This document shows positions 1 through 64,000 of a stretch of 64,000 nt of DNA, one piece after another. Both the position numbers and the translations under genes were made by a program. Under the pieces are notes generated by a model. It was not told the origin of the DNA. It saw only the letters and a program-made list of their open reading frames with translations, and did no database searches. The stretch's first letter is position 1. Every line of letters begins with the position of its first letter. Origin of the DNA: Dehalococcoidia bacterium (GTDB lineage: Bacteria > Chloroflexota > Dehalococcoidia > UBA2979); NCBI GenBank assembly GCA_965262725.1, contig OZ253555.1:2912001-2976000 (forward strand), given 5' to 3'.

Positions 1-920
1 TCCGCCTCGACCCAGCGCTGCGCGATCTGCTGGCGCACGGAGTCGAGTCGGCCGAGCCGCGCGCGGTCCGCCCCCTCGCCGCCCGCATTCGCGATCAGGC
101 GTGAGAGGAGGCGGCGCGCCTCCACAGCACCGGCGACGTTCGAGCGCTCGAAGTCGAGCACCGTCATCGCCACGTACCACCCGCGGTTCTCGTCACCCAC
201 GCGGTTGGTGACGGGAACGCGCGCACCGTCGAAGAAGGTCTCGTTGAAGGCGTGGCGCCAGTTCAGGTTGATGAGCGGACGGAGCTCGATCCCCGGCTGC
301 CGCATGTCGACGAGCACGAAGGAGACGCCACGATGACGCGGGAGATCGGGATCGGTGCGCGCAAGCACGCAGATCCACTCCGCCTCGTGCCCGTCGGAGG
401 TCCAGATCTTCTGGCCGTTCAGGACGTATTCGTCCCCATCCCGGACGGCGCGTGTGGTGAGGCCGGCGAGATCGGAGCCCGCGCCGGGCTCGGAGAAGCC
501 CTGCGCCCACACCACCGAGCCGTCGAGGATGCGCGGCAGGTGCGTCCGCTTCTGTTCCTCAGTGCCGTGGATGATCAGGGCGGAGCCGAGGAATCCGACT
601 CCCACGCCCTGCACGGAGGGCGCGTCTACACGCGCCATCTCCTCGTTGAAGACGAACTGCTCCGCGGGTCCGAGTCCGGCGCCTCCGTATTCGCGCGGCC
701 AGTGGGGCGCGAACCACCCCCGCCGCGCGAGCGACTCGGCCCAGCGCCGCGCCGTCTCCCGTCGCTCGGACTCTCGGGAGAGGCGATCCTTCTGCCACAC
801 GCGCCTGACGATGCGGTTATGCGTGGCGAGCTCCCGATAGCGCTCCGGGAGCTCATGCTCGAGGAAGTCTCGCACCCGGCGGCGGAAGGCCGCCTCCGCG
901 GCGCTGTCCTGCCACTCCAT
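1..920 (-). CDS. Acyl-CoA dehydrogenase family protein (3' end runs off window)
   Basis: Manual translation from ATG 920: MEWQDSAAEAAFRRRVRDFL...WPREYGG...WAQGFSEPGAGSDLAGLTTRA...LNGQKIWTS...FNETFFD...GDENRGW...LDFER; absent from the ORF track because it has no stop in the window. Confidence 0.93.
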   Translation of the reverse strand, partial: MEWQDSAAEAAFRRRVRDFLEHELPERYRELATHNRIVRRVWQKDRLSRESERRETARRWAESLARRGWFAPHWPREYGGAGLGPAEQFVFNEEMARVDAPSVQGVGVGFLGSALIIHGTEEQKRTHLPRILDGSVVWAQGFSEPGAGSDLAGLTTRAVRDGDEYVLNGQKIWTSDGHEAEWICVLARTDPDLPRHRGVSFVLVDMRQPGIELRPLINLNWRHAFNETFFDGARVPVTNRVGDENRGWYVAMTVLDFERSNVAGAVEARRLLSRLIANAGGEGADRARLGRLDSVRQQIAQRWVEA

Positions 921-1055
921 TGCGTCCCGCCTCCCCGCCGCCTGCGCCAGCGTGTCGCCAATCCGTCGCGGCGCGCCGCGGAACCGCCTGCCGACGGCCG
1001 GGCCGACTCGGCCCTACGCCTCCGCGCCCGGACCGGGCGCGCTCGATGGCGCCCG

Positions 1056-1223
1056 TCAGCAGCCGGGCTCGCCGCCGTGTCCGCAGCAGAGCGACAGGTT
1101 CACGATCTTCCGCCAGTTGTTGCGCGCGACCAGACGCAGCTTGACGTGAAACGGTGCCTCGTAGCTGTGCCAGTTGGACACGACGCTGAAAGACCACCGG
1201 CGGCCGCCGCCCGTGTCGCACAT
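1056..1223 (-). CDS. Small Cys-rich protein (55 aa, ends CCGHGGEPGC); possible Sec read-through to 1014
   Basis: ATG 1223 preceded by TATGGT + 6 nt (leaderless pattern seen elsewhere in window); protein-like composition unlike GC-rich shadow ORFs. Confidence 0.65.
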   Translation of the reverse strand: MCDTGGGRRWSFSVVSNWHSYEAPFHVKLRLVARNNWRKIVNLSLCCGHGGEPGC

Positions 1224-1549
1224 GCCGCCACCATACAGGACGCGCGCAGCCCGGCCGCCACAGAGAAGGCCACCCCGGCTCCCCGGGACCACCGGCTTCG
1301 GCACAGGGTAGTATGGGCGGGGGCGGATGGGGTGCCGCCGAATCCCCTCCGGTGCCTCATCCAAACCCGCCCACACGATATACGACGGACGCGGATGCCG
1401 CGGATTCATGGCCGCCCGCGCGCGGGCCGGCGGCGCCGGCGACCGATGCGTCCAGGCGCCCCGGGGAGCCGGCCCTCGGCCGGCGCCGGCGTTGTGGGCC
1501 CGGCAAGCCGCACAGTACGATGCCCGCTCACTCGGCAGGGGGGACATCG

Positions 1550-3598
1550 ATGCGAGCCTACGCCTCGGGACAGCTTCGGAACGTCGTTCTTCTCGGGCAC
1601 CACGGTGCCGGGAAGACCACCCTCGGCGAGGCAATGCTCCTCCAGTCGGGTGCAATCGACCGGGCGGGATCGATCGACGCCGGCAACACCGTCGGCGACT
1701 TCGACCCGCTCGAGCGCCGGCACCATTACTCGATCTCCCTCGCCATGCTCCCCGTCGAGTGGGGGGAGACGCGGGTCAACCTGATCGACACCCCCGGCTC
1801 GCCGGACTTCGAGGGCGGCGTGGCCTGCGGGGTGCATGCGGCCGACGCCGCGCTCCTCGCGGTGGACGCCGTGTCAGGGATCGAGGGCGGGACGGAGGTC
1901 GCCTGGGAGCACGCCGCGCGCTCCGGACTGCCGCGTCTCGTCGTCGTGAACCGGATGGATCGCGAGAACGCCAACTTCCAGCGCGTGCTGGACTCGCTAC
2001 GTGGGCGCTTCGGGCAGCGGCTGGTGCCGCTCGCTTTGCCGGTGGGCCAGGCGTCGGCGTTCTCCGGGATCGTCGATCTCGTGAGCGGTCGGGCTCGCAC
2101 CGGAACCACGGGCGACGCTGCCGACGCACCGGTCGAGCTCGCCGACGAGATCGAGGCCGCGCGCGAGCAGCTGCTCGAGGCCGTCGCCGAGACCGACGAC
2201 GATCTCCTGACCAGCTACCTGGAGGGGGAGGAGGTGACCCCGGAGGCGCTCGCTGCCGCGCTCGCCGCGGCGGTCGCTGCCGGAGAAGTGATCCCGGTCG
2301 TCCCGGCCTCCGCCAAGGAGGGGGTGGGGATCGCCGCGCTACTCGATGCCCTGGCACAGTACGCCCCCTCACCTCTGGGGCGGGCGCACGCCACCGAGAG
2401 CGATGGAATCGTGACGAGCGAGGACGGCCCGGTCGTCGCGCAGGTTTTCAAGACGACGGCCGATGCCTTCGTCGGGCGCCTCACCTTTCTGCACGTCCTC
2501 TCCGGCACGCTGAGGGCCGATGCGCACCCCTTCAACGTGCAGCGCGGCCAGACGGAGCGCCTCGGCCACCTCTACATCCAGCGGGGGAAGGAGCAGATCG
2601 AGGTGCCCGAGCTCGTTGCCGGCGATATCGGCGTCGCCGCCAAACTCCAGCACACCCTCACCGGTGACTCGCTCGTCGGCACGGAGGGGGAGGCGGTGCG
2701 CGCCGCCGCGATCCCGCTCCCCGTTCCCACCTACCGCACCGCGATCCAGCCGCGCACCAAGTCGGACGTCGACAAGCTCTCGACTGCCCTCGCGCGCATC
2801 CGCGAGCAGGATCCCACCATTCGCGTCGAGCGCGATCCCGACACCGCGGAGCTCGTGATGCTCACGGTCGGCGACGCACAGGTGGCCGACGTGGCGGATC
2901 GGCTCGCCCAGAACTTCGGCGTCGACGTCGACATGGCAGTGCCGCGCGTCCCCTACCGGGAGACGATCAGCGCGCCGGCGCGGGCCGAGTACAAGCACAG
3001 GAAGCAGACCGGCGGTCACGGCCAGTACGGGCACGTCGTCATCCAGCTCGAACCGCTGACGCGGGGCGACGGCTTCGAGTTCGCCCACAAGGTCGTCGGT
3101 GGCAACGTGCCGCGCCAGTTCATCCCCGCGGTCCAGAAGGGGATCGCTGAGACACTCCCCGACGGCCCTGTCGCCCACTCGCCGGTGGTCGACCTGCGGG
3201 TGACGCTGCTCGACGGCTCGTCCCACTCCGTCGACTCCTCGGAGATGGCCTTCAAGATTGCCGCGTCTCAGGCTCTCAGGCAGGGGATCCTGGACGCACG
3301 GCCCCAGCTGCTCGAGCCGATCGTCCGGCTTGTGATCCGCACGCCGAGCGACAACCTCGGAGACGTGATGAGCGACCTCAACGGACGGCGCGCACAGGTC
3401 CACGGCGTGGAGCCCGACGGCGTCTTCTCCACCGTCACCGCCGAGGCGCCGCTCGCCGAGGTGCAGCGATTCTCAGCGGATGTGCGCGCGCTCACCGGCG
3501 CGCGCGGCCGCTTCTCGCTGGAGTTCGCGCACTACGCCGACGTCCCCGCTCACGTTCAGGAGCAGGTGCTGAAGGGGCTCGCCGCGGCGGCGACGTAG
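1550..3598 (+). CDS. fusA: Elongation factor G paralogue (EF-G2/FusA2-like)
   Basis: GHHGAGKT, DTPG, NRMD GTPase motifs; PYRETI, KQTGGHGQYG, HSVDSSEMAF; switch I diverged (ERRHHYSI instead of ERGITI). Confidence 0.92.
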   Translation: MRAYASGQLRNVVLLGHHGAGKTTLGEAMLLQSGAIDRAGSIDAGNTVGDFDPLERRHHYSISLAMLPVEWGETRVNLIDTPGSPDFEGGVACGVHAADAALLAVDAVSGIEGGTEVAWEHAARSGLPRLVVVNRMDRENANFQRVLDSLRGRFGQRLVPLALPVGQASAFSGIVDLVSGRARTGTTGDAADAPVELADEIEAAREQLLEAVAETDDDLLTSYLEGEEVTPEALAAALAAAVAAGEVIPVVPASAKEGVGIAALLDALAQYAPSPLGRAHATESDGIVTSEDGPVVAQVFKTTADAFVGRLTFLHVLSGTLRADAHPFNVQRGQTERLGHLYIQRGKEQIEVPELVAGDIGVAAKLQHTLTGDSLVGTEGEAVRAAAIPLPVPTYRTAIQPRTKSDVDKLSTALARIREQDPTIRVERDPDTAELVMLTVGDAQVADVADRLAQNFGVDVDMAVPRVPYRETISAPARAEYKHRKQTGGHGQYGHVVIQLEPLTRGDGFEFAHKVVGGNVPRQFIPAVQKGIAETLPDGPVAHSPVVDLRVTLLDGSSHSVDSSEMAFKIAASQALRQGILDARPQLLEPIVRLVIRTPSDNLGDVMSDLNGRRAQVHGVEPDGVFSTVTAEAPLAEVQRFSADVRALTGARGRFSLEFAHYADVPAHVQEQVLKGLAAAAT

Positions 3599-3637
3599 GG
3601 ACCGCGGCCGGCGCTCGGGCCGCGCCTCGCTCGGTCG

Positions 3638-4129
3638 CTACGGGATCACGTTGTCGGAGGTCCCGGCCCCGTCGGCGTCGCCGATCCCGGGGCGCCCCCA
3701 AAGCGTCCGATGCTGCTCGCCCGTGAGCGCCCGGCGCAACTCGCGCTTCTCGAGCACGCCGAGCTCGCCCAGGCACGCTTCCGCCCGCTCCAGGGCGGAG
3801 CCGTCGCCGGTCGCGACGAGGCGATCGAGCAGACACTCCCAGACGCCGAGGCGGCGGACGGCGTCCACGCGCCGCGTCCAGAGGATTGTGGTGATCGAAT
3901 CGGGGCGCGGGAGCCCGGAGCGCAGGCGCCTCAGCGAGCTCAGGCGTTCGCCGGTGCTCGCGGCGATCGGCACCAGCCGAACCAGGGGCACGACGCTCTC
4001 AGCGGTGCGCGTGTCGACGACAAGTGTCGTGCGGAGCAGCGGGAAACAGAGGCAGACGACCTCCGCCTCGGCGATCGTGCGAACGATGTGTTCGACGTCG
4101 ACGTCGACATCGAACCCGCCGTCGAGCAT
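3638..4129 (-). CDS. Hypothetical protein
   Basis: 163-aa ORF with globular composition, co-directional downstream of tyrS. Confidence 0.7.
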   Translation of the reverse strand: MLDGGFDVDVDVEHIVRTIAEAEVVCLCFPLLRTTLVVDTRTAESVVPLVRLVPIAASTGERLSSLRRLRSGLPRPDSITTILWTRRVDAVRRLGVWECLLDRLVATGDGSALERAEACLGELGVLEKRELRRALTGEQHRTLWGRPGIGDADGAGTSDNVIP

Positions 4130-4176
4130 CTGCGGCCCCCGCCGGCACCAGCCGGATGCCCGCGCACCTTACCACC

Positions 4177-5427
4177 TCAGGCGCCGCGCTCCGTTCCCAA
4201 GACGATCCGCAGGAAGCGATGCCGGCCGACGCGCAACTCGTCCCCGGGCGCCAGCGGACGCGTCGCCTCGGCGACGCGCTCCCCGTTCACCGCGACCGCG
4301 CCCTGCATCACGAGCCGCTTCGCCTCGGCGCTGCTCGCGGCGAGCCCGGAGGCGACGAGCACGCGGTGGAGCGAGCCGGCCCCCTCCGGCGACCCGCTCT
4401 CAAGCGCGTACTCGAGCATCTCGGCGGGGCTCTCGCCACGCTGGATCGTCGACTCGAAGTGGCGCTGCGCCTCATCGGCGGCCTCGGCCGGGTGAAGCGA
4501 GCCGACGATCGCATGAGCGAGCCGCTTCTTCGCCTCCATCGCGGGAAGCTCGCCTGCCTCCACCCGACCGAGGATCTCGAAGACCTGCTGCGCGGTGAGA
4601 GGCGTGAGGAGCGTGAAGTAGTCGGCGATCGCCGAGTCCGGGATCGACATCACCTTCCCGTAGATGTTGGACGGAGACTCGTCGACGCCGATGTAGTTGC
4701 CAGTCGTCTTCGACATCTTCAGGCGGCCGTCGGTCCCCACGAGGATCGGGACCGTGAGCACGACCTGCGGTCGCTGCTCGAACTCCCGCTGCAGCGTCCG
4801 GCCCGCCATCAGGTTGAAGAGCTGCTCCGAGCCGCCCACCTGGACGTCGGTCTCGAGCGAGACGGCGTCATAGGCCTGCAGGATCGCGTAGAGAAACTCC
4901 GAGAGGTGGATCGGATCGTGGCGTTCCCACCGGCGCGCGAAGTTCTCGCGCTCGAGAAACTGCGCGACCGTGAAGTGCGAGCAGAGCCTGAGAACGTCCT
5001 CGAAGCGCAGCCCCGCGAGCCACTCCACGTTCTCGCGCACCGTCGTGCGCTCGCGGTCGAGGATGCGGAAGGCCTGATCCAGGTAGGTCTCGGCGTTGGC
5101 GCGCACCTGCTCTGCGCTCAGCATCGGGCGGTGCCTGTCCTTGTCCGAGGGGTCGCCTCCGAGCAGAGCGGTGAAGGTCCCGACGAGGAAGGTGACGTCG
5201 TGTCCCAGGTCCTGAAACTGCCGAAGCTTGCGCATGGACAGAGTGTGACCGAGCGTCAGGTCGACCGCGGTCGGGTCGTAACCACAGTAGACGCGAAGCG
5301 GTCGATCCTCCTCGAGCCGCGCACGAAGCTCAGCCTCCATCACCTGCCGCATCTGCGCGTCGCCGAACTCGGTCCCGCGCAGCAGCACGGCGAGCTGCTC
5401 TTCGACCGGCGCCATGCGCCGGCTCAC
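4177..5427 (-). CDS. tyrS: Tyrosine--tRNA ligase
   Basis: YCGYDPT..DLTLGH (HIGH variant), LQAYD, GGSEQLFN, KMSKT, C-terminal S4 domain. Confidence 0.96.
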   Translation of the reverse strand: MSRRMAPVEEQLAVLLRGTEFGDAQMRQVMEAELRARLEEDRPLRVYCGYDPTAVDLTLGHTLSMRKLRQFQDLGHDVTFLVGTFTALLGGDPSDKDRHRPMLSAEQVRANAETYLDQAFRILDRERTTVRENVEWLAGLRFEDVLRLCSHFTVAQFLERENFARRWERHDPIHLSEFLYAILQAYDAVSLETDVQVGGSEQLFNLMAGRTLQREFEQRPQVVLTVPILVGTDGRLKMSKTTGNYIGVDESPSNIYGKVMSIPDSAIADYFTLLTPLTAQQVFEILGRVEAGELPAMEAKKRLAHAIVGSLHPAEAADEAQRHFESTIQRGESPAEMLEYALESGSPEGAGSLHRVLVASGLAASSAEAKRLVMQGAVAVNGERVAEATRPLAPGDELRVGRHRFLRIVLGTERGA

Positions 5428-6359
5428 GCCGGCACCCGCGAGGAGAGGTAGCGGCGGCCCTCGGCGATGTCCCGTCCGATCTGCTCGATCAGGCCGTCGG
5501 GATCGGCGAAGCGCCGCTCCGGTCGCAACCGGTGGAGGAGATCTATGGAGACGTGGTGTCCGTAGAGGTCCCCCGAGAAGTCGAGCAGGTGCGTCTCCAC
5601 CTGCCGGCTGCTCCCGTCGAAGGTGGGGCGGACGCCAATATTCGTGACCGCGCCGAGGCGCTCGCCGCCGACGCCCGCGCGGCAGACGTAGACCCCGTTC
5701 GGAGGCAGCGCGCGGTCGGGGCTGACACCGATGTTCAGGGTCGGGAACCCGATGCGGCGGCCGCGCTCGTCGCCCCGCAGGACGGGGCCGCGCAGCGAAT
5801 AGGGGCGTCCGAGGAGCCGCGCGACCTGCTCCAGATCCCCCGCCGCGAGAGACTGCCGGATGCGCGTGGAGGAGACCTTGCTCTCATCCTCGGCCAGGAG
5901 GTCGACCGTCACCACCTCGATGCCGAGCGGCGCGGCGAGCTCCCCGAGGCGCTCCGCCGTCCCCTCGCGCCCGCGACCGAGGGCGAAGTCGCCGCCGACT
6001 ACGAGCAGGCGGGCCAGCGCCTCCTCCGCGAGGAGCCGCATGAACTCCCCGGCGCTCACCTGCGCGAGCTCCGAGGTGAAGCTCACCACGGTGACGAACT
6101 CGGCGCCCAGCCCCCCGAGCAGCTCCACGCGGCGCTCGAGCGACTCGAGGTAGGCGAGGGGAACGTCGGGGCGCAGCACGGCGATCGGGCTCGGGTGGAA
6201 CGTGACAACGCCCGGCTTCAGATGCCGGGCCTCTGCCTCTCGGCGCAGCCGCTCGACGAGCGCGCCGTGCCCGCGGTGGACGCCGTCGAAGACGCCCAGC
6301 GTGATCGCGCTCTCGACGGGACGGACCCCGCGGCGCAGCTCCTCGCGGACCAGCAGCAC
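5424..6359 (-). CDS. ribF: Bifunctional riboflavin kinase/FAD synthetase
   Basis: GVFDGVHRGH, VSSTRIR, GRRIGFPTLN, NIGVRPTF, VETHLLDF. Confidence 0.96.
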   Translation of the reverse strand: MLLVREELRRGVRPVESAITLGVFDGVHRGHGALVERLRREAEARHLKPGVVTFHPSPIAVLRPDVPLAYLESLERRVELLGGLGAEFVTVVSFTSELAQVSAGEFMRLLAEEALARLLVVGGDFALGRGREGTAERLGELAAPLGIEVVTVDLLAEDESKVSSTRIRQSLAAGDLEQVARLLGRPYSLRGPVLRGDERGRRIGFPTLNIGVSPDRALPPNGVYVCRAGVGGERLGAVTNIGVRPTFDGSSRQVETHLLDFSGDLYGHHVSIDLLHRLRPERRFADPDGLIEQIGRDIAEGRRYLSSRVPA

Positions 6360-6443
6360 GGGCGGTGGGTGTCCCTTCGCTGGCGGCCGCGGCCGGGTGG
6401 ACGGGGCGATCGTAGCACCCGCCCACGCGAGGCGGCACGGAGG

Positions 6444-7277
6444 CTACTGGTCCGGGAGATCGAGGCCGAGCTGCGCGGGCACGGGCGGCAGGGCACCGGG
6501 CCGGCGCTCGAGCTCGATGTCGCCGAAGGGGGTGACCTGCGTAGCCTCGACGAATCCGGCCTTGATCAGCTCGAGCACGGCGAGGAAGTCAACGACGACC
6601 TGAAGGCGCGAGCGCGCGCCCTCCAGCAGGCTGCGGAAGGAGAGCCGGCGCTCCTCCTCCAGCCGCGCAACGAGGACCTCGATCCGGTCGCGGAGCCGGA
6701 CGCGCTCCCGCGTCACGGGAGGGGTTGCGAAGGCCTGCCCCGCAGCGACGCGATCGAGCACGCCGCGGAAGATCGCCGCCAGCGCCTCCATCTCCACGCC
6801 GTCGAGGCCGCTTCCAAGCGGCCGCTCGGGGACCGCCGCCTCGCGACGGTAGGAGCGCCCGGCGTCGCCGAGCGCGCGCAACTCGGCTGCGAGGTCACGG
6901 TAGCGCCTGTACTCACGGAGCGCGGCCACGAGCGCCTCCGCGTCGTCCTCCTCCTCCTCCGCCTCCGCCTCCTCGGCGTCGCGCGGGAGCAGGGCGCGCG
7001 ACTTCAGGAGCAGCAGCCGTGCACCGATCGCGATGAACTCGGCGAGGCGGGCGACGTCGATGCGATCCGCCGCGCGCAGGTGGGCGAGGTACTGCTCGGT
7101 GACCTGGAGCAGGGAGACCGCCGTGATATCGAGTTCGCGGCGCTCGATCAGGTGCAACAGCAGGTCCAGCGGCCCCTCGAAGGCGGGAAGCCTCAGGGCG
7201 AAGCCGGGCGCGTCGGGGCTGGCGGGGGCCTCCGGAGCGCCCGCGCGACCCGCTTCCTGCTCCCCGCCTGCCCTCAC
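6444..7277 (-). CDS. scpA: Segregation and condensation protein A (kleisin)
   Basis: FEGPLDLLLHLI, LLLKSRALLP, FLAVLELIK...Q..FGDI. Confidence 0.93.
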   Translation of the reverse strand: MRAGGEQEAGRAGAPEAPASPDAPGFALRLPAFEGPLDLLLHLIERRELDITAVSLLQVTEQYLAHLRAADRIDVARLAEFIAIGARLLLLKSRALLPRDAEEAEAEEEEDDAEALVAALREYRRYRDLAAELRALGDAGRSYRREAAVPERPLGSGLDGVEMEALAAIFRGVLDRVAAGQAFATPPVTRERVRLRDRIEVLVARLEEERRLSFRSLLEGARSRLQVVVDFLAVLELIKAGFVEATQVTPFGDIELERRPGALPPVPAQLGLDLPDQ

Positions 7278-7290
7278 ACGGGATCCCCGC

Positions 7291-8334
7291 TCACCGGGTG
7301 ACCGCCACCGGGAGGGGATGCAGCGGCCGCCCGACCGCGTCCGCGACGCCGCGCGCGCGCTGCATCAGCGCGTCGAAGTTCTCGGGCGTGAGCGACTGGG
7401 CGCCGTCGGAGAGCGCGTGATCGGGGCTCGAGTGCACCTCGACCATCACGCCGTCCGCTCCCGAGGCGATGGCCGCGAGCGCCATCGGCTGCACGAGGTA
7501 CCACTTCCCCGTCCCGTGCGAGGGGTCGGCGAGCACGGGGAGGTGGGAGAGCCGCTTCACCAGAGCGACGGCGTTGAGGTCAAGCGTGTTGCGCGTCGCG
7601 ACCTCGAAAGTCCGTATGCCCCTCTCGCAGAGGATCACCTGCGTGTTCCCCTGGGCGAGGATGTACTCGGCGCCGAGCAGCCACTCCTCGATGGTGCCGG
7701 AGATGCCGCGCTTGAGCATCACCGGCTTCCCGGCGCGGCCCACCTCGTCCAGGAGCGAGAAGTTCTGCGCGTTGCGGGCGCCTATCTGCAGCACGTCCGA
7801 GTGCTCGGCGACCGACTCCACGTCGCGCTCCGAGAGAAGTTCGGTGATGACCGGCATCGATAGCTCGGCGCCGGCCGCCGCGAGCAGCCGCAATCCCTCC
7901 AGCCCCAGCCCGCGGAAGGAGTAGGGCGAGCTGCGCGGCTTGAACGCGCCGCCGCGCAGGACATGCGCGCCCGCGCTGCGGACGGCGCGCGCCGACTCGA
8001 AGAGCTGCTCCTCGTTCTCGATGGAGCAGGGGCCGGCTATCACGACGGTCTCCCCGCCTCCGACGCGGAGCCCGTATGGGAGGTCCACGACCGTGTCCTC
8101 CGGATGCGTCTCCCGCGAGGCGAGCTTGTACGGCTTCGAGATGCGGACCACCTCGTCGACACCCTCCATCGTCGCGAGCTCGTCGCGGAGCTCCGGGAAG
8201 ACCTGCCCCAGCACGGCGATCACAGTGCGCTCGACACCTACGATTTGGCGCTCGCGAAGCCCGAGCTCGCGGATCCGGTTCACGACGGCCTCGCGCCGCT
8301 CGGGCTCGTGCCCAATCTTCATGACAACGATCAC
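7291..8334 (-). CDS. aroF: DAHP synthase type I-beta with N-terminal regulatory domain
   Basis: IAGPCSIE, GGAFKPRSSPYSF, QIGARN, LKRG, CERGIRTF, DPSH; GTG start overlaps aroH stop. Confidence 0.95.
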   Translation of the reverse strand: MIVVMKIGHEPERREAVVNRIRELGLRERQIVGVERTVIAVLGQVFPELRDELATMEGVDEVVRISKPYKLASRETHPEDTVVDLPYGLRVGGGETVVIAGPCSIENEEQLFESARAVRSAGAHVLRGGAFKPRSSPYSFRGLGLEGLRLLAAAGAELSMPVITELLSERDVESVAEHSDVLQIGARNAQNFSLLDEVGRAGKPVMLKRGISGTIEEWLLGAEYILAQGNTQVILCERGIRTFEVATRNTLDLNAVALVKRLSHLPVLADPSHGTGKWYLVQPMALAAIASGADGVMVEVHSSPDHALSDGAQSLTPENFDALMQRARGVADAVGRPLHPLPVAVTR

Positions 8335-8732
8335 GATGACTCCTCCACAGGTCGGGGCCGGGACTCCGCCTCGACCGCCAGATCGGGACGCAGCACCTGC
8401 GCCCCCCTTAGATAGATGTGCTCCAGCTCGCCCGCAGCCCGCTCGGTGTTGACGTGGATGAGGATGCGCACGCACTGCGGCAGGCTGCCCGGGACGCTCA
8501 TCTCGTGCGTGCAGAGCAGTGCGACATCCGTCCAGCCCGCCGTCCGCGCGGCGACGGCGGGGAACTCTGCGTTGAGATCCGGCGTCGTGCTGAAGAGGAT
8601 CGAGGCGACGTCCTCGCGCCGGACGCCGTTGGCGCGCACGAGGCACTCGAGCAGCTCCGACGTCGCCTCGAGTATCGCCTCGCGCGAGTTCATCGCCGCC
8701 GTTGTGGCGCCCCGGATACCACGGACCGGCAT
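8331..8732 (-). CDS. aroH: Chorismate mutase, AroH class
   Basis: VRGIRGATT, DLNAEFPAVAAR, HIYLRGAQVLRPDL. Confidence 0.95.
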   Translation of the reverse strand: MPVRGIRGATTAAMNSREAILEATSELLECLVRANGVRREDVASILFSTTPDLNAEFPAVAARTAGWTDVALLCTHEMSVPGSLPQCVRILIHVNTERAAGELEHIYLRGAQVLRPDLAVEAESRPRPVEESS

Positions 8733-8940
8733 GGCGCGTGCGCTCCCGTCCCCACCTGCACCAGAGACTTCGCGTTCGACGGCGACCGCCGCCGGCGGGC
8801 CGCCCTACCGGATCCCCGCGCCACGCGGGACGCGGGTCGGCGCCCGGCCCCTAAACGCGCCGGCCAACGGCCAGCCGCCGGGAGGCGCGGCGGGCTCGGG
8901 GCGCGGGGCGTGTGCCACCCCCCGTACGACCCGTTCACCG

Positions 8941-9765
8941 CTAACCCGATGCGGCTGGCTCACGGCCGGCAATTCCCCTCACGAACTCCCGGACCCGCTC
9001 GGCCCGGCGCTCCCGCGGCGCCTCCCGGACGGCCTCGACGAACGCGCTTCCCACGATCGCCCCGTCCGCGATGCGACCCACCTCCCGCACGTGCCGCGCC
9101 GCCGAGATTCCGAAGCCGACGGCGAGCGGAAGGTCGCTCCGCGCCCGCACCCGCCCGATCAGATCGGGAAGCGACGGGGGAAGCTCCGCTCGCGGGCCGG
9201 TCACGCCGGCGACGCTCACGCAGTAGATGAACCCGCTCGCCACCTCCGCCACCCGGGCGATCCGCTCGTCGGTGGAGGTCGGCGCCAGCAGGTACACCAG
9301 GTGCAGATGTGCCGCCCGGGCCAGGACCTGAAACTCCGTGGCCTCCTCCGGAGGGAGGTCGATCACGATCAGTCCATCGATGCCCGCCTCGGCGGCGTCC
9401 CGCACGAACCTGCCCGCCCCGTAGGCGAGCAGCGGATTGAAGTATCCCATGATCAGGAACGGCACGCTAACGCCCTCCGCGCGCAGACCGCTCGTGATCG
9501 CGAAGAGCCGCTCGAGCGTCGCCCCGTTCGCGATCGCCTCCTCGTAGGCGCGCTGGTTCGTGACGCCGTCGGCGAGCGGGTCGCTGAAGGGGAAGCCCAA
9601 CTCCATCGCGTCCGCGCCGCCCTCCACCGCTGCGCGCACGATCGACGCCGTGGCGTCTGGCTCCGGCCAGCACACCGGAAGGAACGGCATGAGCGCGGGA
9701 CGCCCCTCGGCGCGCGCGCGGGCGAACGCCCGTGCGATCCGGTCCTCGCCGGAGCCGGTGCTCAC
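8941..9765 (-). CDS. trpA: Tryptophan synthase alpha
   Basis: ELGFPFSDPLADG, MGYFNP, DLPPEE, GVTG, VGFGIS, DGAIVGSA. Confidence 0.96.
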   Translation of the reverse strand: MSTGSGEDRIARAFARARAEGRPALMPFLPVCWPEPDATASIVRAAVEGGADAMELGFPFSDPLADGVTNQRAYEEAIANGATLERLFAITSGLRAEGVSVPFLIMGYFNPLLAYGAGRFVRDAAEAGIDGLIVIDLPPEEATEFQVLARAAHLHLVYLLAPTSTDERIARVAEVASGFIYCVSVAGVTGPRAELPPSLPDLIGRVRARSDLPLAVGFGISAARHVREVGRIADGAIVGSAFVEAVREAPRERRAERVREFVRGIAGREPAASG

Positions 9766-10547
9766 GAGCCGGCTCCCGCCAGGTGGAGCCCGAAAGCGAG
9801 CGAGTTGAAGGCCGCGTGCGCCGCGATCGAGGTCCACAGGGAGCCCGATCGCTCCACGGCCCAGGCGAAGAGCATCCCGATGCCGGCAAACGGCGCGAGG
9901 ACGCCGAGGTTGAGGTGAAAGAGCCCGAAGAGGAGTCCGGAGAGCGCGAGCGCCGGCAGAAGCCGCGAGCGGCTCCGGAGACCCCGGTAGAGCAACCCCC
10001 GGAAGAAGATTTCCTCGCCGAGCGGCGCCGCCGCGACCACCGCGAACGCGGCCAGCAGCACCGCCGCCGGGCCGGCGTCTGCGCCGACCGGGGGCGGGTT
10101 GCCCTCCCTCAGCGCCGAGACGTCAAGACCGAGGGCCTCGGGCAGCAGGAGAAGCACCCCGTAGAGGGCGAGCACCGCGTAGGCGCCGAGCCAGGCGAGG
10201 AGCACCAGAGCCAACCGGGTCGGGCGCCGGAAGCCCAGATCGCTGAACGTGATGCCTCGCCTCCTGGCGAGGCCGAGGACGATCCCGGCCATCGCGGCGT
10301 TGACGCCGATGGCCGCTCCCACGCTCCACTCCTCGCCGCCGTCCCGCGGGGCGCCGAGGACGACGAGCAGCGCGACGGCGAGCGCGATCGCGAGCAGGAG
10401 CCCCCCCATCCCGACGACGAGGTCGGAGGCCCGCCACGGGGGGCGGGCGATGAGCGGCGTCTTCCGGCCGGTGGCAGCGCCGGGCGGCACGGAGGCGGTA
10501 GCGGCGGCCCGGGCCGGGATGGTGGCGGGGGGCCGGTCGAAGAGCAC
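9762..10547 (-). CDS. CPBP (CAAX/Abi) intramembrane metalloprotease
   Basis: EEIFFRG, FGLFH, HAAFN motifs; multiple hydrophobic helices. Confidence 0.9.
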   Translation of the reverse strand: MLFDRPPATIPARAAATASVPPGAATGRKTPLIARPPWRASDLVVGMGGLLLAIALAVALLVVLGAPRDGGEEWSVGAAIGVNAAMAGIVLGLARRRGITFSDLGFRRPTRLALVLLAWLGAYAVLALYGVLLLLPEALGLDVSALREGNPPPVGADAGPAAVLLAAFAVVAAAPLGEEIFFRGLLYRGLRSRSRLLPALALSGLLFGLFHLNLGVLAPFAGIGMLFAWAVERSGSLWTSIAAHAAFNSLAFGLHLAGAGS

Positions 10548-10551
10548 GGGG

Positions 10552-11748
10552 CTAGAGCGTCAGGCCGAGGGCGTCGGCGACGGTTCCCATGTCCTTGTCG
10601 CCGCGCCCGGAGAGATTGAGCAGCACAATATCGTCGGGCTCGAGACCCTCCGCCAGCGTGCGGAGGTGGGCGATCGCGTGCGCCGGCTCGAGCGCCGGGA
10701 TGATCCCCTCACTCCGGCAGAGCAGCTCGAAGCCGGCCAGTGCCTCTTGGTCAGTCGCGGAGACGTACTCCGCGCGCTCGGCCAGCTTCAGCCACGCGTG
10801 CTCCGGCCCGACGCCCGGATAGTCGAGGCCCGCCGAGATCGAGTGAGCCTCGATGACCTGCCCGTTGCGGTCCTGCAGCACGTAGGAGCGCGCGCCGTGC
10901 AGCACCCCGGGCGCCCCCGATGAGAGCGTCGCCGCATGTCGCCCGTGCAGCCCCTCACCGGCCGCCTCCACGCCGACGAGTCGCACCGGATCGTCGCGGA
11001 AGGCATGGAAGAGGCCGATCGCGTTCGAGCCGCCGCCGACACAGGCCACCGCCACGGTCGGGAGGCGGCCCTCGGCCTCGAGCAGTTGCGCCCGCGCCTC
11101 GCGCCCGATCACGGCCTGGAAGTCGCGCACCATCTCCGGGTACGGGTGCGGCCCGACCACGCTCCCGATCAGGTAGTGCGTGCTGGCGACGTTGGTCACC
11201 CAGTCGCGGATCGCCTCGTTGATCGCGTCCTTGAGCGTACGCGAGCCGGCCGTCACCGGGCGCACCTCGGCGCCGAGGAGTTTCATCCGAAAGACGTTGA
11301 GCGATTGCCGGCGCACGTCCTCCGCTCCCATGTAGACGACGCACTCCAGGCCGAGCAGCGCGCAGGCCGTGGCCGTCGCGACGCCGTGCTGTCCGGCGCC
11401 CGTCTCCGCGACGATGCGGCTCTTCCCCATTCGACGAGCCAGGAGCGCCTGCGCGAGCGCAGCGTTGATCTTGTGCGCCCCGGTGTGCAGCAGATCCTCC
11501 CGCTTGAGGTAGATGCGCGGCCCCAGCATCTCCGAGAGGTTCGCCGCAAGGGTGAGGGGCGTCGGACGCCCGACGTAGTTTGCGAGCAGGTCATCGAGCT
11601 CGCGCTGGAAGGCGGCGTCGGAGGCCGCCCGCCGGTAGGCCGACTCCAGCTCCGCGATCGCCGGCATCAGCGTCTCGGGGATGTAGCGGCCCCCGAAGTC
11701 GCCGAAGCGCCCGCGAGCGTCGGGCAGCGTCGCCCCCGACCCGCTCAC
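10552..11748 (-). CDS. trpB: Tryptophan synthase beta
   Basis: [49 protein letters not shown]. Confidence 0.97.
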
Positions 11749-12491
11749 GCCGACGCCTCCACGCTCTTCGCCGCTCTCACGAAGGAGCGCACGAGATCGT
11801 GATCCTTGCGACCGTTGCGCTCCACCCCGGAGGCGACGTCCACGGCCCACGGCCGCACGCTCGCGATCGCCTCGGCCACGTTGGCGGGCGTGAGGCCGCC
11901 GGCGAGGAACATCGGGAGCCCCGCGGAGACGAGGCGCGCGACCTCCCAGTCGAAGATACGCCCGCTGCCGCCCCGGTAGGGGCCGTGCGCGGAGTCGAGC
12001 ATCAGCGCCACCGCGAACCCCGGCTCGACGAACGCGAGCGGATCGGTGGGGGAATCGACCGGCGAGACGTGCACGACCTGGATCGCCTGGCGCGTCAGCA
12101 GCAGGCAGTCCTCCCAGCTCTCGTCGCCAGAGAGCTGCACGAGGTCGACCTCTGCCTCCTCGGCGATCGCGTTCACCTCCTCGGGCGACTGGTCGGCGAA
12201 GACGCCGATGGTCAGCGGTCGCTTCGACTCGAGGTAGGACTCCACGAGCCTCGCCCCGTGGCGGAACCACGCCTCCGGCTCCTCGCGCACGTGCGGCCGC
12301 GCGGGGGGCGGGATGGCGAGGGGGCGCTCCGCCAGGGGATCGCCGAGCGCGCGCACCATCGCGTTCGCCTGCTGAGCGTCGACGCGGCGCTCCGAGCGCG
12401 CAAAAATCATGCCGACGAAGTCCGCTCCCGCCTCCGCCGCAGCGAGCACATCCTCTGGCGTGCGGTTGCCGCAGATCTTGACGAGGGTCAC
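11745..12491 (-). CDS. trpF: Phosphoribosylanthranilate isomerase with internal insertion
   Basis: [38 protein letters not shown]. Confidence 0.93.
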
Positions 12492-13369
12492 GGTCGAACA
12501 ACTCCTGCGACGCGCGTCGCGTCGACGAGCATCAGCTCGCGCGCTGCGGCGGCGACACCACGCTCGCCTGCGACCACGAGCGCCTCCCCGACGAGCAGCG
12601 CCCGGGCCCCCGCCCGATGCATCCGCCTGGCGCCTTCGGCCGTGCGAATCCCGGACTCGGACACCAGTGTGACGCCGGCGGGGAGGAGCGGGGCGAGCCG
12701 TTCCGTCGTCGCCAGGTCCTCATCAAAGCTCCTCAGGTCGCGGTTGTTCACGCCGATCACCCGCGCCCCGGCGTCAAGCGCGGCGCGGAGCTCATCCTCG
12801 TCGTGCACCTCGACCAGAGGCTCCATGCCCAGAGCCCGCGTGCCCTCAACCAGCTCGGCGAGCGCCTGCGGCTCCAGCATCAGTGCGATCAGGAGCGCCG
12901 CGTCGGCCCCGTTCGCGCGTGCCTCGCGCAGCTGGTACGGGTCGAAGATGAACTCCTTGCGCAAGATGGCCGGGCGCCCGGGATCCTCTCCGAACGCCCC
13001 CCGGGCCGCGCGCAGGTCGGCGATCGATCCCTGGAAGAACGCCTGCTCCGTGAGCACGGAGACGCAGGCGGCGCCGGCCGCCGCGTAGGCGCGCGCGCGG
13101 GACGCCGCGTCGAGGCTCTCGTCGAGGACCCCCTTCGACGGTGATGCCCTCTTGATCTCGGCGATGAGGTTCAGGCGCGCCCCCGCAGGCGTCAGGGGCG
13201 TGCCGGCGTCGAGCCGTGAGGCGAAGTCGACCTGACGCCCCGGCACGAGCGAGGCGAGCGTGGAGAGTTGCGACTCCGGCTGCTCGCGGCGCGTGACGGC
13301 GAGGCGCTGGCGCACGCCCGCGACGATGCGGTCGAGCACGGTGCCGGTGCGCCTCAGCGGGTCGGGCAC
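12488..13369 (-). CDS. trpC: Indole-3-glycerol phosphate synthase
   Basis: [34 protein letters not shown]; start approximate. Confidence 0.95.
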
Positions 13370-13373
13370 GCCC

Positions 13374-14422
13374 TCAGCTCCGGCCGGCGGCGAGCCGGCG
13401 CGTCGCCTCGACGAAGGAGCCGACCCGAGCCGCCGCGTCGCCGCTTTCGATCGCCTCCCGCGCCTGCTCGGCGCCCTGCCGGAGCGAAGAGGCGAGACCC
13501 GCCACGTAGAGGCCGGCCGCCGCGTTGGCCACGACGAAGTCGCGCACGACGTCCGGACCGTCGCCGGCGAACACGGACCTGAGGATCGCCGCGTTCTCCT
13601 CCGGGGTGCCTCCCGGCACCTCCTCGAGCGGGTAGGCCCGTAGCCCGAGATCGCCCGGCGTGATGGTGCGGCGGGAGACCTCCTCGCCGCGCACCTCGAA
13701 GGCCGTGGTCGGGCCGGCGATCGAGATCTCGTCGAGACCCTCATCGCCCGAGACGACGAGCGCGTGCCTGACGCCGAGCCGCGCGAGAGCAAGCGCCAGC
13801 TTCTCGCCGATCTCCGCATTCGGGACGCCGAGCACGCGCGCGCCGGCGCCGGCCGGATTGGTCAGGGGGCCGAGGATGTTGAAAACCGTACGCACCCCCA
13901 GCTCGCGCCGGGGCCCGGCGGCGTGCCGCATCGCGGGGTGGTAGGCCTGGGCGAACATGAAGCCGACGCCGGTGCGCTCGATGCACTCGGCTACGGCGAC
14001 GGGATCGAGTGTCAGCTCCGCGCCGAGCGCCTCCAGCAGATCGGCCGAGCCCGAACGCGAGGTCGCCGCTCGGTTCCCGTGCTTGGCGACGACCGCCCCG
14101 GCGCCGGCCGCCACGAAGGCCGCGGCGGTCGAGACGTTGAAGCTCTTCATCCCCGATCCGCCGGTGCCGCACGTGTCGAGCAGGGGCCCCCGGTCGATCT
14201 CCACCGGGAGCACGTGCGCGCGCATCACGCGCGCCATGCCGACGATCTCGTCGACCGACTCCCCCTTGAGACGGAGCGCGACGAGGAAGGCCCCCAGCTG
14301 CGCGGGGGTCGCCTCCCCCTCCATGATCTCGCGCATCGCCGCCTGCGCCTCGGCCTCGCCAAGATCGCGCCGCGCCTCGACCAGGGCGGCGATCGCGCTC
14401 CGGATGTCGGCGCCGCCGGCCA

Positions 14423-14423
<1 letters not shown>
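13374..14423 (-). CDS. trpD: Anthranilate phosphoribosyltransferase
   Basis: DTCGTGG, FNVST, KHGNRA..SGSAD, GPLTNP, GLDEI. Confidence 0.96.
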
Positions 14424-16038
<1,615 letters not shown>

Positions 16039-16048
16039 GACACCCGCC

Positions 16049-17533
16049 CTAGTAGCCGAGGCTGCCGGGCGGGACGCGGCGCGCTCGCTGCTCCGCGTCA
16101 TCGATGGCGGCGATCAGCGCGCCGGCCTTGTGCTCCGTCTCCTCGAATTCACGCTCCGGCACGGAGTCGTAGACGAGGCCGCCCCCGGCCTGGACGTGCG
16201 CCACCCCGTCTCGCATCAGCACCGTCCGGATGGTGATGCACGTTTCGACGTTGCCCGACATGTCGAAGAAGCCGACGGCGCCCGCGTAGGGGCCGCGTCG
16301 ATCGGGCTCGAGCTCCGCGATGATCTCCATCGCCCGGATCTTCGGCGCGCCGGAGACCGTCCCCGCCGGGAAGGAGGCCCTGAGCGCGTCGTAGGGCGAG
16401 AGACCGGCCCGCAGCCGCCCCTCGACGTGCGACACCATGTGGATCACGTGCGAGTAGTGCTCAAGGTCGAAGCGCTGGGTGACCTGGACGCTCCCGACCT
16501 CGGCGACCCGACCCACGTCGTTCCGCGCGAGGTCAAGCAGCATGACGTGCTCCGCGCGCTCCTTCGGGTCGGCGAGGAGCTCCTCGCCGAGGCGGGCGTC
16601 CTCGGCGGCGCTCGAGCCGCGCCGGCGCGTGCCGGCGATCGGGTGGTTCTCGACGCGCCCGTCCTCGATCTTCACCAGAAGCTCCGGCGACGCCCCGACG
16701 ACGTAGACGTCGTCGAAGCGGAGGAAGTACATGTAGGGCGAGGGGTTGATCACGCGCAGCGATCGGTAGACCTCGAAGGGCTGCGCCCCGGTCCGCCGCG
16801 AGAAGCGCTGCGAGAGCACGACTTGGATCGCGTCGCCCGCCTCGATGTACTCGCGGGTGCGCCTGACCGCGGCGAGGTAGTCGGCGCGATCCCAGTTCGA
16901 GACGACGGCCTCGCCGGTCGGCCCGACCAGCGGCGCATACGGGAGCATGGAGAGAGGTTGCGCCAGACGGCCGACCAGCTCGTCGATGCGCGACTGCGCC
17001 GCCCGGTAGGCGTCCTCCACGTCCCCGTCGAGGCGGACGTGCGCCACCACCTTCATCGTGTGGAGGAGGTGGTCGAAGACGACGAGCGTTTCCGAGAACA
17101 TCAGCCACGACTCGGCCACGCCGAGCGTGTCGCGCTCCGGCGACGGGACGCGGGGCTCGAAGTGCGACACCGCCTCGTAGCCGATATAGCCGACCCCGCC
17201 GCCGTGGAAGCGGGGGAGGCCCGGCACGCGCACCGTGCGCCAGGCGGCGAGCTCATCCTCGACGGCGCGCAGGGGGTCGCCGTCCTCCGCCTCGCACTTC
17301 AGGACGCGGTACGGATCCGTGCCGATGAAGGAGTAGCGCCCCATGCGCTCGCCGCCGTCGGCGGACTCCAGAAGGAACGAGTAAGGTCCGCGTGCCAGCT
17401 TCAGGTAGGCGGAGACCGGCGTCTCGAGGTCGGCCCGCACCTCGCGGTAGATCGGGACAACCGTCTCCCCGCCGGGTCGCGGATCCGCGGCGAGCCGCCT
17501 CACCTCGCCGAGCGCCGGGATGTGCTCGCTCAC
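16049..17533 (-). CDS. trpE: Anthranilate synthase component I
   Basis: ETPVSAY, LLES, NPSPYM, PIAGT, KERAEH, PAGTVSGAPK. Confidence 0.97.
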   Translation of the reverse strand: MSEHIPALGEVRRLAADPRPGGETVVPIYREVRADLETPVSAYLKLARGPYSFLLESADGGERMGRYSFIGTDPYRVLKCEAEDGDPLRAVEDELAAWRTVRVPGLPRFHGGGVGYIGYEAVSHFEPRVPSPERDTLGVAESWLMFSETLVVFDHLLHTMKVVAHVRLDGDVEDAYRAAQSRIDELVGRLAQPLSMLPYAPLVGPTGEAVVSNWDRADYLAAVRRTREYIEAGDAIQVVLSQRFSRRTGAQPFEVYRSLRVINPSPYMYFLRFDDVYVVGASPELLVKIEDGRVENHPIAGTRRRGSSAAEDARLGEELLADPKERAEHVMLLDLARNDVGRVAEVGSVQVTQRFDLEHYSHVIHMVSHVEGRLRAGLSPYDALRASFPAGTVSGAPKIRAMEIIAELEPDRRGPYAGAVGFFDMSGNVETCITIRTVLMRDGVAHVQAGGGLVYDSVPEREFEETEHKAGALIAAIDDAEQRARRVPPGSLGY

Positions 17534-17599
17534 GGCTGCTTCCCCGCGTGCGGCGCTTCCGCGCCGCCCACTGCGACCGGCGGCCGCCCCTCATACAGA

Positions 17600-17625
17600 A
17601 GGACCATCGCCCCTGCGATGGTCCT
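17600..17625 (-). terminator. Terminator-like hairpin in trpE leader
   Basis: Perfect 11-bp stem AGGACCATCGC/GCGATGGTCCT, 4-nt loop, followed by TCTGTAT on minus strand. Confidence 0.55.
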
Positions 17626-17692
17626 CGTCGCGGAACTACCTATCCCCCGCCGCCGCGGCGTGCGGGCCGGGTGCTGAGCACCCCTCACATCG

Positions 17693-17722
17693 AGGCTACG
17701 GCCGCCCGCCGAGTAGTGTCAA
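17693..17722 (-). promoter_or_regulatory. Sigma70-type promoter of trp operon
   Basis: TTGACA (17722-17717), 18-nt spacer, TAGCCT (17698-17693). Confidence 0.65.
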
Positions 17723-17994
17723 CGAGAGCCGACGGACCGGGAGCAGCGCTGGCGGCATCCCCGCAAATCGCCCCGCCGGAGCTCCACGCCGGCCGGGGCG
17801 TCGGCGGCGCCGGGGGCAACACGGGCGACCGTCGCAAGCCCGCGCATCGTTTCCGTCGACTCCGCCCCGGCCCCCCGCCCGGGCCTCGGAGACGAGGTTC
17901 TTGCTCGCTGTCCGCGCGGCCGGAGGTACGGTGCCTCCCAGCCGTTGTCCCGGCGACCGCGTGGATCGTCGGTACGCCCGGCGCGGATCCCGGC

Positions 17995-18630
17995 CTAGAT
18001 CTCGAGCGGCGGGCGGGCGGGGCTGCGCCGGGCACGCTCGATGAGCGAGAGTAGTTCGTCGACCGTCGCGTCCAGATCGCCCTCCACGTTGCGCAGCACA
18101 TGGTCGAAGTGCTCCCTGCGGTCGTCCTCCGCCTCCGCCTCCCGGAGTCGGCGGGCTATCTCATCCTCCCCCTCGCCGCGCGCGCGCATCCGCTCGGCGA
18201 GCCGCCCGGGGGCATCGGGCGCGACGTAGACGAAGAGCGCGCCGGGCAGCCGTGAGCGCAGCGTCGCCGCGCCCTGCACGTCGACCCGCAGGATGGCGTC
18301 GGCGCCGGCGAGCGCGCGTCGGAGCTCCGAGCTCGGGACGCCGTAGAGGCGGCCGTAGACCCGGGCGTGCTCGACGAGTTCGCCGGCGTCGATGCGCCGC
18401 TCGAACTCATCCTCACTCACGAAGATGTAGTCCCGGCCGTTCTGCTCGCCGGCGCGGGGCGGGCGCGTGGTCATCGTGACCGGCACGCGGAAGCGGTCGC
18501 TCCGCGCGCGCAGCCGGGCGATCACGGAATCCTTCCCCACGCCAGAGGGCCCGGAGAGCACGACGAGTAGCCGATGTCGGAACTCCGGGCCGTCGCCGCC
18601 GCTGTCGCGCCCTTCGGGAGGTGTGCTCAC
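17995..18630 (-). CDS. gmk: Guanylate kinase
   Basis: SGPSGVGKD, TTRPPRAGE.NGRDYIFV, VDVQGA. Confidence 0.95.
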   Translation of the reverse strand: MSTPPEGRDSGGDGPEFRHRLLVVLSGPSGVGKDSVIARLRARSDRFRVPVTMTTRPPRAGEQNGRDYIFVSEDEFERRIDAGELVEHARVYGRLYGVPSSELRRALAGADAILRVDVQGAATLRSRLPGALFVYVAPDAPGRLAERMRARGEGEDEIARRLREAEAEDDRREHFDHVLRNVEGDLDATVDELLSLIERARRSPARPPLEI

Positions 18631-18890
18631 CCCGGCGAACCGGGTTCGCGCAGCGCCGCCACGCGACCGGCAAACGTCTCGGGGGTGATCGGGATCAGCG
18701 CCACCCAGTCATCGTCCAGCACGAGGACGGCCTTCGTGCGTCGTCCGCTCGTGAGGTCGACGGCCCGGCGCTGCTCCTTCCCGTGCTGCACCATCCGCTT
18801 CACCGGCGCGGAGCCCGGGGAGGCCACGGCGAGAACGCGGTTCAGCGCGACGTAGCTGTCGAAGCCAACGTGGATGAGCTCGGTCTGCAT
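18627..18890 (-). CDS. remA: RemA/DUF370 family protein
   Basis: LIHVGF, SPGSAPVKR, DLTSGRRTKAV; usual position upstream of gmk. Confidence 0.88.
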   Translation of the reverse strand: MQTELIHVGFDSYVALNRVLAVASPGSAPVKRMVQHGKEQRRAVDLTSGRRTKAVLVLDDDWVALIPITPETFAGRVAALREPGSPG

Positions 18891-18942
18891 CGCCCGCCCC
18901 TTCGGCCCCACCGGTCCGTCGCCTCCGGGGTCCGGGGAGCGC

Positions 18943-20298
18943 CTACGACGCCTCTCGGCGCGCGCCCGGGGCGTCGCGCAGGCGCTCCAGCTCCGACCAG
19001 AAGCGAGGATACGACACCGAGACCGCCTCCGAGCCCTCGACGACCGTCTCGCCCGTCGCGAGCAGACCCGCCACGGCGGCGAGCATCGCGAGGCGGTGAT
19101 CGCCGCGCGCATCCACCAACGCACCCCGCAGTGCGCCGCCACCGGAGATGAGCAGGCCGTCCGGGCGCTCCTCGACCGCCGCCCCGAACGCCTGGAGCAT
19201 GCGCGCCGTCTCGGCGATGCGATCGCTCTCCTTGACGCGCAGCTCGGCAGCGTCCGCGATCACCGTCTCACCCCCGGCGAGCGCACCGGCGAGCGCCACC
19301 AGCGGCAGCTCGTCGAGAGCCCGAAGCGCCAGATCGCCGTCGACCCGCATCCCGGCGAGCTGCGAGCTGCGGACGTGCAGGTCCGCGACCGGCTCGCCGC
19401 CGATCTCGCGCTCCTCCAGCCGCTCGATCGTCGCGCCCATCCCCTGGAGCACGTCCAGGACGCCGGTGCGCGTCTCGTTGACCCCGACCCCGGTGAGGGT
19501 CAGTTCCGCGTCGGGATGGAGCGCTGCCGCCACCAGCCAGAACGCCGCCGCGCTCAGGTCGCCGGGCACGCGGACGTCGACGGGCTCGAGATCGCCCGGC
19601 GGCGGCGAGAGGGTCACTGCGACCGCCCCGCCCGCGGCCGGCTCGCTCGCGAGATGCACGCCGCGCGCGGCGAGCATGCGTTCGGTGTGATCGCGCGTCG
19701 CCTGCGGCTCGACCACGGTGGTGGGGCCATCCGCCGCGAGCGCCGCGAGCAGGAGCGCCGACTTCACCTGCGCCGAGGCGACGCCCGTCTCGACGCGTCG
19801 CCCACCCGCGAGCGCGCCGCCCCGCACCACGATGGGGGGTCGCGTCCCCCCGCCACTCGCCGTCACGTCGGCGCCGAGCTCTCGTAGCGGACGCACCACG
19901 CGGGCCATCGGACGCTGCCTCAGCGAGGCGTCGCCCGTCAGCACGGCGAGGCCCGGCAGCCCGGAGAGGAGGCCGCTGAGGAGGCGGATGGTCGTGCCGG
20001 AGTTCTCGCAGTCGAGCACGTCCGCGGGCTCGCCGAGTCCGGAGCGACCGCGCCCACGTACCAGCAGCGCGCCCCCGCCCGGCCCCGTTCCCGGGATCTC
20101 CTCCACCTCGGTGCCGAGGGCGCGGAGGCAGGCGAGCGTCGCGCGCGTGTCTGCGGCGTCGAGGAAGTGCTCGACACGCGACTCGCCGTCGGCGAGCGCG
20201 CCGAGCATGAGCGCACGGTGTGTGATCGACTTGTCGCCGGGCACGGAGACCCTGCCGTGGAGGCGGGCCAACGGTCGGACAGTGCGGCCCTCGCCCAT
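18943..20298 (-). CDS. aroA: EPSP synthase
   Basis: PGDKSITHRA, NSGTT, SAQVKSA, RDHTE, ELRVKESDR, DHRLAM. Confidence 0.97.
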   Translation of the reverse strand: MGEGRTVRPLARLHGRVSVPGDKSITHRALMLGALADGESRVEHFLDAADTRATLACLRALGTEVEEIPGTGPGGGALLVRGRGRSGLGEPADVLDCENSGTTIRLLSGLLSGLPGLAVLTGDASLRQRPMARVVRPLRELGADVTASGGGTRPPIVVRGGALAGGRRVETGVASAQVKSALLLAALAADGPTTVVEPQATRDHTERMLAARGVHLASEPAAGGAVAVTLSPPPGDLEPVDVRVPGDLSAAAFWLVAAALHPDAELTLTGVGVNETRTGVLDVLQGMGATIERLEEREIGGEPVADLHVRSSQLAGMRVDGDLALRALDELPLVALAGALAGGETVIADAAELRVKESDRIAETARMLQAFGAAVEERPDGLLISGGGALRGALVDARGDHRLAMLAAVAGLLATGETVVEGSEAVSVSYPRFWSELERLRDAPGARREAS

Positions 20299-20334
20299 CG
20301 GCTCAGGCTCCCCCGGCGCGGCGCCGGAGCGCCC

Positions 20335-21366
20335 TCACCGGCGGCGGCGGGCGCGCGGCTCCCTGCCGTCTTCCTGGCCCTCGCGCCACTCGCGCATCTT
20401 GTCGGAAAGCGCCCCTCCCAGCAGAAGGTCGAACGCCGACATCGACGGCATATTGCTCTGCGACTCCGTCCAGGCTTCGCGCCCCACGTCGCCCGCCGCC
20501 AGCCGCGCGTAGTCCAGGTTCGCCTCACCGAGAGAACGGAAGAGCGCCTCTCCTCCCTCCTCGTCGAGCAAGCTCTCGCGGAAGCGCTCGAGAGCGGTGC
20601 CGTAGCGCTCGAGCCAGTGCGCCACCTGCTCCCGGTTTGTCGCGAAGATGTCGTAGACCATCGACGTGTCGCTCTGCGCGAGGCGCGTCGCTCCGAGGAA
20701 GCCGCTCGACGCCAGCATCGACATCTCCGGCCACGCCTCGGACTCGCGCACCAGCGCGAAGAGCGCGACGGCGGCCGCGAGCGGCAGGTGGGAGACGGCG
20801 GCGACGTAGGCGTCGTGCTCCTCCGCGTCCATGAACATCGGCTCCGCGCCCATCGTGTTGAGGAGGCTGGTCACCGTCTCGACCGCGCCGCCGGTCGCGC
20901 TCGGCGAGGGGATGAGCACCCAGCGCGCTCCCTCGAAGAGTGCGCCGTCGGCCGCGGCGGGGCCCGACGCCGTTCGCCCGGCCATGGGGTGTCCGCCGAC
21001 GAAGGAGACCGAGTCGGGGAGCGTCTCCGCCGCCCACCGCAGCACCTCCGCCTTCGTCGACCCGGTGTCGGTGACGACCGCGTTCCGGACGATCCGGCCG
21101 GCGGCCGCCTCGGCGCCCACCTCCTCGAGCAGGCCCCGCAGGGCGAGCACCGGCGCTGCGAGCACGACGAGCCACGCGCCGCGAACGGCCTCCGCGATGC
21201 TCCCGGCCGCCTCCGCGATCGCGCCCCGCTCGCGCGCCTCGCGCGCGTGGTCGGGGTTGCGATCCCAGCCCACGACCGAGAGATCCTTGCTGCGGCCGTG
21301 GCTGTGCAGCCGCAGCCCGATGGAGGCGCCGATCAGTCCGGTGCCCAGGATCGCGACGCGCGGCAT
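20335..21366 (-). CDS. tyrA: Prephenate/arogenate dehydrogenase
   Basis: GTGLIGAS, DTGSTK, GGHPMAG, EEHD..VAAVSHLP, TRLA. Confidence 0.92.
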   Translation of the reverse strand: MPRVAILGTGLIGASIGLRLHSHGRSKDLSVVGWDRNPDHAREARERGAIAEAAGSIAEAVRGAWLVVLAAPVLALRGLLEEVGAEAAAGRIVRNAVVTDTGSTKAEVLRWAAETLPDSVSFVGGHPMAGRTASGPAAADGALFEGARWVLIPSPSATGGAVETVTSLLNTMGAEPMFMDAEEHDAYVAAVSHLPLAAAVALFALVRESEAWPEMSMLASSGFLGATRLAQSDTSMVYDIFATNREQVAHWLERYGTALERFRESLLDEEGGEALFRSLGEANLDYARLAAGDVGREAWTESQSNMPSMSAFDLLLGGALSDKMREWREGQEDGREPRARRRR

Positions 21367-21454
21367 CGGTGCCCCCTGATCCCTCGCGCCGCCCGACCAG
21401 GCGGCCGGGCGATCGTAGCACGCGACCTCCGGCTCCCCGAGGGGCCGCGCGCGG

Positions 21455-22006
21455 TCAGGAGTTGCCGTCGGCCTCGACCAGCGCGAGCAGATCCAGGTCG
21501 CCCGCCGCGCGCACCTCCCCCGCCGGCGTGAGGTGCCGCGCCACGAGCTCGACGACGCGCGGCGCGCTCCCCGCCTCGCTCAGCAGGACGGCACCGAGGC
21601 GTGCGTGGTGCCGGAGCCTCCACAGCGCGCCCCGGGCGCCGTGGCCGCGCCGGCAGAGACGCTCGAGCAGCCCGCGCGAGAGGGCACCGAGCAGCACGTA
21701 GACGACGCGGTGCCAGAGGACGAGCCGTCCCTTCCCGACGTCGTGCAGAAGCGCCGCGACGCGCACATCGCGCCCCGGGGCGACGGGGCGGCCAGCGACG
21801 GCCGGGCGGCGATCCAGCCAGCGGAGCGTCCGAACCGCGTGGTGGCGATCGCTGGGCTCCATCGCGTCGAAGAGCCCGAGCTCCGCCGGCGAGAGCAACC
21901 CGATCACCGCGTCCCGGTCCGAGAGTGCGATCTCCGAGCGGAGCCCCCACAGCACCTGCCGCACCCGGTAGCCCGCGCGCCGAAGCAGGCGGCGGATCCC
22001 GCGCAC
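21455..22006 (-). CDS. HD-domain metal-dependent phosphohydrolase
   Basis: DRHH, AALLHDVGK, HARLGA, RH, EAD; start approximate. Confidence 0.8.
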   Translation of the reverse strand: MRGIRRLLRRAGYRVRQVLWGLRSEIALSDRDAVIGLLSPAELGLFDAMEPSDRHHAVRTLRWLDRRPAVAGRPVAPGRDVRVAALLHDVGKGRLVLWHRVVYVLLGALSRGLLERLCRRGHGARGALWRLRHHARLGAVLLSEAGSAPRVVELVARHLTPAGEVRAAGDLDLLALVEADGNS

Positions 22007-22011
22007 TCCGA

Positions 22012-22755
22012 CTACCCGAACGTGAGTCTGCTGATGCCGGGTGCGAAGAGATCGAGCAGGAGATCGATCGGTGGCCCCAGCACCGAGAACAGCGGGTTGA
22101 CGGCTCCGCCCGTGAAGAAGGGGACGACGATCAGGAGCATCAGGATGCCCGGCCCCCAGCGCTCCGCGTCGGCGAGCGGCCGCGCCACCTGCCGAGGGAG
22201 GAGTCCCACGGCGACCCGGAATCCGTCGAGCGGCGCCAGCGGCAGCAGGTTGAACATGGCCAGCAGCACGTTGAGCAGGACCACCGTGCCCAGGAAGAGA
22301 CCCAGCATGTTCTCGGGGCTCTGGGCAGCGAAGCGGGCGAGGGGTTCGGCGAGGCCGGTCCCGACGAAGGGGTGGAGCGGCGGCACCAGCCCCAGCCGGA
22401 TCGGGATGCCGGCGACGCCGGCGACCGCGAGGTTGGTGAGCGGGCCCGCAGCCGCGATCGTCGCCATGGCCCTCTTCGGGTTCCGCGTGTTCATCGGGTT
22501 CACGGGGACCGGCTTCGCCCACCCGAAGCCGACGAAGAAGATCAGCGCCGATCCGATCGGATCGAGGTGCGCGCGCGGGTCGAGCGTCAGGCGGCCGAAC
22601 CGCCTCGGCGTGCCGTCCCCCAGCCGGTCCGCCGTGTAGGCGTGCATGAACTCGTGGAGGGCGAGCCCGACGAGCAGCGAGAAGCCGAAGGCGCAGATGA
22701 GAATGACGAACGCAATCGGCGCCTCACGCAGCACCGGCACGTAGCGCAGTAGCAT
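22012..22755 (-). CDS. Site-2 protease (M50)
   Basis: HEFMH, GWAKPVP, AAAGPLTN, NLLP..PLDG. Confidence 0.92.
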   Translation of the reverse strand: MLLRYVPVLREAPIAFVILICAFGFSLLVGLALHEFMHAYTADRLGDGTPRRFGRLTLDPRAHLDPIGSALIFFVGFGWAKPVPVNPMNTRNPKRAMATIAAAGPLTNLAVAGVAGIPIRLGLVPPLHPFVGTGLAEPLARFAAQSPENMLGLFLGTVVLLNVLLAMFNLLPLAPLDGFRVAVGLLPRQVARPLADAERWGPGILMLLIVVPFFTGGAVNPLFSVLGPPIDLLLDLFAPGISRLTFG

Positions 22756-22761
22756 ACGATC

Positions 22762-22811
22762 AGCGTAGCAAACAGTTTCCGTTGACACTGTTTCACAGCC
22801 GCCCCTATCGT
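22762..22811. promoter_or_regulatory. Overlapping divergent promoters with inverted repeat
   Basis: Plus: TTGACA 22782-87, 18 nt, TATCGT 22806-11. Minus: TACGCT 6 nt before the site-2 protease ATG. Inverted repeat AAACAGT-N10-ACTGTTT at 22770-22793. Confidence 0.6.
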
Positions 22812-22988
22812 GAATCCGCTGGCTGCGGCGACGTTGCGACCAGCCCACCGCGAGCCCACAGGGAGTCCGTCCGCACGCGGGGGGTGGCGGTGTCCGGGCA
22901 GGGGACGGGAGAGCTGCTCGCCGGGGGTGCGCCGGTCCTCGGATCCGGCGCGTGAGGCCTGCCGGGGCGCGTGCCCCTCGGCGCCGCC

Positions 22989-24164
22989 ATGATGGCCACA
23001 CCACGCCGCTCCCCGCTGCGCCGCCTCACCCCCCTCGCCGTGCTCTCGCTCGTCGCCCTCGCGGCGCTCGCCCTCTACCTGGCCGGCCGCGACGGCGATG
23101 ACCCGGTGGAGGAGCCGGCGGGGACGGGCCCCGTGGGAACGGGCGAGCATCTCCTCGTGCTCGCCGAGTTCGGCCCCAACTCAGACGAGATCTTCCTCGC
23201 GCCGGCCGACGACCCCTCCGACCGCACGCCAGTCGCCCGGGTCGAGCATGCTCCCGGCTGGGGGATCCACCCGGGACCCGAGATGGCGGGCGCGCTCGCC
23301 GTCTACACCGTCCTCCCGATCGGCGCCCGGCCGGGGCGCGACAGCCCGGCCGAGCTCTGGCTGCTCGACGTGTCGAGCGGCGAGCGCACGCGCCTCGCGC
23401 GGGACGCCGATCTGCTCGCGGCGCCGGCGCTCGCCCGCGACGGCACGACCGTCGTCTACCGGTCCAGTAGCGGCGGGGAACAGAGCCTCGTGCGCGTCGA
23501 TCTCGCGAGCCGCGCCCGCCGCGTACTGCACACCGCCAGCACACCGTTCGGCGTCTTTCCGATCGCGATCACGCCGGGCGGCGACCTGCTTTTCTCCGAC
23601 ATCTCCAGTGCCGGGACCGACCTCCACGCCGTGTCGCTTCAGGGGGGCGAGCCTCGTTCCCTATTCCGCGCATCCCCGCACATCGCCCGCGACTGGCGGC
23701 TCTCCCCGGACGGCACCGCGCTCTCCTACCTCGCACCGGTGTCGCTCGCCGAACGCGTGGTGCACCGGCTGCACGTCGCGACGCTCGGGCCGGTCGCGCG
23801 ATCCGGGCAGCCGGTCTCCGGCCTCGGCGCCGAGGCCGCCGAGCAATACGGGCCGGTCTGGAGACCCGGCGGCGGCGCGATCACCGTGGGCCGGGAGGCG
23901 GCGCCGGAGCCGGCGGCGGCGGCCGTCACGCTCCCTCTGGGCGGGGCCGGCGACGGGACGGAGCTCGCCCCGCCCGGGACCGGATTCGACGTGCCGCTCG
24001 GCTGGAGCCCGGACGGCCTCACGCTGGCCGCGCGCAGCTTCGACGGCCGCAACTCCGCCGACCCGGGGATGGAGGAGCTCACCCTGATCGAACTCTCCGG
24101 CACCCGCCGCGCGATCCCCGCGCGCGCGCAGCTCCTCTTCCTCGGCTGGTGGACCGGTGATTGA
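22989..24164 (+). CDS. Membrane-anchored TolB-like beta-propeller protein
   Basis: N-terminal TM helix; PD40-like repeats (LSPDG, WRPGG, WSPDG). Confidence 0.75.
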   Translation: MMATPRRSPLRRLTPLAVLSLVALAALALYLAGRDGDDPVEEPAGTGPVGTGEHLLVLAEFGPNSDEIFLAPADDPSDRTPVARVEHAPGWGIHPGPEMAGALAVYTVLPIGARPGRDSPAELWLLDVSSGERTRLARDADLLAAPALARDGTTVVYRSSSGGEQSLVRVDLASRARRVLHTASTPFGVFPIAITPGGDLLFSDISSAGTDLHAVSLQGGEPRSLFRASPHIARDWRLSPDGTALSYLAPVSLAERVVHRLHVATLGPVARSGQPVSGLGAEAAEQYGPVWRPGGGAITVGREAAPEPAAAAVTLPLGGAGDGTELAPPGTGFDVPLGWSPDGLTLAARSFDGRNSADPGMEELTLIELSGTRRAIPARAQLLFLGWWTGD

Positions 24165-25527
24165 CCGCCTCGGGCGGCGCGGCGGCCGCCTCGCGGCCGC
24201 CTCCGCGCTCGTCGCGGCGGGGCTCGTGCTGCTCGCGCTCGCCGCGCCGGGGCTCCCCGGCAACCCCGTGCCGCGCGCCGACGCCTGCGCCTTCATCCGC
24301 ACGCCGCATGCCTACGAGGCGGATGCCGGGCGCGGTGCCTACCTGAGGGCTCTGGAGGCAGCCTCCGTCAACGCCCTCTTCCCCGACAGCGTCTACTTCC
24401 GGCTGCCGGCCATCGAGACCGGCGCACGCGGGGTGCGCACGCGGGGGGTGGCGGCTCTCCCCCCGACCCTGCTCAAGGCGATCGCCTGGGTCGAGTCGCG
24501 CATGACGATGGCCATCTCCGGGGTGGCATTCAACTCCGCGGGCCCGGCCCTCGTCTCCTTCGACTGCGGGCACGGGATCATGCAGGTGACGACGGGGATG
24601 ACGGTGCCGCTGGGCGTCAGCGCGCCCACCGACCGCCAGGCGCGCGTGGCGACCCACTACGCGTACAACATAGCCACCGGCACCGCGATCCTCGGGGCGA
24701 AGTGGAACGAGGCCCCGGAGCGCCGCCCCGTGGTCGGCACCGACACGGGCTCCGATCCGACGCTGGTCGAGAACTGGTATTACGCCGTCTGGGGCTACAA
24801 CGGCTTCACGGGACCCGGCTCAACCGGATCCAATCACCCCTCCGACCCCGGCTTCGGGAGCTGGCCGCGCCCCGCCTACCGCTGCGACGGGGCCCAGTCA
24901 CGCACCCTCTACCCCTACCAGGAGCTCGTCTGGGGCTGCCTCGCGAACCCGCCGACGATCGCTGGCGCCCCGCTCTGGGATGCGGTCGAGGCGACGCTCC
25001 CCGACCTGACGCGTCCACAGTTCTTCGAGCCCCTCTCGCCGGACGCCTTTACGTTCCCGTTCACTGCCATGGACATGCCGACGCCTCAGCCCGCGCACGC
25101 CGACCCGTCGCCGGCGCCGGAGCCCGGCTTCGCCGCCAGCGCGCTGGGCGCCCCGCGGATCGCCGCCGACGTGCGATCGGTCTCCGTCCGGCTCGACGGC
25201 ACGGAGGATGACGCGCACGCCATCGTGATCGTCACCAACCCGGGCTCCGGCATCCTCTCCTGGCAGGCGATCGCCGGCGCCGACTGGATCGTCGTCGATC
25301 CCCCCGCCGGCGTCGCGCTCGGCGCCGACGTCGACTGCAGCGGCCGGGCATGTGACCGCGCCGCGCGGCTTCGGATCACCGCGAATCCGACGCTCCTTCC
25401 CGATCGGCACGCGACCGGCCCCATCCGCCTGCGCGCGGCCAACGCCGCGCTCCCCGACATCATCGTGCAACTCGAGGTCGATGCCGACTTCGAGATCGGG
25501 GCGCCCGGGACGAGCCGCATCTACTAG
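24157..25527 (+). CDS. Secreted lysozyme-like/SLT transglycosylase domain protein with C-terminal BACON-like domain
   Basis: Signal peptide; LKAIAWVES, GHGIMQV, YNI..G..IL, YNG motifs; N.G.G.L.W....DWI beta domain. Confidence 0.7.
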   Translation: MIDRLGRRGGRLAAASALVAAGLVLLALAAPGLPGNPVPRADACAFIRTPHAYEADAGRGAYLRALEAASVNALFPDSVYFRLPAIETGARGVRTRGVAALPPTLLKAIAWVESRMTMAISGVAFNSAGPALVSFDCGHGIMQVTTGMTVPLGVSAPTDRQARVATHYAYNIATGTAILGAKWNEAPERRPVVGTDTGSDPTLVENWYYAVWGYNGFTGPGSTGSNHPSDPGFGSWPRPAYRCDGAQSRTLYPYQELVWGCLANPPTIAGAPLWDAVEATLPDLTRPQFFEPLSPDAFTFPFTAMDMPTPQPAHADPSPAPEPGFAASALGAPRIAADVRSVSVRLDGTEDDAHAIVIVTNPGSGILSWQAIAGADWIVVDPPAGVALGADVDCSGRACDRAARLRITANPTLLPDRHATGPIRLRAANAALPDIIVQLEVDADFEIGAPGTSRIY

Positions 25528-26735
25528 GGGTTCTCTGAACAGGTCGCCGCGTCGTTACTGGAGCACATGCACACTCCGATGACTATATGCGATCATGGCA
25601 CTCCTCCGGGAAAGGGGAGCGCTGCCATGCATCAGCCGACATTCGCGAGAGTCGAGTTCGAGCGGGATGGCTACAAGACGCGCCGCCAGAAGTTCCTCGA
25701 ACGGCTGGATGGCCTCGTCCCGTGGCAGAGGTTCGAAGCAGCCATCGAGCCCCACTACCCGAAACCGGGCCGCGGGCGGAGGCCCTACCCGCTCTCCGTG
25801 ATGCTGCGCATCCATACCGTGCAACTCTGCTACAACCTCAGCGACCCCGGCATGGAGGATCTGCTCCACGAGGCCGAGTCGGTGCGAGCCTTTTGCTTCC
25901 TCACGCTCTCCGAGCCCATCCCCGACGAGACGACGATCCTCAACTTCCGGCACCTGCTCGAGCGCCACTCCCTGGGTAGCAGGATCCTCCAACTCATCAA
26001 CGAGCACCTCACGAGCAAGGGATTGAAGCTGAGCGAGGGCAGCATCGTGGATGCGACCATCATCTCGGCGCCATCGTCGACGAAGAATCGCGGGCGGGCG
26101 CGGGACCCGGAGATGCATCAGACCAAGAAGGGGAAACAGTGGTTCTTCGGGATGAAGCTGCACATCGGCGCCGACAGGGATACTGGACTGGTCCACAACT
26201 TCACGACCACGCCTGCGAACGTGTCGGACGTGTCTGAGACGCACCGCCTGCTGCACGGCGAGGAAGCCGAGGTCTACGGCGACGCCGGGTACCGGGGCGT
26301 GCAGAAGAGACCCGAGAACGCGGACTCCAGGGTCAAGGACTGGAACGTGGCGATGCGCCCGGGCCTCCGGCGTGCGCTCGACCCGGAGAGTCCTGAGGCC
26401 GTCGAGGAGAAGCGGAAGGCATCGGTGCGAGCGCTGGTGGAGCACCCGTTCTACAGCGTGAAGCGGCGCTTCGGCTACGCCAAGGTGCGGTACCGGGGTC
26501 TCTTCAAGAACCACGAGCGGTGTGCGGTCTTGCTGGGGTTCCACAACCTGCTCACCGCGAAGCCGCACCGTGCCTGACCGTGGGTGGAGTGCGCCCTCCC
26601 CGCCCCACACGGGGCGAGGAGGGGAGCCACAGGGGCCCGCGAGGGGGCGGATATGACCACTGTCATCGGGAATCCGCCTGAGAGCGCCTGACCGCGGCGA
26701 AACTGGGTCGCTAGACCCACCTGATCAGACTTGCC
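25528..26735 (+). mobile_element. Complete IS5-family element (about 1.2 kb)
   Basis: Flanking CTAG direct repeats (25524-27, 26736-39); imperfect terminal IRs GGGTTCTCTGAACAGGT / GGCAAGTCTGATCAGGT (12/17). Confidence 0.88.
25627..26577 (+). CDS. IS5 family transposase
   Basis: PDETTILNFRHLLE, VDATII, RDPEMHQTKKG.QW.FGMKLH, DAGY, RALVEHPF, KVRYRGL. Confidence 0.95.
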   Translation: MHQPTFARVEFERDGYKTRRQKFLERLDGLVPWQRFEAAIEPHYPKPGRGRRPYPLSVMLRIHTVQLCYNLSDPGMEDLLHEAESVRAFCFLTLSEPIPDETTILNFRHLLERHSLGSRILQLINEHLTSKGLKLSEGSIVDATIISAPSSTKNRGRARDPEMHQTKKGKQWFFGMKLHIGADRDTGLVHNFTTTPANVSDVSETHRLLHGEEAEVYGDAGYRGVQKRPENADSRVKDWNVAMRPGLRRALDPESPEAVEEKRKASVRALVEHPFYSVKRRFGYAKVRYRGLFKNHERCAVLLGFHNLLTAKPHRA

Positions 26736-26848
26736 CTAGCGCGGGAGCACCACCCCCCGGGGTGCCGGGCGGCTGGCCAGCCGCCTTGCTCCGGTGGATA
26801 CTCGTGGGGTTCGCGGCGACTCCCCGCCGCGCGGGAGAGCGGTGGCCA

Positions 26849-27334
26849 ATGCTCGACGTCTGGGTCGCTGCGGTCCGGAAGAACCATGCGCTCGAGCACG
26901 CGACGGTCGCCGTGCTGCTCGCGAAGCACGGGCCGATGCGCGTGGCGGGCCGGGCCAGCCCCGACGGCTTCTTCCTCATCGGCTCCGTAGGCGAGGAGGA
27001 GGTCGACCGGGCCGCCCACGAGGCGCTGAGGCGGCTCCGGGCCGGCGAGTCGAACCTCGCCGTCTCGCCCCACTGCGGTACGAACATCGCGGTGGCGGGT
27101 TTCGCGGCCGCGCTGGCGGCCGCCACCGTCGTCGCGAGCGGGCCGACCTGGAAGCGCTTCCCAAACGCCGTCACGGCGGCGATGCTCGCGGTCGTCGCCG
27201 CACAGCCGATCGGGCGCCGCGTCCAGCGCCACCTCACGACGAACGCCGACGTCGCGGATGTGGAGATCGTGGGCACCAGGTCGCTCTTCGGCTCGCTCAA
27301 GAAGGTGCAGACGCGCCTCACCGCCGCTCCGTAG
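26849..27334 (+). CDS. DUF6391-like membrane protein
   Basis: RKNHALEHAT, LAVSPHCGTN, two TM helices, LTT. Confidence 0.7.
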   Translation: MLDVWVAAVRKNHALEHATVAVLLAKHGPMRVAGRASPDGFFLIGSVGEEEVDRAAHEALRRLRAGESNLAVSPHCGTNIAVAGFAAALAAATVVASGPTWKRFPNAVTAAMLAVVAAQPIGRRVQRHLTTNADVADVEIVGTRSLFGSLKKVQTRLTAAP

Positions 27335-27466
27335 CCGGCGCCCGGTCGCCGCGCACAACCCCGCTCCGGGAGACACCCGTCCTGCGCGGCGACCTGCGAC
27401 TGCCGTCCGGCTGCGCTAGTCTGCGAGCGCGCGGCGACCAGGGGCCGCGCGCTGGGGGGAGCAGAG

Positions 27467-28507
27467 ATGCGGCTGGGAGTGCTCACGGGGATGACGTCGA
27501 CGCCGGGCCGTCGCGTCGGCGGGCCGCAGGACTTCCAGGAGGACTGGCACTCCTCGCTCGAGAAAATTCGGATCGCCGAAGAGCTCGGCTACGAGATGGT
27601 GGTGGTGCCGGAGTCGTGGCAGCTCTCGGCGCTGCCGTGGCTCGCGGTGATCGCGCTGAACACCTCGACGATCCACATCGGCACGTCGATCGTCAACGTC
27701 TTCTCGCGCTCCGCGGCGGCCCTCGCGGAGGAGTACTCGACTCTCGAGCTGATCTCGGGCGGCCGGATGATGCTGGGCATCGGTGCCGCGAGCTCGCTCG
27801 TGGCGGAGGATATGCACGGCGTCAAGTTCGAGAAGCCGCTCCGCCGCGTCCGCGAATACACCGAAATCTTCAAGATGCTGATCCGCGGGGAGCGGCTACA
27901 CTACAAGGGCGAGATCTTCCACCTCGACCGCGGCTTCCGGATCCTCTACGACCGCCCGCGCGAGGACGTGCCGGTCTGGATCGGCGCGCTCACGCCGAAG
28001 TCGCTCCGGCAGTGCGGCGAGATCGCCGACGGGATCATGCCGGTGCACTGGCCAACGTCTCAGATGGGCCAGCTCCGCGGCTACCTGCGCGAGGGCGCCG
28101 AGTCCGTCGGGCGCGATCCGATGGAGGTGACGATCGCGCCGCACACGCCGATCTACGTCTTCGGCGGCCAGAACGACGAGCAAACGCTCTGGGAGGCGAA
28201 GCGGCCGCTGGAGAACTACATCAACCGGATGGGCAACTTCTACCACGAGATGATGACGCGCACCGGCTGGGCGGACGAGGTGCGGGCGGTGCAGGCGGCG
28301 TGGGAGAACGAGAGGGACCGCGACGCCGCGATCGCCGGGATCAGCGACCGCATGGTCCGCGAGATCCAGGTCATCGGGACGATGCCCGAGGTGCAGGATC
28401 GCCTGCGCGAACGCGCGGAGAACGGCGCCGACCTCCAGATCGTCTACATGCCGAAGGGGACGCCGGCCGAGGCCGGGAAGGCTCTCGAGGAGTTCATCTC
28501 CGCGTAG
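27467..28507 (+). CDS. LLM-class flavin/F420-dependent oxidoreductase
   Basis: AEELGY, IGTSIVNVFSRS, ISGGR..LGIG, GEIADG. Confidence 0.9.
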   Translation: MRLGVLTGMTSTPGRRVGGPQDFQEDWHSSLEKIRIAEELGYEMVVVPESWQLSALPWLAVIALNTSTIHIGTSIVNVFSRSAAALAEEYSTLELISGGRMMLGIGAASSLVAEDMHGVKFEKPLRRVREYTEIFKMLIRGERLHYKGEIFHLDRGFRILYDRPREDVPVWIGALTPKSLRQCGEIADGIMPVHWPTSQMGQLRGYLREGAESVGRDPMEVTIAPHTPIYVFGGQNDEQTLWEAKRPLENYINRMGNFYHEMMTRTGWADEVRAVQAAWENERDRDAAIAGISDRMVREIQVIGTMPEVQDRLRERAENGADLQIVYMPKGTPAEAGKALEEFISA

Positions 28508-28613
28508 GGATCAGCGGCCCGCTTCGCGTCGCCTCCCGCACGACTCGCCCCGGGGATGGCCTCTCTATCGTCGCCCCTCCGGCCCTCTGCGGACCGTCGG
28601 TCAGGGTCCGCCC

Positions 28614-29732
28614 TCACTCACGGCGCACCGGATCGTCCGCCTCGCCCAGAATGCGCGCGAAGAGACGCGCGAGCCGCCAGCCGTCCGTGTAGAGCGGACC
28701 CACCGAGTCCAGCTTCGGCTCGACGTGCTCGAAGAGGTCGGTCCGGTGGTAGACCTCCGGTCGATGCGCGGCGGCGATCAGCTCGGAGTGCGGCCACGGC
28801 ACGAAGCGATCCTCACGGTCGTGGAGCAGGTAGAGGGGGGCCGCGAGCCCGTCGAGGTGCATCAGGGGGGAGAGCGCCTCGATCCAGGCCTCGAGGGCGG
28901 CCTCGGCCCCCCGCATCCGCTCCAGGGCCTCGTCGTAGCCGGACGGCGCGAGCAGCGCTGCCGCCCGCTCCTCCCCGCCCACGACGCTCGTGAGGGAGCG
29001 CAGGACCACGCGCCGGGTGATGGCGCGAGGCTCCCACGCGTACCGCCCATCCTCCGCTGCGAAGAGACCGGACGCGGTCTCCGCGGCGAGCAGGCCAGCA
29101 TCGGCGTAGGGGCCGACGGCCAGCACGAACCAGACATCGCCCGCGATGCGCTCGTCCGCCGCGGTGATCAGCGAGAGCGAACCGCCGACGGAGAGCCCGA
29201 CGAACCCGACGCGCCCCGCCTCTACGTTCGGCTCCTCGACCAGGGCCCGCCACGCGCCGACCAGCCGCTCGATCTCCGCGGGCTCGACCAGTCCGCGCTG
29301 GAGCGGCTCCGAGACGGGATGGAGGGTGCCGACGCCGAGCCGCGCCAGCGCGTCGGTCAGGCGCATGACCCGGGGGTCGTCCGGCCGGGCCGCCTCCGCG
29401 CCGAGCGCGAGCACCACGGCCGGGTGCGGGCCTGACCCCGCAGGCAGCGTCAGCACGCCGCCGCCGGCGGACGGTGTGCCGGGGGCGCCCCAGGTGATCT
29501 CGAGCCGCTCGGGCTCACTCGTCACCCACGTCAGCGGGCGTATCGGGAGGCGCAGGACGCCGTCGGTGAAGAGGACCCCCGCCCGTACCCACGGCTCGGC
29601 AGCGGACCACGCGAGCGCCGAGCCCCACAGGAACGCGGCCACAGCCCCGAGGGCGAGCGCGCGCCGCGCCACGCCCCAGCCGTCCATCCTCCGCGCGACG
29701 CGCGGCACGCGAGCCAGGAGCGGGAGTCTCAC
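28614..29732 (-). CDS. Membrane-anchored alpha/beta hydrolase-fold protein
   Basis: N-terminal TM; GLSVGG nucleophile elbow; HDREDRFVP; C-terminal His (FEHV). Confidence 0.72.
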   Translation of the reverse strand: MRLPLLARVPRVARRMDGWGVARRALALGAVAAFLWGSALAWSAAEPWVRAGVLFTDGVLRLPIRPLTWVTSEPERLEITWGAPGTPSAGGGVLTLPAGSGPHPAVVLALGAEAARPDDPRVMRLTDALARLGVGTLHPVSEPLQRGLVEPAEIERLVGAWRALVEEPNVEAGRVGFVGLSVGGSLSLITAADERIAGDVWFVLAVGPYADAGLLAAETASGLFAAEDGRYAWEPRAITRRVVLRSLTSVVGGEERAAALLAPSGYDEALERMRGAEAALEAWIEALSPLMHLDGLAAPLYLLHDREDRFVPWPHSELIAAAHRPEVYHRTDLFEHVEPKLDSVGPLYTDGWRLARLFARILGEADDPVRRE

Positions 29733-29800
29733 GCGCCGATGCTACGCCGTGGGAGACCGCCGCGGGAGGGACGCGGGCGGGCGGGACCGGGGGAGACGCA

Positions 29801-29828
29801 GAGGGGGCCCGGCGAACCGGGCCCCCTC
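29801..29828 (-). terminator. Hairpin downstream of solute-binding protein gene
   Basis: 12-bp perfect stem GAGGGGGCCCGG with TTCG loop on minus strand; weak U tail. Confidence 0.6.
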
Positions 29829-29850
29829 GTAGCGAGCGTCGTGCTCGGCT

Positions 29851-31533
29851 CTAGGCCGGGACGATGTTCTCGAACCGCGCCGACGGCGTCGTCCACGGAA
29901 CGTAGCTCGACGGGTCGATGAGGTCGTTGCGGAAGGCGTAGATGGCCGGGTTCTCGGCGATGTACGCCGACGGACCGGCCTCGAACGCGCCGCCGCTCTC
30001 GATACGCTCCTCCTGCATCAGCTCGCGGTAGAGCTGGTTGCGGGCCTCGCCGTCGACCTCCCTGTTGACCGCCTCGAAGAGCTCGTCGAACCTCGGGTTC
30101 GCCCAGAGGTCGTACGGGTTCGTGCTGACGTGCCACTGCAGCGCCAGCGCCGCCTCGTAGAGGAACGACGACCAGCCCATGAGGAAGGCCCCCGGGCGGC
30201 CCTCGGTGGCCCGGCCGTAGAGACGGTCACGCCACACGTTGACCTCGATCGTCCGCACGTCGGTCTCGACGCCGATGTCGCCCCAGAGCCCGATGCTGGA
30301 CTCGAGGATCGGCTTGAGGTGCGGGGCGATCAGGATCTGTGCGTCGATGTTCATCGATGCGCTGCTCCCGAGGCCCGCGTCGATGATGAGCTGTCTCGCC
30401 TTGTCCGGGTCGAAGGGGATCACGTCCCAGTCGGGCTGGTGGCCGAAGACATCCGGCGTGATCAACTGGTCCTTCGCCGGCCGCGTCTGGCCGTCGTAGG
30501 CCGCCAGGATGATGCCCTCGCGGTCGAGCGCGTAGTTGAGCGCCTGACGCACGCGCGGGTCGTTCGTGATGCCGGGGTCGTCGTCCGGCTTGTTCGCGAA
30601 GTCCCACGCCTGGTTGGTCGTCGGCGGCGCGTTGATCACGGTCGTGTTGGCGAAGCTGCGCACACGATCGGCGTCGATGGTCGGAACCTGCAGGGCGAAG
30701 TCGATGTCACCGGACTCGAGCGCCGCCACGCGGGTCGACGTCTCGGAGATCCAGTTGAAGTCGATCATGGTGACGCCCTTGATGTCACCGGCCCGATAGC
30801 CGGACGGCGACTTCACGAGCGTGACCTTCTGGCCCTGCTGGAAATCCTGCGCCACGTAGGCGCCGGTTCCCACCGGGGTCGCACCCATGAACGCCTCGGG
30901 GTTGATCGACGCGTCCGTGAAGATGTGCTCCGGCAGCGTGAAGACGATCCCCTCGCGCTTCGGGAAGATCGGGTCGCTGTCGGTGGTGATCTCGATCGTG
31001 CGGTCGTCGAGGATCTTCGACGACACGTACGTGCCGACACGCGAGATCAGCCGCGACTGGCTCTCCGGGTCCTTGTAGAAGTCGTGGACCCACGCCACGT
31101 CCGCGGCCGTGAACGGCGTTCCGTCCGACCACTCCGCCTCGCGGAGCTTGAAGACCCAGGTCGCGCCGTTGTCGCTGCTCTCCCACGACTCGGCCAGACC
31201 GGGCTCGATGTTGGCGCCGCCACCGGGCTGCGGCACCTGGCGGGTGAGGCCGTCGTAGATGGAGTGGAACTCGGACTCACTCGCCGCTGTCGAGTTCGGG
31301 CTCAGCGTCGGGATCGGGTTGGTGCCCGACCACCGGATGGTGATCTCCTTGGCCGGCTCGGCCGTCGGAGCCGCCGTCGCCACGGCCGTCGGAGCCGCCG
31401 TCGCCTGCGGAGCCGCTTCGTCGTCGTCGCCACAGCCGATCACGGCTGCGGTGGCGAGCCCGACACCACCGATCGCGCTCCCTCGCAGGAACGCCCGGCG
31501 CGTGACGCGCCCGCCCAAGAAACTGATTTCCAT
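29851..31533 (-). CDS. ABC transporter solute-binding protein, family 5, Tat lipoprotein
   Basis: TRRAFLRG twin-arginine signal, lipobox IGC; LAESWE, WSDGTPFTAADV, GTGAY, RVRQALNYALDR. Confidence 0.92.
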   Translation of the reverse strand: MEISFLGGRVTRRAFLRGSAIGGVGLATAAVIGCGDDDEAAPQATAAPTAVATAAPTAEPAKEITIRWSGTNPIPTLSPNSTAASESEFHSIYDGLTRQVPQPGGGANIEPGLAESWESSDNGATWVFKLREAEWSDGTPFTAADVAWVHDFYKDPESQSRLISRVGTYVSSKILDDRTIEITTDSDPIFPKREGIVFTLPEHIFTDASINPEAFMGATPVGTGAYVAQDFQQGQKVTLVKSPSGYRAGDIKGVTMIDFNWISETSTRVAALESGDIDFALQVPTIDADRVRSFANTTVINAPPTTNQAWDFANKPDDDPGITNDPRVRQALNYALDREGIILAAYDGQTRPAKDQLITPDVFGHQPDWDVIPFDPDKARQLIIDAGLGSSASMNIDAQILIAPHLKPILESSIGLWGDIGVETDVRTIEVNVWRDRLYGRATEGRPGAFLMGWSSFLYEAALALQWHVSTNPYDLWANPRFDELFEAVNREVDGEARNQLYRELMQEERIESGGAFEAGPSAYIAENPAIYAFRNDLIDPSSYVPWTTPSARFENIVPA

Positions 31534-31544
31534 AATCTCCTTCG

Positions 31545-31577
31545 CTGCCTGCTTCTCTGCCTGCTTCTCTGCCTGCT
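31545..31577. repeat. 12-bp tandem repeat (CTGCCTGCTTCT x2.75) directly upstream of the SBP ribosome-binding site
   Basis: Read directly from sequence. Confidence 0.85.
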
Positions 31578-31875
31578 ACCTCGCCGCCGGACCCACCGCA
31601 CCCTCCTGCCGGCCGCTCGTGCGGTCCAGCGACGCCATCGGCCCGAGTCGCGTTTTCTACCACGGCTCCGTGGTAGGCGCACGCGGCATCTCTATTGGGG
31701 GAACGTCCACCCGAGGGGGCGTGGATCTGAGCTCGTGCAGAAATACACAATCGTTATCGAGGCTCACGCGGACGTCAGGATCCCTTCTCCCCGCCCCCGT
31801 CCGCGCGGCTCGAGGCTGAGGCGCGGCGAGCCGGCGCGCTTGACCGCGGCGCCCCGCTCGGCGCACCGTCGCGGC

Positions 31876-32904
31876 GTGCGGACGGTCGGCATCGCCACGG
31901 ATCCGCTCCTGTTGGAGCACGCGTCGGCGGGCCACCCGGAGCGCCCCGCCCGCCTCGCCGCGATCCTCCAGCAGATCGAGCGCCGCGGTCTCCGCGCCCG
32001 CATGCACGAGCTCGCGCCGCGCGACCCCGAGCCCGGGGAACTGCTCGCCGTGCACGCGCCCGTGGCCCTCGGGCTCCTCGACGCGCTCGCCTCCTCGGGC
32101 GGCGGCTGGCTCGATCCCGACACCTACGTCACGCCCCAATCGCCCGCCGCGGCTCGCCGCGCGGCCGGCGCTGTGCTCGCGGCGACGGCGGCCGTACTCG
32201 CCGGTGAGGTGCGCTCGGCCTTCTGCGCCGTCCGTCCCCCCGGCCATCACGCCACCCCCGAGCGATCGATGGGCTTCTGCCTGCTCAACAACGTCGCGAT
32301 CGCGGCGGCCCACGCCCTCGCGGCCGGCGTCGAGCGCGTCGCCGTCGTCGACTGGGACGTCCATCACGGCAACGGCACACAGCAGATCTTCGAGGCGGAG
32401 AGCCGCGTGCTCTACGCGAGTACGCACGCGGCTCCCTTCTACCCTGGAACGGGCTTCGCCCACGAAGCCGGCTCGGGCGACGCGCGCGGGACGACGCTGA
32501 ACCTGCCCCTCCCCGCCGGCACCGGCGATGTCGGCTTCGTCGCCTGCTATGAGCAGGTCGTGCTCCCCGCGCTGGAGCGCTTCCGGCCCGAGCTCGTGCT
32601 CGTTTCCTGCGGCTGGGACGCGCACGCTCGCGATCCGCTCGCCCCGCTCCGGGTGAGCACGGCTGGCTACACGCACGTCGCCCGCCTCGTCGTCGAGGGC
32701 GCGGAACGGTTCGCGGAGGGCCGCCTCGTCGTCGCGCTCGAGGGGGGCTACGACGAGCACGCCCTCGCGTGGTGCGCAAGCGCTCTCTGCGAGCTGTTGC
32801 TCGGCGAGGAGCCGACTCCGGACCCGAGACCGACGGCCCCCGGGCCGGAGCCGGACGTCTCGTCCGTCATCGCGACCGCGCGACGGGTCGCGGGGCTCGA
32901 CTGA
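31876..32904 (+). CDS. Histone deacetylase family protein
   Basis: HPERPARL, RPPGHHA, MGFCLLNN, DWDVHHGNGT, GWDAH..DPL, LEGGY. Confidence 0.95.
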   Translation: MRTVGIATDPLLLEHASAGHPERPARLAAILQQIERRGLRARMHELAPRDPEPGELLAVHAPVALGLLDALASSGGGWLDPDTYVTPQSPAAARRAAGAVLAATAAVLAGEVRSAFCAVRPPGHHATPERSMGFCLLNNVAIAAAHALAAGVERVAVVDWDVHHGNGTQQIFEAESRVLYASTHAAPFYPGTGFAHEAGSGDARGTTLNLPLPAGTGDVGFVACYEQVVLPALERFRPELVLVSCGWDAHARDPLAPLRVSTAGYTHVARLVVEGAERFAEGRLVVALEGGYDEHALAWCASALCELLLGEEPTPDPRPTAPGPEPDVSSVIATARRVAGLD

Positions 32905-32974
32905 GCCCCACCCGGGGCCCGGGCGCTGTGATAGCGTGCGCACCGCCCGGGATGTGCGGGAGGGGGTCTCACAG

Positions 32975-33817
32975 ATGACGACGACACGGCAGAGGGTGAA
33001 GCGCGGCTTCGTGGAGACGCCGCACGGCGACCTCGAGTACCGCGAGGCCGGCGAGGGACCGGCCCTTCTGATGATGCACGCGACGCCGGCCTCCTCGGCC
33101 ACCTTCGAGCCCCACTTTCCGCTGATACCGGGCAGGCGGCTCATAGCGATGACGACGCTCGGCTACGGCGAGTCCTCGCGCCCCCCCGAGCCCTACACGA
33201 GCGTCGAGCAGTACGCGCAGTCGGTCGCGTGGTTCCTCGATGGACTCGGGCTCGACCGCGTCGACCTCTTCGGCACGCACACCGGCGGCGTGATCGCCGT
33301 CGAGGTTGCCGCCGCGTTCCCCGAGCGCATCGGCTCCCTCGTGCTCGACGAGGTCGGGAACTACGCCAACCCGGCGGGGCTCGAGCTGCACAGCGGTATT
33401 CACCGCTACTACGAGGAGCGCCCGGACGGCTCGCACCTGCTCGAGATCTGGAAGCGGATGGGCGGCGACCGGCCCGGGGCGGATTTCGAACACGTGACCC
33501 AGCGACTGATCGACAACCTCCGCGTGAACTCGGTGGCGGGATGCGAGGAGGCCTACGGCCACATGGGCTGGGAGGGCGCCGGGCCCTACGCCATCTGCCG
33601 CTACGACACCGAGGAGAACGCGCCGCGCATCGAGGCGCCCACGCTCCTGGTCTACGGCGAGAGCAGCAAGCTGCGTCCGGTGGGCGAGGAGCTCGACCGG
33701 CGGATCCCGCGCTCACGCCTCGCGCTGCTCCCGAGCGACGGAATGTTCAGCATCGACCAGGGGCCGGAGCTCTGGGGCGCCGCGGTGTGCGACTTCCTGG
33801 GCGACCCCGGCGTCTAG
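32975..33817 (+). CDS. Alpha/beta fold protein with His at nucleophile position
   Basis: LMMHATP, LGYGES, GTHTGG elbow, PTLLVYG. Confidence 0.85.
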   Translation: MTTTRQRVKRGFVETPHGDLEYREAGEGPALLMMHATPASSATFEPHFPLIPGRRLIAMTTLGYGESSRPPEPYTSVEQYAQSVAWFLDGLGLDRVDLFGTHTGGVIAVEVAAAFPERIGSLVLDEVGNYANPAGLELHSGIHRYYEERPDGSHLLEIWKRMGGDRPGADFEHVTQRLIDNLRVNSVAGCEEAYGHMGWEGAGPYAICRYDTEENAPRIEAPTLLVYGESSKLRPVGEELDRRIPRSRLALLPSDGMFSIDQGPELWGAAVCDFLGDPGV

Positions 33818-33865
33818 GCGCCGCAGCGAGGAGCGGGCCGGGCCCGCGGGAGCGAGGAGGCGGAG

Positions 33866-34270
33866 ATGAGTTCGGGCGTGCGTATCGGCGGAGTCGTACA
33901 CGCCGTGGCGGATATGGACGACGCGATCGAGCAGTACAGCACGATCCTCGGCGTTGACCCGGAGTTCACCAGCGAGAACGAGGACACCGGGCTGCGCGTG
34001 GCGATGTTCCGCACCGGCCCGACCTTCGTGGAGATCTGGGCGCCCACGCGCGAGGGCCCCATCAAGAGCTGGGTCGATTCCCACAACGGCGGCGGTCTCT
34101 ACCTGCTCTCCTTCCACGTGAGCGACGTGCCGGCCACCGTCGAGCGGCTGCGCGGCGCCGGCGTCCGGATGATCGGCGACCCCGGACCCGGCAACCCCAT
34201 CGAGGGGATGGTCTACGTGCACCCCCGGGAGTTCTCGGGCGTGCTCGGCCTGCTCTACCCGCACGACTAG
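33866..34270 (+). CDS. VOC family protein (methylmalonyl-CoA epimerase-like)
   Basis: AVADMD.AI..Y...LG, VEIWAP, GGLY.LSF.V, YVHPRE..GVL. Confidence 0.82.
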   Translation: MSSGVRIGGVVHAVADMDDAIEQYSTILGVDPEFTSENEDTGLRVAMFRTGPTFVEIWAPTREGPIKSWVDSHNGGGLYLLSFHVSDVPATVERLRGAGVRMIGDPGPGNPIEGMVYVHPREFSGVLGLLYPHD

Positions 34271-34294
34271 CGCACGGCGGTCGGGGCTGCCGGG

Positions 34295-34684
34295 ATGCTG
34301 CTCGAGCTGCGGATCTACACGGCGAAGCCGGGGCGGCGCGCCGACTTCGTGCGGTGGTTCCACGCGCGGTCCATCCCGGCGATGGAGGCGGCGGGGATGC
34401 GCATCCTCGGCGAGCGTGCCGAGACGGGCACGCGGCGCTTCATCTGGCTGCGCTCCTTCGCCGACGAGGAGGAGCGCCGGCGGCAGTACGACGCCTTCTT
34501 CCTCGGTGCCGCGTGGCTGGGGGGGCTGCGCGAGGAGGCCTACGAGATGCTCGATCATGTCGACGTGCACACGATGCGGATCGACGGGCACGCCACGCCC
34601 GAGGCGTGGCGTGAGCTCGCCGCCGAGCTGATCCCGGAGCTGGTGCCCCCCGGCCGGACGGCGGAGAGCGGGGGGGGCGGCTAG
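34295..34684 (+). CDS. NIPSNAP family protein
   Basis: ELRIYT.KPG, GMRILG, FIWLRSF.DEEER. Confidence 0.8.
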   Translation: MLLELRIYTAKPGRRADFVRWFHARSIPAMEAAGMRILGERAETGTRRFIWLRSFADEEERRRQYDAFFLGAAWLGGLREEAYEMLDHVDVHTMRIDGHATPEAWRELAAELIPELVPPGRTAESGGGG

Positions 34685-34745
34685 ACAGAGCGGCCCGAGC
34701 GCGGAGGGAGCGGGCAGCCCCGGGGCGGGCCCCCGCGCAGAGGAG

Positions 34746-35558
34746 GTGTCCCCGGTGTTCTTCCACATCCTGCTCTGGAACCTCTACCAGGACGCCCGGC
34801 CCGAGGACGTCGCCGAGGGGATGCGCCGGATGCGGCGGGAGAACCCGGAGGACATGAAGCGCCTCACCTTCGGGCGACGCCTCGATGTCGCCCCGCCCGC
34901 GCCCGGCTCCTCGGGCGAGTTCACGCGACCCTCCGGCCCGGACGGTCCGCTGGAGCGTACCGGCGAGCCCTTCGACTACTTCTTCGCGATGGACTTCGAG
35001 GACGCCGAGGCGTACCGGCGCTACGTCACGTCGCCCTCGCACGACGATCCGGCCGCCACCCACCCCGAGCCCGGCTTCGCGTGGGAGAGCTGCGCGGCGC
35101 GGTGGTCCGAGTTCCTCTCCTCCGATCACCACCACGAGGAGGGGACCGCCTGGCGCCCGGCAAGCGTGCGCGGACCCGGCTCGCTCCTCCACATCGTGCT
35201 GTGGGACGTCCGGGAAGATGCCGCCGAGCTCCGCGTGGAGGAGATGTTCGCCGCCCTCGAGGAGCTGCCTCAGGCGATCCCGGAGGTGTTCTCCTTCTCC
35301 TTCGGCCGCAGCTTCCGCCCGACCTGGGGCGGCCACAGCATCGTCGACCGCTCACTGCTCGTCCCGCGCGGCAGCGGCCCGCTCCCCTACCGGCGTGTGG
35401 GCGACCAGCCCCGGTTCGGCCTGCTCGCGGAGTTCGCCGATCTCCAGGGGCTGCGCACCTACCTCGCACACCCGGCGCACACGGCCTTCGTGCAGCAGCA
35501 CGTCCAGCCGCTGTGGACGCGGCTGTCGCGACAGGAGATGGAGATCGAGGAGGGGTAG
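34746..35558 (+). CDS. Tandem Dabb (dimeric alpha/beta barrel) domain protein
   Basis: Two copies of HIxLW...FGR...F.D....Y...P.H. Confidence 0.75.
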   Translation: MSPVFFHILLWNLYQDARPEDVAEGMRRMRRENPEDMKRLTFGRRLDVAPPAPGSSGEFTRPSGPDGPLERTGEPFDYFFAMDFEDAEAYRRYVTSPSHDDPAATHPEPGFAWESCAARWSEFLSSDHHHEEGTAWRPASVRGPGSLLHIVLWDVREDAAELRVEEMFAALEELPQAIPEVFSFSFGRSFRPTWGGHSIVDRSLLVPRGSGPLPYRRVGDQPRFGLLAEFADLQGLRTYLAHPAHTAFVQQHVQPLWTRLSRQEMEIEEG

Positions 35559-35751
35559 GGCGCAAGCGCCGGCCCCGGGCGATCACCCCGCCGGCGGACA
35601 TCCGACGCCCGCGAGCCTCCTCGCTCCCGGCCGGGATGGGCAAACGGCACCAGCGGCGGCCCCGACCGCGGAACCAGGCCCCGGGCGCGGACGTCCTATC
35701 GGGTAGCAACCGGATGTCGCGGAGCGACGCGCGCACCCAGGAGGCGCCGGG

Positions 35752-36912
35752 ATGGGGAGCCCCCGAAGAATCGCGCTTCTCCTCGCCGCGGCAATCGCTA
35801 TCGCGCTGCCGGCGGCCGCGGCCTGTGGCGGCGAGCCCGCTCCTGCCGCCGGCACGATCGAGATCCCGTCCGGCCGGGAGCGCGACGCGTCGGTGCGGGG
35901 CACCGTGACCTACCGGGAGCGGATCCCGCTGACCGCGGGGGCGAGGCTCGTCGTCGAGCTCAGGGAGACCTCCTACGCCGACGCCCCGGCCCCCCTCATC
36001 GCCCGCCAGACCATCGCCGACCCCGGCCAGGTCCCGATCACGTTCCGGGTGGGATACAGCCGCGACGACATCGACCCGCGGGGGAGATACTCAATACAGG
36101 CCGACATCATCGAATCCGACGGCCGTCTCGCCTTCACCAACGACACCGCGTACGAGGTCGTGACCCGCGGCAATCCCGACAGCGTCGAGATGCTGCTCGT
36201 GCTGGTCAAGCCTCCGCCCGAGCTCCTCGGCGCCGCCGGCCCGGACTGGCGGAGCTGGGTCGGGGTCCCGGCCTTCGTCACGGGGGCGAACCTGATCCCG
36301 GGCGAGGCCGACCCCCTGCTTCGCATCTCCTACCACCAGTCCACGGTCGAGGGCTGCGCTCGCCCCGGGAACCAGAGCGTGAGGCTCGACGGCGACGACA
36401 TCGTCGCCCGCGTCACGCTGATGCAGCCTCCGCCGACCCCGTGGGCGATCGCCTGCGACGAGCAGGTCGTCGAGCTCGAGGCCGTGGAGCCCGTCCCGGG
36501 GACCCTCGAGCGCGGGCGGACGTATCGTGTGGTCGTGAACGACCGGGTGAGTACCACCTTCACGCTGCCCGCGCCCGGCCTCGGGCATACCGCCGTCGCC
36601 GAGTCACCGATCGAGAGCGCGGAGATCGAGGCCGGCGGTGGCGCGCCGACCGACTACCGGCTGCTGGTGGTCTCCGGCCTCCCGCGGGGCAGCAGCTGCT
36701 CGCAGGTCAACGGCTACGAGATCCGGCGGAGAACGCCGCACGACCTCGAGGTCGTGATCACGCACCACGAGGTCGCCGACCCGTCGGGCGTGTGCACCGC
36801 CGACTACCCCGTCGTCGAGACAACCGTCCCGCTCGGCTCCGAGTTCGAGCGTGGGGCGGAGTACACGGTGGAGGTCAACTCCGAGATCACCCGCTCCTTC
36901 ATCGCCCGCTAG
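35752..36912 (+). CDS. YbaY family lipoprotein with two additional Cys-containing beta domains
   Basis: Lipobox AAAC; VRGTVTYRERI.L, GQVPI.F, RYS; repeated C...C...Y.V.VN modules. Confidence 0.82.
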   Translation: MGSPRRIALLLAAAIAIALPAAAACGGEPAPAAGTIEIPSGRERDASVRGTVTYRERIPLTAGARLVVELRETSYADAPAPLIARQTIADPGQVPITFRVGYSRDDIDPRGRYSIQADIIESDGRLAFTNDTAYEVVTRGNPDSVEMLLVLVKPPPELLGAAGPDWRSWVGVPAFVTGANLIPGEADPLLRISYHQSTVEGCARPGNQSVRLDGDDIVARVTLMQPPPTPWAIACDEQVVELEAVEPVPGTLERGRTYRVVVNDRVSTTFTLPAPGLGHTAVAESPIESAEIEAGGGAPTDYRLLVVSGLPRGSSCSQVNGYEIRRRTPHDLEVVITHHEVADPSGVCTADYPVVETTVPLGSEFERGAEYTVEVNSEITRSFIAR

Positions 36913-37039
36913 GCCGGCCTCCCGCACGCCCCCGGCGGGAGATGGATCAGGGGGCCCCACGCGCGGCAGGCGGGAGCCGCCGGCCCGCCCGCGTGGCGTG
37001 GTCGCCGGCTCCCGCCTGCCTACCGTGTCAGGGCGCGCC

Positions 37040-38022
37040 CGTCTGGGCGCCCCCGTCAGGGCGCCCAGCGAGAGCGACTGCATCCGCTGCACTTCCTCGT
37101 CGGTCATGCACTCCCATGTCTTGAGGCCGTCGTCGGCGATCTCCGCGAGCTCGTCCGCGCTCATCGTCGAGGCATCGTAGGCGTGGGCATTGATGAGAGC
37201 GGTGTAATGCGGATGATCCCTGGCGAAGTCCGCGAGGCAGCTCGCGGTGCCCTCGGTCAAGGTCCCGCCGGTCGACACCGTGATGGCGACGAAGGCCTGG
37301 ACGTAGCCCTCCGGCGAGACGCACTCGGCCACCGTGTCGGAGACATCGAACGCCCCGTGGACGGTGGAGACGAGGATCGCCTGGTACTCCGCCTCTGTCG
37401 TGCCCCCGCGAATGCACGCGACGTCGGAGTCGGGGAGCGCGGCGATGAGGTCCCGCTCGGCGGACGTGATGCTGTCGATCACCTCCTGGAAATTGAGGAG
37501 GAAGCCGACCTTCTCCTGCGCCGACAGGCAGTTGTAGAGCTCAATGGTGTATGGATGCGCCGCGGCGGCCTGAGACGCCTCGCCCGACGTCATCCCCATG
37601 CTGAGGAGGACGGCTTCGGCGTGCTCCCTGCCGACGCCGATCATGCACGCGCGCGTGTCGGGCTCCCATCCGCCGGCCTGCGCCTCGATGAACGAGATGC
37701 CCATGACGACGATGCTGTCGATGGCGAGGCACCCGAACAGGGGTGCCGCGGACGCAGCATCGGTGCCCGCGCCCAGCAGCGGCGTCTGGAGCAGGAGCCC
37801 GAAGAAGACGTCGCCGAAGGTGCTCTTGAGGCACGCCCTCTCGTCCTCGGAGATCCGGTCGACGAGGGGGTGATCACGAGATCCTCGAGCGAGCCGGCCG
37901 ACACCGGCGCGGCGGTCGGCTCGGGCGTGGGCGTGGGCGTGGGGGTCGGCGTCGGGGTCGCAACCGCAGCCTGCGTCGCGGTCGGAGTGGGCTCGGGGTC
38001 ATCGCCCCCGAAACAGGCCGCG
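37040..38022 (-). pseudogene. Degraded Cys-rich lipoprotein gene (signal peptide lost, frameshift near 37860, stop unclear)
   Basis: AAC-FGGDD-(PT)n linker in one frame switches to RISEDERACLKSTFG... in another; the long frame runs into the opposite-strand ybaY-like gene; boundaries approximate. Confidence 0.65.
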
Positions 38023-38144
38023 GGACCGCGGGGCGGATTCTCGTCTCGGCCTGGCCGCCGGATTGTAGCGCGGGGTCCGGCGCGCAGGCGCCGCCGGGGC
38101 GGTCTGGACCACCGGCCGGGGCGTGCCGCGACGGTGAGCCGGAG

Positions 38145-39680
38145 CTAGCCCCGCCAGCGCATGCGCGCGAACGGGAGACGATTCTCCGGAAGCCAGCGGT
38201 AGCCATCGAGCTCGCGGTCGTGCGCCACGTAGTAGCGCTGTCCACAGAGCGGGATCATCACCGCGTCTGCGTTGTGCAGCCGCTGCACGCGCCGTACGGC
38301 GTCCTCCCACGGCGCGCCGTGGCCGGCCTCCGGGATCGCCCGCAGCGCCTTGAAGAAGTCCTCGTTGTCGTAGCGGAAGGGGAAGAGCCGCATCCGGCCC
38401 GGACCCCAGTCGTGGTAGTAGGCGTAGAGCGGCTCGGCGACCCGCTGCCCGCGCCCGTCCGCGGAGGCCCGTACCATGATCGGGGCCAGGTTTCCCTCGG
38501 TGCGCACGCGGCCCTGGCGGTCGCGGCCGCGCGGCTCGAGTTGGACGTCGGCCTCGATGCCGAGCCGGGCGAGCCGCTCCGCGAGCAGCTCCGCCACTGC
38601 CCGCAGCCCCTCGCCCGGGAGCGCGAGGATCGTCGTTGAGAAGCCGCCCGCCCCCTTCGAGGCGGCGAGCAGCGCCCGCGCCCGACCGATGTCCTCGGCG
38701 TAGGGCCACGAGGCCGGGTCGTAGCCGGGGCTCTCCGGCTTCACCCAGCTGTACCAGCGCTCGACGCCGCCGGCGTAGACCGACGCGAGCACGGCCCGAT
38801 ACGGCGTCGCGTGCGCGATCGCCTGCCGGACGAGCGGATCGTCCAGGGGCTCGGCACCGGGATCGAGGTGCAGGAAGACCCCGGCGGTGGAGGCGGCCGG
38901 CGTGATGCGCAGGCGCCGCTCCGAGCGCACCCTCGGCAGCATCGACCACGGCACGCCCGTCACCAGATCGATCTCACCCGCTAGCAGCGCCTCGGCCGCC
39001 TCCTCCGTCGACGCGTAGCGTCTGGCGACGACCTCGCCGATGGCGGGGGGGCCCTGGTGGTAGTGCGGGTTCGCCTCGATCTCCGTGACCCCCTCGCCGT
39101 CGGCCTGAACGAGCCGGTAGGGCCCGAAACCCGACGGGCGTGCCGCGAGCAGGGAGCTGGCCCACGGGTCCTCCGGGCTCTGCCCGTCGCGCGCGACCGC
39201 CGAGTCGTAGACGTTCGGGGTCCCCTGGGCCATGGTGCGCGGAAGGGCCGGGTTCGGCGCGCGCAGGTGGAAGGCGACCGTGCGCGGGTCGACCACCTCC
39301 ACGTCGGTCGCCTCCTGCACCGAGGAGATGCGCGCGACCCACTTCCCCACGTCGCGCATCCCGAAGGAGCGCTCCCAGCTCCAGCGCACGTCCTCGGCGG
39401 TGAGCTCGTTGCCGTCGGCGCTCAGCGCGCCGGCGCGCAGCCGGAAGGTGCACGTGCGCCCGTCCTCCGAGAACCACCACCCCTCGGCGAGCTGCGGCTC
39501 GAGATCGCGCCACGTGACCCGCCACACGCCGTCGTCGCCCAGGACGGGGCGCGGCCCGGTGAGCTGCTCGTAGATGGACGACGAGATGTCCGAGCCGACG
39601 CTGTCGCCGAAGGCCGCCGGCTGCTCCATGTCGAAGTTGGTCGGCGCCGACTCGACGCCCACGACCAGCGCTCGCGGCAC
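38145..39680 (-). CDS. Family-5 solute-binding-like protein without evident signal peptide
   Basis: LAEGW..SEDG..TFRLR, DG.ELTAEDV.WS, GFGPY, VRQAIA.A; GGGGAGG RBS before GTG 39680. Confidence 0.85.
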   Translation of the reverse strand: MPRALVVGVESAPTNFDMEQPAAFGDSVGSDISSSIYEQLTGPRPVLGDDGVWRVTWRDLEPQLAEGWWFSEDGRTCTFRLRAGALSADGNELTAEDVRWSWERSFGMRDVGKWVARISSVQEATDVEVVDPRTVAFHLRAPNPALPRTMAQGTPNVYDSAVARDGQSPEDPWASSLLAARPSGFGPYRLVQADGEGVTEIEANPHYHQGPPAIGEVVARRYASTEEAAEALLAGEIDLVTGVPWSMLPRVRSERRLRITPAASTAGVFLHLDPGAEPLDDPLVRQAIAHATPYRAVLASVYAGGVERWYSWVKPESPGYDPASWPYAEDIGRARALLAASKGAGGFSTTILALPGEGLRAVAELLAERLARLGIEADVQLEPRGRDRQGRVRTEGNLAPIMVRASADGRGQRVAEPLYAYYHDWGPGRMRLFPFRYDNEDFFKALRAIPEAGHGAPWEDAVRRVQRLHNADAVMIPLCGQRYYVAHDRELDGYRWLPENRLPFARMRWRG

Positions 39681-39796
39681 GCCTCCCCCTCTCCGCCGGC
39701 CGCCCCGCATCCGCGGGGCAGAGCGCCGCACGGGACGAAGGCGAGGATAGCAGCGCCCCTTGCGCCGCGGAGGCGGGGCGGGGGACGCGGCCAGCG

Positions 39797-40945
39797 CTAC
39801 CAGAGATCGGCGGAGGCGAGGCGGGCGCCCTCCACGAGCGCGCCGAGCTTCCGCCAGGCGATCTCACCGGACACCTGAACGCGCCCCGCGAAGGTGCCGA
39901 GCCCGCAGTCGGTGCCGGCCAGCACGCGCTCGCGTCCCACGACCTCTGCGAAGCGCAGGAGGCGATCGGCGACGACCCGCGGGTGCTCGATGATGTTGGT
40001 GGTGGTGTCGACGGCGCCGACGATCAGGAGCTTGTCCCCGAGGTCGCGCCCGCGCCACGCGCGCCACTCGTGCTCGTGGCGCCCGTTGGACGCGGGGAAG
40101 GCGAGCGCCTGCGGGCGCGCGGCCAGCACGAGATCCGCGATCTCCTCCATCGGCACGTCGCGGTGGTGGGGACCCTCGGTCGAGCCCCAGCATATGTGCA
40201 TCCGCATCCGCTCCGGCGCGATGTTCCGCGTCGCCTCGTTGAGCGCCTCCACGTGCTGGCGGGCGATGTCGCGGAAGTCGTCGAGCTCGCGCTCGGCGAA
40301 CTGCTGGTGGCGCCCCAGCGCGAGATCGGGGCAGTCGAGCTGCAGCAGGAAGCCGGCATCGACCACCGCCTCGTACTCGCGGCGCATCACGTCGGCGAGC
40401 GCGAAGACGTACTCCTCGTGGCTCGCGTAGTACTGGTTCTCGAGGAAGCGGGCGATCTGCCCGGGCGAGGCCGCGGTGAGGAAGACCTCCTCCGCGCCCG
40501 CCGCCTCGGCCGGCTGCCGCAGCGTCGCCAGGTCGCGCTCCACCGCGGCGAAGTCCCGCCACCCGACGGGGCCGGTGCAGGCCGGGCGGCGGCCGAAGGG
40601 CGAGCTCATCCGGCGCAGAACCTCCGCCCACTCCGGGAACTCCTCGACGTCCGGGTTGCGCAGGACGCCGCTCCGCCCGCCGAAGCCCTCGAGGCGCTCG
40701 GCGACGTAGACCGTGTAGTCCACGCGCCCCATCTCCCCGTCGTTGACCACGTCGATCCCGAGGTCGACCTGCCGCCTCACCGCGGCCGCGACGGCTGAGC
40801 GCACCGCCGCCTCGAAGGGCGCCCGGGCGGAGAGCTCGCCCCGCTCCTTCGCGACCATCAGGTCGAGCAGTGGCCCGGGCCTGGGCAGGCTCCCGGTGTG
40901 GGTGACCCGGATCCGATCCTCGCTCGAACGCACCTGAGCCCTCAC
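39797..40945 (-). CDS. Cobalamin-independent methionine synthase II family (MetE-like catalytic domain)
   Basis: THTGSLPRP, NDGE, LQLDCPD, HICWG, VEHP-like IEHP, AGTDCG. Confidence 0.9.
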   Translation of the reverse strand: MRAQVRSSEDRIRVTHTGSLPRPGPLLDLMVAKERGELSARAPFEAAVRSAVAAAVRRQVDLGIDVVNDGEMGRVDYTVYVAERLEGFGGRSGVLRNPDVEEFPEWAEVLRRMSSPFGRRPACTGPVGWRDFAAVERDLATLRQPAEAAGAEEVFLTAASPGQIARFLENQYYASHEEYVFALADVMRREYEAVVDAGFLLQLDCPDLALGRHQQFAERELDDFRDIARQHVEALNEATRNIAPERMRMHICWGSTEGPHHRDVPMEEIADLVLAARPQALAFPASNGRHEHEWRAWRGRDLGDKLLIVGAVDTTTNIIEHPRVVADRLLRFAEVVGRERVLAGTDCGLGTFAGRVQVSGEIAWRKLGALVEGARLASADLW

Positions 40946-41859
40946 TCCCCGGAGCGGGCGCCGCCCGCCGAATCGCTCCCGTAGCGCTCGTCGAGCGCGC
41001 GGTACTCGCCGAGACCCACGATCTCGTCTCGTTCGGCGAACGTCGCGAGGCGATGGTCGAGGGCGGCGGCGTTGCCGTCGCGACCGATCGCCTCGAGCGT
41101 CTCCTGCATCGCCCGGATCGCGGCGCGCTGCAGGTCGGAGGGGAGGATCGCGACGCGGTAGCCAAGCTCGGCCAGGCGCTCGCGGGGGAGGAGCGGCGTC
41201 TTTCCGCCGCGGAAGACGTTGATGAGCTTCGGCCCCGGCAGCCGCTCGGCGATGGCCTCGACCTGCGCCTCGCTCTCCGGCGCCTCCACGAAGAGAACGT
41301 CGGCGCCGGCCTCCCGGTAGGCCTCGGCGCGCGTGAGGGCGGCGTCCAGGCCCTCGACCGCGATGGCGTCGGTGCGGGCGATGATCACGAGGTCAGGGTC
41401 GCGCCTGGCCTCGAGCGCCGCGCGGAGCTTCCCCAGCATCTCATCGGTCGGCACCAGCCTCTTCCCCTCGTAGTGCCCGCAGCGCTTCGGCGACTCCTGG
41501 TCCTCCAGGTGCAGCGCCGCCACGCCGAGCCGCTCGAAGGCGCGCACGGTGCGGCGGACGTTCAGCGCGTTCCCGTAGCCGGTGTCGGCGTCGGCGATGA
41601 CGGGGATCCCGACCGCCTCGGTGATCTGGCCGAGCCTTCCGAGCACCTCGCCGACGCCCAGGAGCCCGAGATCCGGGTAGCCGGCCGACCGCGCGATCGC
41701 ACCCCCGGAGGCGTAGACGGCCTCGGCGCCCGAGCGCTCGGCGAGGCGGGCCGAGAGCCCGTCGAAGACGCCCGGGGCCACCAGCAGCTGCTCGCGCGCA
41801 AGCAGGCGGCGGAGGTGCGCGGCCGGCGGGCGCGGGGCGGGAACGGCGGGCTCGCTCAT
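40942..41859 (-). CDS. Isocitrate lyase/PEP mutase family (PrpB-like) C-C lyase
   Basis: GYPDLG, DADTGYG, LEDQ..PKRCGH, IARTDA, FVEA. Confidence 0.92.
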   Translation of the reverse strand: MSEPAVPAPRPPAAHLRRLLAREQLLVAPGVFDGLSARLAERSGAEAVYASGGAIARSAGYPDLGLLGVGEVLGRLGQITEAVGIPVIADADTGYGNALNVRRTVRAFERLGVAALHLEDQESPKRCGHYEGKRLVPTDEMLGKLRAALEARRDPDLVIIARTDAIAVEGLDAALTRAEAYREAGADVLFVEAPESEAQVEAIAERLPGPKLINVFRGGKTPLLPRERLAELGYRVAILPSDLQRAAIRAMQETLEAIGRDGNAAALDHRLATFAERDEIVGLGEYRALDERYGSDSAGGARSGE

Positions 41860-41906
41860 CGCCGCGATGCTAGCGGATCGCCCGCGGGGCGGGGCGCCAC
41901 CACGCC

Positions 41907-42473
41907 TCACGTCACCGTGAGCGGAACGCCCGCCGAGCAGAGCCGGCAGGCGGCGGGATCGACACTCTCCATCTCCACCTCGGTCGCCGCGAAGAAGGGA
42001 AGGCCGAAGTCGAAGGCGCCGCCCGATCGGTCGACGAGCACCGCGACGCCCACGGGATCCCCCCCGGCCGCGCGCACCGCCTCGATGGTCTCGCGCACCG
42101 ACCCGCCCGTGGTGAGCACGTCGTCGACCACCAGCGCGCGCTCGCCGGCCCGCAAGCGGAATCCACGCTGCAGCGCGCGCCCAGTCCCGTCGGGCCGGCG
42201 CTCCGCGATCACGCCGCGAAGCCCGAGCTGGCGCGCCACCTCGTAGGAGAGGATCACGCCGCCGGTGGTCGGGCCAGCGACGAGCTCGGGGCGGGTGTGG
42301 CTGAGCGCTGCGGCCATCTTGCGGCAGACCACCTGGGTCTGCGGCGGCCATTGCAGCAGGTTGAACTTCTCAAGGTAGCGGTCGGAGTGGCGGCCAGAGG
42401 CGAGCTGGAAGTGGCCCCGAAGGAAGGCCCCCGCCTGCTCGAGCGCGGCGACTACCTCACGATCGACGGCGAT
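41907..42473 (-). CDS. pyrE: Orotate phosphoribosyltransferase (probable ATC start)
   Basis: GHFQLASGRHSDRYLEK upstream of first GTG; VVDDVLTTGGS PRPP motif; VDRS; C-terminal CRLC; start inferred. Confidence 0.88.
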   Translation of the reverse strand: MAVDREVVAALEQAGAFLRGHFQLASGRHSDRYLEKFNLLQWPPQTQVVCRKMAAALSHTRPELVAGPTTGGVILSYEVARQLGLRGVIAERRPDGTGRALQRGFRLRAGERALVVDDVLTTGGSVRETIEAVRAAGGDPVGVAVLVDRSGGAFDFGLPFFAATEVEMESVDPAACRLCSAGVPLTVT

Positions 42474-43354
42474 CTCGACACCTCCGGCCCCACGGCGCGC
42501 GGCTGCCGCACGTGATCGACGCCGCCGACGGCGGAGGGCGGCCAGTAGCGAAACTCGGCACGCCCGATGATCCGGGACGCCTCGAGCATACCCCAGGAGT
42601 GGGAGTCGAAGGAGTTGTTGCGGTTGTCCCCGAGGACGAAGACGGAGCCCTCCGGCACCAGCTGCGTCTCAAGCCCGTAGGTCGGCGGCTCGGAGACGTA
42701 GGGTTCTATGAGCCGGACGCCGTCGACGTAGACGGAGGAGTCCTCGACGCGGACCGTCTGCCCCTCCACGGCCACAACACGCTTGATGAAGTCGCGCTCC
42801 CGCTCGCCCGGGAAGCGGAAGACGATGATGTCGCCCACGGCCGGCTCCCCGAAGGGGCGCCACTCGTCGCCCTCCACCCCGGGCAGCCACGCAAGATCGA
42901 TCCCCGCGTAGGCGAGCTTGTTCACGATCAGGAGCTCGCCGTGGGCGAAGGTCGGCTCCATCGAGCGACCGTCGACGATGAAGTTCTGGGCCACGGCGCG
43001 AACGGCGAGGAACATCAGTAGCGCGAGCGCCACCACCTCGAGCGTCTCGGAGAGGCCGCGGAGGCCCCACGGCCAGAGCGCCGCGCCCGGGGCCGGCTCC
43101 CGCGGCGCCGCCCGCGGCCCGGGAGCCGGCGGCGGCGGCCACCATTCAGGGGGCGCGCCGGGGGCGTGCGGTCGCGCGCGAAGCCGCCTCTCGCCGGGGG
43201 CGCGGCTGACGCGGCGCGGCGGCGCGTTCGGCGCATGCGGCAACACGGCGGCGCCGCCTGGTGCGGGAAGGCGCGCGGACGTTGGTTCGGCGGGCGGCCG
43301 CGGAGCGCCGGGCAGATCCGGGTGCGCGGTCCCCGGGGCGAGGTTCGGCTCCAC
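42452..43354 (-). CDS. lepB: Signal peptidase I
   Basis: SMEPT, GDIIVF, FIKRV, GDNRNNSFDS; long Pro-rich N-terminus. Confidence 0.93.
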   Translation of the reverse strand: MEPNLAPGTAHPDLPGAPRPPAEPTSARLPAPGGAAVLPHAPNAPPRRVSRAPGERRLRARPHAPGAPPEWWPPPPAPGPRAAPREPAPGAALWPWGLRGLSETLEVVALALLMFLAVRAVAQNFIVDGRSMEPTFAHGELLIVNKLAYAGIDLAWLPGVEGDEWRPFGEPAVGDIIVFRFPGERERDFIKRVVAVEGQTVRVEDSSVYVDGVRLIEPYVSEPPTYGLETQLVPEGSVFVLGDNRNNSFDSHSWGMLEASRIIGRAEFRYWPPSAVGGVDHVRQPRAVGPEVSRSPSIVR

Positions 43355-43388
43355 GACCCCAGTATACGCCGCACCGGCCCGCGACCCA

Positions 43389-44231
43389 CTAGCGGGCGGA
43401 GGCCGCGGCTCCCAGCCAGCCGATGCGCGCTCTGGCGACGGCCGCGACCTCGGCCCGCGCGTCGTGAAGAGCCGGCCGCGGGTCGTCCCCGTGGTCCCGG
43501 AGGGAGCCGGCGAGCGCGCGCGCGACGGCCCGGTGGATCTCGCGCGAGATATTGACCTTGCGCACGCCGGCCGACACTGCGGCGGCGAGAGCCGGCGGCG
43601 CCACGCCGGAGCCGCCGTGCAGCACGAGCGGCAGGCCCTCGGTCCGGCGGCGGATCTCGCGGACGAGCGGGATGCTCACCTCGCCCGCGCGCCCGTGCGC
43701 CGTCCCCACCGACACCGCGAGCGCGTCGACGCCCGTCTCGGCGACGAAGCGGGCCGCCTGGCGCGGATCGGTGAGATCCGTCTCGGAGGTCACCACCCCT
43801 GGCTCGCTTCCGCCGACGTGGCCGAGCTCCGCCTCGAGCGCGACGCCGGCCGCGGCCGCGATCGCCCGGGCCGCCCGCGTCTCGCGCACATTCTGCTCAT
43901 AGGGAAGCGTGGAGCCGTCGAACATGACCGAGGTGCATCCCGCGGCGACCGCGCGGCGGAGCGTCGAGGCGTCCGCGCCGTGGTCGAGGTGAAGGCCGAC
44001 CGGCACGTTCGCGCCGCGCGCGAGAGCAAGCAGGTACGCCGCCGCCGGTTCCAGCCCGCCCATCGCGTCGAAGTTCCCCGAGTTGAACTGGAGCAGCACC
44101 ACGGCGTGGAGCGCCTCCGCCGCGTCGAGGACGCCGAGCGCCATGCCGGGCGTGGAGACGTTGAAGGCGGGGAGCGCGAAGCCTCCCCGCTCCGCCGCGG
44201 CGAGCAGATCGCGGGCCGCCGCGACCGGCAT
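43389..44231 (-). CDS. fba: Class II fructose/tagatose-bisphosphate aldolase
   Basis: HLDHG, SVMFDGS, EAELG, GTAHG, LVLHGGSG, KVNI. Confidence 0.9.
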   Translation of the reverse strand: MPVAAARDLLAAAERGGFALPAFNVSTPGMALGVLDAAEALHAVVLLQFNSGNFDAMGGLEPAAAYLLALARGANVPVGLHLDHGADASTLRRAVAAGCTSVMFDGSTLPYEQNVRETRAARAIAAAAGVALEAELGHVGGSEPGVVTSETDLTDPRQAARFVAETGVDALAVSVGTAHGRAGEVSIPLVREIRRRTEGLPLVLHGGSGVAPPALAAAVSAGVRKVNISREIHRAVARALAGSLRDHGDDPRPALHDARAEVAAVARARIGWLGAAASAR

Positions 44232-44329
44232 CGTGCCCTCCCCGCGCTTCGGTTCGCTCGTGCCGGGCCGATGCTACGCTCGCGGCCGGCGGCCGCGCGA
44301 GCGGCGGAGGCGGAGGGGATGGGCGGCGG

Positions 44330-45001
44330 ATGTCCCATCGCGGCGGCGCAACCGGGCCCGCTGGCGGCGACGCGCCCGCGGCGGAGGCGGCCGCCGCGGA
44401 GGACGCGGAGCTGATTCGGCGCGCGCAGGGAGGAGACCTCGCGGCCTTCAACAGCATCGTGCTCCGGCACCAGGACGCTGTCTACGGGCTCGCGTTCCGC
44501 TTCCTGAGCGAGCGCGGGGCGGCGGAGGACGCAGCCCAGGAGGCATTCCTGCGCGCCTACCGCTCCGCGGGGCGCTTCCGGGGCGGCTCGGTGCGCTCCT
44601 GGCTCCTCACGATCGTCGCGAACCTTGCGCGCGACGAGCTGCGCCGCCGCGGACGCCGCCGCGAGCGATCGCTTGAGGCCGACCGGGAGCGCCTCCCCGC
44701 CCGGCCCGAGCCCACCGACGGAGGACCCACGCCGGAGGAGCACGCCGTTGCGACCGGCCGGCGCGCGGAGCTCCGCGCCGAGCTCGAGGCGGCGCTCGCC
44801 ACCCTCCCCGAGGAGTGGCGGATGACCGTCCTGCTCGCCGATGTCCACGGGCTGCGGCACGAGGAGGTGGCGAGGGCGACCGGCGTCGCCCCGGGCACGG
44901 TCAAGTCGAGGCTCTCCCGTGCGCGCGCCCGGTTGCGCGACATCCTGCTCTCACCCGGGGAACCCGGAGCGGCTCCGCGTCGTCTGGAGGAGTGGAGATG
45001 A
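44330..45001 (+). CDS. ECF sigma factor
   Basis: AEDAAQEAFLRAY, SWLLTI..N, region 4 GTVKSRLSRAR. Confidence 0.93.
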   Translation: MSHRGGATGPAGGDAPAAEAAAAEDAELIRRAQGGDLAAFNSIVLRHQDAVYGLAFRFLSERGAAEDAAQEAFLRAYRSAGRFRGGSVRSWLLTIVANLARDELRRRGRRRERSLEADRERLPARPEPTDGGPTPEEHAVATGRRAELRAELEAALATLPEEWRMTVLLADVHGLRHEEVARATGVAPGTVKSRLSRARARLRDILLSPGEPGAAPRRLEEWR

Positions 45002-45780
45002 TGCGCGGGTGGTGGTGGCGGCGGCGAGGGATGCCGGCGCGGGGAGGGGATCTTCCCGCGGGGGCGACCGTCTCCGAGATCCGCGACGAGCGGCTCTCGC
45101 TCTACCTCGACGGCGACCTCCCGGAGGGGGAGCAGGAGGCTTACGAGCGCGAGCTCGCCTCAGACGCGGGGAGCCGCGCCGCCCTGGAGGGGATGAGGGA
45201 GGTGACGGAGGCGCTGCGCGCTCTCGGCGCCGGCGAGCTCGGGGAGCTCCGGGCGCCGCGCCCCTTCACCCTCGCCGCTCCGACCGCCCGCCGGGGCCTG
45301 ATCCGCACGCCCGGGGTCCTCGGCGAGCCCTCCGCGCGCCTCGGAGCGCTCGCCGCCGCGCTCGCGGCCGTCGCGCTCGTCGCGGTGGTCGGCATCGGCG
45401 TGGGTCCCGGCTTTGACGGGCGCGAGGCGCAGGAGGAGGCGGCCGCGGTGGAAGTCGCCGCGAGCGCGCCCGGCACCGCGGAACGCGCCGACGCCGCGTC
45501 GGCCGGGGCCGAACCGCCGATCACCGCCGCCGACTCGTCGGCCGGGAGCGACCAGCGGGACGCGGGACGCGTGACGGGAGCGCGGGTCGATGCGGACGAC
45601 GGCGCGCCGGGAGAGGGTGCGGCGGTGGACGGACGGCCCGAGCCGGAGCCGACGCGCAGAGGCGAGACGGCGCCTGATGGGCCCACCGCGCTGCTCGTGG
45701 TCGCGCTCACGGCGGGGGCGGGGGTGCTCGCCCTGGCGGCACTCGCCGCCTGGCGTTCGATCGGGCGCCGGCGAGTCTGA
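44998..45780 (+). CDS. Anti-sigma factor (zinc-less ZAS-like, two TM helices)
   Basis: LSLYLDGDL without HxxxCxxC; RAPRPFTL; coupled to sigma gene. Confidence 0.78.
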   Translation: MMRGWWWRRRGMPARGGDLPAGATVSEIRDERLSLYLDGDLPEGEQEAYERELASDAGSRAALEGMREVTEALRALGAGELGELRAPRPFTLAAPTARRGLIRTPGVLGEPSARLGALAAALAAVALVAVVGIGVGPGFDGREAQEEAAAVEVAASAPGTAERADAASAGAEPPITAADSSAGSDQRDAGRVTGARVDADDGAPGEGAAVDGRPEPEPTRRGETAPDGPTALLVVALTAGAGVLALAALAAWRSIGRRRV

Positions 45781-45840
45781 CGGGAGGAGGGCCGCGAACC
45801 CCGCGAGCGGGTAACGGCGATGGACGAGGGGAGTGAAGCG

Positions 45841-46584
45841 ATGACAGCGACGATGGGATCCCGGGCGAGGCGGGCCGTCGGGCTGGTGGCGGCCGCCGGC
45901 CTGCTCGTGTTTGCGGCGGGGGGCTGCGTCGAGGCGACCACCAGCAGCAACGACGCGGCGTCGAGCGGGATATCGGTGACCGGCACGGGGAGCGTTGCAG
46001 TCGTCCCCGACGTCGGCGTGCTGAGCATCGGCGTCGAGGTCACCGCCGAGACGGTGGGGGAGGCGCGCGCCGACGCCGCCCGCACGATGGAGGCGATCGG
46101 GGAGGCGCTGCGTGCCAGCGGCGTCGACGACGGCGACGTCGCGACGCGCTCCTTCAACATCTACCCGCAGTACCAGTACGAGGAGGGGAAGGCGCCGACG
46201 ATCACCGGCTTCACTGTCAACAACCAGGTCACGGTGAAGGTGCGTGATATCGACCGCCTCCCGTCGACGCTCGACGACGCGATCGCGGCCGGGGGCGACT
46301 TCGTCCGCGTCAACAACGTCTCCTTCGCCGTCGACGAGCCGGAGCGCTTCTTCGCGGAGGCGCGCGAGAAGGCGGTCGCCGACGCCGGCGAGCGAGCCGC
46401 CCAGCTCGCCGCGCTCGCCGGCGTGGAACTCGGGGATCCCCTCGTCATCACCGAGTCGACCGGGGGCGCGCCCTCGCCCTTTCCCGCCGCCTTCGCGGAC
46501 TCGGCGCGGGTGAGCGCCACGCCGCTGCAGCCGGGTGAGGAGGAGATCACTATCGCCGTCTCGGTGACCTACGCCATCCGGTAG
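45841..46584 (+). CDS. SIMPL (DUF541) domain lipoprotein
   Basis: ISVTGTG....PD, I.P.Y, A...AV.DA..RA..LA, V.VTY. Confidence 0.88.
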   Translation: MTATMGSRARRAVGLVAAAGLLVFAAGGCVEATTSSNDAASSGISVTGTGSVAVVPDVGVLSIGVEVTAETVGEARADAARTMEAIGEALRASGVDDGDVATRSFNIYPQYQYEEGKAPTITGFTVNNQVTVKVRDIDRLPSTLDDAIAAGGDFVRVNNVSFAVDEPERFFAEAREKAVADAGERAAQLAALAGVELGDPLVITESTGGAPSPFPAAFADSARVSATPLQPGEEEITIAVSVTYAIR

Positions 46585-46700
46585 CGACCGGGGCTAGGGT
46601 AGGATGGCGGCACCCGCTCCCGCTCAGGAGGCGAGCCCGTGGCTCTGAGCGACCGAACGATCACGGAAGCCCGGGCGACCGCCGGCCGGCGGCATACCGG

Positions 46701-47867
46701 GTGAGCGCGAGCACGCCGGGGAGCTCGGAACAGCCCTCCGCGCCGATGCGCGAGGCGCTCGCGGCCGCGGAGCGAGCCCGCGGCTGGAGTTCGCCGAACC
46801 CGCCGGTCGGCGCGGTTCTCGTCTCCGACGGCCGCATCGTCGGCCGCGGCCACACGAAGCCGCCCGGGGGCGATCACGCGGAAATCGTCGCGCTCGCCGA
46901 GGCCGGCGGCCTCGCGCGCGGCGCCACCGCCTACGTCACGCTCGAGCCCTGCGCGCACCACGGGCGCACGCCCCCCTGCGCGGAGGCGCTGATCGCCGGC
47001 GGGATCCGGCGCGTCGAGTACGCGCTCGCCGACCCCGACCCGCGGGTCGACGGCCGCGGCGCCGAGAGACTCCGCTCGGGCGGCATCGAGGTCGGCTCCG
47101 GCGACGGGGCTGAGGCCGCCACGGAGCAGCTCGCCGCCTATCTCACCCACCGCCGGACGGGACGGCCGCGGGTGATCGCGAAGTTCGTCGCCTCCCTCGA
47201 CGGGCGGATCGCCTCGGCCACGGGCGACTCGCGCTGGCTCTCGGGCCCGGAGACCCGCGAGTGGGCGCACCGCGAGCGACCGACTTTCGATGCGATCGTG
47301 GTCGGATCCGGGACCGTCGTCGTGGACGATCCCGAGCTGACGGCGCGGCCCGGCGGCAGCACCGCGGGGGCGCACCAGCCACTGCGCGTCGTCGTCGACA
47401 CGCGCGGGCGCACGCCCGCTGCGGCACGCGTGATCGCCGGTCCCTCGCCGACGCTCGTCGCAACCTCCGAGCGCTCGGCCCGGGCGTGGCGGGAGGGAAT
47501 GCAGGCGGCGGGCGCCGATGTGGTGCTCCTCCCGGAGGCCGGCGGCCACGTCGATCCGGCGGCGCTCCTCGACGAGCTCGGACGCCGCGGAGTGCTGGCG
47601 GCGATTGTGGAGGGGGGCGGGATCCTGCTCGGGACGCTCTTCGACCGGCGACTGGTCGACTACGTGCACGCCGTGCTCACGCCGCTCATCGTCGGCGCGG
47701 AGAAGGCGCCGGCGGCGGTGGCCGGCCGCGGAGCTCAGCGCCTCGCCCACGCTCCTCGCCTCTCCGCGGTGCAGGTGGAACAGCTCGGACCGGATGTCCG
47801 GATATCCGGCGTCCCGGTGTGGCCGGAGGCCGCCGGGACGGCGGGACAGGGCGGGGAGGAGCGCTGA
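46701..47867 (+). CDS. ribD: Riboflavin deaminase/reductase
   Basis: PNPPVGA, HAE, TLEPCAHHGRTPPC, SLDG, DDPELTAR, VEGG. Confidence 0.96.
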   Translation: MSASTPGSSEQPSAPMREALAAAERARGWSSPNPPVGAVLVSDGRIVGRGHTKPPGGDHAEIVALAEAGGLARGATAYVTLEPCAHHGRTPPCAEALIAGGIRRVEYALADPDPRVDGRGAERLRSGGIEVGSGDGAEAATEQLAAYLTHRRTGRPRVIAKFVASLDGRIASATGDSRWLSGPETREWAHRERPTFDAIVVGSGTVVVDDPELTARPGGSTAGAHQPLRVVVDTRGRTPAAARVIAGPSPTLVATSERSARAWREGMQAAGADVVLLPEAGGHVDPAALLDELGRRGVLAAIVEGGGILLGTLFDRRLVDYVHAVLTPLIVGAEKAPAAVAGRGAQRLAHAPRLSAVQVEQLGPDVRISGVPVWPEAAGTAGQGGEER

Positions 47868-48466
47868 TGTTCACCGGTATCGTCGAGGAGGTCGGAGTCC
47901 TCCTGGGGCGGGAGGGCGGCGAGCTCGTGGTCGGCTGTGGGGTCGTGCGCGAGGGGACGCGCCTCGGGGACTCCATCGCCGTGAACGGCGTCGACCTGAC
48001 GGTGCGGCGAATGGAGGAGGGCGCGCTCTTCTTCGACGTGATGCCGGAGACCTTCCGGCGCTCGAACCTCGGAGAGCTTCCCCCGGGCTCGCCCCTCAAC
48101 CTCGAGCGCTCGGTAAGGCCGAACGACCGGCTCTCGGGACACCTGGTGCGGGGGGTAGTGGAGACCATCGCCCGGCTCGAGAGCCTCACGCCGGAGGGGG
48201 AGGCGTTGATCGCGCGCTACCGGGTCCCCGAGCCCTACATGCGCTACATCGTCGAGAAGGGTCCCGTCTGCGTGGACGGCGCATCGCTCACCGTGGTCGC
48301 CCGGGACGATACCGGATTCGCCGTCTCGCTGGTGCAGTACACGCAGCAGCACACAAACCTGACGCGCCGGAGCCCCGGTGATAGCATCAACCTCGAGACC
48401 GACATCATCGCCCGCTACGTCGAGCAACTCGCGCTGCCGCTGCTCGAGGAGCGGGAACGCGCGTGA
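47867..48466 (+). CDS. ribE: Riboflavin synthase
   Basis: MFTGIVEE, GDSIAVNG, NLERS, DGASLTV, NLETD. Confidence 0.95.
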   Translation: MFTGIVEEVGVLLGREGGELVVGCGVVREGTRLGDSIAVNGVDLTVRRMEEGALFFDVMPETFRRSNLGELPPGSPLNLERSVRPNDRLSGHLVRGVVETIARLESLTPEGEALIARYRVPEPYMRYIVEKGPVCVDGASLTVVARDDTGFAVSLVQYTQQHTNLTRRSPGDSINLETDIIARYVEQLALPLLEERERA

Positions 48467-49758
48467 CGGTCGAGGGCAGAGGGGCGATCGTGGCGGAGCC
48501 TCGCACCAGCGGACGGACGGCGGCGACGCGGCGGCCGCTCCGCATCGGCGTCCCCGAGGCAATCGAGGAGTTCCGCGCCGGGCGGCCGATCATCATCGTC
48601 GACGACGAGGACCGCGAGAACGAGGGCGACATCGCCGTCCCCGCGCAGTTCTGCACGCCCGACATCGTCAACTTCATGGCGACGCACGCGCGCGGGCTGA
48701 TCTGCGTGCCGCTCGCCGACGAGTCGGTGGACCGGCTGAGGCTCCCGATGATGACGCGCCGCAACACGAGCTCGCTCGGCACGGCCTTCACCATCAGCGT
48801 CGAGGCGGCGCGCGGGATCACCACCGGGATCTCCGCGCGCGACCGGGCTCGCACCATCGAGGTGCTCGCCGACCCCACGTCGCAGCCGGCCGACCTGGTG
48901 AGGCCGGGCCACATCTTCCCGCTGCGCGCCCGCACCGGCGGCGTTCTGGTCCGCGCCGGCCAGACCGAGGCCTCGGTCGACCTCTGCCGGCTCGCCGGCC
49001 TCGAGCCGGCCGCCGTGATCTGTGAAGTGATGCGAGCCGACGGCGAGATGGCACGCATGCCCGATCTCCAGCGCCTCGCGCGGCGCCACGACCTCAAGAT
49101 CATCACCGTCGCCGACATCATCGCCTACCGGATGGAGAACGAGCGGCTCATCGAGCGGGTCGACGAGGCGGTGCTCCCGACGGCGTTCGGCGACTTCCGC
49201 GCGGTCGCCTTCCGCACGCTGATCGACCAGAAGGAGCACATCGCCCTGGTCATGGGCGAGATCGCTGCCGACACGCCTCTCCTGGTGCGCGTCCACGACC
49301 AGTGCGTGACCGGCGACGCCTTCGGATCGCAGCGCTGCGACTGCGGCGAGCAGCTCGAGTTCGCGATGCGCACGATCGCGGAGGCGGGGCACGGCGTCTT
49401 CCTCTACATGGACCAGGAGGGGCGCGGTATCGGGCTGCACAACAAGATTCGCGCCTATCGCCTGCAGGACGAAGGCCTCGACACGGTGCAGGCGAACGAG
49501 GCGCTCGGCCTTCCCGTCGACCGCCGCGACTACGGCATCGGTTGCCAGATCCTCGTCGATCTCGGAGTCCGGCGGATGCGGCTGATGACGAACAACCCGC
49601 AGAAGCGCGCAGGGCTCGAGGGATACGGACTCGTGGTCGAGCAGCGCGTGCCGATTGAGATCGAGCCCAACGCCCACAACCTCCACTACCTCAGGACGAA
49701 GCGCGACAAGATGGGCCACTTGCTCGCCGAGCGGCTCGGCAGCGACCGGCCCGGCTAA
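48463..49758 (+). CDS. ribBA: DHBP synthase/GTP cyclohydrolase II
   Basis: DDEDRENEGD, RPGHIFPL, RVHDQCVTGD...CDC, QEGRGIGL, TNNP.K. Confidence 0.97.
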   Translation: MTVEGRGAIVAEPRTSGRTAATRRPLRIGVPEAIEEFRAGRPIIIVDDEDRENEGDIAVPAQFCTPDIVNFMATHARGLICVPLADESVDRLRLPMMTRRNTSSLGTAFTISVEAARGITTGISARDRARTIEVLADPTSQPADLVRPGHIFPLRARTGGVLVRAGQTEASVDLCRLAGLEPAAVICEVMRADGEMARMPDLQRLARRHDLKIITVADIIAYRMENERLIERVDEAVLPTAFGDFRAVAFRTLIDQKEHIALVMGEIAADTPLLVRVHDQCVTGDAFGSQRCDCGEQLEFAMRTIAEAGHGVFLYMDQEGRGIGLHNKIRAYRLQDEGLDTVQANEALGLPVDRRDYGIGCQILVDLGVRRMRLMTNNPQKRAGLEGYGLVVEQRVPIEIEPNAHNLHYLRTKRDKMGHLLAERLGSDRPG

Positions 49759-49759
49759 C

Positions 49760-50284
49760 ATGCCCGCCCCCGGACAGGAGAACGCCGCGCTTCGCCTCGC
49801 CCTCGTCGTCTCGCGCTACCACGAGGCGGTGACGAGCGCGCTGCGCAGAGGCGCGGAGGCGGCGGCCCGGGAGCGCGGCGTCGCGCCCGAGGCGCTCTTC
49901 GTGGTGGAGGTGCCCGGCGCCTTCGAGCTCCCCGTCGCCGCGCGCCGACTCGCCTCCAGCCGCTGCTACGAGGCGATCGTCTGCGTCGGCGCCGTGGTGC
50001 GCGGCGGAACGCCTCACTTCGACTACGTCGCCGGCGAGGCGGCGCGCGGCATCGCGGAGGTGGCGCGCGACTTCACGCTCCCGGTAACGTTCGGGCTCAT
50101 TACCGCCGACACGGCGCGGCAGGCACGCGAGCGTGCGCGCGGTGCCGGGAGCGGGTGGACGGGCAACAAGGGGCACGAGGCGATGGGCGCCGCCATCGAG
50201 ATGGCGCTCTTCTTCCGGGAGATCGACGCAGCGGCCGGAAGACGAGCGCTGAGCGCTCCCGAGCCCGCCGGGGAGGACCGCTGA
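49760..50284 (+). CDS. ribH: Lumazine synthase
   Basis: VPGAFELP, GGTPHFDYV, PVTFG, NKG.EA..AIEM. Confidence 0.95.
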   Translation: MPAPGQENAALRLALVVSRYHEAVTSALRRGAEAAARERGVAPEALFVVEVPGAFELPVAARRLASSRCYEAIVCVGAVVRGGTPHFDYVAGEAARGIAEVARDFTLPVTFGLITADTARQARERARGAGSGWTGNKGHEAMGAAIEMALFFREIDAAAGRRALSAPEPAGEDR

Positions 50285-50703
50285 TGAACTGGTGGTCGCG
50301 CAAGGACGCGAGCGGCGGCGAAAGCCTCGATCACACGGCGCACGACGCCGTGCGGCTCGCCCACCGCGCGCTGGAGCGTTTCCCCCTCGTCGTCGCCCGC
50401 CACCGTTACGTGGCCGGCGGTGCGGCCATCTCCTCCGCGCTCGTCGTGCTCGCCGGCGTCGCCATCGCGCGCCGCATGCGTGCCGGCCAGAGCGCCGACG
50501 AAGCGATCGCGACTCTGACCGAGGACGAGATCGAGGGCCGCACGCGCTACCGCCTCGAGGACGACGTCGCCGAGGCGCTCGAGCAGGCCGGCGCCGACGA
50601 GGCGCTGCCGGCCGACGGCGCGGAGGAAGCGTTGGCGAAGCCCCCCGGGACCGCGCTGGACGAGGCACCGAGCGCCGAGCCGGCCGCAGAAGCCCCTCGC
50701 TAG
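50284..50703 (+). CDS. Hypothetical single-TM protein coupled to ribH
   Basis: TGATG overlap with ribH stop, GGAGG RBS; one hydrophobic helix and acidic tail. Confidence 0.65.
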   Translation: MNWWSRKDASGGESLDHTAHDAVRLAHRALERFPLVVARHRYVAGGAAISSALVVLAGVAIARRMRAGQSADEAIATLTEDEIEGRTRYRLEDDVAEALEQAGADEALPADGAEEALAKPPGTALDEAPSAEPAAEAPR

Positions 50704-50757
50704 AGACGCGGCATCCGGCCGTTGAGGGGCGCCGGCCGGACGCCCGAGGATCCCGCC

Positions 50758-52077
50758 ATGCCGGAGCGAGGCGGAAGGCGGACCGGGGCCGCGAGCCCGG
50801 CCGCGCCGCGCCTTCCGCGCCGCGTCGCGCACGTCGATCTCGACACGTTCTTTGTCTCGGTCGAGCGCGTGAGGGACCCCTCGCTCTCCGGCAAGCCGGT
50901 GCTCGTGGGCGGTGCGGGCGGGCGTGGCGTGGTCGCAAGCGCCTCCTACGAGTCGCGCCGCTACGGCTGCCGCTCGGCTCAGCCGATGGTGCAGGCGCTC
51001 CGCCTCTGTCCCGATGCGATCGTGGTGCCCCCCCACCCCGACCTCTACCGGGAGGCGTCCGAGGCCTTCCACGCCATCCTGCGCGACTGCTCTCCGCTCG
51101 TGGAGTCGGCGGGCCTCGACGAGGCCTACCTCGACCTCACGGGCATCGGCGGGCCGGGGACGGAGGTCACGGGCGAGCGCTTCGCGATCGCGGGTGCCTG
51201 CGCGCGTGTCCGCGGCGAGCTGCGGCTTCCGGTTTCCGCCTGCGTCGCCGGGAGCCGCACGGCGGCGAAGGTCGGCTCCGACCGCGCGAAGCCCGACGGC
51301 CTCGTCGTTGTGGAGCCGAACGGGGACGCCGCCTTCCTCGCCCCGGTTCCGGTGCGCGAACTGCCGATGGTGGGGCCGCGGATGGCTGAGGAGCTGGCAG
51401 CGAGCGGTGTGGTGACGATCGGCGAGCTCGCCGCCCTCGACAGGCGCTGGCTCCAGCTTCGCTTCGGTCGGGTCGGCGCGGCGGTGCACGACCGCGCGCG
51501 CGGCCTCGACCCCGCGCCGGTCCGCGGCGACCGCCGACCGGCGCGCTCCATCTCCCGCGAGGTCACCTTCGGCACCGACGTCCTCGATCACGCCACGCTC
51601 CGCCGCACGATCGCACGGCACGCCGAGCGGGTGGGGCACGACCTCCGCACCGGCGGCCGGCGCGCCCGCACCGTGACGCTGAAGCTCCGCTGGAGCGACT
51701 TCCACACGCTCACCCGCAGCCGCACGCTGGAACGACCCACACACGCGACGCGCGCGCTCGCTACGGCCGGCGAGGAGCTGCTGGACGGCATCCTGGCGCA
51801 GCAGGGGCGCCGGGGGGTGCGGCTCATCGGCCTCGCCGCGAGCAACCTCGTCGGCGAGGAGCTCCAGCTCGGATTCGACGACGTAGACGAGGCCGCCGCC
51901 GCACCGGGTGCGGCCTCCGCCCGCGAGGAGCAACTCGACCGCGCGCTCGACGCCATTCGCGGCCGCCACGGCGACTCCGCCGTGACGCGCGGCCTACCCC
52001 CAGACGACGGCGCGGGCGAGCAGGGTCCCGGCGGCGCGCGGCCCGGGCACCCCGACGCGAGCGGCGCCCGCGGATGA
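50758..52077 (+). CDS. dinB: DNA polymerase IV
   Basis: HVDLDTFFVSVE, RGVVASASYE, LDEAYLD, KPDG, clamp-binding-like QLGF. Confidence 0.94.
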   Translation: MPERGGRRTGAASPAAPRLPRRVAHVDLDTFFVSVERVRDPSLSGKPVLVGGAGGRGVVASASYESRRYGCRSAQPMVQALRLCPDAIVVPPHPDLYREASEAFHAILRDCSPLVESAGLDEAYLDLTGIGGPGTEVTGERFAIAGACARVRGELRLPVSACVAGSRTAAKVGSDRAKPDGLVVVEPNGDAAFLAPVPVRELPMVGPRMAEELAASGVVTIGELAALDRRWLQLRFGRVGAAVHDRARGLDPAPVRGDRRPARSISREVTFGTDVLDHATLRRTIARHAERVGHDLRTGGRRARTVTLKLRWSDFHTLTRSRTLERPTHATRALATAGEELLDGILAQQGRRGVRLIGLAASNLVGEELQLGFDDVDEAAAAPGAASAREEQLDRALDAIRGRHGDSAVTRGLPPDDGAGEQGPGGARPGHPDASGARG

Positions 52078-52152
52078 TCCGCGGGTGACCGGGGGCGCCG
52101 GTCCCGGCCCTCCGCCACCGCCGTTGTCGACGCCCGCGGCAGCGAAGTAAGG

Positions 52153-52189
52153 TGAATCTCTCACCCGCCCGGGAGATTTGAGAGTTTCA
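52153..52189. promoter_or_regulatory. Inverted repeat overlapping the HTH gene start
   Basis: TGAATCTCTCA (52153-63) / TGAGAGTTTCA (52179-89), 10/11 match; TAAGGT -10-like at 52148-53. Confidence 0.45.
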
Positions 52190-53307
52190 TGGTCGAGCGA
52201 CGGCGCGGTCCCGGCTCGCAATCGACGGATCCTCCGGGGCCGGGCGCGGCGTCCGGCCAGGACGCGGGTCGCGACCGGGAGGAGCGCCTCCCCGCGACGC
52301 GCTGGGTGAACGTCGCGCGCGCCTGCGAGGTGCTCGGCGTCAACGAGTCGACGGTGCGCCGCTGGGCCGACGCCGGACAGATCCGCTGCTTCCGCACGCC
52401 GGGCGGCCACCGCCGCTTCTCGGAACGCGAGCTCCTCGACCTCGTGGAGGGAGGGAGCAGCGGCCGACGCCGCGATCTCAAGGAAGCCGCGGTCAGCCGT
52501 ATCCGCCGCGAGCTCTCCTCCGGGCACCGCGACGCCGGCTGGTACGAGGAGATGGCGACGGACGAGCGCGAGACGCTCCGGCCGCTCGGCCGCCGGCTCG
52601 TCGAACTCGTCGACGACGACATCGCCCGCCGCGCCCCGCACGCGGAGATCGAGCGCGAGGTCGACGCCATCGGCGAGCGCTACGGCCAGGTGCTCTTCGA
52701 GCGCGGGATGCCGCTCTCGCAGGCGATCGAGGCCTTCACCTTCTTCCGCCGCTCACTCGACGAAGCGGCGAAGCGACTCGCCGAGCGGCAGCGCATGGGC
52801 GCCTTCGAGGCCGCCCGCGCCCGCGAGCAGATCGCCCAGCTCGCCGACCGCGTGCTGCGCGGGGTCAGCGCCGCCTACGACGACGCAAGGGTCGCCCCCT
52901 CCCGTCGACCGCGGGGAGGCGCGGCGGATGAGCCCGCCGGCGCGGCGCGCGAGCCGGTCTCCTCCCACGCGATCTTCCTGGAGCTTCGCGGCCGGCGCGT
53001 GCTGCTCGTGGGAGGAGGCCGCGCCGCCGCCGAGCACGTGGGGACGCTGTGGGACGCCGGCGCCGACGTGACCATCCTCGCGCCCGAGATCGATGAGACG
53101 CTGGGGAGCCACGTGCGGGAGGGGCGCGCCCGGTGGACACCACGGGCGTTCGCGCCGGGCGACAGGGCGGGCTTCGACGTGGTGATGGTCGTCGACGACG
53201 GTGCGGTTGATGCAGGTGTGGCGGTCGAGGTGCGATCCCTCGGCATCTGGGTGAACGCGGGCGGCGTCGCAGCCGACGACCCGGCCGCCGTTCGGGAGGA
53301 ACGCTGA
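52189..53307 (+). CDS. BldC/MerR-like HTH regulator fused to truncated CysG (precorrin-2 dehydrogenase) NAD-binding domain
   Basis: LGV.ESTVRRWADAG.I..FRTPGGHRRF; helical middle domain (YG...G..L..A..AF.FFR); IFLELRGRRVLLVGGG...GIWVNA..DDP then stop. Confidence 0.8.
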   Translation: MVERRRGPGSQSTDPPGPGAASGQDAGRDREERLPATRWVNVARACEVLGVNESTVRRWADAGQIRCFRTPGGHRRFSERELLDLVEGGSSGRRRDLKEAAVSRIRRELSSGHRDAGWYEEMATDERETLRPLGRRLVELVDDDIARRAPHAEIEREVDAIGERYGQVLFERGMPLSQAIEAFTFFRRSLDEAAKRLAERQRMGAFEAARAREQIAQLADRVLRGVSAAYDDARVAPSRRPRGGAADEPAGAAREPVSSHAIFLELRGRRVLLVGGGRAAAEHVGTLWDAGADVTILAPEIDETLGSHVREGRARWTPRAFAPGDRAGFDVVMVVDDGAVDAGVAVEVRSLGIWVNAGGVAADDPAAVREER

Positions 53308-53309
53308 GC

Positions 53310-54284
53310 ATGGCCCGAAGGGCGTCGGCCGGGAGGCCCGCCCCGGCATTCCCCGGTCCGCCGGCGAGGCGCGAACCGCTGCGCATCGCCTCCCCCAGAT
53401 CGCGCCTCGCCCGGGCGCGGGCAGAGGTCGGCGCCGCGGCGCTGGCCCGGGCGTCCGATCCGGTGTCCGCCACGATCGTCACCATCGAGACCGGGTGCAA
53501 CCGCGACCGCACCGCGCCCCTCGCCGCGGACGGGGACTGCGGCCTCCACGTGCAGGCGGTGCGGCAGGCCCTGCTCGACGGACGCGCCGACCTCGCCGTG
53601 CACTCGATTACAGAGGCCGCCGAACCCGCCGCCCCGATCGCGCTCGGCGCCGTCCTGCCGCGCGGCGACCCCCGCGACGCGCTCGTCGCCTCCGGGGGCC
53701 GGCGCCTCGCCGAACTCCCGGCGGGCGCCCGCGTCGGGACCGGCTCGCGTCGAGGCGCCTCGCTGCTGCGGGCGCTCCGGCCCGACCTCGTGACCGTCGA
53801 CGCGCCGGGCGATGTCGACACCAGGCTCCGCCTCGTCGCGGAGGGACGCTACGACGCGATGCTGCTCGCGCTCGCCGGGCTCGTGCTCGTCGGCCGGGCG
53901 GGGGAGGCGACGCAGATCTTCGACGCGAGCGAGTTCGTGCCGGCTCCGGGGCAGGGCGCGATCGCGATCGAGTGCCGCGCCGACGATCTGCGCGTGCTTG
54001 AGCTGCTCGCCCCCCTCGACCACCCGGCGACCAGGGCCGCCGTGGCGGCGGAGCAGGGCGTGGTGGAAGCGCTGGGGGGCGGCGGCGTCCTCCCTGTCGG
54101 CGCGCTCGCCACCGTGGAGGGCGAGCTCGTCTCGCTGCGGGCGATGCTCGCCGACACCGAGGGCGCACCTCCGCTCGTCGGCGACGCCGCCGGCCACGCG
54201 GCGGAGGCCGCTCAGATCGGGCGGGGCCTCGGCCGGCAACTGCGTGAGGCCGTCGACATGCGCGGCTCGGCGGCCAAGCGGTGA
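53310..54284 (+). CDS. HemC (hydroxymethylbilane synthase)-like protein, predicted catalytically inactive
   Basis: DLAVHS, DPRDAL, VGTGS, DTRL, PAPGQGAIAIECR retained; catalytic Asp, cofactor Cys and most active-site Arg/Lys replaced. Confidence 0.85.
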   Translation: MARRASAGRPAPAFPGPPARREPLRIASPRSRLARARAEVGAAALARASDPVSATIVTIETGCNRDRTAPLAADGDCGLHVQAVRQALLDGRADLAVHSITEAAEPAAPIALGAVLPRGDPRDALVASGGRRLAELPAGARVGTGSRRGASLLRALRPDLVTVDAPGDVDTRLRLVAEGRYDAMLLALAGLVLVGRAGEATQIFDASEFVPAPGQGAIAIECRADDLRVLELLAPLDHPATRAAVAAEQGVVEALGGGGVLPVGALATVEGELVSLRAMLADTEGAPPLVGDAAGHAAEAAQIGRGLGRQLREAVDMRGSAAKR

Positions 54285-54479
54285 ACGGCGAGGGAGAGGC
54301 TACCGCGGCCTCCGCCAACTGCGGGCGCATCTCTCCGGTCCGAGCGGAGTCCGCGGCAGCCCCGGATCCTCGAGATGGGGGGACCTCCGAACGGACCGGG
54401 GCGGGGCTGGTCGCCGCGCTCGGGTCCTCCCTACACTCTGCGGGGCCGTGATCAGCGGCCGCGCGAAGGAGGCAAGACG

Positions 54480-55271
54480 GTGGCCGCGCAGGCGGTGAGC
54501 GAGCTCACCCCCCTCGGCGACGGCGCACCGATCCGCGCCGTCGTCTTCGACGCCTACGGCACGATCTTCCGCTTCTCGGACACGGAGCACCGCCTGCTGG
54601 TCGCCTCGCTCCTGGCGGAGCAGGGCCTGGAAGCGGATCTCGACGCCTTCGTCGAGAGCCTGACGAAGTCCTTCCACCGCGTCGGCCCCTGGGCGGAGCA
54701 CACGCGCAAGGACGGCTCGGCCGACCGCGACCAGATGGTTGCGGGCCCCCTCCCCCCGTGGATCTCAACGTGGGAGATCTGGCGGCGCCAGTACGAGCAC
54801 GCATTCCGGGAGCACGGCCTCGCAGGGAACGCCGCGGCCGCCGCCGATCGGCAGCGCCTCCTCCTCACCGAGGCCGACCCGTACGCGGACGCGCACGCCG
54901 CAATCGAGGACCTCGCGGCGCGGGGGCTGCTGGTGGGTCTTCTCTCCAACGCGGACGATGACTTCCTGCAGAGCGCGATCACGCGCGCGAGGCTCCGGTT
55001 CTCGGTGATCGCGTCGTCCGAGTCGCTCGGCGCCTACAAACCCCACCGGGCGGTCTTCGACGCGCTCTGCGAGCGCCTCCGCTGCGCCCCCGCCGAGGTG
55101 CTCTACGTCGGCGACTCGCCGCATGCCGACGTCCACGGCGCGAAGCATGCAGGGCTTCGCGCGGCGTGGGTGCGGCGCGCCACGGTTTCCGAGTACCCGG
55201 AGGGCATCCCGCGGGCCGACGTCGAGCTCGGCTCGCTGCGCGAACTGTCGGACCTTGGGGGCCTCGCGTAG
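54480..55271 (+). CDS. HAD family hydrolase (2-haloacid dehalogenase-like)
   Basis: FDAYGT, LSNAD, YKPH..VF, VGDS..DV.GA. Confidence 0.9.
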   Translation: MAAQAVSELTPLGDGAPIRAVVFDAYGTIFRFSDTEHRLLVASLLAEQGLEADLDAFVESLTKSFHRVGPWAEHTRKDGSADRDQMVAGPLPPWISTWEIWRRQYEHAFREHGLAGNAAAAADRQRLLLTEADPYADAHAAIEDLAARGLLVGLLSNADDDFLQSAITRARLRFSVIASSESLGAYKPHRAVFDALCERLRCAPAEVLYVGDSPHADVHGAKHAGLRAAWVRRATVSEYPEGIPRADVELGSLRELSDLGGLA

Positions 55272-55423
55272 GCACGCGGCGGCGCGGCCAGACACGCTGC
55301 CGGGGCGATTCGGGGAGGCGAGGCGAGGCGTGCGTGTCGTTGCGACGCACTTGTGCCTGCCCCTATACTCAGGGATGCTCGCGAAAGCGCGCATGCGCAT
55401 GAGCGAATAGACCGAGGCGCACG

Positions 55424-56560
55424 ATGCGACTCAGTTGCCAGCAGGAAGATCTCAACCGGGGGCTCTCTGCGGTCTCCCGAGCGATTCCGGCGCGCACGAC
55501 ACTGCCCATCACGAATCACATCCTGCTCGAGGCGAAGGACGACTCGATCACGCTCAGCGCGACCGACGCCGAGACGATCGCGATCACGTACACGATCCGC
55601 GGGGAGGTCCTCTCGCCGGGATCGCTGACCCTCCCCTCACGGCTGCTCTCGGAGTTTGTCGGTTCACTCCCTGCGTCGCGGATCGACATGACACTCGCCG
55701 AGCGCTCGCGGCAGGTGCACCTCTCGTGCTCGAGGAACGAGGCGTCTATCGGCGGCATGGACCCCGAGGAGTTCCCTCCGATCCCGCCGGTCTCCGACCT
55801 GCCGGCACTTCGCATCCCGGCGGCAGGGCTGCGGCGCGCCCTTAGCCAGGTGGTCTTCGCTGCCGCCACCGACGACGCGCGTCCCGTGTTGACGGGCGTC
55901 CAGCTCGCCATCAGCGGCAAGAAGATCTTGCTCGCTGCGGCCGACGGCTTCCGGCTCTCCGTCCATACCCTCGATCTTCCCGAGGAGACCGAGGAGCGCA
56001 CGGCGATCGTGCCAGCCAGAGCCCTCGGCGAGTTGCTGAGGTTGCTGCCGGAGGCCGGCGACGAGACGGTGGCCGTGACCTTCAACACGTCTGGCCGTCA
56101 GGCGCAGTTCGATCTCGGTCATGCCACCCTCGTCGCGCAGCTCATCGAGGGCACGTTCCCGAACTACGAGCAGCTGATCCCGCCGAACCACAACACGCGC
56201 ACCGAGGTGCTGCTGGACGAGTTCATGCGTGAGGCGCGCATCGCCTCCATCTTCGCGCGAGACGGCTCGGGCATCGTGCGGCTGGTCGCCAGCGAGGGGG
56301 AGCACGGGCAACCGGGGCGCCTCCTGATCAGCGCCCGCGCCGAGGAGATCGGCACGAATGAGGGCGAGATCGATGGAATAGTCGAGGGCGACGAGGCGAA
56401 GATCGCCTTCAACGGCCGCTACCTCACTGACATTCTGCAGGTGGTCGGCACGGAGCGGGTCGCGCTCGAGACCTCATCCCCATCCAGCCCCGGCGTGTTC
56501 CGCCCGGTCGGCGACGACTCCTTCGTCCACGTCGTCATGCCTATGTTCGTGCAATGGTGA
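55424..56560 (+). CDS. dnaN: DNA polymerase III beta clamp
   Basis: TLPI...LLEA, DDARPVLTGV, ADGFRL, LIEGTFPNY, IAFNGRYL, VVMPM. Confidence 0.96.
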   Translation: MRLSCQQEDLNRGLSAVSRAIPARTTLPITNHILLEAKDDSITLSATDAETIAITYTIRGEVLSPGSLTLPSRLLSEFVGSLPASRIDMTLAERSRQVHLSCSRNEASIGGMDPEEFPPIPPVSDLPALRIPAAGLRRALSQVVFAAATDDARPVLTGVQLAISGKKILLAAADGFRLSVHTLDLPEETEERTAIVPARALGELLRLLPEAGDETVAVTFNTSGRQAQFDLGHATLVAQLIEGTFPNYEQLIPPNHNTRTEVLLDEFMREARIASIFARDGSGIVRLVASEGEHGQPGRLLISARAEEIGTNEGEIDGIVEGDEAKIAFNGRYLTDILQVVGTERVALETSSPSSPGVFRPVGDDSFVHVVMPMFVQW

Positions 56561-57015
56561 TTATGTCTAGTAGACTGGCTTGCCCCCCACTGCCCGACGA
56601 CTCACGAACCGCCCCCCCCCGCCCTGGGTATGACCGCGCCGACGACCCGAGCGCCCGCGATGTGCGGGGCGCTGGCCGCGTACGCCTGGGCAATGAGGTT
56701 CGCGCAGAGACAGACAGCGCCAGCACCGCTTTCGAATGGTCGGATCGGGGTGGAGGCCCGCCCCGGAAGGACGCAGAGCAGCGTCCACCAGCATGCTGTA
56801 GAGGCGGAAGCCCCAAGCCCGCGACAGATATCCGGCGACAGCTTCTTCTGACAGCGGACCAGTACGCCCAATCGGCGTCCCAACCGAGGTCGTAGAGCAG
56901 GGCCTAGCCGTGCAAGTCGGCCGGGTCTCGGGGCTGGCCGAGCGCCTTGAGGAGGGCCGGGTCCTGCGAGACTCTCTTCGTGCTCCCAGCCGCTGGATTG
57001 ATGTAGACTTACATC

Positions 57016-57267
57016 ATGAGTCATCGCACGCAGATCACGCTGACCGATGAGCAATATGCGCGGCTACGCGAGGAGTCCCGGCGCTCCGGCCTCGGCCTCG
57101 CGGAACTCGTTCGGCGGGCGCTTGAGCGCAACTACGGGACGTCTTCCAGTGCGGAGGTGCTGAGCGCCCTCGACGCGAGCTTCGACTCCTGGGCGGACCG
57201 CGACTTTGACGGCGCGAGCTACGTCGAGGGGCTTCGTCGCGGCATGTCTCGCCGACGGGCGGGCTGA
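57016..57267 (+). CDS. vapB: VapB-like ribbon-helix-helix antitoxin
   Basis: RTQITLTDEQY...LAELVRRAL; coupled to PIN gene. Confidence 0.82.
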   Translation: MSHRTQITLTDEQYARLREESRRSGLGLAELVRRALERNYGTSSSAEVLSALDASFDSWADRDFDGASYVEGLRRGMSRRRAG

Positions 57268-57647
57268 TGGCGATCATCGTCGACACGTCGGTGCTGATCG
57301 ACCACCTGCGAGGTGAGGAAGCGGCTCGCGCAGCGCTTCGCGGCGCCACGGCCGCCGGCGAACGGCTCGCGGCTTCCGTACTCACCAAAGTCGAGGTGCT
57401 GGCCGGGATGCGAGTCCCGGAGGAGCGCGCCACGCGTCGCCTGTTGGACAGCCTCGACTGGATCGAAGTCGATGACGAGCTCGCCGAACGCGCCGGCGTG
57501 CTGGCCAACCGGTTTCTGCCGTCGCACCCCGGGGTCGATCCGGTCGACTACGTGATTGCCGCGACCGCCGAACTCCTCGACGCCCGGCTCTGGACCCGCA
57601 ACGTCCGCCACTTCCCGATGTTCCCGCAGCTCGAATCTCCGTACTGA
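57267..57647 (+). CDS. vapC: VapC PIN-domain toxin
   Basis: VDTSVLID, E, DYVIAATA, TRNVRHFP. Confidence 0.92.
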   Translation: MAIIVDTSVLIDHLRGEEAARAALRGATAAGERLAASVLTKVEVLAGMRVPEERATRRLLDSLDWIEVDDELAERAGVLANRFLPSHPGVDPVDYVIAATAELLDARLWTRNVRHFPMFPQLESPY

Positions 57648-57709
57648 GACGTTGTTCGGCGATCCCCCGAGTCTGCCCGTTGAGGCGTGCTCGTGTGGAC
57701 CGAGGAGGT

Positions 57710-58129
57710 TCAAGAGGCGCAGATCTTCGAAACGGGGGAAGAAGCACAGCTCACCTCCGATCCCGCGTGCTCCGGGCGCTTCTCCGCTCCCTGGTAGCCG
57801 GCATCGCCCCACACCTCCGTCTCGCCGCCGTGTAACAGGCGATGCGCCTCGGTCACGTCGGAGACGTTCGCCGCCGTCGTGCTCACGCTGTGGACCAGCC
57901 CCGTCCGCGCATCCGTGCCGGTGTGCAGCTTCATCCCGAAGGACCACTGCCGGCCCTTCCTGGTCTGATGCATCTCGGGCTCGCGCTCATGCTCCTGATT
58001 CTTCGTCGATGACGGCGCGCTGATGGTCATGGAGTCCACGATCGTCCCCTCGCGCACCAGCAGACCGCGCGCTGCGAGGTGCGTGTTGATCGTGGCAAAC
58101 AGCGCCGTTCCCAACTGGTGACGCTCCAC
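57710..58129 (-). pseudogene. IS5 family transposase internal fragment
   Basis: REPEMHQTRKGRQWSFGMKLH, DAGYQG; both ends missing; related to but distinct from the 25627 copy. Confidence 0.88.
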
Positions 58130-58237
58130 CGCGGACGGAATAATGGCACCGCCCAGGGTGCCAGTTCTCCCCGCGAGGTCCGGCGGCTCTACTGAAGTAA
58201 TGAGGGCGAGTTCCTCCTCAGCCCGTCTGCGGCACGC

Positions 58238-59416
58238 CTACGAGCGGCTGCTCTCCGATCGCTCCAGCACCCCGGCCAGTCCCGAGAGCGACACGACCTC
58301 GCAGTCGCTGCGGAGCTGACTCTCGGCGCCGCCGTACACCACGGTCTTGCCGGACACGCCCGGAAGCAGGTCGCCAACGCGGTTGATCGAGGTGAAGTAG
58401 TCGGAAGCCACCGTGGCACCGGACCTAATCTCGATCGCGCTGACGCCGCTCCCGGTCTCGTAGAGGAGGTCGCACTCCAGTCCCCTCGAGTCGCGGAAGA
58501 AGGAGAGGTTGGGCTGGAGCCCCTGATTGAAGCGATGCTTCAACGCTTCCGCCACGACCACGTTTTCGAAGAGCGCTCCGCGCAGCGGATGCGTCGCCAC
58601 CTGCTGCGGGCTCTCGATGCCGAGCAGATAGCTGGCCAGCCCCACGTCATAGAAGTAGAGCTTCGGCGACTTGACCAGGCGCTTGCGGATGTTGGCGTGG
58701 AACGGCGGCAGCTGGAAGACGACATAGCTCGTCTCGAGGACTGTGACCCACTCACGCGCGGTGGTGTGGGATACGCCCGCGTCGGACCCGACCGCGCTCA
58801 GGTTGAGTAGTTGGCCGACGCGTCCCGCGCAGAGACGCACGAAGAGCCTGAACGCCGAGAGGTTGCGGATCCCACCCAGCCGGCGCACGTCGCGCTCGAC
58901 GTAGGTCTCGAAGTAGTCGCCGAGCGCCTGCCGCGGCTCCAGCCCCTGGTCGTGAATCCGGGGGTAGAACCCCGAGTAGATGATGTCGTCTATCGCCTCG
59001 CTCGCACCCGTGCGGCGTCGCTCCGCGAGAGAGAACGGCAGCAGGCGGAGCAGCGCGGTGCGCCCGGCCAGCGACTGGCTGATGGCGTCGGAGAGCCGGA
59101 ACTGCTCGCTGCCGATGAGCACGAACAGGCTATTCCGTCCGCGTTCGTCGGCGAGGACCTGGAGGTACGACAGGAGCTGGGGAACATGCTGGACCTCATC
59201 GATGATCGCGCCCTCGCCCAGTTGCGCGAGGAAGCCGCGGGGGTCCGACTCGGCGAAGTCGCGCTGGTCGGGCGCCTCTAGATTGGCGTACTGCAGGTCG
59301 GGGAAGGCCGCACGGCAGAGGGTCGTCTTGCCGGACTGGCGCGGACCGGTCACGGTCACGAAGGGGTATTGTCCGAACAGCGCGGTCAGCCGGTCCGTGA
59401 TGTCACGCTCGATCAT
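58238..59416 (-). CDS. AAA_14 + DUF4143 ATP-binding protein
   Basis: GPRQSGKTT, IIDEVQ, SLAGR, YVERDV, KSPKLYFYDVG, ECDLL...IEIR. Confidence 0.92.
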   Translation of the reverse strand: MIERDITDRLTALFGQYPFVTVTGPRQSGKTTLCRAAFPDLQYANLEAPDQRDFAESDPRGFLAQLGEGAIIDEVQHVPQLLSYLQVLADERGRNSLFVLIGSEQFRLSDAISQSLAGRTALLRLLPFSLAERRRTGASEAIDDIIYSGFYPRIHDQGLEPRQALGDYFETYVERDVRRLGGIRNLSAFRLFVRLCAGRVGQLLNLSAVGSDAGVSHTTAREWVTVLETSYVVFQLPPFHANIRKRLVKSPKLYFYDVGLASYLLGIESPQQVATHPLRGALFENVVVAEALKHRFNQGLQPNLSFFRDSRGLECDLLYETGSGVSAIEIRSGATVASDYFTSINRVGDLLPGVSGKTVVYGGAESQLRSDCEVVSLSGLAGVLERSESSRS

Positions 59417-59441
59417 AGCGTCACAGTATGGGCGATGCCGT

Positions 59442-59470
59442 ACAAACTGCAAGTACTACTTGCAGTTTGT
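59442..59470. promoter_or_regulatory. Perfect 14-bp palindrome over the ATPase promoter
   Basis: ACAAACTGCAAGTA-C-TACTTGCAGTTTGT; contains TTGCAG -35 located 18 nt from TACTGT -10. Confidence 0.7.
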
Positions 59471-59550
59471 CCCACCGGTGAGTGTCGCAGCCCGAGGGCG
59501 CGCGCATGCTCTACGACAACCTCTCCGTCGCGGCGCCTCGCTGCGCGAGC

Positions 59551-59601
59551 TGGTCGAACAACCCGCAGGAGCGCCTGAACAAGGAGATCCGCCGGCGCAC
59601 C
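59551..59601 (+). pseudogene. IS256 family transposase remnant
   Basis: Translates as WSNNPQERLNKEIRRRT, the IS256 catalytic-Glu helix motif. Confidence 0.7.
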
Positions 59602-59639
59602 ACAGAGATCGCCTCATCGTGAGTCTTCCGGAGCCAGGG

Positions 59640-59891
59640 CTACTGAGGGGCGCTGCGGGCAACCGCTTCGCGCGGAAGCGCGGCCTCCCAGAGCTCGATG
59701 TAGGGCACCAGTGGCGGCGACCGCTCCGCGAGCCACGCGTGCGGCGCAAGCTCGGACTCGGAGGAGAAGTTGGCGGTGATTTCAGTCCAGCGGCCGTCGA
59801 TGCGCTCCCACTGTGCGTAGGTGTACGAGATGGCGCCGCTGGGCTGGAACGCGGCGGGTGGCGTGCCGTAAACGAGCTCGCCGGTCTCGAT
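59640..59891 (-). pseudogene. 3' fragment of an unknown gene cut by IS21
   Basis: 83 open codons (IETGELVYGTPPAAFQPSG...YIELWEAAL...) abutting the IS21 left end. Confidence 0.5.
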
Positions 59892-60050
59892 CTTGTGAAT
59901 CGCCAGGATCTATAGACCAGCAAACGGCGAGATCGCCAGGGTCTATGTGCCACTTCGCCAAGGTCATTGAGCCACCCCTCCGGGGGGTCTGACCACTCGG
60001 GCCGCCGGTACGGCCACCATCGCCTGCATCCCCAGCGGAGGGGAGCAGCG

Positions 60051-61631
60051 ATGGCCTACCGGGAGGTACACGGGGTGGAGATCCAGGAGATCATTCGTCG
60101 CTGGCAGGCGGGGCTCAGCCAGCGCCGCATCGCCAGCGGGATGGGGTTGTCGCGTCAGACGGTCCGCCGCTACATCGACGCGGCCGAAGCGGCCGGCCTC
60201 ACACCTGACGGTCCCGAGCCGAGTGAGGAGCAGCTCGCCGCGCTGGCGACGCTGAGCCTCTCCGGCCCGCGGCAGGTCGAGGCGCCGAGCGAGGAGCTGC
60301 TCTCGCCCTGGGCGGAGCAGATCGAGCGCTGGCTTGAGACCGACCGCCTGCAACTGACGCGCATCCAGGAGCTCCTCGCCGGACGAGGCTGCGAGGTCTC
60401 CTACACCACGCTGCGGCGTTTCATCCGGCGCCGCGGCTGGCGCCACCGGCTGCCGTCGACCGTGCGCATGGACGACGGGCCGCCGGGCGAGGTGGCGGAG
60501 ATGGACTTCGGCCGCCTCGGCTTCATCCGGGACCCCGAGAGCGGCCGCCGGCGCGCGGTGTGGGCGCTGGTCGTCGTCTGGCGCTACTCACGCCACTGCT
60601 TTGTGTGGCCCACCACCAGCCAGAAGCTGGACGCTGTGATCGAGGGCCTGGAGGAGGCCTGGGCCTTCTTCGGGGGAGTGCCCCGCTACCTCGTCATCGA
60701 TAACTTCCCGGCCGCCGTCGCCGGGGCCGACGCGCTGCACCCGCGCTTCACGCGGGGCTTCCTCGAGTACGCCCGCCACCGCGGCTTCATCACCGACCCC
60801 GCGCGCGTGCGTCATCCCCGCGACAAGCCGCGCGTCGAGCGCAGCATCCCCTACGTGCGCGAGCGCCTCTTCAAGGGCGGCGACTTCCGGGACGTCGTCG
60901 ACCTGCGCTCCGCCGCCCGCAGCTGGTGCCTGGAGGTGGCGGGACAGCGCATCCACGGCACGACACGCCGGCGCCCGCTCGAGGTCTTCCGGGAGGAGGA
61001 GCTCCCTCTCCTCGCTCCCTGGGACGGCGAGCCCTACGAGGTCCCCGACTGGCGGACCGCCACGGTCCATCCCGACCACCACATCGCCTGCCAGTACGCG
61101 CTGTACTCGGTGCCGTCCACGGCCTGCCCGCCCCGCCAGAAGGTCGAGGTGCAGCTCGGCTCGAAGCTGGTGCGCATCTACCACCGCGGTCAGCTCATCA
61201 AGGTCCACCCGCGCCAGCGCCGGGGCGGCCGGGCCACCGACCCGAACGACTACCCGGCCGAGCTCACCCCCTACACCAGGCGGGCGCCCGACTGGATACA
61301 GCGCCGCGCCGCCGAGCTGGGGGAGGCCGTGGGCGCCTACGCCGAGCGTCTCTTCGAGGGCTCCCTGCCCTGGGCGAAGCTGCGGCAGGGCCACAAGCTG
61401 CTGCGCCTCGCCGAGCGCTACTCCCCGGACCGCCTCGACGCCGCCTGCCGCCGCGCGCTCGAGGTCGACCTCATCGACGTGCGCCGCCTCGAGCGCATCC
61501 TCGTCGAGGCCCTCGACCAGGAGAGCACCCCAGACCAGCCCGAGCTGCCGCCGCCTCCGGGGCGCTTCGCCCACTCGGGCTCCGTCTTCGCACAGTCCCG
61601 CACGCAGACCCCGACAGGAGCACCACGATGA
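60051..61631 (+). CDS. istA: IS21 transposase
   Basis: N-terminal HTH; PGEVAEMDFG, IDN, PRDKPRVER, HGTT, YSVP. Confidence 0.95.
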   Translation: MAYREVHGVEIQEIIRRWQAGLSQRRIASGMGLSRQTVRRYIDAAEAAGLTPDGPEPSEEQLAALATLSLSGPRQVEAPSEELLSPWAEQIERWLETDRLQLTRIQELLAGRGCEVSYTTLRRFIRRRGWRHRLPSTVRMDDGPPGEVAEMDFGRLGFIRDPESGRRRAVWALVVVWRYSRHCFVWPTTSQKLDAVIEGLEEAWAFFGGVPRYLVIDNFPAAVAGADALHPRFTRGFLEYARHRGFITDPARVRHPRDKPRVERSIPYVRERLFKGGDFRDVVDLRSAARSWCLEVAGQRIHGTTRRRPLEVFREEELPLLAPWDGEPYEVPDWRTATVHPDHHIACQYALYSVPSTACPPRQKVEVQLGSKLVRIYHRGQLIKVHPRQRRGGRATDPNDYPAELTPYTRRAPDWIQRRAAELGEAVGAYAERLFEGSLPWAKLRQGHKLLRLAERYSPDRLDAACRRALEVDLIDVRRLERILVEALDQESTPDQPELPPPPGRFAHSGSVFAQSRTQTPTGAPR

Positions 61632-62401
61632 CCGCCACCACCTCAGACCTCCGTCCGCTGCTCAAGCGCCTCAAGCTCGGCCGTATGCTCGACACCCTGC
61701 CCGAGCGCATCGCCCTCGCGCGGCGCGACCACCTCGACTACGCGGACTTCCTGCAGATCCTGCTCGTCGACGAGGTGAGCCGCCGCGACCACGGGCGGTT
61801 GGAGCTGCGCCTGCGCCAGGCCGGCTTCGAGCAGCTCTGCCGCCTCGAGGACTTCGACTGGGCGGCCGCCATCCGGCTCGACCGCCGCCTGCTCGACGCC
61901 GCCTTCTCGCTGCACTTCCTCGATCGCCGCGAGCACGTCCTGCTCGTCGGCCCCGTCGGCGTCGGCAAGAGCTTCTTAGCCCAGGCGCTCGGCTACTCAG
62001 CCGTCCGCTCCGGACGCAGCGTCCGCTTCGCCCCGGCCGACCACTACTTCCGCGAGATGGCGCAGGCCCGCGTCGACCACTCGGCCGAGAAGGTCTTTCG
62101 AAGCTTCCTCGCGCCCGACCTGCTCATCCTCGACGACCTCGGGCTCCATCGCCTCAGCGCGCAGCAGTCCATCGACCTCTACGAGCTGGTCATCGGGCGC
62201 CACCGCAGCTCCAGCTTCGTCATCACCTCGAACCGCGCCGTAGAGGAATGGCTGGGTCTCTTCGACGACCCGATCCTCGGCAACAGCGCCCTCGACCGCC
62301 TCGCCAACGCCAGCTACCAGATCGTGATCGAGGGCGATAGCTACCGCCAGCGGCTCTCGCCGCACCGCGCCCTGCTCGAGGCGCAGACGGGAGGTGATTG
62401 A
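61628..62401 (+). CDS. istB: IS21 helper ATPase
   Basis: LEDFD, GPVGVGKS, DLLILDDLG, ITSNR, LDRL. Confidence 0.95.
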   Translation: MTATTSDLRPLLKRLKLGRMLDTLPERIALARRDHLDYADFLQILLVDEVSRRDHGRLELRLRQAGFEQLCRLEDFDWAAAIRLDRRLLDAAFSLHFLDRREHVLLVGPVGVGKSFLAQALGYSAVRSGRSVRFAPADHYFREMAQARVDHSAEKVFRSFLAPDLLILDDLGLHRLSAQQSIDLYELVIGRHRSSSFVITSNRAVEEWLGLFDDPILGNSALDRLANASYQIVIEGDSYRQRLSPHRALLEAQTGGD

Positions 62402-62406
62402 CGCGC

Positions 62407-63539
62407 TAGTGTCCTGATTCGTAATAGCGACAGATAACGGGTATGGTGGCACAGCGGGGTTTTGCCCCATGGGGCAGACTCTGGAGTGTCATGAGCACCC
62501 GAATCGGACGGCCGACGGTCGCGATCGTCCTGAGCGACGAGGAGCGTGAGACGCTGGAGCGGTGGGCGCGCCGGCCGACATCGGCCCAGGCGCTGGCGCT
62601 GCGCTGTCGCATCGTCCTGGCAGCGGCCGAGGGGACATCGAATAAAGCGATCGCCGCGGCGCTCGATTGCCATCCGGTCACCGTCGGCAAGTGGCGCCGG
62701 CGCTTTGCGCAGGGGCGGCTCGATGGGCTACAGGATGAGCCGCGCCCCGGGGCGCCGCGCACGATCGCCGATGCACAGGTGGAAGCGGTGATCGTCACGA
62801 CGCTGGAGGAGCAGCCTCCCAACGCGACGCACTGGTCGACCCGATCGATGGCAGCCGCGGTCGGGATGTCGCAGTCGGCGATCTTCAGGATCTGGCGCGC
62901 CTTCGGCCTGAAGCCGCACCTCGTGGAGAGCTTCAAGCTGTCGCCCGACCCGCAGTTCATCGACAAGGTGCGCGACGTGGCCGGGCTCTATCTCAACCCG
63001 CCCGACGCGGCGGTTGTGCTGTGCGTGGACGAGAAGACCCAGATCCAGGCACTCGACCGCACCGCGCCGACGGTGCCGATGATGCCCGGCGTCCCCGCCC
63101 GCCAGACGCACGACTACATCCGTCACGGCACGACGAACCTCTACGCGGCGCTCGATGTCGCCTCGGGATGCGTGATCACGGAGATGACCCCCCGGCACCG
63201 GGCTCGGGAGTTCCAGCAGTTCCTCGCCCTCATCGACCAAAGCGTTCCCCGTGAGCTGGCGGTGCATGTCGTGCTCGACAACGTCTCCACGCACCGCACG
63301 CCCGCCATCCAGCGCTGGCTCCAGCGCCATCCCCGCTTCACCTTCCATTTCACGCCGACCTACAGCTCCTGGATGAACCTCGTGGAGCGCTGGTTTGCAG
63401 AGCTCACCAGCAAGTGGCTCCGGCGCGGCACGCACCATAGCGTCCCTGATCTGATCCGCTCAGTGGAGATGTGGGTCGCCAGCTGGAACGAGAATCCGAG
63501 GCCCTTCATCTGGCACAAGTCCGCGGACCAGATCCTTGA
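62407..63539 (+). mobile_element. IS630-family element interrupted near its 3' end by a group II intron
   Basis: Left end TA|GTGTCCTGATTCGTAA; transposase follows. Confidence 0.85.
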
Positions 63540-63543
63540 GTAG
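62491..63543 (+). CDS. IS630 transposase (C-terminus truncated by intron)
   Basis: VDEKTQIQALDR, HDYIRHGT, LDN..TH, HFTPTYSSWMNLVERWF, PRPFIW; the stop codon is supplied by intron sequence. Confidence 0.93.
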   Translation: MSTRIGRPTVAIVLSDEERETLERWARRPTSAQALALRCRIVLAAAEGTSNKAIAAALDCHPVTVGKWRRRFAQGRLDGLQDEPRPGAPRTIADAQVEAVIVTTLEEQPPNATHWSTRSMAAAVGMSQSAIFRIWRAFGLKPHLVESFKLSPDPQFIDKVRDVAGLYLNPPDAAVVLCVDEKTQIQALDRTAPTVPMMPGVPARQTHDYIRHGTTNLYAALDVASGCVITEMTPRHRAREFQQFLALIDQSVPRELAVHVVLDNVSTHRTPAIQRWLQRHPRFTFHFTPTYSSWMNLVERWFAELTSKWLRRGTHHSVPDLIRSVEMWVASWNENPRPFIWHKSADQILE

Positions 63544-64000
63544 GGTCAGGGGCTGGCGCGGTGCGAGCCGTAGGCGGTGGCGCATATTGCCAGGCCGGTT
63601 TCCCGGTGGCGCCCATCTCCACAGCCGTAGCATCGTCCGTCTCCAGCCCCTGCCGCCTCGAACCGGACGTGAGGTTTTCCCTCATCCGGCTCACCGATGC
63701 CCTTCACCGGGCGGCATGCGGGGTGCCCCGCCACGGTCGATATGGCCGTGGTGCCACGACGCGCTGTCCAGCTAGCGAGATGAGCCCCAGACGGTCGGCG
63801 ACGGGAAACGGGTGCCCGCGATGGCGTCGCCGCCAACGCAACCGCTTCCCCAGCCAGAGTTTGAGTCTCCACATGGCAAACCAGTGCAGGACGTCGAACG
63901 CCCTCGCCGAGTTGCCGTAGCGGAAGTAGCTCATCCAGCCGCGGAGGTAGCGATTGACTTCCTCCACGACCTGCCGGGGACTCAGCAGCAGACGCAACCG
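63540..64000 (-). mobile_element. Group II intron 3' end (domains V and VI)
   Basis: Domain V GAGCCGGATGAGGGAAAACCTCACGTCCGGTTC (63692-63660); domain VI AGGGGCTGG...CCAGCCCCTGACCCTAC ending at 63540. Confidence 0.93.
63704..64000 (-). CDS. ltrA: Group II intron reverse transcriptase/maturase, C-terminal part
   Basis: EVNRYLRGWMSYFRYGN maturase motif; no endonuclease domain before the stop. Confidence 0.9.
   Translation of the reverse strand, partial: RLRLLLSPRQVVEEVNRYLRGWMSYFRYGNSARAFDVLHWFAMWRLKLWLGKRLRWRRRHRGHPFPVADRLGLISLAGQRVVAPRPYRPWRGTPHAAR

Follow-up and report, generated by a model that had tools for sequence, protein, structure and literature searches.

Hydroxymethylbilane synthase, HemC (TIGR00212; 1PDA, 1AH5), has a three-domain fold; in the E. 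coli protein C242 is the cysteine bearing the dipyrromethane cofactor and Asp84 is catalytic, with R11, F62, K83, R131, R132, R149 and R155 binding substrate or cofactor. SirC, the N-terminal domain of CysG and Met8p (precorrin-2 dehydrogenase, sirohydrochlorin ferrochelatase) share a Rossmann domain with the locus described here. BldC of Streptomyces (6AMA, 6AMK) is a small MerR-like developmental regulator with chains of 71–72 aa and no further domain, and MerR proteins of the CarH/LitR type (CtMerR, 8JBS; CarH, 5C8D), which bind the tetrapyrrole AdoCbl, consist of a helix-turn-helix (HTH) followed by a helical bundle and then a Rossmann-like domain. In pseudoenzymes that descend from metabolic enzymes, catalytic residues have been lost while the fold is kept under purifying selection. 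The literature searched held no description of a HemC-derived pseudoenzyme, and in that on heme auxotrophy in Dehalococcoidia nothing on the present locus was found. What sets the locus apart from pseudoenzymes in general is that its ancestral state, and the deletions that led away from it, can still be traced by comparison with a sister genome.

The locus lies in a stretch of 64,000 nucleotides (the window) of a Dehalococcoidia genome of one contig (G000; 3.67 Mb, 91.55% complete). Two ATG-started ORFs on the + strand are separated by 2 bp: ORF A (372 aa; 52189..53307, +), in which the HTH-helical regulator of the clade is fused to a SirC Rossmann domain, and ORF B (324 aa; 53310..54284, +), a dead HemC of full-length fold belonging to a clade that we call D1. 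They are followed by a gene for a HAD-family hydrolase, the other survivor of the old operon (54375..55271, +; Pfam Hydrolase/HAD_2 on the G003 and G004 orthologues), and no terminator-like sites were found between ORF A, ORF B and the HAD gene. The Shine-Dalgarno sequence of ORF B, GGGAGGAA, was read from the sequence at 53294..53301 (+), within the final codons of ORF A; the 'EER' tail that matches it was present in four of six fusion proteins (GER in P0003, RED in P0005), the remaining tail being variable. A -10-like box (GTAAGGT) and a short 5' leader with a GGAG-type ribosome site at its end precede the HTH gene (52147..52188, +). By eye, a TAnnnT box, an inverted pair (TCTC..GAGA or CTCGC..GCGAG) and GGAG were seen upstream of this gene in all eight relatives' loci, and the leader was the sole alignable island in the dinB–ORF A spacer between G000 and G003; the -10-like box was not called by a generic sigma-70 scan. 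We consider it probable that ORFs A and B are the remnant of an operon after pathway loss, in which ORF B would be a retained pseudoenzyme with a non-catalytic role and its old cleft would be unused.

The first-pass annotation had described ORF A as a BldC/MerR-like HTH joined, with a helical domain, to a CysG Rossmann domain that ends short of the dimerisation part, and this architecture was confirmed by Pfam and by alignment to the SirC of G004. The HTH (residues 39–88; 52303..52452, +) matched Pfam HTH_17 (8e-12) as well as MerR. It is 38–40% identical to BldC over about 52 residues (6amk, 1.1e-8), with a closely similar fold (TM 0.86; Z 7.8, rmsd 1.3), but scored 52 bits against NCBIfam HTH_BldC (NF033787), under the cutoff of 77, and unlike BldC it is followed by two further domains, the first of which is helical and 145 residues long. 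The closest solved HTH by sequence was 8JBS (2.7e-11), which figure legends in PMC11796333 present as AdoCbl-bound CtMerR, with the similarity limited to the HTH. ORF A has the same domain order as the CarH/LitR-type proteins, and Foldseek aligned it with them over its whole length (prob 0.92–0.96) but at an rmsd above 20 Å; no B12-binding Pfam domain was found in ORF A, and its Rossmann part, unlike theirs, derives from SirC by recent gene fusion.

The helical domain (residues 91–235; 52459..52893, +), modelled by AF2 as helices at 94–235 with pLDDT mostly >88, is 62–70% identical throughout the class and belongs to no Pfam family, a search at E<=10 giving no match. Its fold matches (Z 8.9–10.8) were weak and non-specific, falling on helical bundles and on sensor domains of globin-like type. 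Neither the automatic name of an Atlas cluster, 'RsbRD N-terminal domain', nor the fold matches to pXO2-61 and a stressosome sensor (Z 9.2 and 8.9) reach what would count as specific for helical bundles, and the domain was assigned to no family. The HTH and helical part together had an omega of 0.044, and residues 1–243 of ORF A aligned at 70% identity with a separate 260-aa HTH protein of G004. In 21 of the 31 relatives having both, the HTH gene shares its strand with hemC and lies no more than 7 kb upstream of it. From three or more other genera of the family hemC is missing altogether, and two of these retain the HTH gene (G010, G013); the regulator therefore does not need HemC.

Residues 253–363 of ORF A align with residues 4–115 of the 253-aa SirC of G004 (54% identity), and this is the only portion of SirC that ORF A retains, fused behind the regulator. 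The Rossmann domain itself (residues 256–357; 52954..53259, +) lacks the catalytic and dimerisation parts; it matched Pfam NAD_binding_7 (262–357, 3.2e-17) and, in fold, SirC 3dfz (Z 13.4) and CysG (Z 12.7), and scored 46 bits against NCBIfam cysG_Nterm, under the cutoff of 62. Its canonical 'WVNAADD..NCDF' region has degenerated, and no part of SirC beyond that region is left: Sirohm_synth_M, the C-terminal domain and the NAADD..NCDF stretch are present in the SirC proteins of G004, G008 and G021 and not in ORF A, and the SirC of G016 also has central and C-terminal parts, as judged by alignment alone. A hypervariable linker (residues 236–255; 52894..52953, +) lies at the old junction of HTH stop and sirC start, with pLDDT <50 at 239–261 in the AF2 model and 35% amino acid identity between G000 and G003. 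The same HTH-SirC fusion was found in G003, G001 and the database clusters P0002–P0006, and one sublineage, which retains the dead HemC, has secondarily lost the SirC tail (G002, P0007/P0008).

The origin of the pair can be read from G004, a member of the same genus, where the locus runs dinB, HTH, sirC, hemA, hemC, cobA-hemD, hemB, HAD, hemL, dnaN, with the HAD gene between hemB and hemL. The window's clade no longer has hemA, cobA-hemD, hemB or hemL at this locus, and its HTH gene continues in frame into the part of sirC that encodes residues 4–115; three deletions, of (a) the 3' half of sirC and hemA, (b) cobA-hemD and hemB and (c) hemL, separate the two arrangements. This comparison of gene orders shows the pair to be, at the level of sequence, what three deletions and a read-through fusion have left of a siroheme-branch tetrapyrrole operon in a high-GC lineage, and not a system 'built' as a sensor, as had been proposed at first.

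The absence of hemA between the two ORFs, pointed out in the first-pass annotation, extends to the whole genome, in whose 3.67 Mb no hemA above the cutoff was found. ALAD, HEM4 and TP_methylase likewise gave no match in G000, nor was ALAD found in G001–G003; ORF B was the only hemC detected in G000, with neither a canonical hemC nor a cysG elsewhere in the genome. Within the genus, G004 was the only genome with matches to hemB, cobA, NIR_SIR and, above cutoff, hemL, and a siroheme-dependent sulfite or nitrite reductase was not found in the window's clade. Siroheme decarboxylase of the AhbAB type was not found in the genus with a G008 protein as query (a search without positive control), nor with PF17805 in G000, G003 and G004. 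The genomes tested for pathway genes (G000–G003) span 73–93% completeness, and because they are incomplete (85, 73 and 87% for G001, G002 and G004), absences in G001, G002 and G004 are to be read as 'not found' only. Since hemB was not found, the HemC substrate could not be made. A heme-copper oxidase and heme A synthase are kept and late heme enzymes were not found, and the organisms therefore probably depend on imported heme.

ORF B retains the HemC fold and length. It matched Porphobil_deam (24–229, 9.8e-50) and Porphobil_deamC (244–312) and scored 218.7 bits against TIGR00212, above the curated cutoff of 164. Its AF2 model (pLDDT 86.9, pTM 0.84), for which the underlying alignment took in canonical HemC sequences, superposed on 1ah5, 5h6o and 1pda with TM 0.80–0.91 and rmsd 1.9–2.6, giving the three-domain HemC fold; against E. 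coli HemC the identity was 36% over 289 Foldseek columns (TM 0.80–0.86). The structural motifs DLAVHS, DPRDAL, DTRL and PAPGQGAIAIECR are all there, DPRDAL and PAPGQGAIAIECR being shared with HemC as hinge and core motifs.

The functional residues have not been kept, and HMMER alignment to E. coli HemC 1ah5 reproduced every substitution in ORF B that had initially been recorded by eye: ATRQS>ASPRS (R11>P), GGKGLFVK>GDCGLHVQ (K59>C, F62>H), HSMKD>HSITE (K83>T, D84>E), SSLRR>GSRRG (R131 kept, R132>G), LRGN>APGD (R149>P), LKRLG>LVLVG, AER>AEQ and GGC>GGG (C242>G). The positions of R11, F62, K83, R131, R132, R149 and R155 thus hold P, H, T, R, G, P and R, with Glu at 84. The cofactor cysteine, present in 27 of 27 canonical relatives, is Gly in the window and, across the remaining six members of the clade, G, D, E, D, A and A; along with R11, F62, K83, R132 and R149 it is replaced in all seven. 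With these residues lost, ORF B is predicted to be catalytically disabled, as the first-pass annotation had held, and cannot be hydroxymethylbilane synthase; hemB, hemD and hemA, moreover, were not detected in its genome. ORF B is a descendant of the HemC family and not a working member of it.

HemC was canonical in 27 of 30 relatives' sequences and degenerate only in G000, G003 and G001; of 5379 database matches, the best 120 included six clusters (P0121, P0122, P0123, P0127, P0128 and P0133) with the same loss, and all six were intact at 304–325 aa. These dead HemCs form one clade (D1; UFBoot 100), sister to the canonical G004-like proteins and evolving 2.4–4.4 times faster. A second clade of dead HemCs (D2), whose genes immediately follow that of the HTH regulator in G016 and G041, arose independently of D1. 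In D2, 76 conserved codons precede the only start codon. The G016 remnant was considered as a plain pseudogene and this was rejected, relatives of similar truncated length being found at 55–59% identity with an omega of 0.19.

The retention of ORF B has to be weighed against slow decay without function, under which the Rossmann tail and ORF B would simply not have been deleted yet, and an omega below one would come from selection against misfolding of an expressed protein or against polar effects on HAD, not from a function of ORF B; we regard this as unlikely, though it deserves serious consideration. By GY94, the omega of ORF B was 0.18–0.28, with omega=1 rejected (2ΔlnL 49–79), and Biopython ML gave 0.19–0.29. 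These values are 2–6 times those of neighbouring genes (HAD 0.10–0.14; dnaN 0.02–0.05), NG86 gave a dN/dS of 0.58–0.82, and raw divergence by codon position was nearly flat (0.21/0.23/0.29), so that constraint on ORF B is weak and dS near saturation. The NG86/LWL85 values (0.5–0.8 overall) were set aside, being judged biased upwards by a GC3 of about 0.9. Decay would also accord with the faster evolution of D1 relative to its canonical sister clade, with former active-site residues that drift freely even between copies of 95% identity (P29 vs H, Q249 vs R), with the complete loss of hemC in other genera, and with the fate of the SirC tail, which had the same omega (0.18, 2ΔlnL 36, with the segment taken to residue 372) and which one sublineage has in fact lost. 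High GC also makes stop codons rare, so that long frames arise by chance (antisense ORFs of 300–450 aa occur in the window).

However, DNA free of constraint at this locus aligns poorly or not at all and is rich in indels at a divergence equal to that of ORF B: the intergenic DNA between ORF B and HAD could not be aligned between G000 and G003, and the linker of ORF A (residues 233–255) diverged by 0.435 at each codon position, whereas the seven copies of ORF B align end to end with in-frame indels only. Of its 324 positions, 128 are invariant in these copies, 104 of them matching the canonical consensus, and synonymous changes were found at 54 of 151 codons with invariant amino acids. Constraint at the nucleotide level (an antisense gene or RNA) was rejected as the cause of the conserved blocks, which contain synonymous changes (7 of 17 conserved codons in block 208–227; 0 of 13 in block 188–207). 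The start context M-x-R/G-R is conserved in six of seven copies, the codon-position GC (0.84/0.59/0.92) resembles that of neighbouring genes, and the deletions, having taken five and a half neighbouring genes, spared hemC with its ribosome site and start on both sides. The independent retention of a dead HemC in D2 also speaks against decay. Frameshifts or stops, an omega of about 1 and a loss of codon structure, the marks of an ordinary pseudogene, were not seen in ORF B, which is intact in G000, G003, G001 and the six database clusters. The hemC copy of G002 is split across two contig ends and has a possible frameshift, and broken copies would be under-sampled because database proteins come from gene callers. 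A near-identical strain from sequencing runs X15/X16 differed in ORF B by three amino acid and two synonymous changes; the stretch was found in 20 sequencing-run rows from 8 studies, none of them listed as RNA, and contigs from the runs showed 13 differences and no indel. Taken together, these data support the view, already put forward in the first-pass annotation, that ORF B has probably been retained by selection and is not randomly decaying.

If ORF B is a retained pseudoenzyme, the enzyme function would have been lost while a folded HemC was kept under purifying selection (omega about 0.2–0.3). Domains 2 and 3 and the hinges are its best conserved parts, and its role would most likely be protein binding through the conserved domain 2–3 surfaces; the 24 invariant residues that are specific to D1 showed no obvious pattern. 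The most plausible partner would be the operon's own HTH-helical regulator, for which ORF B might be a cofactor-free 'apo-HemC' stand-in, both suggestions being guesses from gene order only. A complex prediction of ORF A residues 36–235 with ORF B residues 20–318 (score 0.00, controls not folded) speaks neither for nor against this pairing. A wider version, in which HemC throughout the class would have a hidden job as partner of the BldC-like HTH-helical regulator in front of tetrapyrrole operons, which would read the state of the pathway from apo or cofactor-loaded HemC, and would have been kept twice, after pathway loss (D1) or replacement by a foreign operon (D2), is speculative and in our view doubtful. 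If true, a dead hydroxymethylbilane synthase would have become a transcription-factor accessory subunit, twice and independently.

We find it improbable that the pair senses a ligand, with HemC, through its periplasmic-binding-protein-like fold, binding a tetrapyrrole or metal and/or the Rossmann domain binding NAD(H) and thereby controlling the HTH, as was first suggested. Such a role would fit the linkage of the HTH gene to tetrapyrrole operons in the relatives, the probable dependence on imported heme, the retention in most fusions of the Rossmann G-x-G and of 'LAPE' following strand 2, and the HemC hinges, needed for domain closure and the best conserved part of the protein (10 of 15 positions invariant). 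The cleft, however, is the most variable part of the D1 HemCs (lid 61–82, HSxKD, SSxRR, RGNVDTR and Cys loop; omega 0.33–0.52, with a 2ΔlnL of only 3.6 in one pair), and carboxylate-binding Arg residues have been lost. Its former active-site residues vary between lineages, and the cleft therefore holds no conserved new ligand site. The Cys/His arrangement noticed at first is present in ORF B, with a spacing of C-x13-C-x2-H and not x12, and occurs only in the window and the 95%-identical P0121, not in the other five clade members. With active-site residues specific to each lineage and this motif unconserved, a cleft-based ligand sensor is not supported. The loss of the SirC tail in G002 and P0007/P0008, where the dead HemC stays, speaks against NAD(H) sensing by this module being essential, and the Rex family did not match ORF A in Pfam or NCBIfam at E<=0.1. 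That ORF B is still an enzyme with altered chemistry or substrate, such as an imported pyrrole handled without a covalent cofactor, is very improbable: the fold is full-length and confidently modelled and each of the seven D1 copies retains R131, Q198 and the hinge motifs, but the cleft has no conserved residue set among them, the position of the acid catalyst Asp84 holds Glu, Gly or Asp by lineage, and neither a hemB to supply the substrate nor a hemD to take the product was found.

The preferred reading, that of an operon remnant containing a retained pseudoenzyme, has a consequence for genome annotation: since dead HemCs pass the curated cutoff, pipelines call them hydroxymethylbilane synthase and thereby overestimate tetrapyrrole capacity. 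At this locus the passage from enzyme to pseudoenzyme can be followed directly, from the deletions and the read-through fusion to the order in which residues were lost. It also points to a widespread, little-studied HTH regulator of tetrapyrrole operons in Dehalococcoidia, and the two independent retentions of a dead HemC beside this regulator hint at a possible second role of HemC that is not catalytic.

ORF B (53310..54284, plus strand), an ATG-initiated frame of 324 aa lying directly downstream of the fused regulator gene, matched the hemC profiles, with Pfam hits to Porphobil_deam and Porphobil_deamC and a score of 218.7 bits against the hemC equivalog TIGR00212 (cutoff 164), and the whole HemC fold was modelled with confidence (AF2). 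HMMER alignment to E. coli HemC (1ah5) revealed the replacements R11>P, K59>C, F62>H, K83>T, D84>E, R132>G, R149>P and C242>G (the last being the cofactor cysteine), and all of the functional-residue changes that the first-pass annotation had listed by eye recurred in this alignment. ORF B is thus a HemC descendant that fails the defining catalytic features of the enzyme; in the literature searched, no pseudoenzyme derived from HemC was described.

HemC-like matches were present in 37 of the 41 genomes (40 related genomes and the window's own), while hemC had been lost without trace in at least three genera. The active-site comparison took in 30 extracted HemC-like sequences: 27 possessed the full set of canonical residues, including that of G004, the congener with the intact operon, and only those of the window's genome (G000), G003 and G001 were degenerate, each differently. 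The top 120 of 5379 hits in the database, where broken genes are under-represented, included six 90%-identity clusters that lacked the Cys, R11, F62, K83, R132 and R149 (P0121, at 95% identity to B, P0122, P0123, P0127, P0128 and P0133; all 304–325 aa). These clusters and B formed a single clade (UFBoot 100) that was sister to canonical G004-like proteins, with root-to-tip lengths of 0.49–0.87 against 0.19–0.21 in the sister group.

Random decay of B was weighed against retention. The NG86 estimate of dN/dS was 0.58–0.82, but at a GC3 of about 0.9. Raw divergence by codon position was nearly flat (0.21/0.23/0.29), and a near-identical strain in public runs differed in B by three amino-acid and two synonymous changes; both observations, like the under-sampling of broken genes in databases, count against strong constraint. 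When the dN/dS check was run with position-specific codon frequencies, omega fell under the neutral value, at 0.19–0.29 (Biopython ML) and 0.18–0.28 (GY94-F3x4 fit). The proposal of a retained pseudoenzyme is supported by the rejection of omega=1 in the GY94-F3x4 fit (2dlnL 49–79), by indels that are in frame in every case and by the existence of seven copies of intact length, in which 128 of 324 positions were invariant (104 of them matching the canonical consensus); synonymous differences occurred in 54 of 151 amino acid-invariant codons. Two neutral yardsticks were available: in the linker of ORF A the three codon positions had diverged to the same degree (0.435), and the spacer between B and the HAD gene was impossible to align between G000 and G003. 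Within B, omega was 0.33–0.52 for the former active-site segments and 0.09–0.24 for the remainder, compared with 0.044 for the HTH and helical part of A, 0.18 for its SirC tail, 0.10–0.14 for HAD, 0.07 for dinB and 0.02–0.05 for dnaN. Our reading is that B is probably a maintained protein under purifying selection that is relaxed but real. As a separate observation, none of the 13 invariant codons within codons 188–207 (53871–53930) showed a synonymous change in the small sample of G000, G003 and G001, unlike neighbouring blocks.

ORF A (52189..53307, plus strand; ATG start, 372 aa) ends 2 bp before B and contains HTH_17/MerR (residues 39–88) and NAD_binding_7 (262–357) Pfam domains, with matches under cutoff to the NCBIfam BldC and cysG_Nterm models. 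Its AF2 model was confident for the HTH, helical and Rossmann domains, and fold searches for A and B recovered SirC/CysG, BldC and HemC, as expected. The HTH resembles BldC in fold, yet scores under the cutoff of that family, and the order of HTH, helix bundle and Rossmann domain is that of CarH-type B12 regulators, although this likeness is superficial only. Since residues 1–243 align with the separate HTH protein of G004 and residues 253–363 with residues 4–115 of the adjacent SirC, whose genes overlap by 4 bp, the fusion is attributed to read-through of these two genes. The remainder of sirC and the whole of hemA were deleted as far as the hemC ribosome site, GGGAGGAA, which now lies within the last codons of A. 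The tail, judged to be a SirC descendant reduced to its Rossmann domain, retains both G-x-G and 'LAPE' in the majority of fusions and lacks the canonical NAADD..NCDF stretch and all sequence beyond. Canonical SirC proteins of the family carry a conserved C-terminal Cys-rich extension (C..C......CC..CP), a possible metal or Fe-S site, encoded in relatives' loci L033 (10536–11297, minus strand), L039 (5873–6670), L040 (5281–6228) and L045 (8489–9223, minus strand).

Gene orders were taken from Pfam scans of the loci, the window's genome being one contig of 3.67 Mb (91.55% complete). In G004 the order was dinB, HTH protein (260 aa), SirC (253 aa; NAD_binding_7 plus Sirohm_synth_M), hemA, hemC, cobA-hemD, hemB, HAD, hemL and dnaN. 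The fusion and degenerate HemC, sought in relatives, were both present in G003, where the order (dinB, fused A, dead HemC, HAD, dnaN) was identical to that of the window. B was the sole hemC match in the window's genome, in which no hemA above cutoff and no ALAD, HEM4 or TP_methylase match was found. Within the genus only G004 had hemB and hemL above cutoff, one TP_methylase (cobA) and the siroheme-dependent sulfite/nitrite reductase domain NIR_SIR; its operon therefore looks like a siroheme operon, which the window's clade has lost along with the client enzyme. The TP_methylase family (PF00590) includes the rRNA methyltransferase RsmI; it gave zero matches in the whole genomes G000–G003, the control search being positive in 14/14 reference genomes. 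COX1 and heme A synthase occurred in all five genus genomes (G000–G004), with two full COX1 copies in G000. Ferrochelatase, ChdC and an AhbAB-like query matched none of the five, URO-D gave only partial weak hits (≤26.5 bits, none convincing), and AsnC_trans_reg2 (PF17805), searched in G000, G003, G004, G008 and G009, matched only in G008.

Further downstream, a promoter-like site ahead of dnaN (TTGCGA-18-TATACT; 55340–55369) sits within the sole island of the HAD–dnaN spacer conserved between G000 and G003. At 57016–58129, inspection of the ORF list by eye showed a small ORF, a 126-aa ORF beginning MAIIVDTSVLIDHL and a minus-strand transposase-like ORF, the first two of which look like a VapBC-type antitoxin/PIN toxin pair.

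The HTH-helical gene was present in 33 of the 41 genomes. It encodes a protein of about 210–260 aa with 71 invariant residues apart from the start Met and a helical domain that matched no Pfam family; most of the stand-alone relatives aligned from beyond the genus shared 57–67% identity with A. The gene lay on the same strand and at most 7 kb upstream of a hemC-type match in 21 of the 31 genomes with both, spanning eight families of the class, and this gene order suggests that it is probably a tetrapyrrole operon regulator; the gene also occurred in G010 and G013, in neither of which any hemC was found. Its leader (52147–52188, with counterparts in L033–L035, L037, L038, L041 and L044) contains an inverted pair, a candidate RNA stem or operator, with compensating changes between genomes: TCTC..GAGA in some and CTCGC..GCGAG in others.

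In two further genomes, G016 (L047, 614–2094) and G041 (L046, reverse strand), this HTH gene again has an open frame behind it, of 304 codons, in the -1 frame and overlapping the gene by about 85 nt. The frame encodes a HemC much more degenerate than B, with the lid region deleted and HSxKD, SSxRR, RGNVDTR and the Cys all absent. Its database relatives are 197–200 aa (55–59% identity), it branches amid the family's canonical HemCs apart from the window's clade, and a complete canonical operon stands elsewhere in G016. Omega between G016 and G041 was 0.19 for the C-terminal 200 codons (2dlnL 30). The sole conserved start, a GTG, falls at roughly codon 105. The 76-codon stretch separating it from the HTH stop is coding-like (omega 0.24; differences of 0.105/0.092/0.211 per position), and G041 has no ATG, GTG or TTG ahead of this stretch. 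Candidate routes for its translation are a frameshift or a non-standard start.

The first-pass annotation had proposed that A and B form a sensor system, which our data do not support, the cleft residues being lineage-specific and the SirC tail missing in G002 (which still has a dead HemC after the HTH gene) and in clusters P0007/P0008; NAD(H) sensing is left as an unlikely candidate. The variable parts of B (lid loop, HSxKD, SSxRR, RGNVDTR and Cys loop) all line the old cleft and vary from lineage to lineage, and the Cys/His arrangement, whose spacing is x13 and not x12 as first read, occurs only in B and P0121; it therefore seems unlikely that the cleft holds a new, conserved site for a ligand. 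Invariance was 33% in domain 1, 52% in domain 2, 46% in domain 3 and 67% in the hinges, and a role exerted through the conserved surfaces of domains 2 and 3 fits better. As the second clade is separate, constrained and behind the same HTH gene, a dead HemC has been retained twice beside this regulator, the second case having been found because it was retained, and domains 2–3 are the best preserved both times.
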